The translations under genes were made by a program, and so were the position numbers. A stretch of DNA of 64,000 nt from assembly GCA_010093815.1 (NCBI GenBank), contig ML996567.1; one strand, given 5' to 3'. The DNA is from Pseudovirgaria hyperparasitica (lineage: Eukaryota). Of the stretch, positions 1-64,000 are shown piece by piece; the stretch's first letter is position 1; each line of letters starts with the position of its first letter. The notes under the pieces were generated by a model, which saw nothing but the letters and a program-made list of their open reading frames with translations, was not told the origin of the DNA and did no database searches.

Positions 1-384
1 CGACGATGTGTTGCTAGATAGATGTCCGGTATTGATCCTTAGGATAGGCACGTCTTTCTCTCTGGTTTCGCTGAGATCTGTGGTAGAAGACGCAAATGAG
101 CTAAAGCCTGAAGATATATCACCGTCATCTGATACGTTCGTCTGCCACTGTACTCCGCTCCGCTCCGCAGGTGCGAGAACAGGCTCCGCGGACGATCTTA
201 TGCGCAATGACACCGATGGTTCAGCTCGATCAGGGGTCACAGCGGTCTTGACGTCTGTCATTGTGAGACTTCGCCGATCCCTTGTGATTCTCGAGCCTCG
301 TGCTTGGGTTGTATCTGGAGCAGCGTTTGGCTCAACCGAAGATCGAGGGCTCGATGAGGCGTTTTGTGAAACCGTCCGTTGCAT
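1..384 (-). CDS. 5' part of an unidentified gene (Ser/Thr-rich N-terminus), running off the window
   Basis: ATG at 384 opens a stop-free minus-strand frame MQRTVSQNASSSPRSS...PILRINTGHLSSNTSS to the window edge. No recognisable domain. Confidence 0.45.
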   Translation of the reverse strand, partial: MQRTVSQNASSSPRSSVEPNAAPDTTQARGSRITRDRRSLTMTDVKTAVTPDRAEPSVSLRIRSSAEPVLAPAERSGVQWQTNVSDDGDISSGFSSFASSTTDLSETREKDVPILRINTGHLSSNTSS

Positions 385-1341
385 ATTATAGAATTTGAAA
401 GAGCGCATCAAACTGAATGTGTGATGCACCTCGCCGAGTGTTGAGCAGGGTTAATACGGAAGTCTCAGAAGTTGATAGTGTAGCATGTAAAGGAAGAAAC
501 AGAGTGAAAAGAATCCTTGTAGTAGTAGGGATTATTCGTGGAGGAGATGGATAGGAATAGCGAATGTGTCTGGATATAAGAGGCTGCAGGGACAAGAAGG
601 TCGATACCTCGACGGTACCGAATGCGGAAGTCCCCATACGTGCAACGTCTAGTAGGTGCAGGATGACCCATTAGTTAGGACATAGAGGATGCTGAGCCCT
701 GATCCAAAGATAGTCTGTCTTAGTATCCGCTCACCGAAATAGTCCAGAAGGCTCCAGGGTCCAATGAGGCTGTCTTGTCGTCATCTCTGTTGAGCAAGAC
801 GATGGAAGATCACTCATTGACGGGACTGATAGACTTCCGTCAACATACGGAACCATGGCACGGAGAGTTTTTCCTCACAACGTGCAATGGCATACAGACC
901 ACTTCTTTGGTATACATTTAGCACATCAAACAAAGCCATGCCCTTGGCGATTCCTTCTGCGTATTGTGCTTCTCGTCCTGATCAATCGGTGGTGGAAGAC
1001 AGTTTTTGGAGTTTTCTGGGCATGGCCTGGAGGTGTCGAAACACGAAGGAACAAAACATTCGAACATTGTGGGGTTGTATGACGCACTCTCACCATCTAG
1101 ATTGCAGTAATATAACATTTACGACCAGGCCCGGAGTTTGTGCTCGTCAAACATTCGATGGTAGACGTATTTACTCGGGGCTTTGAATTGTGGTCTGTTG
1201 AGTGCCAAGTCCTAGTGCCGCGTGATTGGTTGGACTGAGTGTCGGCACTAGCGCCACTATATCGGTTTGTAGTAACAAGCCAGCTGTCTTGAAATTGAGC
1301 TATAGAACACAATACGGGCAATAGATGCACATAGACCAACA

Positions 1342-3124
1342 ATGAGGACAGTGCAGCTAGAGGCTCTAATACTTCTTGCTCCAGCAATTACCCCGGTCCT
1401 TGCTGCTTCAGACTCATCTCGACCGCGGGGTGTAGGTCCTGAATGTGAGCTTCCGGAACAAGCTATCTCGTTATTGATCAATGCTCATTATACACAGTTG
1501 CAAAGTTCTTCAAAGATGCAAACACATTCACTTGCATCTCGAGTCCGTCTGTCAAGATTCCTTTCTCCCGCGTCAACGACGACTACTGCGACTGCCCGGA
1601 CGGCTCTGATGAGCCAGGCACTTCCGCGTGCTCCTATATCTCGCCCTTGTCGCCTCCCACCGTCGAAGAGAACACCTCACTAGCCCTACCTGGCTTCTAC
1701 TGTAAGAACAAGGGTCATTTGCCTGCATATGTACCATTTACGAACGTCAATGACGGTATATGTGACTACGAACAATGTTGTGATGGCAGTGAAGAGTGGG
1801 AGGGTGTCGGAGGCGTGAAGTGCGAGGACAAATGCAAAGAGATTGGCAAGGAGTGGAGGAAACTAGACGATGCCCGGCAAAAGTCGTTGAACAATGCAAA
1901 TCGCAAGCGAAAGGAGCTCGTAACTGAAGCCGCGCGGTTGCGCAAAGAGGTGGAAGATAGGCTTCAAACGCTGGCCACTGAGATTCAAGGATCAGAGCTC
2001 AAGGTTAGCGGGCTTGAAAAGGAGCTCACTGACATCGAGCGCGCCGAGAAAGGCAAGGTTATCAGAGGAGCGGGCAAGGGTGGAAGAATGACTGTTCTGA
2101 TCTCACTCGCAAAGGGACGGACAGAAGAGCTGAGAAGTCAATTGGAGAAGACGCGAACAGAACGAAATGACTTGAAAAAAAGAATCGTGGATCTTGAATC
2201 GATCTTGACTCAATTCAAGGTCGAGTACAATCCAAACTTTAATGACGAAGGCGTCAAAAGCGCTGTCAGAAGATGGGAGGACTATGCTGCCAAAGACCAT
2301 CCCAAAGACGACCCTACTCGCGAAGCCGACCTAGATGAAATCCTTGAACCAGACGAATCTCACGGTCTGACCTGGGCAGACTATGAGAAAGATGACGAGG
2401 AATCCGATGTCGACGTCCGTAAGTTAACCTATCATCATCCCCTTTTTAATTGACCGGGAACTAACGTCATCCAGTCTATCAATTCGAAAAATATCTCCCC
2501 GCCTCCCTTCGCACCTGGATTGACCAGAAACTCCGCGACCTACGCATCATGCTCATCGAGAACGGCATCCTCGCCTCTCCCGCCGCAGAAGGCGACGAGC
2601 CGCAAGCCATCAAAGACGCGCGCGAGCGCCTCAAGTCCGCACAAGATGATCTCAAAAAGAATCGCGACGAGCTCGAAAAGCACAAAGCAGATCTTGACAC
2701 AGACTACGGCCCAGCCGAGGTCTTCCGCGCGCTCAAGTCCAAATGTGTCTCTCACGAATCTGGCGAGTACACCTACGAGGTCTGCTACCTGGATAAGACG
2801 AAGCAGATCCCCAGAAAAGGAGGTGCGCATACGGGCATGGGGAATTTCGTGCGTATCGAGAAGATCATGGTGGACGACGAGCTACCGCCAGACGGCAAGG
2901 GGCTTGGCAGTGGGGAAAGATGGGCATTGAAGTATGAAAACGGCAATCACTGCTGGAACGGACCGAACCGCAGTACGCTTGTCGTGCTGGCTTGTGCGGA
3001 CAGCGATGAGGTGTGGAAGACGGTCGAGGAAGAGAAGTGCGTGTACAGAATGGAGGTGGGCACACCGGCGGTGTGTGAAGGGGCGAAAAAGGCAGATGAT
3101 GAGAGAGCAAAGGATGAATTGTGA
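1342..3124 (+). CDS. GTB1: Glucosidase II beta subunit (PRKCSH/GTB1), 2 introns
   Basis: Signal peptide, RPRGVGPE, VNDDYCDCPDGSDEPGTSAC and VNDGICDY..CCDGSEE motifs, coiled coil, MRH domain (YENGNHCWNGPNRS...YRMEVGTPAVC) and C-terminal KDEL. Introns at about 1445-1497 and 2419-2475. Confidence 0.95.
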
Positions 3125-3694
3125 TGGACTGTATCACCTCATAACAAGACGAAGATCTATGGAAGGGGCCGAGGGATGTGTTCGCAACACCTAGCGATCA
3201 TGACGAATCTCAAACGCTCACAATTTTGGGGACAGATAAAGAGTGTCTGCGGATAGAGCAATTTTAGATACTTACTACAGGCATATAAAGCATCAGTTTT
3301 GAGTCTCATCGTGCGTACAACGATGTCGAGAAGGTGCAGGCGCACAACCCATGTTAAATGCTTCGTCGTCAGATACGCTTCAAGAGTGGTCGCGAAACAT
3401 AGTCGAGTCCGAAGAGGAATCATGCTCCTTGATATGGCAGCAATTATAAGTTATCCTGTTGGCAAGACTTATAACATGGTCGTCGTGTTAAATGCCCGGT
3501 ATTTGGTCAAGACTTGATTCTGATGGAAACTGATCCCATGATAGGTCCATACCGGCCACGCCTTTCTTATCGTGTGACACCAAATCATTTGATTAAACAC
3601 AACTGAGTTAGTTCATCAAGCTTATCTGAGACGTTCAGTCTGCTTTGACAGCGAAAAGAGGAAGGATCCCATGGTGATCTATCGATGATCATGT

Positions 3695-5358
3695 CTATGT
3701 ACACTCCTCAATGCGCTCTGCGACGTCGAAGACTAAGTGGTCGTCTCCGAACTGGCCAATGACTTGTATGCCGATGCCATTACTCTTGTTTCCACCAACT
3801 GGCATACTAAGTGCTGGCAGACCAGCAAGACTAGCAGGAACAGTAAAGACGTCATTCGTGTACGCATCTACCGGCTGCTGATCCCTCAGCCTCTCGAGCT
3901 CAGGGGGTGGCGTTGGCGCAGTAGGACATATCAGGACATCAACGCCTTCTGCGTTTGACGTACGGTGCTCAGGATACAGGGGATTTGGCTTCCTGAAGGC
4001 CTTGTTGAAGTCATCCTGCACCAGTTTACGGACCTTTTGTGCTTGGATGAAGTAGTTGTCCTTCGCTTCTGCGCTGAGGGAGTAGGCTCCCAGCAGGATT
4101 CGCCGCTTGGCTTCTGCGCCAAGCTCGCCTCGGGTCTTTGCGAATAGGACGGAGTCTGAGGTACCATCGGGGCCTGAGGTCCTTTCGCCGTAGCGCACCC
4201 CGTCGTATTTTGCCAGGTTCGATGATACCTCAGCTGGTGCCAGAACGTAGTATGCAGACAACGCATGACGGGTTGTCTGCAGTTCAACAGGTACCAGTGT
4301 TGCCCCCTGACCCTGTAGGGCTTGCAATGTAGTAATCCAGGCGTTTTTAACTGCCGTGTCCAGCTCATCGATATTGTAGTCAGTTGGGACCCCAACTCGC
4401 AACGAGACCACGTCTTTTCCATTCTCCATGCATACGTTAGAACGCATTCGGGCGCGGATGTGCTCAGAAAGACTTGTGGGGTCGCGTGCATCGAATGCGT
4501 TGAGGGCATCTATGCTCGTGTTAGCTGGGTAAAGTGGCCGGTTCATGATATCTACCAAACATGATTCGCGTGTCTCCGAGGTTTCTTCCAAACACGCCAA
4601 CGGTATCGAGGGAGTTTGCATATGCTATTACGCCCCATCGAGAAACCAGTCCGTACGAGGGTTTAAAGCCTACGACATTATTATACGCAGCCGGGAGTCT
4701 GACTGAGCCACCTGTGTCTGTACCAACCGCCCTGTAGTTCTTTCAGTAAGTGTCTCGAATCAGGACCATCAAGTTTCATACGCATGGCACTGTCCAGTAG
4801 CAACGGCTACAGCGCTGCCTCCTGAGCTTCCTCCGACACTAGTTATTTGACCACTTGCAGAAACTTGCGATACTGGGCCGAAGTGCGAATGTGTAGAGTG
4901 GGATCCCATGCCAAACTCATCCAGATTGGTTTTGCCTGCTATCACAGCTCCAGACGCACGTAGCTTCTCAATTATGGTCGCATCGTACGGACTCGTAAAA
5001 TGTCTCAGGAGGCGCGAGCCAGCAGTTGTCGGAAGGCTAGAGGTACATATGTTGTCTTTGACAGCTATAAGTTTCCCAGACAAAGGGCCTGAAGCAAGTC
5101 AGTCTTGTGCACATGTATTCTTATATTTTTGACTTCACCTTTGGCTGGTGCTGCTTCATGTTCTGCAACCTCTCGAAGCAGGATGTCCGCGTTCGGAACA
5201 CTTATGAAGGCATTCAGACTCTTGAACGCGGATTGTGCGACCAGAGCCTTCTCAGCTTCTTGCAGCAGGGTAGCTTTTTGCCCTAGACTGCGCAACATAG
5301 AGTGCGGCGAATTTCGTTCTGAGCCATGCGATATATCGATTCTGAATTTCCTAAGCAT
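3695..5358 (-). CDS. HER2: Mitochondrial Glu-tRNA(Gln) amidotransferase subunit A (amidase signature family), 3 introns
   Basis: [30 protein letters not shown], spliced [46 protein letters not shown]. Confidence 0.93.
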
Positions 5359-5930
5359 GTGCTTAGGCCGCGTCGCGAGTCGCGAGCTGTAACCCCGGAG
5401 CTAGGTGGGCTTCGCACCGCTGACGTTGTACCAAGGTAGCCTCGGTCTCACTCACATGCACATAGAGCATTCGTTCATGTGCATCATTACTAGAACTGCA
5501 TGTAATACAGCGTAGATGTATTGTACATATAGCCTCTACACCACTAATTACTATTGTACGGCATCAGATTTCACCAGCTCTCTATCACAAGTAGCTTCAG
5601 CATCAAGCCCGAGCTTCCACATCCCCGCGAGTGACCTCATCACCAGATAACCGCCTGATCACTCATATTCATACACTCACGTTCTGCTTCACGGGTAGAG
5701 ACATTCTAGCGCGTGTCCTTCAGCTAGACTAAGAGTCCAAGGTCTTCTTCTGCACGCGCGAGCCTCTCATTACGGAATAAAGTCTGGCAGACGTAATAAC
5801 ATGACGCAGTAGCTTCCACGCATGCATGGCCGCACTTGGCAAGTTTCCTCTGTCTTTCTCATCAACAAGCTGCAACAACTTGTCTGTACGGTGAACTAAT
5901 GCTTCACCAGATTCCCCGTGGACAGATTAC

Positions 5931-7623
5931 ATGTCGAACTCACATCGAAACTCCTACGATGGACCATCGCAAGCGGCGGCGGATCCCAACCCTCCCACCT
6001 ACGCCGCCTTCGCGCCTTCGTCTGGTCCACAGAGTAGCACTGTGTCGCAACAACGTTCGACCATACTAGTACACCAAAAGAGCCCTCTTCTGGTCGCAAC
6101 TCCACCACAAGTCACACGAGTACTCGCATTCTCGCATCCGTTCATCTTGACATTGAGCAAGATCGTAGGGCTGATAACATGGACAACAGGAGATCCCTGG
6201 GAAAGTTTTCTTATGGTAGCCGGCTTCTGGCTACTGACAATATATGGAGATTTGGTTGTAAGATGGGCCGGGCCACTCGTGGTGGTCGTAGGGATCATAA
6301 TCGGAATGTATTCAAGAAGATATTCTCCTCTGTCATCCACAGGCTGGACCGGCGAGAAACAGAAAGGGCACAGAAGAGGCGATCCCGAGACCACCAACAC
6401 GAGGCACCATAAGAGCCTAGAAGAGATCGTAAATACCGTCAAACTGTTCACTTCAAGGTGTAACATACTACTGGACCCTTTTCTACGATTTACAGACTTC
6501 CTATCCACGCAAAGAACAGCAACATCAGCAACCACTAGGCCCGCCCTGACAACAATGTTTATTCGCATATTGCTCATCACTCCTGTCTGGATTCTCATGA
6601 CGTTGCCGCCATTGTATTTGATAACAACGAAAAGAGTAATTCTAAGCGTTGGGACTGTGATTCTGAGTTGGCACTCAAGGCCTGCAAGAGTATCTCGGCT
6701 TGTCTTATGGCGGTCAAAAACAGTTCGAAAGGTATGTGCGACGGTGACGGGCTTGAATTTCGAAAGTCTGGAAAACCAAAACGGCAAGAACAAAACGGAT
6801 AGACCACCCCCACTCCCACCACGGACCAGGAGTGCAAACGCAATCGCGGCATCTCTCGCTGCGAAGAGAAGGTCTGATTCCCCAGGTATCCGCTTCACAT
6901 TCTCCATATTCGAGAACCAGAGAAGATGGCTTGGTATTGGCTGGACTGCATCGATGCTAGCTTATGAGCGGGCTGCGTGGACTGATGAGACTCTATTTCC
7001 AGCACCGTCGAAAGATGCTTTCGATCTACCGGAGGTTGAAGGAGGACATGCAAAATGGAGATGGGTTGATGGCAGTATATGGAGAGTCGATGGTGCTGAA
7101 TATAGTGAATCCGATCCTTCCGGGAGTCAATCCGTTAATGGGTGGCTTTTTTACGATAACAAGGTGAGATATCAATACTGGCTATTGTCCCTGGCCCTAA
7201 CATCCATAATAGTGGCGAGATGGTCGAAGAGGGTTAGATGGCTGGGGCCGTTATACTCGGCGCCGAAAGTGGTATAGAGACGCCGAGCTTGTTGAGATCT
7301 CCCCTTCGATGGACGTCACGCCTTCACCAACGCCTCGACTGAGCTCGTCGCCAAAAGCTGGCTCAGTCGTCGGGTCAGAGTCTGAAGCAACATTGTTGGA
7401 TGACACAGCCAATGAGAGCGACGCTAACAGTCAAGGCACAAGGCGCCGACGTTGGTTCAGAAGAAGCAGCAACTCTGGGAGCATGAAGAGTGGTGACACA
7501 GAAGGAAGTGCGGCGAGCTCTCGTAGGAGTGACGATGATAATGACCTCCACACGCCTGTGCGGCATCAGCAGCGCCAAGATGAATGGAATTTTGGAGATG
7601 AGGCCCGCATGCAGCTAGGATAG
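5931..7623 (+). CDS. Pex23/Pex30-family integral peroxisomal/ER membrane protein with dysferlin domain, 1 intron
   Basis: Hydrophobic reticulon-like segments and FENQRRWLGIGW. After the intron (about 7163-7212) the frame reads DGWGRYTRRRKWYRDAEL, a dysferlin motif. Confidence 0.88.
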
Positions 7624-10600
7624 AAACATGACATTAGCGCGGAGTTACAGGAGCACATCGCGATACCATTAGGATGTTGACACGCGGTCCCAATCTGATA
7701 ATGGTGGCTCGAGGCTTGGTCACATTTGATCAAGATTGGTGTGTGCCATGTCTCATGCGTGAGTACAATGTTGACCTGCCAACATCACGTAATCATAGAT
7801 TTAAGCATGTATGTACCATGTTGTCCACCACCTGCCAACACACCTCATTTCTACTCCCACTTCCATCTCCCTTGCTTGAATATTGACAGTCCTGATACTG
7901 CATCTATCACGCTCTCTACGCCGGTTGGTGGTGTTGGTCTCGCATGGCACGTACTCTTGGTCCATTGTACCAATCGCAAACCTAAGTGGATCCGCAACGG
8001 AACTCAAATACTGTCGCAGATGCATTCATGCGTTCGCAAACATATGACAGATGGCTTTCAGAACTGTCTAACGAATGGATGCAAGTCAGATCCGCAATTT
8101 GCCTGCCAATCCACGATCTCGGTCACCTACCGCGACGACGTTGTCGTGGTTTCACCCACTGAAACGTAGCGAGCACGCCATCGACGGCAGATTCGAACGA
8201 CCGCAGACGTCCTCCTACAAGTAGTTCCTTTGCCTCGGGGTCTATGGCCGCATGATTTCACCACGAAATCGCCATATGGTTCTTTAGTCTTAACAGGATC
8301 TATGGGCCAGCCGATTATTCTTCTACTTGCTGGAAGACGTCAAATGCAAGACCAAACCAGAGCATCTCGTCTCGCGTACCTCGATCGCGCAGAACGGCAC
8401 GTCTCTCGGCGACCTTCCCAGACAGTCTTATCTTGGTCTCGATTAAACGGATCACGCGTTGGTACGACCTTCACCCTGGCTAGTGAGCTCTAGTAGACGA
8501 CTTGCGGCCGACTTCCCTACTTTGAGCGAGCAGGGTTGTGGTTCAGCATGCCTATCTCTGGGATCGCGGATGAAGAAGCTTTGCTTGTTGACTTCAGCTT
8601 CATCGTTGGGCCAGTATTACCCCAAAGCGCACTCTGGTGTATAGCCACTCCTCTGTCGCCGTATATTTCTTTCCTCTACATGTTCGAGCTGTCGGAAATG
8701 CGAGCACTTGCCCATGGTCCTGTGCAGAACTTGCACCCGTAGTCATTGGCGAGCGGACCAACAAGTATTATGTGAAGCATTTGTACCGGCTACGGCTGCC
8801 TTCTGAGTAACCGAGTATCCTAACTTCACAAGCTCAGCTCTGTTATATTTCGAGGATATCAATTGTTCAAGGATCTACCATTCATAGCACTCTAGGATTC
8901 GCAGTAGGACAATTCAACCGCCTCTTGCATACTCAGCCTACGAACACCTCCGGACCCAGGTCCCAAGTCTTGCTGTTAGGGCGGCGCCGGATGATTCAAG
9001 CAAATTGCTCCGTTCCTGGTCCCGAAGCCAATGAAGACAATGACCAATTCGCCTGAATGTCTAGAGTCTTGTGCTTGCAGTCTCGTGACGATATGCCTGT
9101 GTGTCGGGTCAAAGACTGAGCTATCGCTCTGTGGAAAGAGGACGCAACACGAAGTCCGACTATCTGCGAACTATCAGTAACGTCTTGATTCTATCTCCTT
9201 CGATTCACGAGTGGAGCTAAAAGCGGTCTCCTGGGCTTCGTTGAAAGAGTCGACCAAGGTGAAGATGGGACGGCAGACAGGCCTGGATGATCGAGACGTG
9301 CAAATACACACCCGAAAATCATCAAGCCAAGGCCGAGCATGCCAGTTGTAAGTCTCGTAATTACGGACACATGCGATTTAACAATTGCTCAGAAGTGGCA
9401 GCACATGTCAACTGTAGCATGTCTTAGGTATCGACTTCGACTTCATCGTACGACTAAGCACAACCTCCATCAGACGCAACACGAAGCCTGTAACGGTTCT
9501 GTAATTCTCGCTATTTTCACAATAGGGACGCAGTCCGACAATCCCACGTCCCCACTACAGCTCTACCGACACACTTTCAATTACGTTACTTTAGAGGATT
9601 CGATTTACGATATCGGACTTCGCCAATAATTGACATTCAAATCACGAAGCCCTCTCGACACAGCACTAATGGAAACATGGCGAACTTATCAGGCCAATCA
9701 ACAGCCATGTTGTGACGAATAGGAAGTCAACTGCAACAATCGGCCCTTCCAACGTCAGCTGCTATACCAATGTCGCTCATACAAAATGAGTACTCGAACG
9801 CAAGTCTCGATGCTATCTAGCCGTGTGCAATCACTTCCGCTACCATTCATGCACAGTTCCATGAAAGAGGCAGTGATGGACTCTAGACGAAGCACGTAGT
9901 AGCTGTGCGTATGAGATATCTCCTTCGAGCAAAGACGCCGCGCAAATAGCGCATCGAGCATCCCACGTCCCAGGATAATGGTGTATGCATATAATTCTTG
10001 CATACAATCGAAATCCTGAAAGGCTGCAGGCGAGGATCTCCAACGACACGGACATTCCCAATCGATCTTCAGTCGCGTTAGCCGCTTGGATTGGTATCCA
10101 CTTCGACTGACCTCTATGTACGCAAAGGAAAAGGCTCTAAGAGTGGCATCGAAAGGGACGGTCCCACTTAATTTTCCACTTTGCATGATACACAAAGAGG
10201 TCACTTGAAGTAAAGAGCAAAGGGAATCATCAAGAAACCTGGAGCCCCCACACCTGTCACGCATTGCCAAGCTGATTTCACCCTATCATTCGCAAGCACT
10301 AGCGTCGTCGGCGCAAGGCCAGATCGTAAAGCCGAGACACTTTCCGCTGACCAACGCCGCATCCATCAGCTTCACGGCCACCGTTGCCCGACGGCTATAA
10401 CCACATCGGCCCATCTAGTGATCGTGGAATATACACAGCGACTTATATCAAGGAATTCTGTCAGCTCCATCCGGAGCGCCAGGACGATGAAATGACCTTG
10501 TAAAATATACTACTTTACGGAGCTTCGATGCGCCTCGGAGCTGTACCAACGGTCCGGGCTTCTGGACCTCCCTTACGGACCGTCGGCGGGACGTACACGC

Positions 10601-11892
10601 TGTGGTTGCACGCATCTCATCACGGGCCATGATGAACTCCTGATTGGGCTACTGGCCAAGCCGGAGCATCCTTGAGCTGGCTCACATTGGACGCCGCAAA
10701 ATACGCGAGTCATCAGTCCCACGATGCAGGATGACCAGAAGTTGGAGCTCAGAGACCGCTAGCGCTTGATGGAGTATGCCAACAACATATCTGATAGTCG
10801 TCAGGCTTCACACATTCGACCGCACATCACTACCACAATCGGCCTGGGTCGTAGCATCAAACCCTGTTCTGTCGTGGAGTCCTGCATAGGTCTGGGCACA
10901 CGCCGGGCGAGCCACCAAACATCGCAGTGTACGGGTCGCTCTGTCTATACGATATCATTCATGGCAGGTCGATACATATCATGCTCGTTTTCCGATGACC
11001 CGGCGTCCGGGTACCTCCGATACGGTAGGCTGTGATTACCAGTATAGCGCGTCAAATAGGGCACGCAACGCCGGGTGGGTCACACGGCTTGGAGAAGAGT
11101 GAGTAGGCCATCCATTGCCATCTCAGGTGATTTAACATGTAGCCGGAATAAGCGACACGAAGGCCAGGTAGAAATGCCAAAGCCGAAGGGTTCCAAAGCC
11201 GTCCCTGCACAGATGCAACTTAGCGCAGTATTAAGATGCGCTAAGCAGCCTTGATTTACCCACGTCACATCGTACAGGTCAAGTTTGAGGTAAGGTCAGA
11301 GATGCGTTTGCAGCTGCATCCGCATGTATTCGTGTAGTGGTTGGGTAAATGGACCCCACGCCATGTCTCTGATTCCGACGGGTGTTGATCTTACCCGATG
11401 GCAGTTGTCGTCAATGTCATCCACGTGCATGCTCTGCTGCTGGCTGGTCGACGAGCCCCCGGCTCGTTCCCATCCTTGCTAGGCCACTCCATCCCCACGC
11501 CACATACATGCTGCAGTAGATGTACTCTTGGCATTCAGTACTCTGGCAGACATATTGTGTATAGTACCGGTAAGTTTATGGTCCATGTTTGATGTCTAGA
11601 TACACTGCTGTGATCATGCCTGGCCTGGCGAGAGGTAGAGGACAGCAAAGATATGCAGTATGTTGACATGCCGCGACGACCGAGAGCAGCGCCGAGACGC
11701 AGACGTGTCGATGAGATGGATGGGTACAGGAACGGGTGGGTGGCATGGCGCTACGCCGGCCAGACGAGTCTGACCCTGTCCGGGAGGTGTAGGTATGTCT
11801 GATGGTTGGAGGGAGCAGTGTGGGATGGTTGTATTGGACCAAACACACGTATCCTGCATATCTCGCGACGGGGGTGAGCAACCCTTGGGAAA

Positions 11893-11903
11893 GTGTATAT
11901 AAG
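11893..11903 (+). promoter_or_regulatory. TATA-like box of metallothionein gene 1
   Basis: GTGTATATAAG about 130 nt upstream of the ATG at 12030, followed by a C/A-rich leader ending TCAACAATG. Confidence 0.5.
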
Positions 11904-12029
11904 GAGTGCTGGCTCGCGGTCTGTGAAGGTCGATTCTTCATCCGCGATCGATATCTTTGCAATACTACAAGCTTTTACTACTACTACAACCAAATTCTTT
12001 CGATTTTTAAATCAACCAACTCTGTCAAC

Positions 12030-12367
12030 ATGTCTCCCTGGTGAGTCCTCTCTCCCTTCTCGTGACGGGCTGGTCGAGCTGGTAACGTCTTGTGCATTAC
12101 CACTTGACATCATCAGCTCGGCTTCGACAGTATATGTATACCCTTGACAAGGATAACGCTGACCTCAATGCCTATTCACAGTAGCTGCTCCTCTTGCTCT
12201 TGCTCCGGCAACTGCAACTCGTGCGGCTGTGGTGCCTGCAGCGTACGTTCCTCTCTCCCATCACTCATCTCTTTCACCCACTTCACTTCCCTACCCTTCC
12301 CTTCCTCCCACTCCTTCCCAAGAGCCAGCAAAACACCACTACCGTACTGACAACCACCAAGCACTAA
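12030..12367 (+). CDS. Metallothionein, 25 aa, 3 exons: MSPCSCSSCSCSGNCNSCGCGACSH (CAP5-like)
   Basis: Exons 12030-12040, 12182-12242 and 12362-12367. Intron 1 is GTGAGT...GCTGAC...CAG and intron 2 is GTACGT...ACTGAC...AAG. 8 Cys, three CxC pairs. Confidence 0.88.
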
Positions 12368-13136
12368 GCTTTCCCAACAACCGTCTCCCTACTCCCTTTC
12401 CATCGACAACAATAACAACGCATCTCTGAGCACGTTTTGAGCCGCAGCACAATACACATACAAACAACCTCTTTTCTTCTCTACTTGCTTGCTAGCTGGG
12501 AAGGAAGAGCCGGACATGAGCGGGTTCTAAACCACTGTAAGGGTACGACATGATGGGATCGTGAGCGTTGGAGCTTTTGGGTTGTGTTATGTAGGATGGT
12601 GTATATCTGAATATATAACTTGGAGAGAAAATTCTCGAGACTTTGTGTATGTGATGTGAATGTGATGTGATGTTATGAGTGACTGGGCTTTGAAGTCTTA
12701 GGTACGTGGCGGTGGTGGTTTGTACTGGTGGTCAGATCGATAGGGCTGATGTGCCTTATCTGCGTAAGTATGAAACAATGTTCAGGGATTGTGCCTGATG
12801 CTCGAAGTAAGGGGAGTGAGTCTGTGCAGAGGGAGAGGATGGACCACAGTGGAGGAGGATATAGTGAAGCATGTATGGTATGGAACAAAAATGTCGTATT
12901 CAATGGTGTATGTGTCAATTTGGTATCTCAAAGCTCGATTTGTTTGCGAAGAGAGAGGATGATAGCGTTTGCCTTGTACATCATCCCATTAATCCGTCGG
13001 CCTGGAAAGTAACAACCACGAATCCTGATCAACCAAGCAAGCAATAGCAAATTTGAAGGAGTGACATCCTAGCAAAAACTCCGAATCATGCAATCTGTGT
13101 ATCCGAAGGGGGGTTGTTGGTGTGTTGTGGATTGGG

Positions 13137-13261
13137 TTATTTCTGTGTGACTATGTTAGCATTCACTTGGGTCGTGAATTGGGTTGAAAGGAGGGGGTAC
13201 GTACGCCGCAAGTGCAGTTGGCACCGCAGGCGCAGGAGTCTCCGCAAGAGCAGCCGTGCAT
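13137..13261 (-). CDS. Metallothionein, 20 aa, 2 exons: MHGCSCGDSCACGANCTCGK
   Basis: Exon 13261-13205, intron 13204-13143 (GTACGT...GCTAAC...CAG), then AAA TAA. Three CxC pairs, CCAACATG start context, CATATAAG box at about 13397-13404. Confidence 0.88.
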
Positions 13262-14138
13262 GTTGGATGGTATGTTTGTTGTTGAAGGGTTGTGGATTGA
13301 AAGTGTAGCTGGGTCTGAGACGAGGATGCTTTGAGAGGAAGTGTGTAACTGGTGTTGCTGGAGGTAAGTCGAGGGGTATCAGACGAGCGGGGTCTTCTTA
13401 TATGATAAGGCGCGATTATTGCGATAAGAAACACGTGCCGCGCCCCCCAACCGACTAACCGACCAACGCGACCGAGCGAGCCCTTCGAGGCAAGGAGCGG
13501 CCCGTCAAGGACTTCCAGGCGTCGCCGATCGACGACCTGCCAGCCAATCAGCCGTGTTGCGCGCATTGTGCGGTCGGATCTGCGCGTCTTGTGCGTCGCA
13601 AATTTCTCCACTCGTGGGGTTTGGACGTGTTTGCGTGCCTTGAAGAGGGTGTTTGAGTCAGTTGTGCGGTGCTGCGCGACTTGTGCGGACAAGCCACTAC
13701 GACTTATGACGGGGGGGGCGAGCGACTTGTGCGGACGCTGACTTGGTCAGGATGGCTGGCGAGACTCCTCCGTCGCTCGGTGATGCCGTTTATTGGAAGC
13801 ATTGCAACGTGGCTTGGCTCTGCTACGACGATTGAGGCTACATCGTCTATAGTCGGTGTGCAGAGTCGTATTGAGAAGGATGAGAGGAATGAGGGCTTTG
13901 CCACACGATATTAGCAATGAAGTTATGGATCGGCCGTGATCAAAGGACATTAGATATCCTGCTTTGGCCGACAACTTTACGTGTCCTTGATCAGCAGAGT
14001 TCTCCATCTGGATTTCCAATACAACAGAAGCGAGACTCCGCTTAGTCTACACTGCTATGCCTTCGAGGGTTAAAGGAGGTGATAACTCATGGTTCTCCTA
14101 CTGAGCCGCAGACAGTACATCATACGTAGAATCCCCCC

Positions 14139-14403
14139 GACTGTCACAGTAGAACACCGAAAGAGAGATATACATCTGCTAAAGAGGTAATAGCCAGTAT
14201 TAAGTCTTACAAGAGTAGTTTCTTCTATGTTTACTCTCCTTACTATCTATACTTTGATATCTCCTACTATTCATTTAGTTCTTGAGTACCCTTTATATAT
14301 CTCGACTGAGAGAATGGTAGATAAATATATTATATACTACGATTAAGACCAGTATCACATTTAGCTTAACAGTGGTATGCTTTCACCAAACTCTGTAACA
14401 GTC
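14139..14403. mobile_element. Candidate degenerate solo-LTR or MITE relic
   Basis: GACTGTCACAG...CTGTAACAGTC is an 11-bp inverted repeat with 1 mismatch that contains TG...CA ends. It encloses an AT-rich, TpA-rich interior. No target-site duplication is seen. Confidence 0.4.
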
Positions 14404-14605
14404 AAAAGCTCATCAGTCGAGGTCAGCCCTACATACAACGCCAAGGTATGACGACGTTCTTACGCTAGTCCAGTTCAGGCTAGAGGACTTCGAGATTTCA
14501 GTCCCGTCGCGCGCGCGCGTTTCAATCCACACACAAACTTCTTTCCTCCACCTTCACTCGCACCCCAATAAACCTACAAGTGTTGGTCCATTGAACTTCT
14601 TTACA

Positions 14606-16642
14606 ATGGGCGACTCGTATCGCCCTATGTTCCCTCCACCTCCTGCGAAAAGCGATAGCTACCGCCCAACGTCGCAACGACATTCCGACTCCACATCGCA
14701 TCGTGGCCCGGACACGTACAGACCGTCTGGTCGCAATGCATACCGTGACTACAACGTACCTCCGGCTCGTGATGATTTCTCCTTCCAGCCTCCCCCAAAC
14801 GCACCGCGCTTTCCTCCCGCATCTCAGCAAGATATCCCACAACATCCTCCTCGTCGTCGCGCACCTCGTGGTGCTGGCTTCCGTCGGGGCCAGTACTCTG
14901 GTCCTGTAGCGGCCCATGATCGCGCGCTACTCCGAAATAACACCTTGTCTCGCGATGAGCAGTTCCTTGGAGTTGCAGACGGCGCCTTGAAATTCAATGA
15001 TCTGGGCGATTCAACAAGCGAGGATGAGGACAACGGAGCATCTGATTCAGCTGCTGATCAGCCAGGGCCAGACGCAAAGAAACCGCGCAACCAGTTCAAT
15101 CAAGCTGATGGTGACTCTGTCCCGAAGTGGTCGAATCCAGACCCGTACACAGCTTTGCCTCCACCAGACGAGTCGTTGAAGAAGAAGAAGGATGTTGTAC
15201 AACTGATCAGAAAAGCCAAAGTCGACCAGGAAAAGACAGCCGACGGATCTAACGCGGTCAGTCAGAACGTAGACTTCATATCTCTCAATTTCGATGACGG
15301 TGGTAATGATGAAGACGACGGCGAAGCGACCGTGTCGGAACATGAGTCTCCGCCACCTGGAAAGCGACATACTGGATCTTTGAATGACTTTGCCGCAAGA
15401 CCTGAGTTCGCTAGAGCCCCAGTAGATGCGCCGAAGAGACCAAGGGCAGCTTCTCCTGCGCCTCAGAAGTCGAAGAAGAGAAAGCTCCGGGCTAATGAAA
15501 TCGATGGAACCGTTGTCGAGCAGTGGTTACCCATCAAAGGGCAAGATTCCACTCCTTGGTGCACCATAGATCATTCTCGGACCGCGGACGTCGGACTTTG
15601 GCTCCACAAAGAAATCTGTGACTTCTACGAGTACGTCCGGCCGCATGACTTTGAAGCTGAAATCAGAAAGGATCTGGTTGACCGGATAGAGAAGGTGATT
15701 CGCAAAAGACATGGCAGTTGCCGTCTCATGGCTTTCGGATCTTACGCCGCTGGACTGTATTTGCCTACTGCTGACATGGACCTCGTCATGGTGTCCAACT
15801 CTTACTATGACTACGGCCCTCCGGTTTTTGGACGGAGGACTAAGGATCTCCATTCACTCCTACAATATCTGTTGCACCAAGGCATAGCCGAGCCTAACGG
15901 CGAAGTAATTCCTAGTGCAAAAGTGCCGATTATAAAGTTCATTGATCATCGCACTGGTCTCAAAGTGGACATGTCCTTTGAGAACATGAGTGGCGTCACG
16001 GCCAACAAAACATTCTATGACTGGAGTGATAAATACCCTGCGATGCCAAAGATTGTGACACTGATTAAACATTTCCTGCTGATGCGCGGGCTGAACGAAG
16101 TTTTTCTTGGAGGCATCGGTGGCTTCACGGTTACTTGTCTTGTGACTCACCTGATAGCCAGTCTTCCGGCTGTGCAAAGCGGCAACATGGACCCCAGTCA
16201 GCATCTTGGCGAGATTCTGCTCGAGTTCTTCGACCTGTATGGCAACAAATTCAACTACGATGGGGTCATGTTACGAATGAACCCAATCAAGTACGAGAAG
16301 AAGGTAAGAGGCCTACTCATCATGATATCTGGGGTCACGCTGACGTACTTCCGCCAGGGACGATGCGGCCCAGACGGCAAGCTGACCAAGAAGGATCGCC
16401 TCTGTATCGTCGATCCGAATAATGAATCGAACGACATATCTGGTGGCTCAAGCAAGATCCCACTCATCTTCCGTTTGTTCTCGGACGCTCACCGGGACCT
16501 GAAACAGCATATGGCTGCGTTGGAGTCGCAAAACGTGGCAGATCGTAAGCATAGCAGTATACTTGGCTGTATATTCGCGGGAGATTACTCGTCATTTCGT
16601 TGGCAGCGTGATCATCTGCGCCGGATATATGAGAACAGGTAA
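14606..16642 (+). CDS. TRF4: Non-canonical poly(A) polymerase Trf4/5 (Cid14), TRAMP subunit; possible spliced extension to 17799
   Basis: WLHKEICDFYEYVRP, FGSYAAGLYLPTADMD nucleotidyltransferase motif, AKVPIIKF, RGLNEVFLGGIGGF, DPNNESNDISGGS. In-frame 54-nt intron at 16304-16357. Confidence 0.93.
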   Translation: MGDSYRPMFPPPPAKSDSYRPTSQRHSDSTSHRGPDTYRPSGRNAYRDYNVPPARDDFSFQPPPNAPRFPPASQQDIPQHPPRRRAPRGAGFRRGQYSGPVAAHDRALLRNNTLSRDEQFLGVADGALKFNDLGDSTSEDEDNGASDSAADQPGPDAKKPRNQFNQADGDSVPKWSNPDPYTALPPPDESLKKKKDVVQLIRKAKVDQEKTADGSNAVSQNVDFISLNFDDGGNDEDDGEATVSEHESPPPGKRHTGSLNDFAARPEFARAPVDAPKRPRAASPAPQKSKKRKLRANEIDGTVVEQWLPIKGQDSTPWCTIDHSRTADVGLWLHKEICDFYEYVRPHDFEAEIRKDLVDRIEKVIRKRHGSCRLMAFGSYAAGLYLPTADMDLVMVSNSYYDYGPPVFGRRTKDLHSLLQYLLHQGIAEPNGEVIPSAKVPIIKFIDHRTGLKVDMSFENMSGVTANKTFYDWSDKYPAMPKIVTLIKHFLLMRGLNEVFLGGIGGFTVTCLVTHLIASLPAVQSGNMDPSQHLGEILLEFFDLYGNKFNYDGVMLRMNPIKYEKKVRGLLIMISGVTLTYFRQGRCGPDGKLTKKDRLCIVDPNNESNDISGGSSKIPLIFRLFSDAHRDLKQHMAALESQNVADRKHSSILGCIFAGDYSSFRWQRDHLRRIYENR

Positions 16643-16700
16643 CTGCTATCGGCTTAGACTGACCAATCCATATTGAACTTGTATTAACACCAATTTATAG

Positions 16701-17799
16701 AGCAGGAAATGCGTCAACTGAAGACGATGTTCAGGTCTGTGATAGGGAAGTCAATATGGAAGCTCCTGAGCCCCGCTTGGCTGCCACGCCTAAGAAAGGT
16801 AAGTTGCTTCTCGTTGTAGTAGTGTCTAACTACCTTTTGTCTCTGTGACTGATACAGATTCACACACCCACAAGCATGCAGATTCTAATTTGAGGTAACA
16901 CAGTAGACACTCGTCGTTTGGGAGCCATACGACATAAGGCAAGATTGGAAGAAGCGGCAGCAAGTGTATCACGACTAAAGGCGAAATTGCGTGGCGGAGC
17001 TTCGAAACTCGAGATGGACGACACCGAGAACGTCATGAAGGATGACATGGAGGTCGAAGATGGACGAAATGAGGTAGACCAGGAAGTCGAACGTGTGACC
17101 AGGCCGGCCAATACCTTCTTTACGCGACAAGAGATTGACAGGGCAAATTTCTTCCGGACACTCCATCCAAATCTCGCATACGAGCACAAAGGGATGTCTG
17201 AAGCACTTTTTCGGGAGCTGTCCCTCAAGGCTCTGTTCCCCGGCATCCTTCATACTTTTCCAGCGTTGCCCAGCAAATTTCTTTACAATCGATTGAGGCA
17301 GGAGGGACAACGCCGACTTGAGTTACTGGCAGCGAGTCCAGAGCCACCACTCACACAAGACCTGCTGGACACTAAGAAGCCTGAGAGTGCCGTGCTCGTT
17401 ACCGACGCCTTCGCCGACCAGCAAAAGCAAGCTTACAAGGAGCCTGTCAGACTCAGGCGGCCCAAAAGCAGTGACCCACAGCAGATTGTCTCGAAGCCCG
17501 CTGTCCCAGCGCCGACTAAGCCTCGGAATTTAGAAGAAAGGTTCGCTCAGGAATTCAACAAGGAGTTTCCAGCGTGGCCGACCCCGCCTTCATCGTTGAC
17601 GGAGGGGGAGTACAACGCACTCCTCATTCGAGCGCGCTATGGCCACGTGCTTTCTGACCTTCCGTTCCGCATGAACAGAATGCAGTTCAATGCCTGGGAG
17701 GCAGCAGGGAGACGCAAAGCCCAGAATATCGAGCGCTTGTCCACTCAGCAGCCCACACCCGCCGCGACTACGATTGTGGATCTTACTATAAATGACTAG
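16701..17799 (+). CDS. Probable alternative 3' exons of TRF4 (16701-16798 and 16904-17799)
   Basis: Canonical donor, branch and acceptor signals join these exons in frame to TRF4. The long ORF at 16918 starts with TTG rather than a good ATG. Confidence 0.6.
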
Positions 17800-18219
17800 C
17801 TGCCATTGCTTCTAGCCTGTTAGTCCATCTATCATGCAACACCAGGAGTATCGACGGAATAGTACCTTATTAAACGAATATTTGTGGCCCTCTACAGGAC
17901 GTGGGGATGGTGGCTTGTCCGGGAATGATATCGACCAGAGGCGTTGAAGAGCGGGAAAGGAAAAGGCGGAGAAAACCTTTGTCTGCCACGAATGAATGGC
18001 TTTTTACTGAGTGCATTGCGACTTGCATAGCTTGGTTCCCTCTGCTGAATTTGAGCATAGGTACGGTACCTACTATACTATGCTATAGGCTCGAACGTCA
18101 GGCTCGAAAGACTCGCATCCGAGTTGAAGCAGCAGCGACCAAAAACCTCTTTGTAGCGCGACCTAATCCCGCAAACCTTGAAACTTTTGCTGTCCAAAAG
18201 AATGAAGGGATGGAATGTA

Positions 18220-19260
18220 ATACCTACCTACCTACCTACTACTACTACTACAACCTTTGATTTAGCACGGAATGTTCTTTTCCTCCTTGACAGGACACTA
18301 CATTTTTCTCCTCTCTAGGCTTCTTTTTCTTCTCTGTCTCTCTCTGCTTCTTCTTCTTCTTCTGTCTTTCTCTATCCCCATTACTCTCTGACTGACTGAC
18401 TGACTGACTGACTGACTGACTGACTAACTCTCTGGCTATGTAGCTAGCTAGCTAGCTATCTAACGATCCAACAAATCTAGTTACCACCAGTAGCCAGTCT
18501 GGCGTCTTCTGCTCCTACTACTACTACTACTAATACTGCTGACATATACAGTCATTCATTCATTCATTTCATACATCTCATACATGCACTGCGTGTATCT
18601 ATCTACTTGTGATGGATGAGCGGCTGCTTTTTCCGCAGGGAGAAACACAGTCAAATATACTGTGTATGTATGCATGCACACATACATGCATGCACAGATA
18701 TATACACCCTTTTCTCATCATTGCTCCGGGCCTTTTGTGCTGGGCTTTGGGGAGGGGAGGGGAGGGGAGGGGAGGGGAGAGGACAGAGAGGGAGGAGACG
18801 GAAGGGAAGGGAAGGAAAGGGAAGGGAAGGGAAGGGAAGGAAAATGGTCGACTTGAGTGTTTTGTTTATTTGTTGTTGGTTAGTCATTTGGTTGGTTGAT
18901 TGGTTTACAGTAAACCAGGGCACGCGCATGCATCAAGTCTAATGGAACAACACCTTTTTCTTCAGGCACACAGACAGTCCCAGGCTGCAAAGTGAGTGTA
19001 GTGTAGTGTAGTGTAGTGTAGTGTAGTGTAGTGTAGTGTAGTGTAGTGTAGTGCGTTGACTACAGGTTTATATTCAATGTTTCCCCCCACCCCCCTGAAC
19101 CCCTTGACTGTAGATGTGTATTGTGTGTATATATATATATATGGCAGACCAAAACAAGCGAGCGAGCAAGGAAGTAAGTGCGCTCGTGTTAGTGTTGGTG
19201 TGTTTGGTAGTCGTAGTCGTAGTCGTGGTCGTGGTCGTGTTCGTTATTAATTAGTTAATG
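18220..19260. repeat. Microsatellite cluster: (ACTG)n about 18388-18425, (GGGGA)/(GGGAA)n about 18748-18843, (GTGTA)n about 18996-19052, plus CTA, TAGC and TCAT runs
   Basis: Seen directly in the sequence. Confidence 0.9.
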
Positions 19261-19299
19261 TTAATTAATTGGTATTGGCAACTTGAAGAATAAATGAAT

Positions 19300-19505
19300 C
19301 AGAGCAAAGCATAAACAGGGCATAGACAGGGCAAACAAACCCAGAGACGAAAAACAAGGCATATAATAACCAAGGCAAACAAACCCAAAAAGGCGAAAAT
19401 CAGGGGCATAACCAAGGCGTAAACAGGTATAAACAGGCATAAACAAGCATAAACATGCAAAACCAGACAGAGCAGGCATAAGCATGCAAAAAAACAAAAG
19501 GCATC
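19300..19505. repeat. Degenerate roughly 10-bp repeat array with consensus GGCATAAACA
   Basis: Recurring ggcataaaca, ggcaaacaaa, ggcgtaaaca and ggtataaaca units. Confidence 0.7.
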
Positions 19506-20444
19506 ATGACCTACATATGCTAGCTAGCACGACATGCATAACGTAACAACATACCTGCTTACACGGAGCATTCCGTAGCGCGCGTCAAAAAGCACACAGC
19601 AAAAATAAAAAAAAAGACGCTCGATGTATGTAGGTCGGTCCGTCGGTCGGCAAGGCAGGCTTAGGTACCTGTATATCAATCATATCATGTCATGCATAGT
19701 CACCACGGCAGTCGTCTGGACTACACACAACACTGTCACACACAAGCCGTGACTAGAGACCGATACATGTATGGAGCATTTCATTCTTTGGTGTTGTTAC
19801 TCGGTAATCGCCAGAATTGCAAATCAAGGCGTAGATGCTCCTCCTGCTTTGTGCAATACATCCCGTATTTTTCTCTCGACCACCACCACACCCACCCTTG
19901 CTCGTTCAATCTATTCTTGACAAGAGAAAAAGAAACAAAAAGGCACCTTGATGTGCAAAGTAATTTGGTATTTCCCCCCCATCACACCCCATGCCATGCA
20001 TGTAGCCATCGATGCCCAGATGGAAAATTGAGTACAAGATAGAACGCCCCATGCTCGCAAGGGCTAAATTAGCTCAGACAGGAAAGAAAATGAAAATGGT
20101 TACGTGTACGTCTGCCCACTATTGGTGTTGCGCAGCTCGGTGAAATCAAGGAAATGGGCGCGCAAGAGCCTGTGCCAGAAGAGTCGTTGTGAAATGATGA
20201 TTATGCTGCGCCTGACAAAAGTCGCCGTTTGCCATATGGGTTGGGTGGGGAATGGGTACAAGTGAAAGATCAAGAAAAATCGTGCCGCGAACGCCGGGAG
20301 CTTTTGATTGATTCCCTTAACCAGCGCATAAGGCGGATAAAACTGCCTTGCGCCGAAGGGTTCATCCAAGTTTGCGGCCGTATCGTGATGAAAGATATTG
20401 ACAGCAAGAAGAATAATTATAGCACAAAGAAGTGGTTCTGCGAT

Positions 20445-23400
20445 CTAGTACCGGCGTGTTCGTGGAGGTGACTGGCTTGGGGGAGCACGAGCTTGATATT
20501 GAGAAATCTCGCGAAGTCCATGACCCTCGCTAGATGTCTTCCGGAGCTTCTGTCGCTGCCTGCGAAGTTTCTCGGCATCGTCACCAGAATAGGTTCGCGC
20601 CTGAAGAAAAGGGCCGTCAATCTCCGCAGTGGGGCTGCTCGAAGTGGGTGTCTGGGCAGGGCTGTTTGGGCTGGATCGACCAAAGCCGAATCGTCTGCGT
20701 GGATTCATTGGTGGCAAAGGCGGTACAAAGTCCTGGCCGTTCTTGAGAGAGGCGCCGGGTGGAAGAGCGACGGTCTCTTGCACAGACGTAGAGGACAGTA
20801 GGGTAGGCTCGGAAATGTCCTGCTTGTTGACAGTACGTCGACGGGGCTGCTGGCGGTTAGGGCCAAAAGCTGTGCCTGTGGGTGTGTTGACCGCCGACAG
20901 TGGAGGCGTAGCACTGACAGCATAGCCTGTTTGGATAGGGCGTTGGAGAGACATTGGGCCATTTGTCGGGCCTGGAGATGGACGAGGTGAGGGTGGAAAG
21001 GCTCCGGAAAGACCAATCGCTGGGCTAGGCATAGATGGCACTTGGTGCGAGGTATTGAGATGAGATGGATGCAGCGAGTGCTCGGAATATTGACTTGTCG
21101 CCGTTGACTTGCTGTTGCTGCGGCTTCGATTCGATGACGGGACTGCAAAGGTGGCGTCAGGCGTTGTGCTCGTCGACCCAGTCTCCTCTGCCATTGACCT
21201 GTCCAGCTCGTCGTGATAGGCACGGCTGCGGGATCGCCCAGACGAGATATCAGAGCTGGATCGATTGCGAACTGAGCTGGCCTGGGAAGCGGGAGATCGG
21301 CCAACGGGTGGTCTGCTATGCTCACGACTACTTTCGCGCCCAGCATCAAAATGATACTGGTTGTCATACGTGTTTCCTCCATATCTGGGCCTGGAATGGG
21401 AGGAGCCTCGAGACCTCAGCGAGGCGTGCCGCTCATCCTCGGATCGCCATTGGTCTCGACCGATCTTGTTCACACTTGTGGAAGAGCCACTGTATCCAGG
21501 CATCTTCATCCTGCTGGGCTCATGGCGGAGGCTTGAGGCCATTGAGTCCTTGCTCGACTTTGACCTGAGCATGCCAAACGCCTTCCGTGCATTGGAGACT
21601 GAGTGACTGTCCTCTTCCACTTGGCGCATCCTTTCCGCAATGGCCTTCTGGCGTTGGGCGAGCTCTTGCTGGAATGCATCGCGCTCCTCAACACTAGGTT
21701 GTCGTTTGTGTTTAGTCATCATCTCAAGCTCCCAGGCTGCTCTTCTGGCCTCGGCCTCCTGTTGGATCTCAAACGCGCGAGCTTCCATCTCGTCGAGCGT
21801 GAGTTTACGACCGGTAGTAGTAGTAGAAGTCGACTGTGGTGCCTGCTGGTCGACAGGGCTGACAGAACTCATGCTGTCATTCTCCATGTAATCGCTCCGG
21901 TCAAAGTCTTCGAGGTCCCAGGGGTTAGAGTGGCTGTGAGCCGAATGGGCAGCCGTGTCAGAGACGGAAGGCGCCAGATTCTGACTCGAGTAGCTCTGCT
22001 GGTAGAAGTTGTCTTGCGGGCCGGTTGTGTCTGAATTGTGGTCCGAGTAATTGGATGAGACGTTGCTGACGTTGCGCAGGTGCTGACGAACAAGACCACT
22101 CAAGCATCCACCGTTTGGGCCGAGTGTGGGCGAGTCGAGATCGATGCCTTTGGCGCCATCTAGGTCGAGAGCAGGAGCTGCAGACTGTGGGATTGGGCGT
22201 GTATCCTCGATTCGTTTCCGTGCCGGGACATGGTCAGACTGCTGCTGCTGAGACCGCAAAGCAGGATGCTCATGGATAGGAGGGGCGACTAATTTGGGCG
22301 CGAGCGGGCTTCTCGAGGCATCAGAGTCGACATCTGCTCCATCTGCAGAGGCAGAGAACGATCGTTGTTGACCAGAAGCCAAGGTCTGAGGCTGCGAACT
22401 TTGAGCGCCATTCACCCGCATCTGGTTGGCGGCATTTTGGAAGACACTGAAGGCGGTAGGGGCGGCGGCGGCCTTGGGGGCAGTCTGGGCTTGATCACTC
22501 TCTCTTCGTGACGAATCACCCTCACCGTCATCACCATCGTCACCTCGTCGGGGTGGAGGGGTGTCTCGGCCGCCTTGGTGAAGGTGCATTTGGCGTTGCA
22601 GATATTGTTCCTCACTAAAAGCTTTCGGCTTGTTGAACGCTCCGAGAGCCGTGGCCTTTCCTCGGTCATTGGGATTGAGCGCACTCGTCAGTTCATCTTG
22701 GTCAGCTTGAACGGGACTGATTGGTGGTGTGCTTGAGTGGCCCAAGACAGGACTGGAGGCATTCGAAAAGTTATCTCTCGGTGCAATGGCGTGGTTGTTA
22801 TACGTCACCGGAGGTGGGCTGACCGTTCTCGAGGCAGGGTTGGAGCGCTGATATCGGTCGCTCAAGTTGCTAGCGCTCCGAGCCTGCGACAGGGCAGTTG
22901 GAGAGGATTTCCCGCTTGCGGTACCGCCGTGTTGTTGTCTCTGAACTGTGTTGAGTCTGTTGAGCTGGGAGGTCTGCTGTTCGTGCATGTGCTGATCCAA
23001 GCCCTGTTCGTAGAGTCTTCTGGTCTTGGTGACTGAACGCTCGAGCGGCGCTTGTGACTGACTGGTGGGTGAGACTGCAGTTGCACCCTGTGATGCGATT
23101 GAGGTTGCTGCTGTTGAGGATCGGGAGTTTGATGGTCCTGAATTCGTAGATGAGGATGTTTCACGCCGCTTGTCGTAGCCGGACAAGGCTGCCAGAGTGT
23201 CGTCCCTGAGAGAGGCAGTATTGACCTGATCGCGTAGCTCTTGCTCCCGCCTCTCCTTTTCTTCTTTCCGCAGCCTCTGAAAGGACGACATGCTGACATC
23301 ATCTTCATACAAAGCTCTTCCTCGGTTATTGCCGGTGCCAGAAATCTTGTACACTTTTTGACGACCACCAAACAGGATATTGCCTTCGCCCGGGCGTGCT

Positions 23401-23846
23401 CGACTCATGACACTGCCACCATCCATATCATCAGAGGTAGTGCGAAGAGTCTCCATTGAGGTCTGTCTCTCCATCAAGAATGGAGGTTTGATAGAGCCAT
23501 TGATGGACATCTCATCAATGTCGGCGAGGGTTGATGATTTGAAGCCAAAGTCGTAAAGGCGTGACTGTCTGTTGGAGGATAGAACACTGTCGTCGCTAGC
23601 CTTGCCCAGCTTCGACTTTGGATCGTCTTGCTCTCTTAGCATGCTGAAGCGCGCCGACAGGTTTGGCATGATCAAGCTGGTACGAAAGTCATCGGAGCTC
23701 GGTAGGGCAGCAGCCAGATCAAGCTCTGGTTTTTGCTCGACCTGACCTTTCTTACCCTTTTTTGGTTTCTTCGTTCCAAACGAGGCGGAAGAGTTGCCCA
23801 GGTCTTCTGTGGCGTCCTTTCTGGACTTTGTGAAGAATCTGTTCAT
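20445..23846 (-). CDS. Large Ser/Arg/Pro-rich protein of unknown function (about 1133 aa)
   Basis: Long uninterrupted ORF. Likely start MNRFFTK at 23846. Ordered-looking N-terminal block DDFRTSLIMPNLSARFSMLREQDDP, coiled-coil segments, and late motifs VNKQDISEPTL and PPLPPMNPRRR. Confidence 0.85.
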   Translation of the reverse strand: MNRFFTKSRKDATEDLGNSSASFGTKKPKKGKKGQVEQKPELDLAAALPSSDDFRTSLIMPNLSARFSMLREQDDPKSKLGKASDDSVLSSNRQSRLYDFGFKSSTLADIDEMSINGSIKPPFLMERQTSMETLRTTSDDMDGGSVMSRARPGEGNILFGGRQKVYKISGTGNNRGRALYEDDVSMSSFQRLRKEEKERREQELRDQVNTASLRDDTLAALSGYDKRRETSSSTNSGPSNSRSSTAATSIASQGATAVSPTSQSQAPLERSVTKTRRLYEQGLDQHMHEQQTSQLNRLNTVQRQQHGGTASGKSSPTALSQARSASNLSDRYQRSNPASRTVSPPPVTYNNHAIAPRDNFSNASSPVLGHSSTPPISPVQADQDELTSALNPNDRGKATALGAFNKPKAFSEEQYLQRQMHLHQGGRDTPPPRRGDDGDDGEGDSSRRESDQAQTAPKAAAAPTAFSVFQNAANQMRVNGAQSSQPQTLASGQQRSFSASADGADVDSDASRSPLAPKLVAPPIHEHPALRSQQQQSDHVPARKRIEDTRPIPQSAAPALDLDGAKGIDLDSPTLGPNGGCLSGLVRQHLRNVSNVSSNYSDHNSDTTGPQDNFYQQSYSSQNLAPSVSDTAAHSAHSHSNPWDLEDFDRSDYMENDSMSSVSPVDQQAPQSTSTTTTGRKLTLDEMEARAFEIQQEAEARRAAWELEMMTKHKRQPSVEERDAFQQELAQRQKAIAERMRQVEEDSHSVSNARKAFGMLRSKSSKDSMASSLRHEPSRMKMPGYSGSSTSVNKIGRDQWRSEDERHASLRSRGSSHSRPRYGGNTYDNQYHFDAGRESSREHSRPPVGRSPASQASSVRNRSSSDISSGRSRSRAYHDELDRSMAEETGSTSTTPDATFAVPSSNRSRSNSKSTATSQYSEHSLHPSHLNTSHQVPSMPSPAIGLSGAFPPSPRPSPGPTNGPMSLQRPIQTGYAVSATPPLSAVNTPTGTAFGPNRQQPRRRTVNKQDISEPTLLSSTSVQETVALPPGASLKNGQDFVPPLPPMNPRRRFGFGRSSPNSPAQTPTSSSPTAEIDGPFLQARTYSGDDAEKLRRQRQKLRKTSSEGHGLREISQYQARAPPSQSPPRTRRY

Positions 23847-23973
23847 TGTGGCTTTGCAAAGGTTAGCTATGATGGAACGTTTGCGGACAAGACACTTGGG
23901 GTGGTTGGAGAGAGAGATGGGCGAATCGCCAGTAGTAGTATGCTGGACCATTGAAGGGAAGCTGTCTTACAAG

Positions 23974-23975
<2 letters not shown>

Positions 23976-24020
<45 letters not shown>

Positions 24021-26530
24021 AGGTGTTGCAATGCGTGCAATTACGACACTAACGTTTGTCCGGGAAGGTCTACTTCTGTGGATAAGTCTGTTGCACGCGC
24101 AGCTTGAGATAACCGGCGGCAACGACTTTCACGGTTTGATCCGAGTATATTCGACGTGCTTACAGTGAGGATTCAATTGTCTTCGCTTTCGAGCGTGTCC
24201 ACGCGGGTGAGCAGTCGTGGCTGAGCAGCTAGGCGACTGGCGTGGATGATACGCGATCGTGATGGTGTATCTTTTAGGTCTAGGCCCAGCACAACTGTCT
24301 CCATACACACCAAGCTGCTGTGAATTGGTTTGAGAGGATGGTATCAAAGTAGCAGGATCGGCTGAATGAATGCGGACGGCGGGAGTAATGCTATATCGAG
24401 CAGAGAATGGTACGGTTGAGGGTAATGTTCCGAGGCGGAGGAATTGATAGGTTTCGGAGGTCAAGGCGGTGCGAGCAAGGAGCGTCAGTTGAATCGAGAT
24501 GGAGTATGGAGCAGGGGTGTGGTAAAAGAGTGTTTCTAGAGAGTGGACAGATACAGAAGCGAAGGACGACGGTAAAGAGTAGTGAGCGAGGAAGGAGCAA
24601 AGAAGACGTTGCCAGCGTCTTGAGCAAAAAGGACTGTGAGGATGGTTAGAAAAAGCTGTCAGAGGGGGAAACAGGACGAGAGCGCACGAGGAAAAGAAAG
24701 GTGTGTGAGAGAGAAGCCGCCGGGCAGTCTCCCGCTCTGGTTCCTGAGTCTGAAGGGGGACAAGGCTAGTTTTGGGGGGGGGAGGACCATGTACGTACCT
24801 TGCAGCGTAAGGGGGGCAAGATGGAAAAAAGACGAGAGCACAAAGCTCGACTGTGACTGGACCAGCACGCCCGTTTTCTCCACGCTGAGGAGAGATGACA
24901 AGGGGGGAGGGGAGGGGGAAGGGGTTTGCAGAAAAGCAGCACAGCAGAAAAGTAGGCTCTTAGCGTCGACGATCCCGGCCAATTGACAAAGGTCCGCTGG
25001 TCGATGGTTCGACGAGCTGATGGTGTAGACGGCCCGGCGACGGCAGCAATCGTGGCGCGCTCAGTTCCGGACTTGGGGGAGACTTGGGTGTGTGGGCCTG
25101 GCTGCTGGCAAGGTTGTGTGAAGAAAGTGGGCAGAGGAGGCGAAGGGATTGGAGCAAGTGGTGGTGGTGGTCAAGGCAGGATTAACGTTTGTGTCGGTGT
25201 TGAGGAAGCGAGGTATGGGGGGAGTCAAGGAGGGTGGTGGTAGTAGGCAGGGCAGCAGCCCAACGAAAGACGTGGAAGAAACGGAATTGTTTCAGTGGAG
25301 ATGGGCGAGAAGCGGAGGCTCGAAATGAGAAGTGTGATGATGAAGAGGATGGATGGATGGATGGATGGATGGCGAAACGTAGTGTATGGATGGACGGATG
25401 GTGATAGGTGAGTGGTGGTGGTGGTGGTGGTGGTATGGTAGTAGGTTGGTCAGCGGGAATGGAGGCCTGCCCGTGAAGCCTCGTACTCGCACATTCGCAC
25501 ACTCGCACACTCGCACAAACACCACCACACTGTCCACACACATTGTCAGTATGCACCTTTGCAGTCCTAGTGGCTGCACAACACAACACGCTCTGGTGGT
25601 GAGTTGGTGGCAGCTGTACGGCATCAATGGTTGGGCTGACTGTTGATATGTCTGTCTCTTGTGGCAAGGTAGATAATTGGTGTAGCTAATGAACGAGGAT
25701 ATCAATTTAGTAGACTCGTGGCTGGACACGGATACGGGATGAAGAAGGGCATGCTCTCTCTCATGCACAGCACAGCACCTCCAATGCAGTGATGCACAGC
25801 TTCGAACGATCGCAAGCTTCCTCGATCGATTCGAGAGAGAGAGAGAGAGAGAGAGATTTGACTTGGTTGACATGGTGCTTGTCAGTGTCGTTGTCAGCAG
25901 GGGGGAGCAGCAACTTTGGGACACCTGGGGCCACTTTGGGGCAGTTGGGGCCACTTTGGGGCAGTTGGGGCCACTCTTGGTCCACTAGAATTCGGCTGTT
26001 CCTGGCTACCCAAGCCGCCACCACCCACCGCCCACCGCCCACCAAGCCCTCTACCGGGACACACACACATACATAACACATGTGCAAAGGCCCCCACTTG
26101 CCGGGGACAACTCTTCTTCTGAAACACGAGCCAGGTATTAGCCAGTGTCGACTGACAAGAGCAATTAAAAGTGTCAGAAGCTGCTGGACCGTCAATTCGA
26201 GTATTATTATCTTCAATCTCACGCAGCTATGAAAAAGGTTCTCTCTCAGCTGGTACTGCAATACCTACCTGTAATTATCTGTCTTGTACCTGCACCTGTA
26301 CCTGTACCTGTACCTGTACCTGTCCTGTGTCCCTGGTGCTGTATCGGTCGGTGCACAGGCAGAAAGCAGCAGTCCCTCCAAGCGGTGTTTGCATCTGTAC
26401 CTTGTACCTGCACCTGCACCTGTACCTGCGCGCGCACCCAAGGCCAACCGATGCTCCGGTGCATGGGTGGGTAGATGGTTGGATGGATGAATAGATGAAC
26501 GAATCGATGATAGCTGGATGCATGATGCAT
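23976..26530. repeat. Simple-repeat-rich intergenic region: (TG)n 23976-24016, (GGAT)n, (GGT)n, (GA)n about 25832-25856, 20-bp tandem 25927-25974, (TGTACC)n about 26285-26428
   Basis: Seen directly in the sequence. Confidence 0.85.
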
Positions 26531-28826
26531 ACATGGAGAGATGGGTGATGCGTAATGTGAGCATAATGCCGCCCTGACCCAATGACTGGGGCCGGGCCCA
26601 AAGAGAAGAGCTGTCGACCAATTTGCCGCCTTTCCTGTTCCTGAAAGCTGGGCAAACCGACCCCCAGCTGGGCCGGTTAGCTAATATCTAGGCTGTTGGG
26701 CCACTAATCCCTAGGCTGCCACCACGCTATCCCCTGCCTATTCCTAGGCTGCTACACTGCCTAAACTACAGTACTACTACTAATTACCACCTAAACTACC
26801 TAGCCGCTCCACCTAGTAAAATACTCTAGCCAGCAGTCCAGCTGTCGCCGCCGGCTTGTGTTTATTCTGTCCTGTCGTTGTAGTCTCTGTGTCTCCCCTC
26901 CAATATATTCATATATCCCTCTCGTCCAATCATTGCTGCCCTGCCCCTTTCCATCTGGCCCATGCTCCTTGATAGTACAGTACCTTGCCATTAGCTTTTT
27001 TGTTTTTTTTTTTGCCCACTACACCTTTGACAGGCCTTTTTATAACCCATCTTACGCACTAATTATCACTTGCTTGGTTCTGGTCTACTATAAGTCATAA
27101 TTGCTAATTTGGTCCACTCGTCTTGCCTGCCCTCCCCCCGGACGCACGCCTCTACCAGCAGCCAACAAGCATTTATCGTCATCGATCAAGCTGTTACTGT
27201 GTACAACAAAGGCTGTCTGCCCGCCCTGCCCCGGATTCCGCTCTGTTCTTTGGAGCCTCGGAGCGTACAAAGACAATAGACTGGCCTTTGGTCGTGGCGC
27301 CGGACCCCCTTCGTTGCCCAATTTGCCTGCTCTTGCTTCCACGTGAGCTCTCTGTCTCATGATAGATGATAATATGGTAATCTGGGCATCGTTCGTACCA
27401 CCCGGCCTGACGGGACACGCAGTCGATCCATTCCTGTCCACAAACTATCTTTGACGCGACGCGTCCATGAACCTGTCCTCACACGCGCGCATACGACATC
27501 ATATAGCGTCTGCCAATTCAGCCTCTTCACTGCGCCACATGCAACCCCATTTGATGATATGCGGGGGTGGAATAAGTAAACTCTCTCCAGTCCAGCTAAT
27601 TACTGTACAGTATCATCGATGCAGAGTTACGCAGCTACTCTCTCCATGCCCAATACGCGGCATCAAGGACGTGACCTCTGACCACCAAGTTTCATAACAA
27701 ACATCGGATCATAACACGATTCAGCTACAACGCTTCATATCACCATCACAATCGCGATCGATCGCCAGTGACGCACGCCAAACATTCCAATCCGCCATAT
27801 CAAACCTTGGGAACCTCCCAAACAATCACCGCCAGGATCACCTCTTGATGTCGGTCGGTGCACCAGCCAGCATTCGCCCATCCATCCATCCCATTTCCCA
27901 GACCGCATGCCTACAATCCCCATGATCCGTCCAACTTTAAATCATGTCCCCACGTGCGCGACTTTTCCAATCTTCGGCAAAACTTTTCTGGTTTCTGGAA
28001 CGCACCTTTCGCATTTCCAAAACCACGGTAAAAGACAAAACACAGACCCTCGCCTCCAATCAACTTGTAACAAACAAGGTTCCTGTGCTTATATTTGCAA
28101 GGCCAACCCTAGCGTCCTGGCCTGGGAGTTTTCCAGCAATTGTTGTTGAACTGTGCGGCAGGATCTGATCGGTTTTTTCATCAGGTCATTCGACTCGAAA
28201 AGTCGTCTTGTTAATTTCACAGTCCAGCAGCAGTCGTCCATGACCGGACCGCCACACTGTGAGCATGCAGCAGTGAAACGCACGGATTGCTGCGTCACAG
28301 CGCAGAATCCGCAGTTTCTAGCCCATGCCCTTCCTGGCCATTCTGGAAAACTCTTTGCTGTGGCAGACAATATCCTCCTACTTCCGACGATCTTAGTAGT
28401 CCCCTTGATGCAGTCGTATCATCAAAACGCATGCCCGATTCGGCACATCAGCCGTATTTGGACAATACCAAAACAATTTGACATCGGATGCGCCTTTGTT
28501 GTTCGACCAAGCCAGCTGGATCCAGTAGACAAGAGAAAAAAAAAAGCAACACCTGTCGGACATGTGTGTGTGTGCTGCAGTATCAAATGTCCGATGCATG
28601 CTGGTGCAGCTGCTTTCATTTCCTGCGCCATCAGCTGCAATTGCTCTTGTCCGACCAGCAGTTCCATTCACATCTCAAGCCATGATTCATCACAGAGCTG
28701 ACCAGGCTACTGATTCTGTGCTGGCAGTCAGAACAAGTCGCGGCTTGACCAGCTACCGTATGTGCATCCAAGTGAGTACCTGAAGGCTCACTGCCGTCTT
28801 CGCATGGCAGTCATGGTCAACATGAC

Positions 28827-30212
28827 TCAATATCGAGCGTCCATGTCTTCCAAGTCCCGATCGTCAGAGTCACTCTCATCCAGCACAGCCGCAGGACTAT
28901 CATCAACACCATCATCCATAGACAGCGCCCTCCTCTGTGCAGTCGTAAGCTCCACCACCAGCGGCGCAAACTCGCCCGTCTCATCATCCTCATCATACCC
29001 ACAAACCTCCGCCTCAACCTGCTCCCCATCCTCCAACTGAAACATGCCCTTTCTCAAAAAACTCCCCCCAACCTCCCACCCAAACTCCACACGCAAGAAT
29101 TCCTCAAACTCATCCAACTCATCCACAACATCCGCCTTGCCAGCCCCATCCACATCCTCCAAGCCCGCCCTGAACTTGCGCACCAAGCTCTTAAGCAACG
29201 CCCCGCCATCCTCAGACATATCAAACAGTCCCCCATCCACATCCTGACTATGCCTAAGCTGCACCTTCAACGTCCTAATCGTCTCAACAAACAACTCCGC
29301 CCTCTGCCCCACCGCCCCCCGACACGTAAACAACAAGCCCAACACCCGCTTCCACTGCTCCAAACACGAGTAATTCCCCAGCGTCAGCACCATCACAAAG
29401 CAGAACTGCATCTCCCCCAACACCTCGTACCCGTCCTTGCCGTGACAGTTCCGCTCCACGAGCTCGTTCAGCGCCCACGTCCGGTCCTGCGCCGCATCCG
29501 TCCGCTCCCGCCCCGTTGCGCCCTCCCGCCACGTCTGCCGCAGGTTGATCGGGAGAAAACGCAATTCTCGCCCTGTTGCTGCTGTTGCTGCGGCTTCGCT
29601 ACTCGTAAGACCCGGTATCTCGTCCACGTCCTGCGCCGCTGAACTCCCTGTTGTGAGACTCCAGCTCCATGCTTGCTCGCTGTCTGCATCATCAGCATCA
29701 TCCGCCGCTCCTGCCCCCGTGACGCGTGTGAGCAGCGCGGATGTGACATGCGATGTCAGGAGGCGCCAGTCTGCGCCGTCGTCGAATGTCTGCGCTGCTA
29801 CGCCCTGCCCGGAGGCAGTCTGTCGGTACGCCAGCAAGCCGGACTCCCACAGCGCTCCTACCCGCGCGCGCGCCCGGTCGAGCTCCGCTGCGTCTGAGAA
29901 AGACTCCGGCACGAGGGTCTCGGTTTTGGCGTCCCATTTCGCGGCGAGGACATCCGGTGGTGATGGTAGTGGTGGTGATGATGATGATGATGCAGGGCCG
30001 GGAACGTGGAACCAGAGACCGTGGCGCAGACTGAACGAGTCTGTGGCGCTGGCGAAGACGAAGTGGAAGCCTGGGGGCAGCAGTTTTATGCCGTGGAAGT
30101 TGGGCCCGGGGGTGAAGGAGAGGAGGTCGATGCCGGTGAGGGCGGTGGGCGGGAGGCCGGTTAGGAGGAGGGTTGTTGTTGTTGTTGAGGAGGGCGTTTG
30201 GGGTGGTGGCAT
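28827..30212 (-). CDS. AAR2: AAR2, U5 snRNP assembly factor
   Basis: GIDLLSF...FHGIKLLPPGFHFV, RT.AAQDRTWAL, LGEMQFCFVMVLTLGNYSCLEQWKRVL, acidic C-terminus with EDDETGEFAPLVV. Confidence 0.92.
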   Translation of the reverse strand: MPPPQTPSSTTTTTLLLTGLPPTALTGIDLLSFTPGPNFHGIKLLPPGFHFVFASATDSFSLRHGLWFHVPGPASSSSSPPLPSPPDVLAAKWDAKTETLVPESFSDAAELDRARARVGALWESGLLAYRQTASGQGVAAQTFDDGADWRLLTSHVTSALLTRVTGAGAADDADDADSEQAWSWSLTTGSSAAQDVDEIPGLTSSEAAATAATGRELRFLPINLRQTWREGATGRERTDAAQDRTWALNELVERNCHGKDGYEVLGEMQFCFVMVLTLGNYSCLEQWKRVLGLLFTCRGAVGQRAELFVETIRTLKVQLRHSQDVDGGLFDMSEDGGALLKSLVRKFRAGLEDVDGAGKADVVDELDEFEEFLRVEFGWEVGGSFLRKGMFQLEDGEQVEAEVCGYDEDDETGEFAPLVVELTTAQRRALSMDDGVDDSPAAVLDESDSDDRDLEDMDARY

Positions 30213-30602
30213 TGTTGTTGATTTTGAGGATGGATGGATGGTTCTATGGGCTGGGGGCTGTTTAGGTTTATGGGGATGCTGTGAGGCTTGTTGGGGATGT
30301 ATAGAGTAGGTTATTGGGATGATTGGGTGCTGCGGTCATTTCGATATCATAGTCTTGGGATGTACGATAATTACCTATGTCTGGAGATGTTGTGTTAGGA
30401 AGGAACGACAAGTTCGTCTAGCAAGCACATGTCATGAATTGCGAAAATGCGGTTCAGGTCCGTGCTTGAGCTTCCCCCTCGAGCTCTGACGTCGACTAGC
30501 GCACTCCACTAGAAACATCATCCACCTCCAGGGCTTCAAGCTCCCGTGCCGCCAGCCAGCCAGCCATAACAGAGCTCACAACGCAACTCAATTGCCACTG
30601 CC

Positions 30603-32018
30603 ATGACGGGAAAGTCGCGATGGGCGGACAGCCAGGAGGACGCCGTCGCCGAAGAGCAGCGGAGAAAAGAAAAGGAGGCGAAGAAGCGCGCAAAGCTAGC
30701 ACAACAGAAGCTCGCAGAGGAACGTCGCAAACAACATGAACAACAAGAACAACAACAAGGAGGGGTTCGTGACGACCTCGAGAACCGGCCCGCGAAACGG
30801 CAAAGACTCTCACCGGCTCAGAATACCGACACGGCTCAGAAGACCGACAAAGCTGCTGAAGCGCCAACAAAGCTCCTCAAATTCCATGCGCCGTCTTTGG
30901 GCCCTTGCAGACACGTCGACAACTTCGAACGGCTGAATCACATCGAGGAGGGCTCGTATGGCTGGGTTTCAAGAGCAAGGGAGATTGCGACAGGAGAGGT
31001 GGTGGCGCTCAAGAAGCTCAAAATGGACAATCTGAATGACGGTTTCCCAGTGACCGCACTGCGAGAGATACAGACCCTCAAAGCCTCAAAACACCCCAAC
31101 ATTGTCGATCTGCGCGAAGTCGTTGTAGGCGACGGAGACGACTTCAGTGATGTATTCCTGGTAATGGACTTTCTGGAGCACGATCTCAGGACGCTGCAAG
31201 AAGACATGGCCGAGCCCTTCCTACCGTCTGAAACAAAGACACTCCTCCTCCAGCTCGCGTCCGCCATGGAATTCCTCCACGACCACTGGATCATCCATCG
31301 CGACCTCAAGACCTCAAACATCCTCATGAACAACCGCGGCGAGATCAAGATCGCCGACTTCGGCATGGCACGCTACTTCAGCGACCCCCCGCCTCCAAAC
31401 CTCACCCAGCTCGTCGTCACCCTCTGGTACCGCGCCCCAGAGCTCCTCCTCGGCGCCTCCACCTACGACACCGCAATCGACATGTGGTCCGTCGGCTGCA
31501 TCTTCGGCGAACTCCTCACCAAAGACCCGCTCCTCCAGGGCAAGAACGAAGTCGACCAGCTCGCCAAGATCTTCGCCCTCGCCGGCATCCCCAACGACGA
31601 CTCCTGGCCCGGCTTCCGCCGCCTCCCCAACGCCAGAGCCCTCCGTCTGCCGCGCCTCCCCAACCCGCCCAAATCCTCCGCCCTCATCCGCTCCAAATTC
31701 CCCATCCTGACCAACGCAGGCAGCGCCCTGCTCGCCGCCCTGCTCTCCCTCAACCCAGCCTCCCGGCCGACCGCGACGGAGATGCTCGCCCATCCCTACT
31801 TCCGCGAACAGCCTAAGCCCAAGTCAAAGGCCATGTTCCCCACCTTTCCCAGCAAGGCGGGCCAGGAAAAGCGTCGTCGTAGGGCGACGCCCGATGCGCC
31901 GAAGCGGGGTGAGAAGGGCGCGTTTGCGAAGGGCAGGGACGCCGTCGACCTTACTGGCTTGTTTTCCGGGCGGGATGCGGAGGCGGCGGGGGCGGGGTTC
32001 AGGTTGAAGATGGTGTGA
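30603..32018 (+). CDS. CDK11/PITSLRE-like Ser/Thr kinase (Ppk23/NpkA type)
   Basis: IEEGSYGWV, VALKKLK, GFPVTALREI, HRDLKTSNIL, DFGMAR, VVTLWYRAPE and a C-terminal MFPTFPSKA motif. Confidence 0.95.
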   Translation: MTGKSRWADSQEDAVAEEQRRKEKEAKKRAKLAQQKLAEERRKQHEQQEQQQGGVRDDLENRPAKRQRLSPAQNTDTAQKTDKAAEAPTKLLKFHAPSLGPCRHVDNFERLNHIEEGSYGWVSRAREIATGEVVALKKLKMDNLNDGFPVTALREIQTLKASKHPNIVDLREVVVGDGDDFSDVFLVMDFLEHDLRTLQEDMAEPFLPSETKTLLLQLASAMEFLHDHWIIHRDLKTSNILMNNRGEIKIADFGMARYFSDPPPPNLTQLVVTLWYRAPELLLGASTYDTAIDMWSVGCIFGELLTKDPLLQGKNEVDQLAKIFALAGIPNDDSWPGFRRLPNARALRLPRLPNPPKSSALIRSKFPILTNAGSALLAALLSLNPASRPTATEMLAHPYFREQPKPKSKAMFPTFPSKAGQEKRRRRATPDAPKRGEKGAFAKGRDAVDLTGLFSGRDAEAAGAGFRLKMV

Positions 32019-32799
32019 GGGGGGGTGGTGGTTGGGTAAGTATCGAATAATGTAGTCCTTCCCTGTGGTTTTGTGCATTTGTGCTGATGTTGATGTAGGC
32101 TGTTTGTGTGGTTTGTTGGGTGGGAGGGGGGTTAAGGGGGGTGTAGAGAGGTGATGCTTTGGCGGTGGGCTTCGGGGTTGTGGTAGTGATGTTTGTGTAG
32201 CCAGCACAGAATGAAGAGGTTCTGTGGGTTTGGTCACGTCGTGATTTGTGTGTCGTGCTTGATGTAGCTGTGTTGATGGCTACGGCGCATGTCGGATCTC
32301 GTGTCCCTTTTTGCCAGTCATACCCCTTCTGCCAGTTACATATCCCAGAAACACGAGTATCAAGGAGTACTCATCCGCGATCCTGCGTAAGACAGGGACA
32401 GGACACCAGGAGGCAAAACCGACATTGTAGAGAAAGAGGGGGCTGGATGAACGATGTGCTTTTACGGTTGAATGGGCGCGTGTATCGTTCACACGCTATG
32501 TGGTGAATGTCTGGAGGTATGGCTCATGTGTTGTGCGGATGTACCACAGAGGAGTATGTATGTTATATATATGTTATACATAAAGTGTTCATAGGTGCTT
32601 TTCTTGTTGGAATGTATTCCTGACTGCTCACTTACTTACTATTCGAGGGTTTAAGATCATAGTGGTAGACACTGTAGAAACTGCGTCTGTCTACACACAC
32701 ACACACACATACACAAACCGGCACGCCTTTCTCCCCCCAGAAAAAACCACAAATTTCTACACCGACACATCACCACACCCCATCCCGCCCCCCCCCCAA

Positions 32800-32955
32800 A
32801 TGCCCGAACACCCAAAAAGTCGCAATCCCTGGCGTTGGCTCAGAGAATGGCTCCATTCCATCGCCGAAGAGGACCGATGGATGCGCGAAAACAAGGAGCG
32901 GCGCAGACGGGAACGCGAGGAGCGGCAGGAGAGGATGTTTCTGGGTGGGCTTTGA
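32800..32955 (+). CDS. Putative 51-aa orphan microprotein
   Basis: AAATG after a C/A-rich leader. Reads MPEHPKSRNPWRWLREWLHSIAEEDRWMRENKERRRREREERQERMFLGGL, followed by a G/T-rich 3' region like neighbouring genes. Confidence 0.4.
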   Translation: MPEHPKSRNPWRWLREWLHSIAEEDRWMRENKERRRREREERQERMFLGGL

Positions 32956-33441
32956 GGGTGACTTTGGACTTTCTTCAATTTGAGGGAGAAACGGGGGGTG
33001 GTGACCATTCAATATTTTCTTTTCTCTGGACATGGGCATGTATAGTTAGTTCATTGTGCAGGCGGATTGGCTTTCACGGGGATCTTGGTGTAAGGGGTGG
33101 GTGGGTGGGTGGCGTTGTGTTGGGGGGTGTGGTTAGGGAACAATGTCGTCGTGGCGATGGTTGTGACTTTGCTCTTTCTTTCTTCTGTTGGTGTTTGGAA
33201 TGGGGGGTTGTGTGTGTGTATATATATGTGTTGCGCGCTGTGAGAGAAGGTTTGGGTACTTGGTACTTGGTATGACTTGGACTGCTTGAGGACTGCTATA
33301 CTATTCGCTGCTATCTCATACTGAGCAGAAACCTTTACGGCAACGTTTCGGACGTGATAATCTATCAATATCCCGTAGTACTACTCTCACAGAAAACATC
33401 ACAAACATCACAACACACAAACCCAAACCCCAGCCAAAACC

Positions 33442-33765
33442 ATGCCAAAACCCAAGACACCCCAGACAACAAACCCGCCTCCCCAAGCCCACACAGCCGC
33501 AGCACAGCCAAACCCACACGTGCAAACAACTGAAGCCACACCCCCAGCATCATGCCCTACCACGACGCCAAGCGAGACAGTAGCCAAACGAAGCCAATAC
33601 GAAAACGCCCGGGCGTTTATGGACAAGATGCTCACAAAGGAAGAGCAGGAGAGAGGCAAGGCCGAACTCAAGAAGCTGTTCACGAAAAAGGTAGTGCCGT
33701 ATCTCAAGACTGAGGTGCGGCCGCTTGTGATCAACGCGGTCATGAAGAAGCAGACGAGGAAGTGA
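33442..33765 (+). CDS. Putative 107-aa orphan protein
   Basis: ACCATG after a C/A-rich leader. Pro/Thr-rich N-half and a helical, charged C-half with coding-like codon use. Confidence 0.5.
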   Translation: MPKPKTPQTTNPPPQAHTAAAQPNPHVQTTEATPPASCPTTTPSETVAKRSQYENARAFMDKMLTKEEQERGKAELKKLFTKKVVPYLKTEVRPLVINAVMKKQTRK

Positions 33766-33875
33766 GGAAGGGGTGGTGAGACGGTCGGACCAGATGATCA
33801 TAGCATGGATAGTACTCTGTCCAGTACGATAGAATAGATTCTAAACGACTTATAATAAACTATCATCTCCCAAAC

Positions 33876-35277
33876 CTAGATACCCAACCCACCCACATCC
33901 ACACTCGTCTCCCGCCCCTCCACCATCTCCCCCACCACCTTCCCCGTCCCCAAACACTGCGAAATCCCCCACGCCCCATGCCCAGCCGCAACAAACACGC
34001 CGCCCTGGCCCCCACCCCTTGTCCTCACCCCGCCAAGCCGCCCATCATCCACCCTCCCGACCAACGGCCTCCCCCCCGCCGCCACAGGCCGGAAACACAC
34101 CGATTCCCGGATAACACGCAGATCCGACTCCCGGGCTTCCGGGTGTCCGAGGAGCAGTTCGGCGACTTTCTTGAGCTGGTCGATAGATGCGGGTTGTGGG
34201 ACGGCGTCGGATGCGCGGTCTGGCAGGGGTAGAGACGAGGAGTTTAGCCCTGCGATGTACAGCTCGCCGGCGCGGCGGGCGAAGATCTCGGGGGCGAAGC
34301 CGGCGGCGGCGTCGTCGGGGGCGAAGAGGGCGTGGCAGGCTTGGGTCCTCCTGCTCTGCGTGGTAGGTGTCCAGCGCGGGCTCTTGAGGAGGAGGGAGTG
34401 GCCGGCTAGGGCACTGATTGGGGGGCTGTAGGTGGATGCTGGGAAGAGGGTTTTGAAGACTGCTGGTGTCCAGGCGCCGGCTGTGAGGACGAGGCGGGTG
34501 CAGGGTATGTTTGACTCGACGCCGTTGATGGCGTCGTGTATGCGGATGGAGGCGAGGGTGTCGTCGCGGGTGTCTTTGGAGATGGAGATGGCGCGGGCTG
34601 GGTGGTGGAGGTGGACGCCGGCGGCTAGGCATTCGTCGAGGAGGAATTTGGAGAGCTGTAATGGGTCGCTTGTGAATTCTTTGTTAGTGGAGTCTTTGTG
34701 GGGGATGTAGCTTGTAAGGGGCTCATGACCTACACTTGAGCGGTAGTTTCCTTGCTACTTATCACTTCGACGGTGTCTTCTTGCGACGTCGTCAACCAGG
34801 GTGGAAGCTGGTCCTGGCTTTCGCCTGAGATGGACGAGTCTGCCGCTGCAGTATTCGCCCGGCTGGTGCCATCGCGAAGCCAATCCTCTCCGCTACCATC
34901 TACTGCCTCCTCGCTGTCCCTCGATAGGGATGACGTGATGGTGGAGCTGTATCCCCATCTCTCCCTCCCGTTGCTCTTCTCAGCCAGCTCCCTGTGAAGC
35001 TGAAAGGAGAGAGCTCCGAGAGGTGCTACAACAGGAGCAAACCCTGCAGTATTGTCAGCTAGTCACTTGGACACATGAGAAGAGGCGGGAAGGGATGGTG
35101 CCTACAATCTTTAGCCAGGAAGCCTCCCGCAAATCCAGAAGCACACTTGAACAGCTCCTCCGAAGCCTCCACCAGATGTATTGATTGCGCCGCGGTGTTG
35201 GTCGATTGCGAAAGGTAGTACGCGGTTGAGCAGCCGATTATGCCGGCACCGATTATCACGGTGTTGTTTTGTGCCAT
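33876..35277 (-). CDS. FAD-dependent oxidoreductase (DAO family, TDA3/BTN3-like), 2 introns
   Basis: VIIGAGIIGCSTAYYL dinucleotide-binding motif, ASGFAGGFLA, and C-terminal CFRPV...FVAAGHGAWGISQCLGTG. Confidence 0.88.
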
Positions 35278-35618
35278 TGCTATCGGATTACTGGACTTGG
35301 ATTCTAAACAACTCTACCGTGAGCCGAACGACGGATTGTCCATCGAGTCGACCATAATATAGTCGGCAGTAGCATTTGAAAATGCACCAACCCTTCGCGA
35401 CATCCGGGAGTGTACAATCGGCTTGTCGTTCGAGAGCAACGCCTTGATTGCCCCACCAACATCCGGATCCATAGGGGTGGTCTCTGCCCCTTGTACGTCA
35501 GAAAAACGGGTGGGGTTGGCGATACAGACTTCGTTCGGTCTGCCGCGCTTCCCGACAAGATCCTGCACCAGAACGAGCGATCAGACTTCCAAAGCACCAT
35601 CAACTGCAGAGACTAACC

Positions 35619-36558
35619 ATGGCCGCTCAAGGGAAAGTCTTTGTGCTCACAGGCGCATCTCGAGGTACGTAGCCCTTGCCCTTGCCCCCGCATCGTACGA
35701 CAATCACGCGACCATGTCGCTACCCTCGTCTGACACGTACTTCAGGCATGGGGTTAGCAATTGCCCATTACCTGCTGAAACAGAAATGCAACTTGATAGT
35801 TGTATCGCGGAGTCTCGAGCCTCTACAGAAGTTGGAATCTGAATATCCCTCTCAGGTCAAGGCTTTAGCAGGAGATCTAGCCGACTCTCGCCTTGCAAAG
35901 CAAGCTATCGAGGCTGCAACCCGTGAATGGAATCGTTTGGATGGACTTATTGCCAATCACGGAACTTTGGATCCTGTCAAAAAGATTGCAGATTTAGACA
36001 TTGAGGAATGGAAAACTGCATTTGATATCAATCTATTCTCTATCATCACATTGGCAAGTGAGCATGAACCCTCGCAAATAAACTACTAACACATCCAAGG
36101 TCAAGGAGGCTCTGCCATCATTGAAGCAGTCCAAGGGAAGCATTATCATAACCTCATCCGGTGCATCTCAAAATGCCTATACAGGGTGGGGGGCGTATGG
36201 GGCAGCGAAAGCGACCCTCAACCATCTTGTTCTTTCTTTGGGTGAAGAGGAACCAGATGTGTTATCAATTGCGGTTCGACCAGGAACAGTTGATACTGAT
36301 ATGCAAAGAGATATCCGCGAGAAACATCAAAGCACCATGAGCCAGAAGGACTATGAAAAATTTTCAGCTTTGAAGACCACTGGAAAGTTACTGAAACCGG
36401 AGCAACCGGGTCATGTCATCGCAAAGCTTGCAATTGACGCGCCCAAGGAGCTGAGCGGGAAGTTTCTCAGGTAAGTACTGCCATGACACAAACATGGGTG
36501 TGACTGATGATATGTACCTAGCTGGAATGCAGAGGATCTGAAAGCATATCAGGGTTGA
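35619..36558 (+). CDS. Short-chain dehydrogenase/reductase (IRC24/YIR035C-like), 3 introns
   Basis: Spliced TGASRGMG, ANHGTLDP, SSGAS..AYTGWGAYGAAK (YxxxK), RPGTVDTDMQ, LSGKFL. Confidence 0.9.
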
Positions 36559-37793
36559 GTAGACTGTAGAGCGCGAGGCGACGACGACTGTGTGACTGAT
36601 CAGTAAAGTGTTATTGAGGAATCAGATGCAAGGACGGTGGAGGGAGGTGCAGTCAGTCGAAAGATGAAAAGTAGGATATCATTGAAGCAGCATCAGGCCG
36701 AGGCCTTCAGTTTTAGCATGGAATGATTAGGATCATCATCACAAGGATTTGGGAGAGAATGTGATGCTTACGTTATCAAATACCGATCCAGGCCAATATA
36801 GACCGAGTAGTTGTTGGAGATATTGTCTTCATGGTGTTAGCAGTGGTCACGACAGGTAAGTTTGACAGTATGATCGTCGAGGTACTTTTCAGGTAATCGA
36901 ACCATTTTTATTCGTCATTGTATGTCCGAATTTGATAGTACATGTTTTGTTCATCATAGAGGGGCGCCGTGCATGATAGTGTGAAACATACCTTCAGAAT
37001 CCATACGAGCTTTTCAACGGTCGCCCATGGTCATGTATCATGTACAAGCGTGTACGGTAAGCACGAAGAGGCAAACATCATGATGGGAGTAGAATTACGG
37101 CTGCATCCGAACAGACAAAGGCAGAGTGACGTTTCTGTAAACCCTACACTTTTCATTCTATTAGCAATGTCCAAGAAGGTCGATATGAATGAATGGGTCA
37201 AGTTGGGGTTTCTCAGCCAGTCTTTTGGCTAGACGTGTAATCACCATGGTTATTTTAAGATAGGGGCGACACGAATGATCATCATTGAAGGGAAGGAGAA
37301 ATTGCGAGGGAGCTGTGACTTACAAGAAAGCGGTATGTGAATGTGACCGCGCGTGTAAACGACGGTCACATAGTCCAGCGGTCTTTCGTGTTCCAAGTTA
37401 AGCAGGTACTATTAAGGAGCAGAATTTGCATATGACGATATGAACATGTGCGGGCTTGACGATGTGGCTGCATTCGCGCCTGATGTCGTTGATGGAATGC
37501 GAAGAGTGTGGAAACGGAAAAATGAAATTTAAAAGCTGTCAGAGAATGCGCACGGCCCAGCCTCAGTAGTGCCCGGTGCCCGGAGGCGGGCGGTGAAGGA
37601 AGAAAGGCCGACAACCCCTGCCTGGTCGCGTCGTCTGTTGCTGTCGTAGTGCTAAAAGCTCAAGTTCAAATACTGCCACCCTCCCTCCCACCAGCACCGA
37701 AATGTCTGTCCTCAAAAGTCGAAGATCAACCTATCAGCATAGCACACATAAGCTTGAATACAGGGTCTCCTGACATAGTAACCGTCTTTCAGG

Positions 37794-38484
37794 ATGTCTG
37801 ACCGAGAATTTGGTGGTAAGTCCTATTTGCGACGACTTTTGCGCAGCCTGCTAGTCCGTCAACTCGTTCTGCGCAAATCGCTGATGTGAGACAGGCAACG
37901 ATGAGCTATCCCTTCCAAAAGGTATTCCACTCCATTTCATGAAACCGATCCTACTTGGCTATACAGTTCGAATTCATCTTGCGCTGTTTCTCGAGCATTG
38001 CATTTCCCTAGCTTTGGGAACATTGACCTGTGTTGGGCTGACATTGTGATTAGCAACCGTACAGAAGATCATAACAGAGATTCTCAATAAAGACTCGGGA
38101 ACTGCCTTTGCGAAAGATACCCGCGATGTTCTTATCGAGTGCTGCGTCGAGTTCATCACTCTGATCTCATCCGAAGCCAACGAGATAGCAGAGAAGGAGG
38201 CGAAGAAGACCATTGCATGCGAACATGTAACGAAAGCATTAGAAGAACTGGGATTCTCCGACTACGTCAGCCACATCCTAGATGTATCCAAGGATTTCAA
38301 GGCTGCGCAGGTGGTGAGTTTATCGCTACGATGGATGTGATGATACTGACGACCGAGCCAGAACCGCGAAAAGAAGCAGAGTAAGATAGAACAGAGCGGT
38401 TTGACTGAGGAAGAATTGATACGGCAGCAAGAAGAGTTGTTTGCCTCCGCCACGTCCAAGTTTACAGGGCCTGGTGAGGAATGA
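37794..38484 (+). CDS. NCB2: Negative cofactor 2 beta (Dr1), histone-fold protein, 3 coding-region introns
   Basis: Spliced MSDREFGGNDELSLPKATVQKII...LIECCVEFITLISSEANEIAEKEAKKTIACEH...SGLTEEELIRQQEELF. Confidence 0.92.
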
Positions 38485-38996
38485 AGTCGTGCTCGAGAGT
38501 CGAATATAGGAGACTGGCGTTTTCGGAATGCACAATGCATCTAGTGGAGTTCAGGCGTCAGTGCGAGGGTTATACACAAAGTGATATGGGCTTGTCAATA
38601 TTGTCGTAGGGGTAGAGCGATTTCGCGCTCGGACTGAATACCGCATACACGGGCAGACGGAGCAAGGCGAATGACCGCCGCATAAAGGCGGCCGACAGCG
38701 TGAGACGATATTTATTAACTCAACGCTGTGAATAAATCAATGTTGTGAAGGAGATCAGGATGGAATGTTGTGCTACACTGGTACCTTAAGGAAGGTATCC
38801 AAATGTAAATGTTTCTAAATGACGTGGGGCTCCCGCCCAGCCAGCACCTGCCCGCACTCTACCAGGCATCATTCACATGGTTCGCGCTTCGACAAAGGCA
38901 AGCTTTCAACATCCACGCTCCGTATCGCTCAAGTCTCCTGTTCTGCCTTATACAAATCACGGCGCTCCGCTCTGATCAGCACAGAATCAGCCCAAG

Positions 38997-39767
38997 ATGT
39001 CTGGTCTCGAAAAGGCCTTGTTCAACCTCAAGGTATGCTGCGCATCTTCCAAAGATACACCATAGGCACCTGCAGCTGACCTGGCTTCTAGTTTACGGCG
39101 AAGCAACTGAACAGACAAGCAGCGAAAGCCGGGAAAGACGAACAGTCTGAGAAGACCAGACTGGAAAAGGTTTCGCCTTGACGAACCAGCCCACCAGATC
39201 CTCTACTGACTTGGTCTTCGTACAGGCTATGAAACAAGGAAACAATGATATTGCCCGGATATATGCCCAGAACGCTATTCGGAAACAAAACGAGAAGTTG
39301 AATCTGCTACGCCTAGCATCTCGAATCGACGCAGTCAGCAGCAGAGTCCAGACAGCCGTGACAATGCGCCAGGTGACCGGCAGCATGGCAAATGTTGTGA
39401 AGGGTATGGACGTGGCTATGAAGCAAATGGATCTCGAAAAGGTGGGAAGCATCAAGATGACTGCAAGAAGGCTTTGAAGATGTAGGGACTGACACGGCTA
39501 TAGATATCGGCAGTCATGGACAAGTTTGAGACACAGTTCGAGGACCTGGACGTCGCGACCGGATACTACGAAAACGCTACATCATCGGCGACAGCAGTTG
39601 GGACACCGCAAGAAGATGTCGATAAACTCATGGCACAGACTGCAGACAAGGCTGGGGTGGAGCTGCATCAAGAACTAGAGGAGGCTACCCCAGCGAAGAC
39701 CAAGATTGGTCCTACCGAACAAGAAGAGGATGGGCTGAACGAGAGGCTGCGAGCCCTCCGGAATTAA
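38997..39767 (+). CDS. DID2: ESCRT-III-associated Did2/Vps46 (CHMP1), 3 introns
   Basis: [59 protein letters not shown]-terminal MIM1 [10 protein letters not shown]. Confidence 0.94.
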
Positions 39768-40400
39768 GAGGGTTGGAATACAATGACTTGGGTGTTTAGG
39801 GAGTTTCCGGATTAGGCCGATCTCAAGAGGAGCACTCATCATATCAGATATTATACGACGAAACCAGCATGCCCTCTGGTTTCAACATTGCATGCATTCA
39901 TAGACAAAGCTGCTCTGCTGGTATATCTCATCGAGTGTGACTGCTACGACTGCAACTTTTTGGAATGTTGGAGAAGCTGTACTCAGTGCAGCACTGTAGT
40001 GGAGGATACTAAATCGATAACGCTAATATATCGAAATATGTCCGGGTGCCGGCCCAAACTCATATCGAAAGCTTAATTAAGGTAGCCAATTCATAGTGCC
40101 TTCCGGATGATTCTTTGTTCTTATCCCTGTCAACTTCATATGTGTGCCTCTCTGAATGGTAAGCGCATTAGATCATGACAAGCATCGTACCGTTGAATGT
40201 TGTACAACCTTGCTATCAGACGATCGCGTCATAGGAACATTGACATCGGTTAACAAACCACGGATGCGGACCACCATCACTCGCACTACGTACTACAAGG
40301 TGTGTTAAGAACCGGGCTCTAATACTTTCGACAGATATCTCCACAGGAACTGGCTCGCGTGACGAATGGTAGACAGATATTGATTGGCTGAATCGTCACT

Positions 40401-40420
40401 CGCCACAGCCTGCGCCACAG
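40401..40420 (-). promoter_or_regulatory. Crz1/CrzA-type calcineurin-response (CDRE-like) element upstream of the Ca2+/H+ exchanger
   Basis: Minus strand reads GTGGCGCAGGCTGTGGCG, which contains GNGGCKCA. Confidence 0.35.
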
Positions 40421-41213
40421 GTCATCGGTAAACAGAGCCTCCGTTGATAGCGAGGGTGAGCTAGTCATGCATCTAGATTCGTGCATGACTGTGTGAGTCC
40501 TGCTAGATCATATCAATATGCTATCTATCCGACATCAGTAGCTCGTGGTGGTGACGATGGTTGATAAGCGCCTTTGCGTAAGAGATCGAAGCATTGAAAC
40601 GGTATGTAGATGTAGAGAATGCCATCTAATTATCTGTAGACGTAGAAAGCGATCATGAATTTGGGGGGAGGGGACATGGGGAAGTTGCTGTGTGGGTGAG
40701 GCGCGACCCTAGCTAATTAGCTAGCTACTCAGGGGAGGCGTGGGCGTAACAACGTAAGGTATCTCTTGTTGTCTGGGTCTCTCAACCTCAATCGTCACAC
40801 GCTTATTAGCCTTCACGCAATTCAACTTTCTATCAATGTTTCCTTTTTGTTTGCACACCTTCGTCACAAGCTGCATGCGCTCTTCCACCGGCATATTAGA
40901 CAAATATTTGTTTCGGCACTGTGCGCCCACGTGTCGCACAGGAAACCAATTCAAAGTCCTGACATGCGTGAGTTGACGTCGCTCTCTCTATTCGTGCTGC
41001 AGCCGGAGCTTCCAAGGATCCGCATGCTTGAAAGTTGGCTGCATCCTGACCAAGTGGGGCACATGGCTGCTTCTTCGGGAGCAGCGAGCTTCGTCGCCGA
41101 CAGATGGACGGATCGTCAAGATCAAATAAAGCCGCCTCACCCACTTCGTCATACCCTCTCCCTCTCTCTCCTACACCTTTCAACACACGCCCTTTGTGCT
41201 TATTACACCATCG

Positions 41214-43821
41214 ATGGGAGAAGCTTCTGACGATCCGAGTTTATTAGACAGAATAAACCCATGGGCAAAGTCGAATGTCAAGAGTCGCTCAAAGGCCGCT
41301 GAGAAGTCCGTCTTGCCGCTGACCAACCAATCCTCCTCCTCCACCAATGCTTCGTCTTCCTCCGCAGCACCACCTGGATCCGCAACACACAATCGGCTTC
41401 CGAGTCACCATGCCGATTTCATTAGCGGCAGCAAGGCAACCAGAAACAATGTTGCAGACGATACATCCTCGAACTCGCCGCCACCTGCCCCTCCGCCCGT
41501 CAATACGCAGGCTTCGGGAGCGTCATCTACCTCCTTAGACAATGAGAAGTTGCAGGAGGACCAGAAGCCCGGTTGGGCCTCTCGTCTTCATGCTGGTTCC
41601 AAACGATTTATCATTCATACTAAGGATGCCATAACATACAGTTGGATCAATGTCCTACTCATATTCGTTCCCGTTGGCATTGCCTGTAAAGCTGCCGGGC
41701 TGAGCCCGAGTATCATTTTTGCTATGAACGCCATAGCTATCATTCCACTGGCTGGTCTACTTAGTCATGCTACTGAAAGTGTTGCCAGTCGCTTGGGCGA
41801 CACCCTAGGTGCTCTTCTTAACGTATCATTTGGTAATGCTGTCGAGCTTATCATATTCATCATTGCATTGGTTAAGAATGAAATCCGCATTGTGCAAGCT
41901 TCACTGCTTGGATCAATCCTTGCAAACCTGCTGCTGATTCTTGGAATGGCTTTCCTATTTGGTGGCCTTCGCTTCCGAGAACAGGTCCGTACTCAAGTAC
42001 TCTTAGATCGGCTTAAAATCCTAACTCTACGGTAGATATACAACAGCACCGTCACGCAGATGAGCGCTTGTATGCTCAGCCTGAGCGTTGTTAGTCTTCT
42101 ATTACCAGTAAGCACATCGTGCCATGAAGCCTTTACTGGAGAATGCTAATGTCGTGGTACAGACTGCTTTCCATGCGTCTTTCTCAGACAATGCCAACGC
42201 TGACAGAACTACACTCAAGATCAGTCGTGGTACTAGTGTAGTTCTACTACTGGTCTACATTCTTTATCTTCTCTTCCAGCTGAAGTCTCACGCGTATCTG
42301 TACGAGAGTACCCCACAGTCTGTCATCGACTTGGAATCACATCCTGGTGTTTTGCATGATATGCTCAACTCTAGCTCGTCAAGCTCATCAGATACCTCGA
42401 GCTCAAGCGACACTGATAGCTCAAGCGGCTCTCACAAGACTACCAAGCGAATTAAGAGGATGATGAGGCGTAAGCGTAGAAAGTCGAGCGCTAGCTCGAA
42501 AGAAACAACGTCGACACCATCGACCACCATCAATTCTCCTTCGCCTGAGGTCCAGTCGAGTCTAGCTTACTTCGACACACAGCGGAACATGTCCGTATCA
42601 TCGAACCCTGAGGCCAAGTCTCGTCGCATCTCGATGTCCAATGCGGTTATGAGCGGCGACGAAGCTGATATGGAGACCGAACCTAGGATGCCCAGAACAA
42701 ACTCAGAAGGCACTACGATCCGAGATTTCCAGCCTGAAGGAGTAGTGTCTCCTTCTAAAAGCCCCGAGAGATCCAAAAGTAAGAAACAGAAGAAGAAGGA
42801 GAAGAAGCATCACAAAGGTAAGAATACGACTTATACCGATGATGTACCCGAACCCCCGAAACACCAAGAATCTTTTAGCGGCCTGGCTAATATCTCCACG
42901 ACTACATCGCCCACAGATGTAGACATTGTTGGACCGAGAGTAGGCTTCGCAGATGAAACCCTCGAAGACTCGATGAATACTCCTGCGAACCAAGCTCGCC
43001 GCCCATTCAATATTCGTCAATTTTCTACTCGGCAAGGAACGCTTAGACCAAGTATGCCCACTTTACTCTCGAACAACGTTTTTGTTATGCCACCTCCTGA
43101 GAACCCTCAACCTTCTATTGGTGCACCGATGATCCCACGGGTCGCGCACCACCGCCTTCGCAAGACTACATCTCTTCCGGATCGCCTGAACAGACAAGCG
43201 TCTCAGGCATCGCAGATTAGACCTTCTGGTCTCCCAGGAACCGGTATACCACTTGTGAAAGACGAGGAGAAGCCCCAAATGTCCAGAACTGCTGCGGTCA
43301 TGCTACTATTGTTCTCTACTGGTCTCGTCGCAGTTTGCGCTGAATTTTTGGTTGACGCAATTCCTCAATTGACTGAGTCTGGTGGTTCCGGTGTGAGCGA
43401 AGCATTTATTGGTCTCATCATCCTTCCCATCGTTGGTAATGCGGCTGAGCATGTCACTGCTGTTACAGTAGCAGCGAAGAACAAAATGGACCTGGCTATT
43501 GGTGTTGCAGTCGGTAGTAGCATCCAGATCGCCATCTTCGTCACCCCTCTTGTCGTCATTCTCGGATGGTGCATGAACAAGGACATGACCTTGTACTTCA
43601 CTCTGTTTGAGACCATTTCACTGTTTGCTTCAGTTTTCGTGGTCAACTTCTTGGTCTTAGATGGAAGGAGCAACTACCTTGAAGGCGCGCTCTTGATCGC
43701 AGCTTATGTGATCATTGCTGTTGCTGCTTTTTTCTACCCTGACGAAGAGTCTCAGAGTTCTGTTGGCGGCAACCCCGATAACGGATCTCCACAACTACTG
43801 AAAATGCTTCTTCGTCTCTAG
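41214..43821 (+). CDS. VCX1: Ca2+/H+ exchanger (CAX/VCX1 family) with long cytosolic loop, 2 introns
   Basis: Alpha-1 repeat LLNVSFGNAVELI, LLGSILANLLL, FQLKSH, alpha-2 repeat LPIVGNAAEH, AVGSSIQIA, DGRSNYLEG. Orthology to yeast VCX1 versus a paralogous CAX is not established. Confidence 0.9.
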
Positions 43822-44591
43822 GGCGTAGACATGGTATTAAAGGGCCAAATAATACAGGGCCAGGTCAGATGGGATCGGATGAGCGAATACGTATAGGAGC
43901 GCATGTTTCATATTCACTTGAGTCTTGAATATTACCTCAATGCAATGGTGCGAATTGCGAGAAAAAGGAACACGAGCGTAGAAGCAGTTTTCCGCGTCTC
44001 AGACAGACAGACTTAATTCTATCTTCAAGTACGGTATTGGCATTCGCGTACCTGCTCCCTTTTCACCATACTTCATGTTCTTAGATCTAAAATGTATATG
44101 CATGTGAATTCCCATTGATCCCCTACGCCACAACGGCTCGTTCCGCTCATCCGAGTACGGCGGCGGGCGCTAGAGTACACTGACAGCAAGCCGCAAGCAC
44201 GGTCTTCACCGATGTGACCGACAAGCGAGAATGTGGAGATATATCCCCCAGCCAAACATGAATGGCAACGATAGTGACAAATAGGTCTAACCGACCGGTT
44301 GCAAAAAACATCATCTCAATACTGTCAAAGTCTGACAAGAGGCTAATACGAAGTAGCTATACGAGAATGCATGCCGCCGAAACATTTTGTGGTAGTATTG
44401 ACTAGACATCGGAAGTCCCGCAGAAAGAGAACAAAAGAAGCAACTATTTGCCTGACAATATGTAGATAGATGCGCGCCGGAGCTATACAAGGATACATCT
44501 CAGGGAGCATCGAGTAATACGCTGTTCAGAAAGAAAAGGGGTTGGAATACAATAACTGTATGTCTCGTGCCCCATACATGACTTTTTCACT

Positions 44592-45819
44592 TCACTCGGT
44601 CGTAACCGCAACCTCTGTCTTGTCATCCATCTTTGGACCTGTGCCAGCTTCCTCGAGGCTCTTGCCCTTACCGCCGTACTGCTCCGGTACATCTGGACCT
44701 AATTCCGACACTAGCGTGCTACCGGAGCTCAGAACGGTGAATTTGCGCACGGTCTCCTTGCTCAGAAGCATCTTGGCGGCCGTGAACATCCAGCCCATGA
44801 CTGCAGGCACGTTGATGAAGAACTTGCGTGATAGTGTCTCCGGGTAGTATGCGGAGAAGGTGTCAACGGTGGCCTTGACGGCGGCTTTGACAAGAGGGTC
44901 TTGGCGCAGGAAAGACACGGACATGTAGTCGTGCACCTGGTATGCTTGGTATGGGTCGCGGCCGGTATTCCAGTCGGGTATCGGAGTGGTGGCGGTTGAT
45001 AGAGAGAGTTTCTGGAGAGAGAGCTCCATGAGGCTAACGCGCCAGCGAATGAATCTGGATAGAAGTGTTAGTTTATCCGGTTCAATGGGCGGAGAAGGGC
45101 AACGATTTGTACTCGTCAAGTACGCCGAAGGTCTTTTTGTTGTCCTTGACCGCGCCGTAGAGGTTGAAGGTCACGACTGCCTTGCCATCTTCGGGAACAT
45201 CACTCAGGTCGAGAATATAGCCCAAGCCGCCGAACTTGCTCTTGTCGAAAACCTCTTCAATTGTCTTGAGAGGTTGAAACTCTTTGCGCCACTTTAGGGT
45301 CTTGAGAAGCTGATCCTTCGCCTTGGAGAGATCATTCTGGTTTGCACGAAGGAACTTCTGGAGGATGAGCTTCGTTTGGAAGCTGTTGTCAGACGCGAGG
45401 TGGACGCCCCAGACTTCATTGTAGTCGGCCTCTTTGACGAGAGTGGGCAGTTCAACGACGAATTTTGAGAGCGGGTGTTCGGCGGTGAGGGTTGGCCAGC
45501 CGTCGTGGGAGTCTGCAGCACCTGCGTCTGCATCTGTCTTATTCTCCTTGTCTTCAGGACCAGAAGTCAACGGCAGTGCAGCACCAGGCTCCACTTTGGT
45601 AGGTTCACCCTCTGGCTCTTTCGTTGCCTCAGATGAGGTTAGAGGAAGGGCGTTCACGGCACCTTCGGTCTTCTGCTCGACCGGGGCTTCTTCCGGCTCT
45701 TGCGTGAGTGGGAGAACGGCACCTCCAGAGGGCTCGGTCTTCTGGGGAGCTTCGTCGGGCTTGTTCGTAGCGTCTGGGGATGTGAGAGGAACAACCTCTG
45801 TAGGCTTTGCGTCCGCCAT
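44592..45819 (-). CDS. SFH5: Sec14/CRAL-TRIO phosphatidylinositol transfer protein Sfh5, 1 intron
   Basis: YNEVWGV, ILQKFLRANQND, TLKWRKEF, FIRWRVSLME, QVHDY, YYPETLSRKFFINVP, PEQYGG. Confidence 0.92.
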
Positions 45820-46221
45820 TGTATCACACGTGCTTGGAGAGGTCAATGGTACAAAGAATGTGTGAAGGTGAGTTTTGTTGTGAAGCTAAAGTCAACAAAT
45901 CAACTTTATTTGGATTTTGGTGGTACAAGGGTGATTCCGGGCTAAGTCCGAGGTGGTAGCTGGTGCCGACGACGATAGCTTGCGTGCTCAATACTACGCA
46001 TATGGTGGAGGAAATGTCATCGCGTCGTGTCGTGCAGATGGATGCACGCGAAGCTTGTCCGTTTGCTAGAGTGGCACCTAGTATCTTTATATGTTTTACT
46101 CGCATTCCAAGACAATAGGCTTACCTGTTGATTCAATCCGTGCCAAGGTGTTCAGCACTTCATGTTTGCTGGTGGCAATCCGCGCATTCAACTATAGCTC
46201 CTAGAGAGGCAGAAGACTACA

Positions 46222-47910
46222 ATGCGCTCCTCGCATCAGATCGCTTCTTCTGTCTTCTCGTTGGTGGCACGCAGATCACAGAGATCAACACAATGCTCTC
46301 GTATCTGCAGGAGATGGCTATCGTCGGAATTCAAGAATCGGCAATGGTCGACTCCGTTAGCAAAGATGCTTGCCAACGCCATTGAGGTGAACCACGCATA
46401 CCGACCGGGTTGTAAACAATTGCTGATCTGTAACGGCAGGCTACGGGTCCAATCACAGTTGCTGCATACATGCGTCAAGTTCTTACATCCCCGGACGGAG
46501 GCTATTACACGAGCCAGACTGAGACTGGGCGAGACCAATTTGGCCAAAAGGGGGACTTTGTGACATCGCCTGAGATATCACAGATATTTGGAGAGCTCAT
46601 TGGACTATGGTTCTTGACAGAATGGATGTCCCAAGGAAAGAGAAGCTCGGGGGTCACCATAATGGAGATGGGGCCCGGCAGAGGGACACTCATGAACGAT
46701 ATGCTACGGGTGCGTCTCGCAACACGATGAGATACTGGACAAGACTGATGGGTGTAAAGACGATACAAAACTTTGAGCCGATGGCATCTAGTATCGAGGC
46801 GATATATCTGGTTGAGGCAAGCCCAATATTACGCGAGGCGCAGAAGCAGTTGCTCTGTGGGGATGCGACAATGCAAGAGAATGACATCGGCTTCGAAAGC
46901 CAGAGCAAACATTTGGAGGGGGTCAAGGTCATATGGACCGAGGACGTCCGCCTGTTACCGAAAGGTAGGCCTCAAACGGTGATCTGATCTCATACACTGA
47001 TTCCTTACTCATGAGTTTAGATGCAAACGAGTCACCGTTCATCGTAGCGCACGAGTTCTTTGATGCTCTTCCAATCCACGTCTTTCAAAGTATCGAACAG
47101 ACTGCTGATCATGGAGATAATGTCACTGCCCATGAACGGCCTGGTACTCCCACGACAGGGCAATTGAAAGGGCCGACGCGTCAATGGCGAGAGTTGGTGA
47201 TATCGCCTACGGCTGACCCAGATCCTTTGGCGCCAGACCTGGCCAAGCAACTTCCGGAATTCGAGCTATCAGTATCGAAGAAACATACACCACACAGCCT
47301 TTATTTACCAGAAACATCGCAACGCTACAAGGCACTGAAGCACGTCAAAGATGCAATAATCGAAATTAGTCCCGAATCTTTGGCATATGTATCAGAATTT
47401 GCCACGCGCATAGGTGGCTCCGATACTCAGGAAGCGCTGAATAGTGCTAAAGCACAAGCTTTCTCGAAACCTACAGCTTCTGGAGCGGCCCTGATACTCG
47501 ACTACGGTACCATGGATACGATACCAACAAACTCTCTACGCGGTATCAGACATCATGAGCGCCTCTCTCCTCTTGCTTCTCCTGGCGCTGTCGATGTCAG
47601 TGCAGATGTTGATTTTGTCGCCCTTGCGAATGCAGCCCTGGGCGCCAGCCCTAACGTCGTGGTTCATGGTCCTATGGAGCAAGGGACTTGGCTAGGTGCC
47701 ATGGGTATTCAGACGCGTGCGGAGATGCTGATGACGAAGGCGCAGAGTGAGGAGGAGAAGAGAAGGATAGAAACAGGCTGGAAGAGGTTAGTAGACAGGG
47801 GTCCACAAGGAATGGGCAAGATATATAAGGCCATGGCGATTATACCATCCATTGAAGGAGATGCTACAACGCGGAGGCCTGTAGGGTTCGGCGGCGATAT
47901 TTCAGTATAG
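46222..47910 (+). CDS. NDUFAF7: Mitochondrial protein-arginine methyltransferase NDUFAF7/MidA, 3 introns
   Basis: Arg-rich presequence, [54 protein letters not shown]. Confidence 0.93.
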
Positions 47911-48923
47911 AAACGTAGCGGACTCCCTCGCATCGTCATGTACAACTACTGCACTCACAGCCACATGCATCCAAGAGGAGAGCCAAGAAATTTCACTCTT
48001 GGCATGAGTATAATTGAACCTCCTATGGTCTTCTATATACGAAAAAGCTAAAAGTTTCGTATCCTGAAAAGCGTCGCCTGTCTCACAGGAGAGTCTCATA
48101 CATTCGCGACCCCGCCAGTCTTCTCCTCCTCGTTCAGCTGCTTGTCGTTCACATGTGGGCGTCCATGCCAAGGCATCACCATCTGCATATGCAGCATCAC
48201 TCCGCAACCTTTATCACAAAGCCTCTGAATAAGTTCGGTAATCGTCTTCTTATGGATATATATCCCTCATTCGCACATAAACTTCCTGCTTGCCCCCTAA
48301 CCTTTCCAAAGCACTTGCCAAGTGTTCTGCCAAGAGAGAGCCTCGAATTCTCACGACATCGACGTCTACGACTTTCCTCCTGTCAGTTCTGACGGCCAAT
48401 CGGCGCAAGGCACCCTGATAACAGTCTCAAGCGCATAAGCATTCCTTAGTAGTCCAGGACGTCCGTTTGATTGGCCAGACCACAGTGATGGTGGGTCCAT
48501 CTTTTGAGCCGGAACTGGCCGTGCAAGTTTGAGTACCAAGAAAGACATCGGCTCGGGGTTCTCACTGAAATGCCAGCTTGCGTCACTACGTGCGCACGAT
48601 TCGGGCTTGTAGACTACGACGGGGACGCGCTAGGTCTACTTAGGTCTGGGACAGGGTTGGCGGGTATTGCCGAGAGGGTCGTGTAGCATGTCTGTATCGC
48701 ATGTGAGCGCACAGAGTCATTTCCGTCACAATGGAAAGCGTTATTATCGTACGGCATACAAAGTTCTATCTAGTGACCAGACATGACCAGGTGCTAGTTC
48801 TCAACAATATTTGGCGTAATTTTGAGTTTTATGACTCCAAACACCATCTACGCAATGGATGAGGCAAACCAAGGCTAAGACCAAATCTAGATTTGGAAGG
48901 GAAATGTTCAAAAATTTCTATAA

Positions 48924-51163
48924 TCACAACCCAGATTGCAGAGCTTGCCGCAATGCTGCTGCAAGCCTCTGATATTCCTTCAGCAACTCGTCCACCTCTC
49001 CTATTCGAACTGTTTTCGCATCTTTCATTTCCATGTACTTTTTAAGTGGTGGTGAGGTCTTCTTCAGCTCTTCCAAGGCCGTCAATGCTTTCACAGCCTT
49101 ATCGTCTGGAATAGACACGGTCTCTGACTTCGTAGCGAGGTCCTTCCCTATCCCGGTTGCGGTCGCAGTCGCGGTGACACCAGAGGGAGTTGATGTAGCG
49201 GGACCGCGACCGAAGCGTGGTATCATATTGATGTTGGCAAATCGATTCAGTGGGTTCAGAGATGTGCCGAGAGTCCGCATCGACTCTACTGCTGCATTAC
49301 CGGTCGCTACCGGAGTCGTACCAGTTGCAGTTTGAATAATACTAGCGGTATTGGCCGTTGAATTCTTCTCGGATGCGAAAGCAACTCGTTTCCCGCTCCC
49401 ACCACTCTTCGTACTATCGACGCTTCGTTCTCGTAAGGGACGTTTCCCACCGAAGATATCGGAGAGCTTGCTATCGAGGCGGGAGAGTGGCTCGTCTGGT
49501 TTTCCGTCCTCGTTTGTGCTCGCTGCATCTTCTTCCGGCGGTGGCGTACTCACGAGCTTACGTGCATCCTCCAAGGTCTTCGGAATGATGTTCTCATCTG
49601 GACCTATGGCACTGTTATTCTTCTGTTGCTCTCTCAATCGTCCAAAGAAAAACTTCATGCTCTCTTCGAGAGTGTTGTTGATAGTATCCAGAGCTTGATC
49701 CGCACTAGACTTGATGCTCTCTCGTACAGCGTCACTTGCAGCTTCGATTTTGGTGGTTTGGGAAGTGATGAGATTACTGAGACGCCGCTGTGCTCGGGGC
49801 GTTGGCGTGACCTGCCCTTTTGATGCTATTTCTGTGTGCGATGTTGGGGCCTCAGGTTCTTGTGACAGCCCCAAGTTCATAGGGCCGCTCTCACTCCTGG
49901 GTGTGGTGTGACTACTAGCTTTATCTGGGCCTGAAGGCAATTCACCAGCTCGCAGCGACGAGAGATCTACTGTCTCAAGAAATGATATAGCAGCCTCCAG
50001 ATTGACTAGACAATATGCAGCTTCTCCATCCATGCGAGTATTGGCACGGAAACGCTGAATAAAATTAACATTGCTGATGACGTTCACAGATTCGGGCGGT
50101 GAGGTGATCAATGTGTATATGAGGGTAGGAAGGATTTCATCCGCAGACGATGAGGCTGGGAAAATCCGGGAAAGTGTCTCGACGATGCTTTTATGAACAG
50201 CGGTCAGCTGTTGTAGCTTGCCAAGCGGGTACTGCTCCTCATCCATACGAGCGAGCCCGTTTCTGGCACCCGCAAGCCATTCCTTTATGATCTCTTCGTT
50301 TTGAGCCGTGGTTTCACGTAGTTCAGTTGTCACATCTTCGCTAGACACGAGAAGCTCTTTCAATCCTATCCCCACCAACGCTAATGCTGCGATCCTAGAT
50401 CGAAGCTTCTGATCTCTTTCTCCATCATCAGTACTTCGGTGTCTCCACAGTTTCTCGTATAATTTGCTGCACACGACTCGTTCAACAGCCTCTTCTAATG
50501 CTACTCTTTTCAGTTCTAGCTGTCTTCGTGCTTTTCGTCGATCAGTAACCTCAGACGGCGTCAGCATCTCGGATCCGCTACTTGAAGTCCGCGTCATCTT
50601 GGGATGAGAGCCAACTATCACATCACCTGAACTTGAACGTGTCTCCCTTCCTATTCGTGATGCAAGCGCGGCTATGTGCGTTCCTATCTGAGAGCTTGCA
50701 CGAGTATAGAATTCTTGGAACATGTCTGAGAGGGTATCAACAGACAATGGCGTTGGGTGCACTTTGGCCGTAAGTGATTCAAGAAACCTGCAGTGTATTC
50801 ATGAGCGTGAATTCATAAGTACGGCTATTCTCTAGTTTACCTTTCCAACATACTACGAATCTCAATAGGCAGCTGCTCTAAAGTCGGGGGTCCTTCGACG
50901 ACTGCATCCTCTGCTTCATCGCCATCGTTCGTAGGCTCGTCATCTTCCTTTGTTGTAAAAAAGTCGACCTTGGCTGCTTCGTCTTCTGACTCTGTCGAAG
51001 GAGCTATCTCGTGCGCCAGGATCTCCGGAATAGGATCAGCTCCAACAGTGCTGGCGCGACTTCGTGTCAACGGGCTGTCAGACGTGGTCTCCAGACGACT
51101 GAAGCTTTTGGAAGTCTGCAGAGGTCGCGATCGAGAGGCGTCATCAGACGTGGACCTCTGCAT
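48924..51163 (-). CDS. VPS9-domain Rab5 GEF (Muk1/Vps9-like), 1 intron
   Basis: SADEILPTLIYTLI, NFIQRFR and GEAAYCLVNLEAAISFL form the VPS9 core. C-terminal IGEVDELLKEYQRLA. Confidence 0.9.
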
Positions 51164-51520
51164 CTTTGGACTCTACTAAAACAGTTTTTAGAGAAGCGCG
51201 AAGATTAGAAGTGGTAGGACAACAATGCCGGGAAATATTTAGCCTGGCAAGGATACAACATCAGATGCGCACATGCTATTGTCCTTGGGAAGTACAAAGG
51301 CCACGCTTGTTCTCATCTGGGTCGCATGGGGAGCCGTTCATTGGCGGGGCAGCTCTCAACTACGATCCATCGGCCGATCCAGGCATACCATGGGACTAAC
51401 GTCATGCATCACGCTGCCACTATTGACTTCCAACGCTTTCCTTATCACACTTCTGTTATCAAAGATCGTTGTACTTCTCCATATCGCGTACTTATGGTTT
51501 GAACAGTCGCATTCCACGAC

Positions 51521-53425
51521 ATGTCTACAATGCGAACGCAACACCACGACTGCGCTTCAGCGGGGAGAGTAACGGCTAGGCTCCTACTGTCCTTCCTGGT
51601 TTTGTCGCCCGTATCGAAAGCAGAGCGTTCGCATCAGGACGTCCAACTACCAGTCATAGAGCCTCAGATACCTTTACCACCCCAAAGTACCGATCATGAC
51701 TTTGTTAGTCGGCCTACACTCACTACATGCACCATACGCTAACCCTAATCATAGACCTTAAGACATATCTTCCATCATGGGACCTATCAGCACCCAGGCC
51801 TACATAGACGACTTGACATTCCACCCGAAGCCTCTTTGTTGGTTACATATGACGATGACACGACGAAGCACTATACTGCGCCAAAGTCACTCAAAGCTCG
51901 AGCTGCACCCTTGAAGATACAAAGATTGGCGGATAGAACAAGGTCAACTATAGATTCTATGCTTGAGACGAGCCGCATGACCGGAAAAGCAGCGGACCTT
52001 CCAATATCAGCTTGGGTCGAGGATGAGATCAAGGGCCCTAATGTTACCGATCAAGAGACTGTACTGAGCTTCGCTCGTATGGCGGCTGACGCGTACGTGA
52101 TAACACCGAGTCAAAGCGACTGGTTACCCGTGGGAGGAGGATTCAACTATACCGAGGACTTCGGCTGGGAGACTGATGGGCTTCGTGGCCATATATTCGC
52201 AGACACCGACAATCGGACCGTTGTGATTGGCCTCAAAGGTACCTCACCGGCTATGTTTGACGGAGCTGAGACCACGACGAACGACAAGATCAATGACAAT
52301 TTGTTTTTCAGCTGTTGCTGTGGGCAAGGTGGTCAATTCATGTGGAAACGCGTCTGTGACTGCCAGATGGATACGTACCAGTGCAACTCCACTTGCTTGA
52401 CCAAAAGCCTCCGGGCAAAAAACCGTTACTACTACGCGGCACAAGACTTGTACCACAACGTAACAGCTTTGTATCCAAATGCGGATGTATGGTTGTCTGG
52501 TCACTCACTCGGAGGCGCTGTGAGCAGTATGCTTGGACTCACGTTTGGTCTACCGGTCGTTTCATTTGAGGCGGTCCCAGAAGCTATGCCTGCTGCCAGG
52601 TTGGGTCTACCAGTACCTCCTGGCGATACTGTTGGCAGTATGTCAGCACGGGCAAGCACAGGGGGTTTCCATTTTGGGCACACCGCAGACCCTATATATA
52701 TGGGGCTATGCAATAGCGCAAGCTCAATCTGCACCATTGCGGGATACGCAATGCAGAGCGTGTGTCATACGGGCTCTAAATGTGTATATGACACTGTGAA
52801 AGACTTCGGCTGGCGTGTCGGAATCGGATCGCATAAGATCGTCAGTGTCATATCTGATGTCATCGAGAAGTACGAGGCTCCGCCAAAATGTCAACAGTAT
52901 TCGAACTGTTCGGACTGTTTTCTTTGGGATTATTACGAAAGCAACGGCACTGAGACGACCACAACAAGACTACCAATCACGACATCATCATCCTACACGC
53001 GGACAAGAACCACCACTTGCAAAACGCCAGGTTGGTGGGGCTGTCTGGACGAGTCTACAACCGAAGACAGCACGACGACCACGACCTCATCGTCAAGCAC
53101 TTCTACATGCAGGACTCCTGGTTGGTTCGGATGTCTGGATGAAACCAGCACGACCACGACCACGTCCATTTCTAGTAGTAGCGGGTCTGCAGCACCAGCA
53201 CCCACAGTCACTACGACCTCGATCTCTGAACCTACTGCAACATCGTCTTGTGCTACCCCTGGATGGTTTGGTGGATGTCTTGACCCCTGGCCATCTATTA
53301 CCAGTATGCCAGCTAAACTGACCAGTCGCCCAACGACTCTACCAGCTGCGACGAGCTGCACATCTTCGAAATGGTTTGGGATTGTTTGTGCGGATGTAAA
53401 GGGTCAATCGCACGAAGAGATTTAG
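51521..53425 (+). CDS. ATG15: Autophagy lipase Atg15, 1 intron
   Basis: N-terminal anchor, LRHIFHHG, FGWETDGLRGHIF, IGLKGTS, DNLFFSCCC, GHSLGG, GHTADPIYMG. Confidence 0.95.
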
Positions 53426-53735
53426 GCATCAATATTCAAACCAATATACCCCAACAATAAACATATGCCATGATTGTTCATTCAAGCATAACGACATACA
53501 TAGTCCAGACCCATCTTGTTTAGTACACATAAGACACAGAGCCGAGGTATCAGATGTGCCAGTTGTATATAGCCAAATGTAGTCACTCAAATCAAGTCTT
53601 CAAATCATGTGTGAAGTCTTCCATTGGTTTCTATGTGACAAGCGATAAGATTGGAGACCAGGCGGCTGAGGCCGTTCTCCGCGTAATTGTCACGATCCCC
53701 GAAATGTGCAGAACCTCCAAGTCCAGACCAACAGA

Positions 53736-54299
<564 letters not shown>

Positions 54300-54680
54300 G
54301 GTTGCGAATTTTGCTGTTGTTAGTTGTCGTTAGGATTAAACGTCCATTTACAAAAGGTGGGCTGTCAAATTTCGCCTCGCTTGTGGGATAGTTTGGCGGA
54401 TGGAACGAAGTTTATCCGAGGACAGTCCGTGCCCCAAGCACCTTAAAAACTGTCGAAGAACTTTACTCTCATCTTTCAATTCTACACAGCAACTTCGCGC
54501 GCACCATTTTCCAGTAAAATCTCACCAATGCACTTTCTTTGACAGCTGCTTGAACGACCACTGCTTTTACTTGCATTTCCGCCATGATCAAATAGCCCTG
54601 CAATAGCAAAACGTTACCTGCACTTTGTCGTCCACAATACCCGCGCAGTCGCCATCTTGTCTTGCACTAATCTAGTAGCC

Positions 54681-56591
54681 ATGAAAAACAAGAGCATTGG
54701 GATCATCGGCATGGGCGTCATGGGTAAGATGTACGCCAATAGACTCAGCAATGCTGGATGGAGGTAAGATCATCTTCCCAATATCTTCTCACATCGGCAT
54801 GAAATGGTACGTCTCACTTCCATGTTATCCCCTCACTCTCTATTATGATGACCTGAGCGCATTTGGCTCGAGTATGGCTTGTCCGAAGCTCTGTATCCGT
54901 TTTGGCTACAAAGATTAGGACGGAGTCGTCACTGATGTAACTTCTCGCTACCTTATTCTTTTTCGTCTGAATATTTTCATATGAATCCTTCATACACGCA
55001 TATACCTACGTGGATCAAGCTAACTTCTCGAAAGTTACTGTGAATACTCAATCTAGCGAAAGTATACTGACCTCTGATGCGTATCAGCATAAATGCCAGC
55101 GACGTACCCGAGAAATATGAGCAGTTGCAGAAAGAATATAGCGCTAGCGTAGGGCTCCATATGTACATATTTCACATAAAAACAATACTGAGGCTTTTCA
55201 GAAAAATGTCTCAATCCTGCCGAACGGTCATCTCGTCTCGCGCTGTAGCGATTATATCATCTATAGTGTAGAAGCCAAGTTCATTAATGAAGTTGTAGCT
55301 CAGTACGGTCCTTGTATGATCACTTCTTTCGAAGCCCTAAACATAGCTGATATGAATCACCTCTCAAGCTACGAAGCTCGGCGCTATCGTTGGAGGGCAA
55401 ACCTCTTGCAAAGCTCCCGAAATTGCTGCTTTCGAGAAACATCTACCCCCTGACGTTCACATTGTTTCCTGCCATTCTCTGCATGGCCCAGGTGTGGACC
55501 CAAAAGGGCAACCACTAGTATGCAATAGACATCAATATGTACTCCGGGGTTCACTGACCATTTCAGGTCTTGATCAAGCATCGAGCATCGGAAGAAAGTC
55601 TGGCACTCGTGGAGAATATGCTCTCGTGTCTTCAATCAAAGTATGTCCATCTTACAGCTGAACAACACGACCGTATCACTGCAGACACGCAGGCAGTTAC
55701 ACATGCAGCTTTCCTAAGGTAGGCCCAGTACAGTACTCCCTTGGACTATCCTGACTGTTGCGCAGCATGGGTGCTGCTTGGAAGGCCAATAATCAATTCC
55801 CGTGGGAGATCGGGCGATACCTAGGTGGCATCGAGAATGTGAAGATCAACGTCACACTCCGCATATATGCGAACAAGTGGCATGTCTATGCTGGTCTTGC
55901 CATTCTGAACCCTGCTGCCCAGAAACAGATTAAGCAATATGCCGAATCTGTAACAGAGCTATACAAGCTAATGCTCGGGGGTCATCGCTCCGAGCTATCA
56001 GATCGCATCAAAACTGCGGGTGCTGCAGTATTCAGGTATGACCAAGACCAGGACCTGTTACTTGAGGATGAGCTTCTTGACCAATTTTCTCTGGGAGCTA
56101 TCCCGAAAGAGAGGGTCAGGAATAATCATCTGAGCTTACTGGCCATGGTCGACTGTTGGTGGAAGCTAGGTATTGTGCCTTACGACCACATGATATGTTC
56201 GACTCCGGTAAGCATCACTTTGAAATGAGCTTCTATCTTCCTGACACTTCATAGCTGTTTCGAATGTGGCTTGGCATTACAGAGTATCTGTTTAGAAAGC
56301 CAGATCTCCTTGAGGAGGTCATCGATACTGCCATAACCGATAACACGTTCCGTGCTGACGACTTGGAGTTCACGTTTGCCGCTAGGGTCAGTTGATTTTC
56401 ACTTTTATCAATTGTTCGATTTATTGATGTACCTCAAGGACTGGAGTGATCGAGTCAGCCTGGGCCATTTCGACGGATATAGGGCAAAGTTCGAAGACAT
56501 TCAAAAATACTTCGCACCCCGGTTCCCTGAGGCAACCAAGCTTGGCAACGAAATGATCAAGACGATTCTGGAGAGGACTAGGGAGAAGTAG
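54681..56591 (+). CDS. TYR1: Prephenate dehydrogenase (NADP+), about 7 introns
   Basis: IGIIGMGVMGKMYA, VGGQTSCKAPE, HSLHGP, HDRITADTQAVTHAAFL, NKWHVYAGLAI, NNHLSLLAMVDCW. Confidence 0.94.
54845..54935 (+). ncRNA. Putative intronic box C/D snoRNA
   Basis: ATGATGA (box C) at 54845-54851 and CTGA (box D) at 54932-54935, with an internal TCCGT/ACGGA stem, inside an unusually long 324-nt intron. Confidence 0.55.
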
Positions 56592-57098
56592 AGAATATCA
56601 AGACTTTGCCATACGATCAGCCTGTCTGGCACGCTAGCTATCTGTAAGACCACGTAGGAAGACGGATCGCTTGGCCTAGGCGGCATCACGGCAGATCGAC
56701 TATGCTAGCTCCTTGGCGCGAATCGCAGACGGGAATGAGAATGTGTTTACAGGATGAATCGGTAGAACTCCCGTGCACGCTACAAACTTCATGCCAACAG
56801 CCGAAATGATAGTTGCAGGCAAGGATGGTAAAAGTAACCGGACTTAAGTGCAGAGAGTCCCTTAAAGGCGATCCGCCGGCCGCGCTAGGGCATCGGGACC
56901 GGGCTCATATAAAGCCCGCAGCGGGCGGGTGTGGAGAGCTTACAGTAGGAACGTCATCGTCACTACAGCGCCATCTCCAACCAATTGACATAATAAATGG
57001 ACTGGGACAGCTGAATCGATGTCGAAGCCTGTTGCGCCTCTGACTCTTCCCTGGGTAGACCTGCATATCTTTCTGATGGCCCGTTAGGTTATGGAGGC

Positions 57099-58499
57099 AT
57101 GCAGCACTTATCTTTGTCTCTCCGTCCTCTTCACTGCACACAGAAATTCCATTCGGGCTTCACCCAAAAATACATTCACCACGCTTCGACCATGTCATCT
57201 GCTTCGACCAGTAATGCACTCTACGCCGCTGCCATCAGCTCGTCTCAATTGACTAAAGCGATTCCTGAGGAAGCGAAAGAGTTACGACACCATCAGAAGA
57301 ACGGGAAGGGTTTTCTCAATCCTTGGAAGTCATGGAACGAACAAAGTGCTTTCAAGATCATCTCGACTGTTATATAGTGAGTGTCCCCGATATGATAAAT
57401 CTACACCGAACCCAGTTGACCCCCGGCGCAGCCGCCGATTCAGCGGTAAGGCGAACACACCAGACACGAAACCTCCTACGGTACCTGTCCACAAGCCTAC
57501 CTTCCTTCGCTCTCGAAATACCCAGGATCTAAGAGCTACGTGGCTCGGCCATGCCTGCTATTACGTGGAGTTTCCTGGAGGCTTGAGGGTACTCTTTGAC
57601 CCTGTTTTCACACATCGCTGTTCGCCATTCTCTTTCCTTGGGCCCGCGCGATATACTGAGGCTCCCTGTCAAATTGAGGACATTCCGACAATTGATATAG
57701 TCATCATCTCACACAGTCATTATGACCATCTCTCTCACCCGACTATTATGAAAATCAAGAACTGTCACCCTAATGCGCACTTCTTTGTCCCTCTGAACAA
57801 CAAGGCATGGTTTGTAGATTGTGGCATACACAATGTTACTGAGCTGGACTGGTGGGATGCGAAGGACTTAATATTGTCGAAATCAACCGAAGCCACGATT
57901 TTGAAGGCAAAGGAGGCGGGAAATGATCCAGAGACGATAAGTGCGACTATCGGATGCCTGCCCTGCCAACACATGTCTGCGAGGAGTCCATTCAACAAGG
58001 CGCATACACTTTGGGCATCCTGGAGTGTAGAGAGTGGTGGCAGGAAGCTTTGGTTCGGAGGGTAGGTGACGATCATGTGTGTTCAAAGTCGAAGGGTTAA
58101 CAATCAGCCAGCGACACCGGGTATCGCGCTGTGCCTGAGCTACCAGACACCGAAGACGACTACTCACCAGAGTTGAACCTTCCTCATTGTCCGGCATTCG
58201 CGCAGATCGGAGCTCTCAGGGGTCCTTTCGACCTTGGACTCATCCCGATTGGAGCATACTCACCACGCTTCATCATGTCTCCAATGCATGCCAATCCTTA
58301 CGACTCAGTGAACATCTTCCTGGACACGAAGTGTAGGCGGGCGCTTGGCATGCATTGGGGTACTTGGGTTCTTACGGACGAAGACGTGCTTGAGCCACCA
58401 AGGATTCTGAGAGAGGCGCTCAGAAAGAAAGGTATAGATGAGGTTGGCGTGTTCGATGTCATCGATATTGGAGAGAGTAAGGAGTACGCAAGTCCTTAG
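57099..58499 (+). CDS. NAPE-PLD/Fmp30-like metallo-beta-lactamase, 2 introns
   Basis: [26 protein letters not shown] (HxHxDH), [28 protein letters not shown]. Possible mitochondrial presequence before a second ATG at about 57192. Confidence 0.93.
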
Positions 58500-60010
58500 G
58501 CGCATTGGGCCTATCTTGGCAGTCATTAGCACTGATGACAGAACCTTGGGCCCTATTTACGCCAATGGGATTGCATTGTCAAGCATGTGAATATACTATC
58601 GGTATAATATATGAAGTGAAGATATTCCCTAATACCACTCGAGCTGCATGCTGGAATCTTGGATGTTCTCGAATGATCCCAACTGAGAAATCAGCCATAT
58701 GTGGCTGATTCCAGGCAAACAGAAATCCTACCTAGCCCCGGTTACCGCCTTCTAGGCACGCGGCTCCGCAATTCAAGGCAACCAACAGAACCCAACTTCC
58801 GTTATTCAAGCTTTCAATTCTCTGGGCATTCCATCTCAATTGGTTGCCCCGAGGAGGAAGGGAAACGATCGCTGCCTTCCTGTTGAACTTCGTATGGGTC
58901 CCTTGGCAATTGTAGCACTTGTGAGTAGTCAACGCTTGTTTGCCGACAATCGATGCTTGACTTTTCCGCGCGCTGCAGGAGTCTATGGTTCAATCGCGCT
59001 TGAGATGAAGGTACAATCAGTTCCATTCGATGGAATGTATGTTGATACATGTAACGGCATCGTCGCTACGCACATCTAGACAAAATCAGGGCCAGATCAT
59101 AGTCATAAGCGTCATTACTACCTATTCTACACTTGGTCAATTACTTCTTATTTGCTGTATTCACAAGCAGAAGGTGGTCAGGTAGAAGCATATAAATGAT
59201 CATGGCCTAGCCTGGTTGCATTCATTACACAGAGTGCTTCCTCCGCTACAAGACAGGACCAGCCCAGAAATTAGCTTCCAAGTCGTTATCAGCAATATAA
59301 CTACCAAGTACCTGACCCCGACAACGATTCTACATCATTTATCATTACTAAGGCTTTGCTAGTCGTCGCAATGAGCAAAGAAGATGACACTTGTACCACA
59401 ATTCAAAACAACCCCATCCCCAGCTCTCGTTTCCTCCCAGCTCTCGTTTCAACTCACATCGACTGCCGTAACGTGCATGGCAGCAGGTAGGATAGCTTTA
59501 GCTCGTCACCACTGCTTCCTTACTATCCCACTTCCAGTCATCCTCTTGGAGCTATGAGCAAACACTAGATATCTCTCGATCTTATCAGCGTCTGGGATAG
59601 TCACCATAGGCGCTGTGAGCAGAACGTCTTGTGAGCCCATACAAGACATTCAGCTTTCTCTCATTAGTACGTCTTGAGGACACAGTCACACCATACACCT
59701 CACTTCTACAGCCCCTTCATACAAAAGTGCCAAAACGCGTATTATTACCATAATCAGCAATGTCATCACAGAAGGCGGGTGGAGATCTTGGAAAAAATCT
59801 AGGCGCCTCCAGTTTTGAAAGCCCTCAGGTTTCCCTCCGTGTTTAACCATCCGAAAATATCAAGGAATCTTCTACTCTTCAAGATAGTTTTAAATTTATA
59901 GCGCAGTACGGCCATAGTTGAACGATATTCGGAGGAACGAATCTTCCGTTCAGTGCATGATGAATTATAGAGATCAGAGTTCCCAGAACACGACTTCTAC
60001 TGCGATGATA

Positions 60011-60742
60011 CTAAAGAAAGCTCTCCAACTTCTTGAAAATTGAGAGACTGATATCAACACCGATGCTGCACCCATCCCTGGAGAGACGTCTATCGGAGCA
60101 TCGCTGCCTGTCAGCAATGCTGATATGCTTGATACCGTGGTCGACATGGCCTCCTGTTTCGGTACAGAGCTGATCTGTGGTCAGTCCACTTCTTCCCAAG
60201 GAGTTACTATATACTGACGTTCTCCAATTCGTAGGCGTAGACACTCTCCCACTCCCCAAGTTGGCTGTTGTCACTATTGGAAGTGGCGATACTTCCGTGT
60301 TGGGACCCACAGCCAAACTAGAGACAGAGCTTGTACATACTTTCTCGGTTCCAGACATAAGACTTGTAAAGCCAGGTAGCGATGGGTTCTGGCACATCTC
60401 AACTGCTGCATGGTGTAGCTTGTCAAGATCTTCGCAGTCGCAAATGTTGAATAGCGTTCTCCGTATCTTGTCAAGAGCCGCGAAGTCGGTACACCAGCCA
60501 AAACAGCCATTCGAGGTGTCGCAGCTGGTCTCGAACAAATTTGCGACATAGTTAAACTGGGTATCATCAGGAGAATACCCTCTCGAACGAGATTACAAGC
60601 TTACTGAACATGGAGGCAAGTCAGCGTTGACTTCTGCATTCATACCGGCCGCATTTGTAGAAAACCTTGTGGACAGACCAGATATCAGACATGTAAAGCT
60701 TGTGATTATGAGCAACAACTGATCAAATGGATTCGTCGCCAT
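60011..60742 (-). CDS. Secreted Cys-containing protein with degenerate CFEM-like domain (possible pseudogene)
   Basis: Hydrophobic N-terminus. A 48-nt intron at 60604-60557 joins LPPCS to FNYVANLFETSCDTSNGCFGWC...ICDCEDL...EMC, followed by a Ser/Thr-rich stretch. Confidence 0.45.
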
Positions 60743-61615
60743 TGCTGGACACCACAAGATCGCCGAGATCAGTGAATATAAAGAGCAATACACACCGAAT
60801 ACAGGATCAGATCAGCAGGCATATGATATATATAGAGGTACAACCTGTGAGAGAAATCCACATGGTTGTATACTGTGCGGCCGCCCTGTTGACATGCTCA
60901 AGCGGTCACATTCCTCGTTTCACATTCAGCTGGGATCGACTACCCCTTGCGTACACTATGACCAGGTTCTAACATATTACAATGATTTGTTGCACTAAGC
61001 ACGTTATACCTGATACCTGGCATACTGTAGAATTCTTCTTGTAGAAGAATGAAAGCTCACTTGGATTGTAAAAGTAATCCACGTCACACTCTATGCAGGC
61101 CGAGTCCCATTCCTCACCTCGGCCGATTTTATCATAAGCTTTTAAGCTAAGCATTCAGAAGTACATCTATCTCGAATACCAACAAGATATGGAGACCATT
61201 TTTGTTGGTACGGTTGTTGGCAGTCTTTCTTGTTTGAAAGCTCCCGATCCCGATGTCTATGGAACCATCCCCCCTCTCCCTACCAGTGCTATATGAAGAA
61301 TCAGAGGTTTGGTCATATATCGCTCATATTACTGAAGTACTCTACTTACGAGTAGTCATGATAGGCGGTGGTGGGTTCAAAGTTAGTACTCATTGGAGAT
61401 GACCGTGGAACGCAGAGATTTCCGACCGAACTTTGGCACGCGAGTGAGGCAGACTGACTCAGTGATACGCACAGGCGAACATAGAAATTTATATGGCTGT
61501 ATAAGGGAATGTCATATGCACAGCGAACTGTTCAGGCAAACACAACTAGCTGCATGCCGGTTCGGGAACGACGGTCGAGGCATGGGTCCTGATTTTCGCA
61601 ATAGTTGACCCTTAC

Positions 61616-62614
61616 TCAGATGTCGACTACGCTTACTCTACCACTCAGGGTGCCCGTACTACCCTTCACGACACCTGAGTTGACCATCTTTGTCGCCCTG
61701 CCCTCTGCTCCACCCCAAACCTGTCCCCACAGCACCGCCGTTACGCCATACGCCAATACTCTCACAACTTCAATCCACAGCCCAAAGTCCAGAAGCCCTC
61801 TTGTCCACCCAATCTCTCTCTCCATACCCCTCTCATACGCCCTCTGAGCCTCATCCCACCAACACATCTCCATCCCCGCACCCCAGTGAACATGCCCAAA
61901 CACATGCAACATCGGCCTCACGCGCGCCACCTCTCGAAGCAAATACCTACAGCCAAGGCCTTCCGGCAGCGATATGTCGCGATGATGCTGCGGTGGGGAA
62001 TGCGTGACGAGGACGTCTGTATCGCTGGGTACTGTGCCGGACCATGCGTCAAGCCTAGGCTCATATTGGAAAGCGAAGCTCTCACGCGGCCCACAGGCAG
62101 GAATTTGAGGTGCGCCATATATGCGGAGAGATCTAGATAAAGATGATGCGGACTTGATTGTGATTGTCGTCGATGAGTGCTGCAGATAGCGGATGCCTTT
62201 CCAATCTAGACTTGCGCTTCGCTGTGCCGAGGACAGTGAGGGGCGGGTCCGTGGATCGAGATAGGTATCGTGATTTCCAGCAATAACGATCTTATGATGG
62301 TATGGTAGAGAGGCGATCCAGGAGATCTGAGTTTGTAGGGATTGCGTGGAGCCATCGTTTGTGAGGTCGCCGGCGTGAATGAGGATGTCACCAGCCGGGA
62401 GGTCAGTGATTTGGAGATCGTGGGTGTCGGAGATGCAGACTATACGTATAGGTTGCGTATCAGGAGAGAGCGTGGCGCGGAGAGAGTTTTGAATGTGGTA
62501 AATGGTGTAGAGAATGAGTCGAACTGGGCATGTCAAAAGGAGGTAGACAAGAGACGGACGCTCGAAAGGCAGCGGCGCTTTAAAAGAGGGATAAAGAACG
62601 ATGGCTGAATGCAT
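61616..62614 (-). CDS. Calcineurin-like metallophosphoesterase (MPPED/239FB type)
   Basis: VCISDTH, LIHAGDLT, IAGNHD, LVTHSPP, HVFGHVH. Confidence 0.92.
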   Translation of the reverse strand: MHSAIVLYPSFKAPLPFERPSLVYLLLTCPVRLILYTIYHIQNSLRATLSPDTQPIRIVCISDTHDLQITDLPAGDILIHAGDLTNDGSTQSLQTQISWIASLPYHHKIVIAGNHDTYLDPRTRPSLSSAQRSASLDWKGIRYLQHSSTTITIKSASSLSRSLRIYGAPQIPACGPRESFAFQYEPRLDAWSGTVPSDTDVLVTHSPPQHHRDISLPEGLGCRYLLREVARVRPMLHVFGHVHWGAGMEMCWWDEAQRAYERGMEREIGWTRGLLDFGLWIEVVRVLAYGVTAVLWGQVWGGAEGRATKMVNSGVVKGSTGTLSGRVSVVDI

Positions 62615-62919
62615 CTTCAACTTGCTAAGGAAGTGAAGTGCTACAGCATAGTGTTGTCTTATTTGAGATTGCTATTACAACTGTACTTGCATGAAGTACG
62701 CATTTCGAAGCTTGAAGCCGGCCTTGGGTCGCAAGTTCTTAGCTCGCGATTGAGCCGATTACGTCATCGCGGTCAGGAAAATTTCGAATATCATTCATGA
62801 GTCTCTTACACCCACCGAGTTGGATGTAGAAGCACTGCGAATTCCCCCAGTTTTATTACATTGCAAATAAACTCCTTGCTCTGAACTGTGCATGTAATAC
62901 ATGTGTGTCGATATTGGTA

Positions 62920-64000
62920 TTAACGCCTGTTTCCACCTCTTGGACCACGGCTGCGGCTTCGGCTTCGACTAGAGGTACCGTAGCTACTATATGATGGACT
63001 TCTCCGTCGTCTTCCATTTCCTCGAGCTGGAGGTGGACTATCACGTCGTCGATAGCCTCCAGAGCCTCCTCCTCTCCTTGGCGGAGGTGATCGAGACCTT
63101 GAAGGCGATGAGTAGGACTTTGATCTGCTTCGCCGCGGTGAGCGGGAGCGTGAGTACGAGCGAGGCCTGTATCGATAGTCACCGCCGCCATATCCACCTC
63201 GACGGGGTGGGGAGCGTCTTCCTAGTGGCGAACGGTATCGCGCACCTCTACCACCAGGCCCTGGAGGCGGCCCACGAAAGGATTCAGGAGGTCTACGTGT
63301 ATCGAAGCGACCAGGAGGTGGCCTTCGAAGTGGTGGAGAGCGTGAAAACCTACGGCGAGGTAGCACTATGGAGACGTTCAATACCATCCCATCTAATTGT
63401 CCTTCATGCATATGCGCCACTGCGCTTTCGGCATCTGCAGCTGCAAAGTATGTAATATATGCAGTTCCCCGGTTGTGATTGACTAGTTGAGTTAGATGTG
63501 GCATACGTGTCATCCTTGATCACCTACAATGCTTGTTCATAGGTAGGTCAAGCTCATCAATGGCGCCGTACGCCCCGAAAATCTCTTGGAGATGATCTTC
63601 GTTTACATGTTTTGAAAGCCTTTCAACAACAATCTACACGGTGTTAGTGCCGATTACAATGTTCTTGTGGGACATGTCCTTTAGTTCAAGCATACTTTAG
63701 AGCTCCTCGGCGGAGGAGTATGGCTTGCACTGCGAGTCCGTCTTCTGGACCTGTCACCAACAGCACTCCTACTCCTGCTCCTGCTTCTACTTCTGCTTCT
63801 ACTGTGCGAATAGCTCTTTGATCTACTCTGACTGCGACTTCTACTCAAGCTTCGAGTATTCCCATTGCGACGGGCATCTCTTCCGGACCGAAGCGATCCA
63901 GATCGACTGCGACTTCGAGATTGTGTGCGTGGAACTGATCGAGGTGATCCGGATTGGCGAATTGATCGTGAAAATGATCTTCGAGGCGAGTCTTTCAGGG
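62920..64000 (-). CDS. RNPS1/SR45-like RRM and RS-domain protein (5' end outside the window)
   Basis: RS repeats flank an RRM: IVVERLSKHVNEDHLQEIFGAYG...NRGTAYITY...MHEGQLDG. Confidence 0.88.

Follow-up and report, generated by a model that had tools for sequence, protein, structure and literature searches.

The window, i.e., the whole 64-kb stretch of DNA that was analysed, harbors two small Cys-rich genes, designated gene 1 and gene 2, which lie in a region of about 6 kb without large frames. Its host, Pseudovirgaria hyperparasitica, is a Dothideomycete and is described as a mycoparasite in the literature. On one side, the pair is flanked by a gene for a Pex24p-type peroxin and on the other side by a gene for a Cid1/TRF4-type poly(A) polymerase, the 678-aa frame of the latter showing 97% identity to a P. 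hyperparasitica protein at NCBI (next match 46%). Further along, a stop-free frame of 1173 codons was observed at 20448-23966 on the - strand, which revealed no Pfam family at E 0.001. The features of the region are as follows:

5895-7274 (strand not given): Pex24p-type peroxin (E 6e-90)
11896-11902 (+ strand): TATATAA box of gene 1, found by motif scan; the 5'-most end of a transcript contig (11948) follows 46 nt downstream
11948-12029 (+ strand): leader of gene 1, at least 82 nt, G-poor and C/A-rich, without upstream ATG and with CAAC before the ATG; contig 1 of run X1 begins at 11948
12030-12040 (+ strand): coding piece 1 of gene 1, Met-Ser-Pro and bases 1 and 2 of a Cys codon
12041-12181 (+ strand): intron 1 of gene 1, 141 nt, GTGAGT..GCTGAC (branch-like)..CAG, phase 2, skipped in contigs of X1 (1), X2 (2), and X3 (2)
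12182-12242 (+ strand): coding piece 2 of gene 1, last base of the split Cys codon and seven whole Cys codons (translation P0002)
12243-12361 (+ strand): intron 2 of gene 1, 119 nt, GTACGT..TACTGAC..AAG, phase 0 and immediately preceding the last codon; X1 (1), X2 (1), and X3 (4) have contigs that skip it
12362-12581 (+ strand): last exon of gene 1, CAC TAA at 12362-12367 and a 3' untranslated region that reaches at least 12581 (X1 contig 1)
13142-13002 (- strand): last exon of gene 2, AAA TAA at 13142-13137 and a 3' untranslated region that reaches at least 13002 (X1 contig 2)
13204-13143 (- strand): intron of gene 2, 62 nt, GTACGT..GCTAAC..CAG, phase 0 and immediately preceding the last codon; X1, X2, and X3 have one contig each that skips it
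13261-13205 (- strand): coding piece 1 of gene 2, 19 codons with six Cys as three CxC (translation P0001)
13343-13262 (- strand): leader of gene 2, at least 82 nt, G-poor and C/A-rich, without upstream ATG and with CAAC before the ATG
about 13396-13405 (- strand): TATA-like CATATAAG of gene 2, read from the sequence, about 55 nt upstream of 13343, without a match in a stricter TATAWAW scan
13566-13734 (+ strand): five same-orientation copies of TTGTGCGK in 170 nt, 300-470 nt upstream of the gene 2 ATG, a candidate regulatory array
14399-16639 (strand not given): Cid1/TRF4-type poly(A) polymerase

Reading and joining of the coding pieces by their coordinates gave the same gene models as an earlier reading made from the sequence only. 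Thus, gene 1 starts with the ATG at 12030 on the + strand and is composed of three coding pieces encoding 25 aa with eight Cys, while gene 2 starts with the ATG at 13261 on the - strand and is composed of two coding pieces encoding 20 aa with six Cys. Likewise, the genes form the convergent pair that had been described as about 770 bp apart, their stop codons being separated by 769 nt, and each has a promoter of its own with a TATATAA or TATA-like box and a C/A-rich leader. The proposed one-codon last exons (His-stop and Lys-stop) hold for the coding part, but the exons themselves continue as 3' untranslated regions. Both genes have in common a phase-0 intron that starts with GC|GTACGT directly before the last codon.

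For transcript evidence, contigs of three public runs (X1, X2, and X3, from two studies) were mapped onto positions 11850-13450. All three runs revealed a skip of 141 nt (12040 to 12182), a skip of 119 nt (12242 to 12362), and a skip of 62 nt (13142 to 13205), and the skipped segments carry GT..AG ends, that of gene 2 reading CT..AC on the + strand and hence GT..AG on the - strand. The three introns are therefore cut at exactly the bases that the sequence-only reading had predicted. Bins within the introns displayed zero depth in X1, X2, and X3, and no contig covering an intron was found in them, while the transcripts proved to be abundant, with word depths in the exon bins of up to 2e5 (X2) and 1.5e5 (X3). 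The records do not give the runs as RNA; since three GT..AG introns present in the genome assembly are removed exactly, the runs are most simply read as cDNA. In X2, two variant joints with extra letters occurred at low depths (88 and 38), which we took for error variants. According to contigs of the smallest run (X1), the transcripts extend over at least 11948-12581 (gene 1) and 13343-13002 (gene 2). In both spliced mRNAs, the Cys-rich frame opens at the first ATG (position 83) after a leader ending in the common CAACATG, and with no other frame exceeding 12 codons it is the only one of any size. Contigs of X2 and X3 additionally span the whole spacer 12502-13142, and upstream of gene 2 a contig of 1249 nt in X2 and one of 1129 nt, at lower depth, in X3 extend past 13450, which suggests longer isoforms, read-through, or another transcript.

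As a control for composition, stretches of 20 codons with at least six Cys were counted, resulting in 16 in the window, while 30 mononucleotide shuffles contained 0.47 on average. This control is weak, because most of the other 14 stretches lie on microsatellites or simple repeats or belong to frames lacking the make-up of CxC among small residues, so that the reality of both genes is decided by the transcripts and not by composition. Microsatellites of the (TG)n/(CA)n type at 23938-24074 and 26246-26468 yield long Cys-Val or Cys-Thr frames and are chiefly responsible for false 'Cys-rich ORFs' in the window.

Metallothioneins are small proteins of high Cys content, the Cys being arranged in CxC or CxxC motifs, and aromatic residues are absent. 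Both peptides have this make-up: Cys accounts for 8 of 25 residues (32%) in gene 1 and for 6 of 20 (30%) in gene 2, and each peptide contains three CxC motifs and one His, but no F, W, or Y. The remaining residues of both are S, G, N, A, D, T, P, H, K, or M. Not counting the initiator Met, the Cys pattern of gene 1 is X2-[CXC]-X2-[CXC]-X3-C-X2-[CXC]-X2-C-X2, and that of gene 2 is X2-[CXC]-X3-[CXC]-X3-[CXC]-X2. Based on composition, CxC pattern, and likeness to metallothionein domains, the earlier assignment to the metallothioneins thus stands for the class, while metal binding is predicted from the sequence.

Assignment to a described family was less straightforward. Neither peptide fits the pattern of Family 8 (fungi-I), gene 1 having eight Cys and a first spacer of two residues and gene 2 having six Cys, a first spacer of three residues, and no seventh Cys. 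In the Pfam search, the exon of gene 2 matched Metallothio_2 (PF01439, profile positions 3-17) with 11.5 bits (E 0.61), which is below the gathering cut-off of 23 bits, and exon 2 of gene 1 gave no match; scores below threshold are to be expected here, because only 19-20 residues are scored against a profile of 81 positions. A sequence search against solved structures returned no metallothionein, gene 2 giving nothing beyond chance matches and gene 1 no match at all, and the best score in a search of the ESM Atlas was an uninformative 0.75.

The 19-codon exon of gene 2 shares 12 of 19 residues (pairwise E 1e-8) with the N-terminal Cys domain in L123, a plant-type metallothionein of 80 aa, which itself matches Pfam Metallothio_2 at 2e-22. 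L123 (584 nt) and L140 (564 nt) are whole scaffolds with intronless 80-aa frames for plant type-1 metallothioneins in an assembly titled Companilactobacillus huachuanensis and are probably contamination of this assembly by plant cDNA. When the 32-aa unspliced frame of gene 2 was used as a query against a library of representative proteins, four matches were obtained, including the plant-type metallothionein P0005; the long repeat protein P0004 was matched by chance via the non-coding tail of the query, and P0003 (2655 aa) and P0006 (1305 aa), with long matches in several stretches, were also taken for chance. Scanning of metagenomes with a loose pattern yielded at least 114 loci, and among the matches listed 113 were (TG)n, (GC)n, or similar repeats or were otherwise unrelated. 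The only one of them that is likely, from its sequence, to be a relative is the metagenome contig L098, with an intronless gene of 20 codons that has a TATA box and the Cys register of gene 2 and is identical to it in 11 of 20 residues.

A stricter pattern applied to contigs of prokaryote genomes resulted in 34 loci. About 25 of these were simple repeats of the TGC/GGN type, four were Cys-Ile-Gly repeat frames of Lachnospiraceae, and one each was a 170-aa Cys-rich frame of Fibrobacter and a Gly/Cys-rich frame of Prevotella (L129, at least 218 aa), all of which were rejected. Two further loci were the plant metallothionein scaffolds of the Companilactobacillus assembly. The last one (L130) carries the register of gene 2 inside a 175-aa bacterial Cys-rich protein, with 13 of 19 residues identical, and since the register also occurs there, likeness in the motif can arise without common descent. 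L130 is a rumen metagenome-assembled contig, in which (168-695, + strand) two Cys-rich stretches flank a hydrophobic segment, and the last 46 residues alone reach 24.8 bits with Metallothio_2 (cut-off 23). In the protein collection, no match was found for the 60-aa unspliced frame of gene 1 among proteins of 30-32 aa or for the 52-aa read-through of gene 2 among proteins of 28-91 aa; these blanks say nothing on novelty, because the collection begins at about 30 aa and metallothioneins of 20-27 aa cannot appear in it.

Among the closest known systems, gene 1 resembles the small metallothionein of Heliscus lugdunensis. Presumably, the two match in Cys spacing, in the Ser-Pro start, and in the Ser-His end. 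According to a 2026 paper, the Heliscus metallothionein is a small fungal peptide with eight Cys, a type of eight Cys in about 24 aa to which gene 1 conforms with eight Cys in 25 aa, and a title in a reference list names cadmium detoxification as its main role. Heliscus is a Sordariomycete, whereas the host of gene 1 is a Dothideomycete. Gene 2, on the other hand, resembles the N-terminal Cys domain of plant type-1 metallothioneins (PF01439), sharing the register M-x-G-CxC-G-x2-CxC-G-x2-CxC-G followed by Lys. While the plant proteins, of about 80 aa, have a second Cys domain behind a spacer, gene 2 ends after the first domain. The likeness in the register may be due to shared descent or to convergence.

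MMT1 of Magnaporthe oryzae contains six Cys. By its description, it is a metallothionein as tiny as the peptides of gene 1 and gene 2; it is reported to be a peptide of 23 aa with zinc affinity that is needed for pathogenicity and acts as an antioxidant, and a preprint states that gene finders with default length settings miss it and that its annotation requires a reduction of the minimum length of proteins from 50 to 20 aa. It did not group with any other protein in a clustering of 36 genomes. MMT1 is tied to appressorial infection of plants, whereas the host of our pair appears to be mycoparasitic. The appressorium context invoked by the sequence-only reading therefore probably does not apply, the host being a Dothideomycete described as a mycoparasite and not a Sordariomycete plant pathogen.

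The Cu-metallothioneins of Neurospora crassa and Agaricus bisporus (family 8 of Binz and Kagi) are similar to our peptides in that they are very short (26 aa), carry CxC among small residues, lack aromatics, and stem from filamentous fungi. Their published pattern is X2-[CXC]-X5-[CXC]-X3-[CXC]-X2-C-X3, so that they differ in spacing and in having seven Cys instead of eight (gene 1) or six (gene 2); the seven Cys of the Neurospora peptide are reported to hold six Cu(I). Close pairs of metallothionein genes in a fungal genome are described for Yarrowia lipolytica (MT1/MT2 and MT3/MT4). Unlike gene 1 and gene 2, the Yarrowia proteins belong to the fungal-IV family, which has a CCC motif and a long N-terminus lacking Cys, and the members of a pair are close homologues that are all induced by copper, whereas gene 1 and gene 2 are convergent and differ in Cys number and promoter. 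For Podospora, the promoter of PaMt1 is reported to drive strong expression. Published primers for mt1, called the 'single' metallothionein gene of Fusarium oxysporum, lie at +150 and +396, which makes this gene much larger than gene 1 and gene 2. For CAP3/CAP5 of Colletotrichum, a full-text literature search returned no paper on fungal CAP genes by title.

The two genes differ in their promoters. Besides the TTGTGCGK array, the promoter of gene 2 contains an AP-1-type TGAGTCA at 13654 and a CCAAT at 13544, none of which was found by motif scan in the promoter of gene 1. These unlike promoters suggest that the genes are regulated differently. In the whole 64-kb window, TTGTGCGK is present in nine copies compared to 4.2 expected; we know of no named factor for it. 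Its copies sit inside longer repeats of the form TGCGCG-n2-3-TTGTGCGG. Two GATAAG motifs (13404-13409 and 13423-13428), 19 nt apart and adjoining the TATA-like box of gene 2, are possible sites for a GATA factor.

The relation of the two genes to each other was assessed by aligning their peptides, whereby the first four Cys align in register. The alignment score of 49 (33.3 +/- 8.0 in shuffles) was reached by 77 of 2000 composition-preserving shuffles and thus indicates a weak likeness. A better hint is the shared intron position together with the 5' splice context, on the basis of which the genes may be old inverted duplicates. Going further, one could regard them as a functional unit, in which inverted duplicates that have retained the phase-0 intron and whose convergent transcripts interfere switch between two metal or redox buffers and the TTGTGCGK array acts as a new stress- or metal-responsive enhancer. 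If so, the convergent transcripts would meet or overlap in the 769-nt spacer, which is bridged by contigs of two runs, and gene 2, with its 20 codons, would rank with the shortest known metallothionein genes and represent the N-domain of the plant type-1 proteins in free-standing form. We regard this as improbable. The 'two-gene metal or redox module' of the sequence-only reading is a suggestion drawn from the adjacency of gene 1 and gene 2. Close relatives in which the synteny of the pair could be followed are scarce.

Altogether, the locus very probably holds two real, separately promoted, and convergently transcribed protein-coding genes, whose spliced mRNAs give rise to metallothionein-class peptides of 25 residues with eight Cys and of 20 residues with six Cys. 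Judging from small fungal and plant metallothioneins, both peptides would fold only around metal ions, with the CxC thiolates holding small clusters of Cu(I), Zn(II), or Cd(II), and they may serve to buffer metals or to detoxify them, besides acting as sacrificial thiol antioxidants. By the same analogy, the 6-Cys peptide of gene 2 might, like MMT1 and the plant N-domain, bind a few Zn or Cu ions and act as an antioxidant, and the 8-Cys peptide of gene 1 might, like the Heliscus type, contribute to the detoxification of Cd or Cu.

It is also conceivable, though rather unlikely, that the peptides are made but serve mainly as thiol antioxidants or cell-wall factors, metal binding being incidental. 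Such a role would be in line with Mmt1, which a review places in the walls of infection structures and describes as an antioxidant of very low redox potential, and with the AP-1-type TGAGTCA at 13654 in the promoter of gene 2. It would also agree with the finding that neither promoter revealed a match to the consensus of Cu-fist, Mac1, or Zap1; yet these are yeast-type motifs, the absence of which says little for a Dothideomycete, and a consensus scan cannot show regulation. Moreover, CxC peptides of such make-up are reported to bind metals wherever they were tested. Finally, this explanation overlaps with that of two metallothionein genes, since both roles can coexist.

The remaining alternatives concern the coding capacity itself. 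If the transcripts were abundant non-coding RNAs, the Cys-rich frames would be chance products of TGC-rich sequence, as might be thought from the simple repeats underlying other Cys-rich frames in the window and from the pattern scans, which gave mostly microsatellites. Against this, the coding DNA of the two genes is not a simple repeat, both frames open at the first AUG in the context CAACATG behind leaders without upstream ATG, splicing in both genes puts the stop directly after one further codon, the register of the peptide recurs in L098 and in plant metallothioneins, and no Rfam family matched in 8000-14600, so that we consider this very unlikely. Even less can be said for the unspliced frames of 60 aa (12168-12350) and 32 aa (13261-13163) as the true products, with the introns being artefacts. 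Both are open in the genomic sequence, but in X1, X2, and X3 alike the contigs pass directly from exon to exon and leave the introns uncovered, which contradicts this possibility; in addition, the 60-aa frame begins within intron 1, and a search of the protein collection found no relative of either unspliced reading. Hence, it is hardly credible that the introns are artefacts, and two spliced metallothionein-class genes remain the preferred explanation.

With respect to novelty, the literature already covers small metallothioneins of fungi, the fact that gene finders overlook them, and the occurrence of metallothionein genes in pairs (Yarrowia). New are the verification of two members in a lineage not studied so far, the length of only 20 residues, the position of an intron ahead of the last codon in both genes, and the fact that genes of two different Cys types are paired convergently. 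A full-text literature search, which did not extend to most subscription journals or to about 1.7 million articles of PubMed Central, found neither exon peptide printed and no link between Pseudovirgaria and metallothioneins. How metallothioneins are understood to work is not changed by gene 1 and gene 2.

In many fungi, tiny metallothioneins are among the most abundant transcripts and are nevertheless dropped by automatic annotation, and because of this, inventories such as 'single metallothionein in this fungus' can be wrong. It is plausible that gene finders also miss the two genes described here, and fungal metallothionein inventories built on annotated proteins may miss further genes of 20-25 codons. 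For a little-studied mycoparasite lineage, the analysis provides two exact gene models verified by transcripts and documents an unusual structure common to both, with an intron directly before the last codon. The pair is therefore useful as a template for searches in fungal genomes and as a minimal model peptide, the 20 residues of gene 2 repeating the N-terminal domain of plant type-1 metallothioneins.
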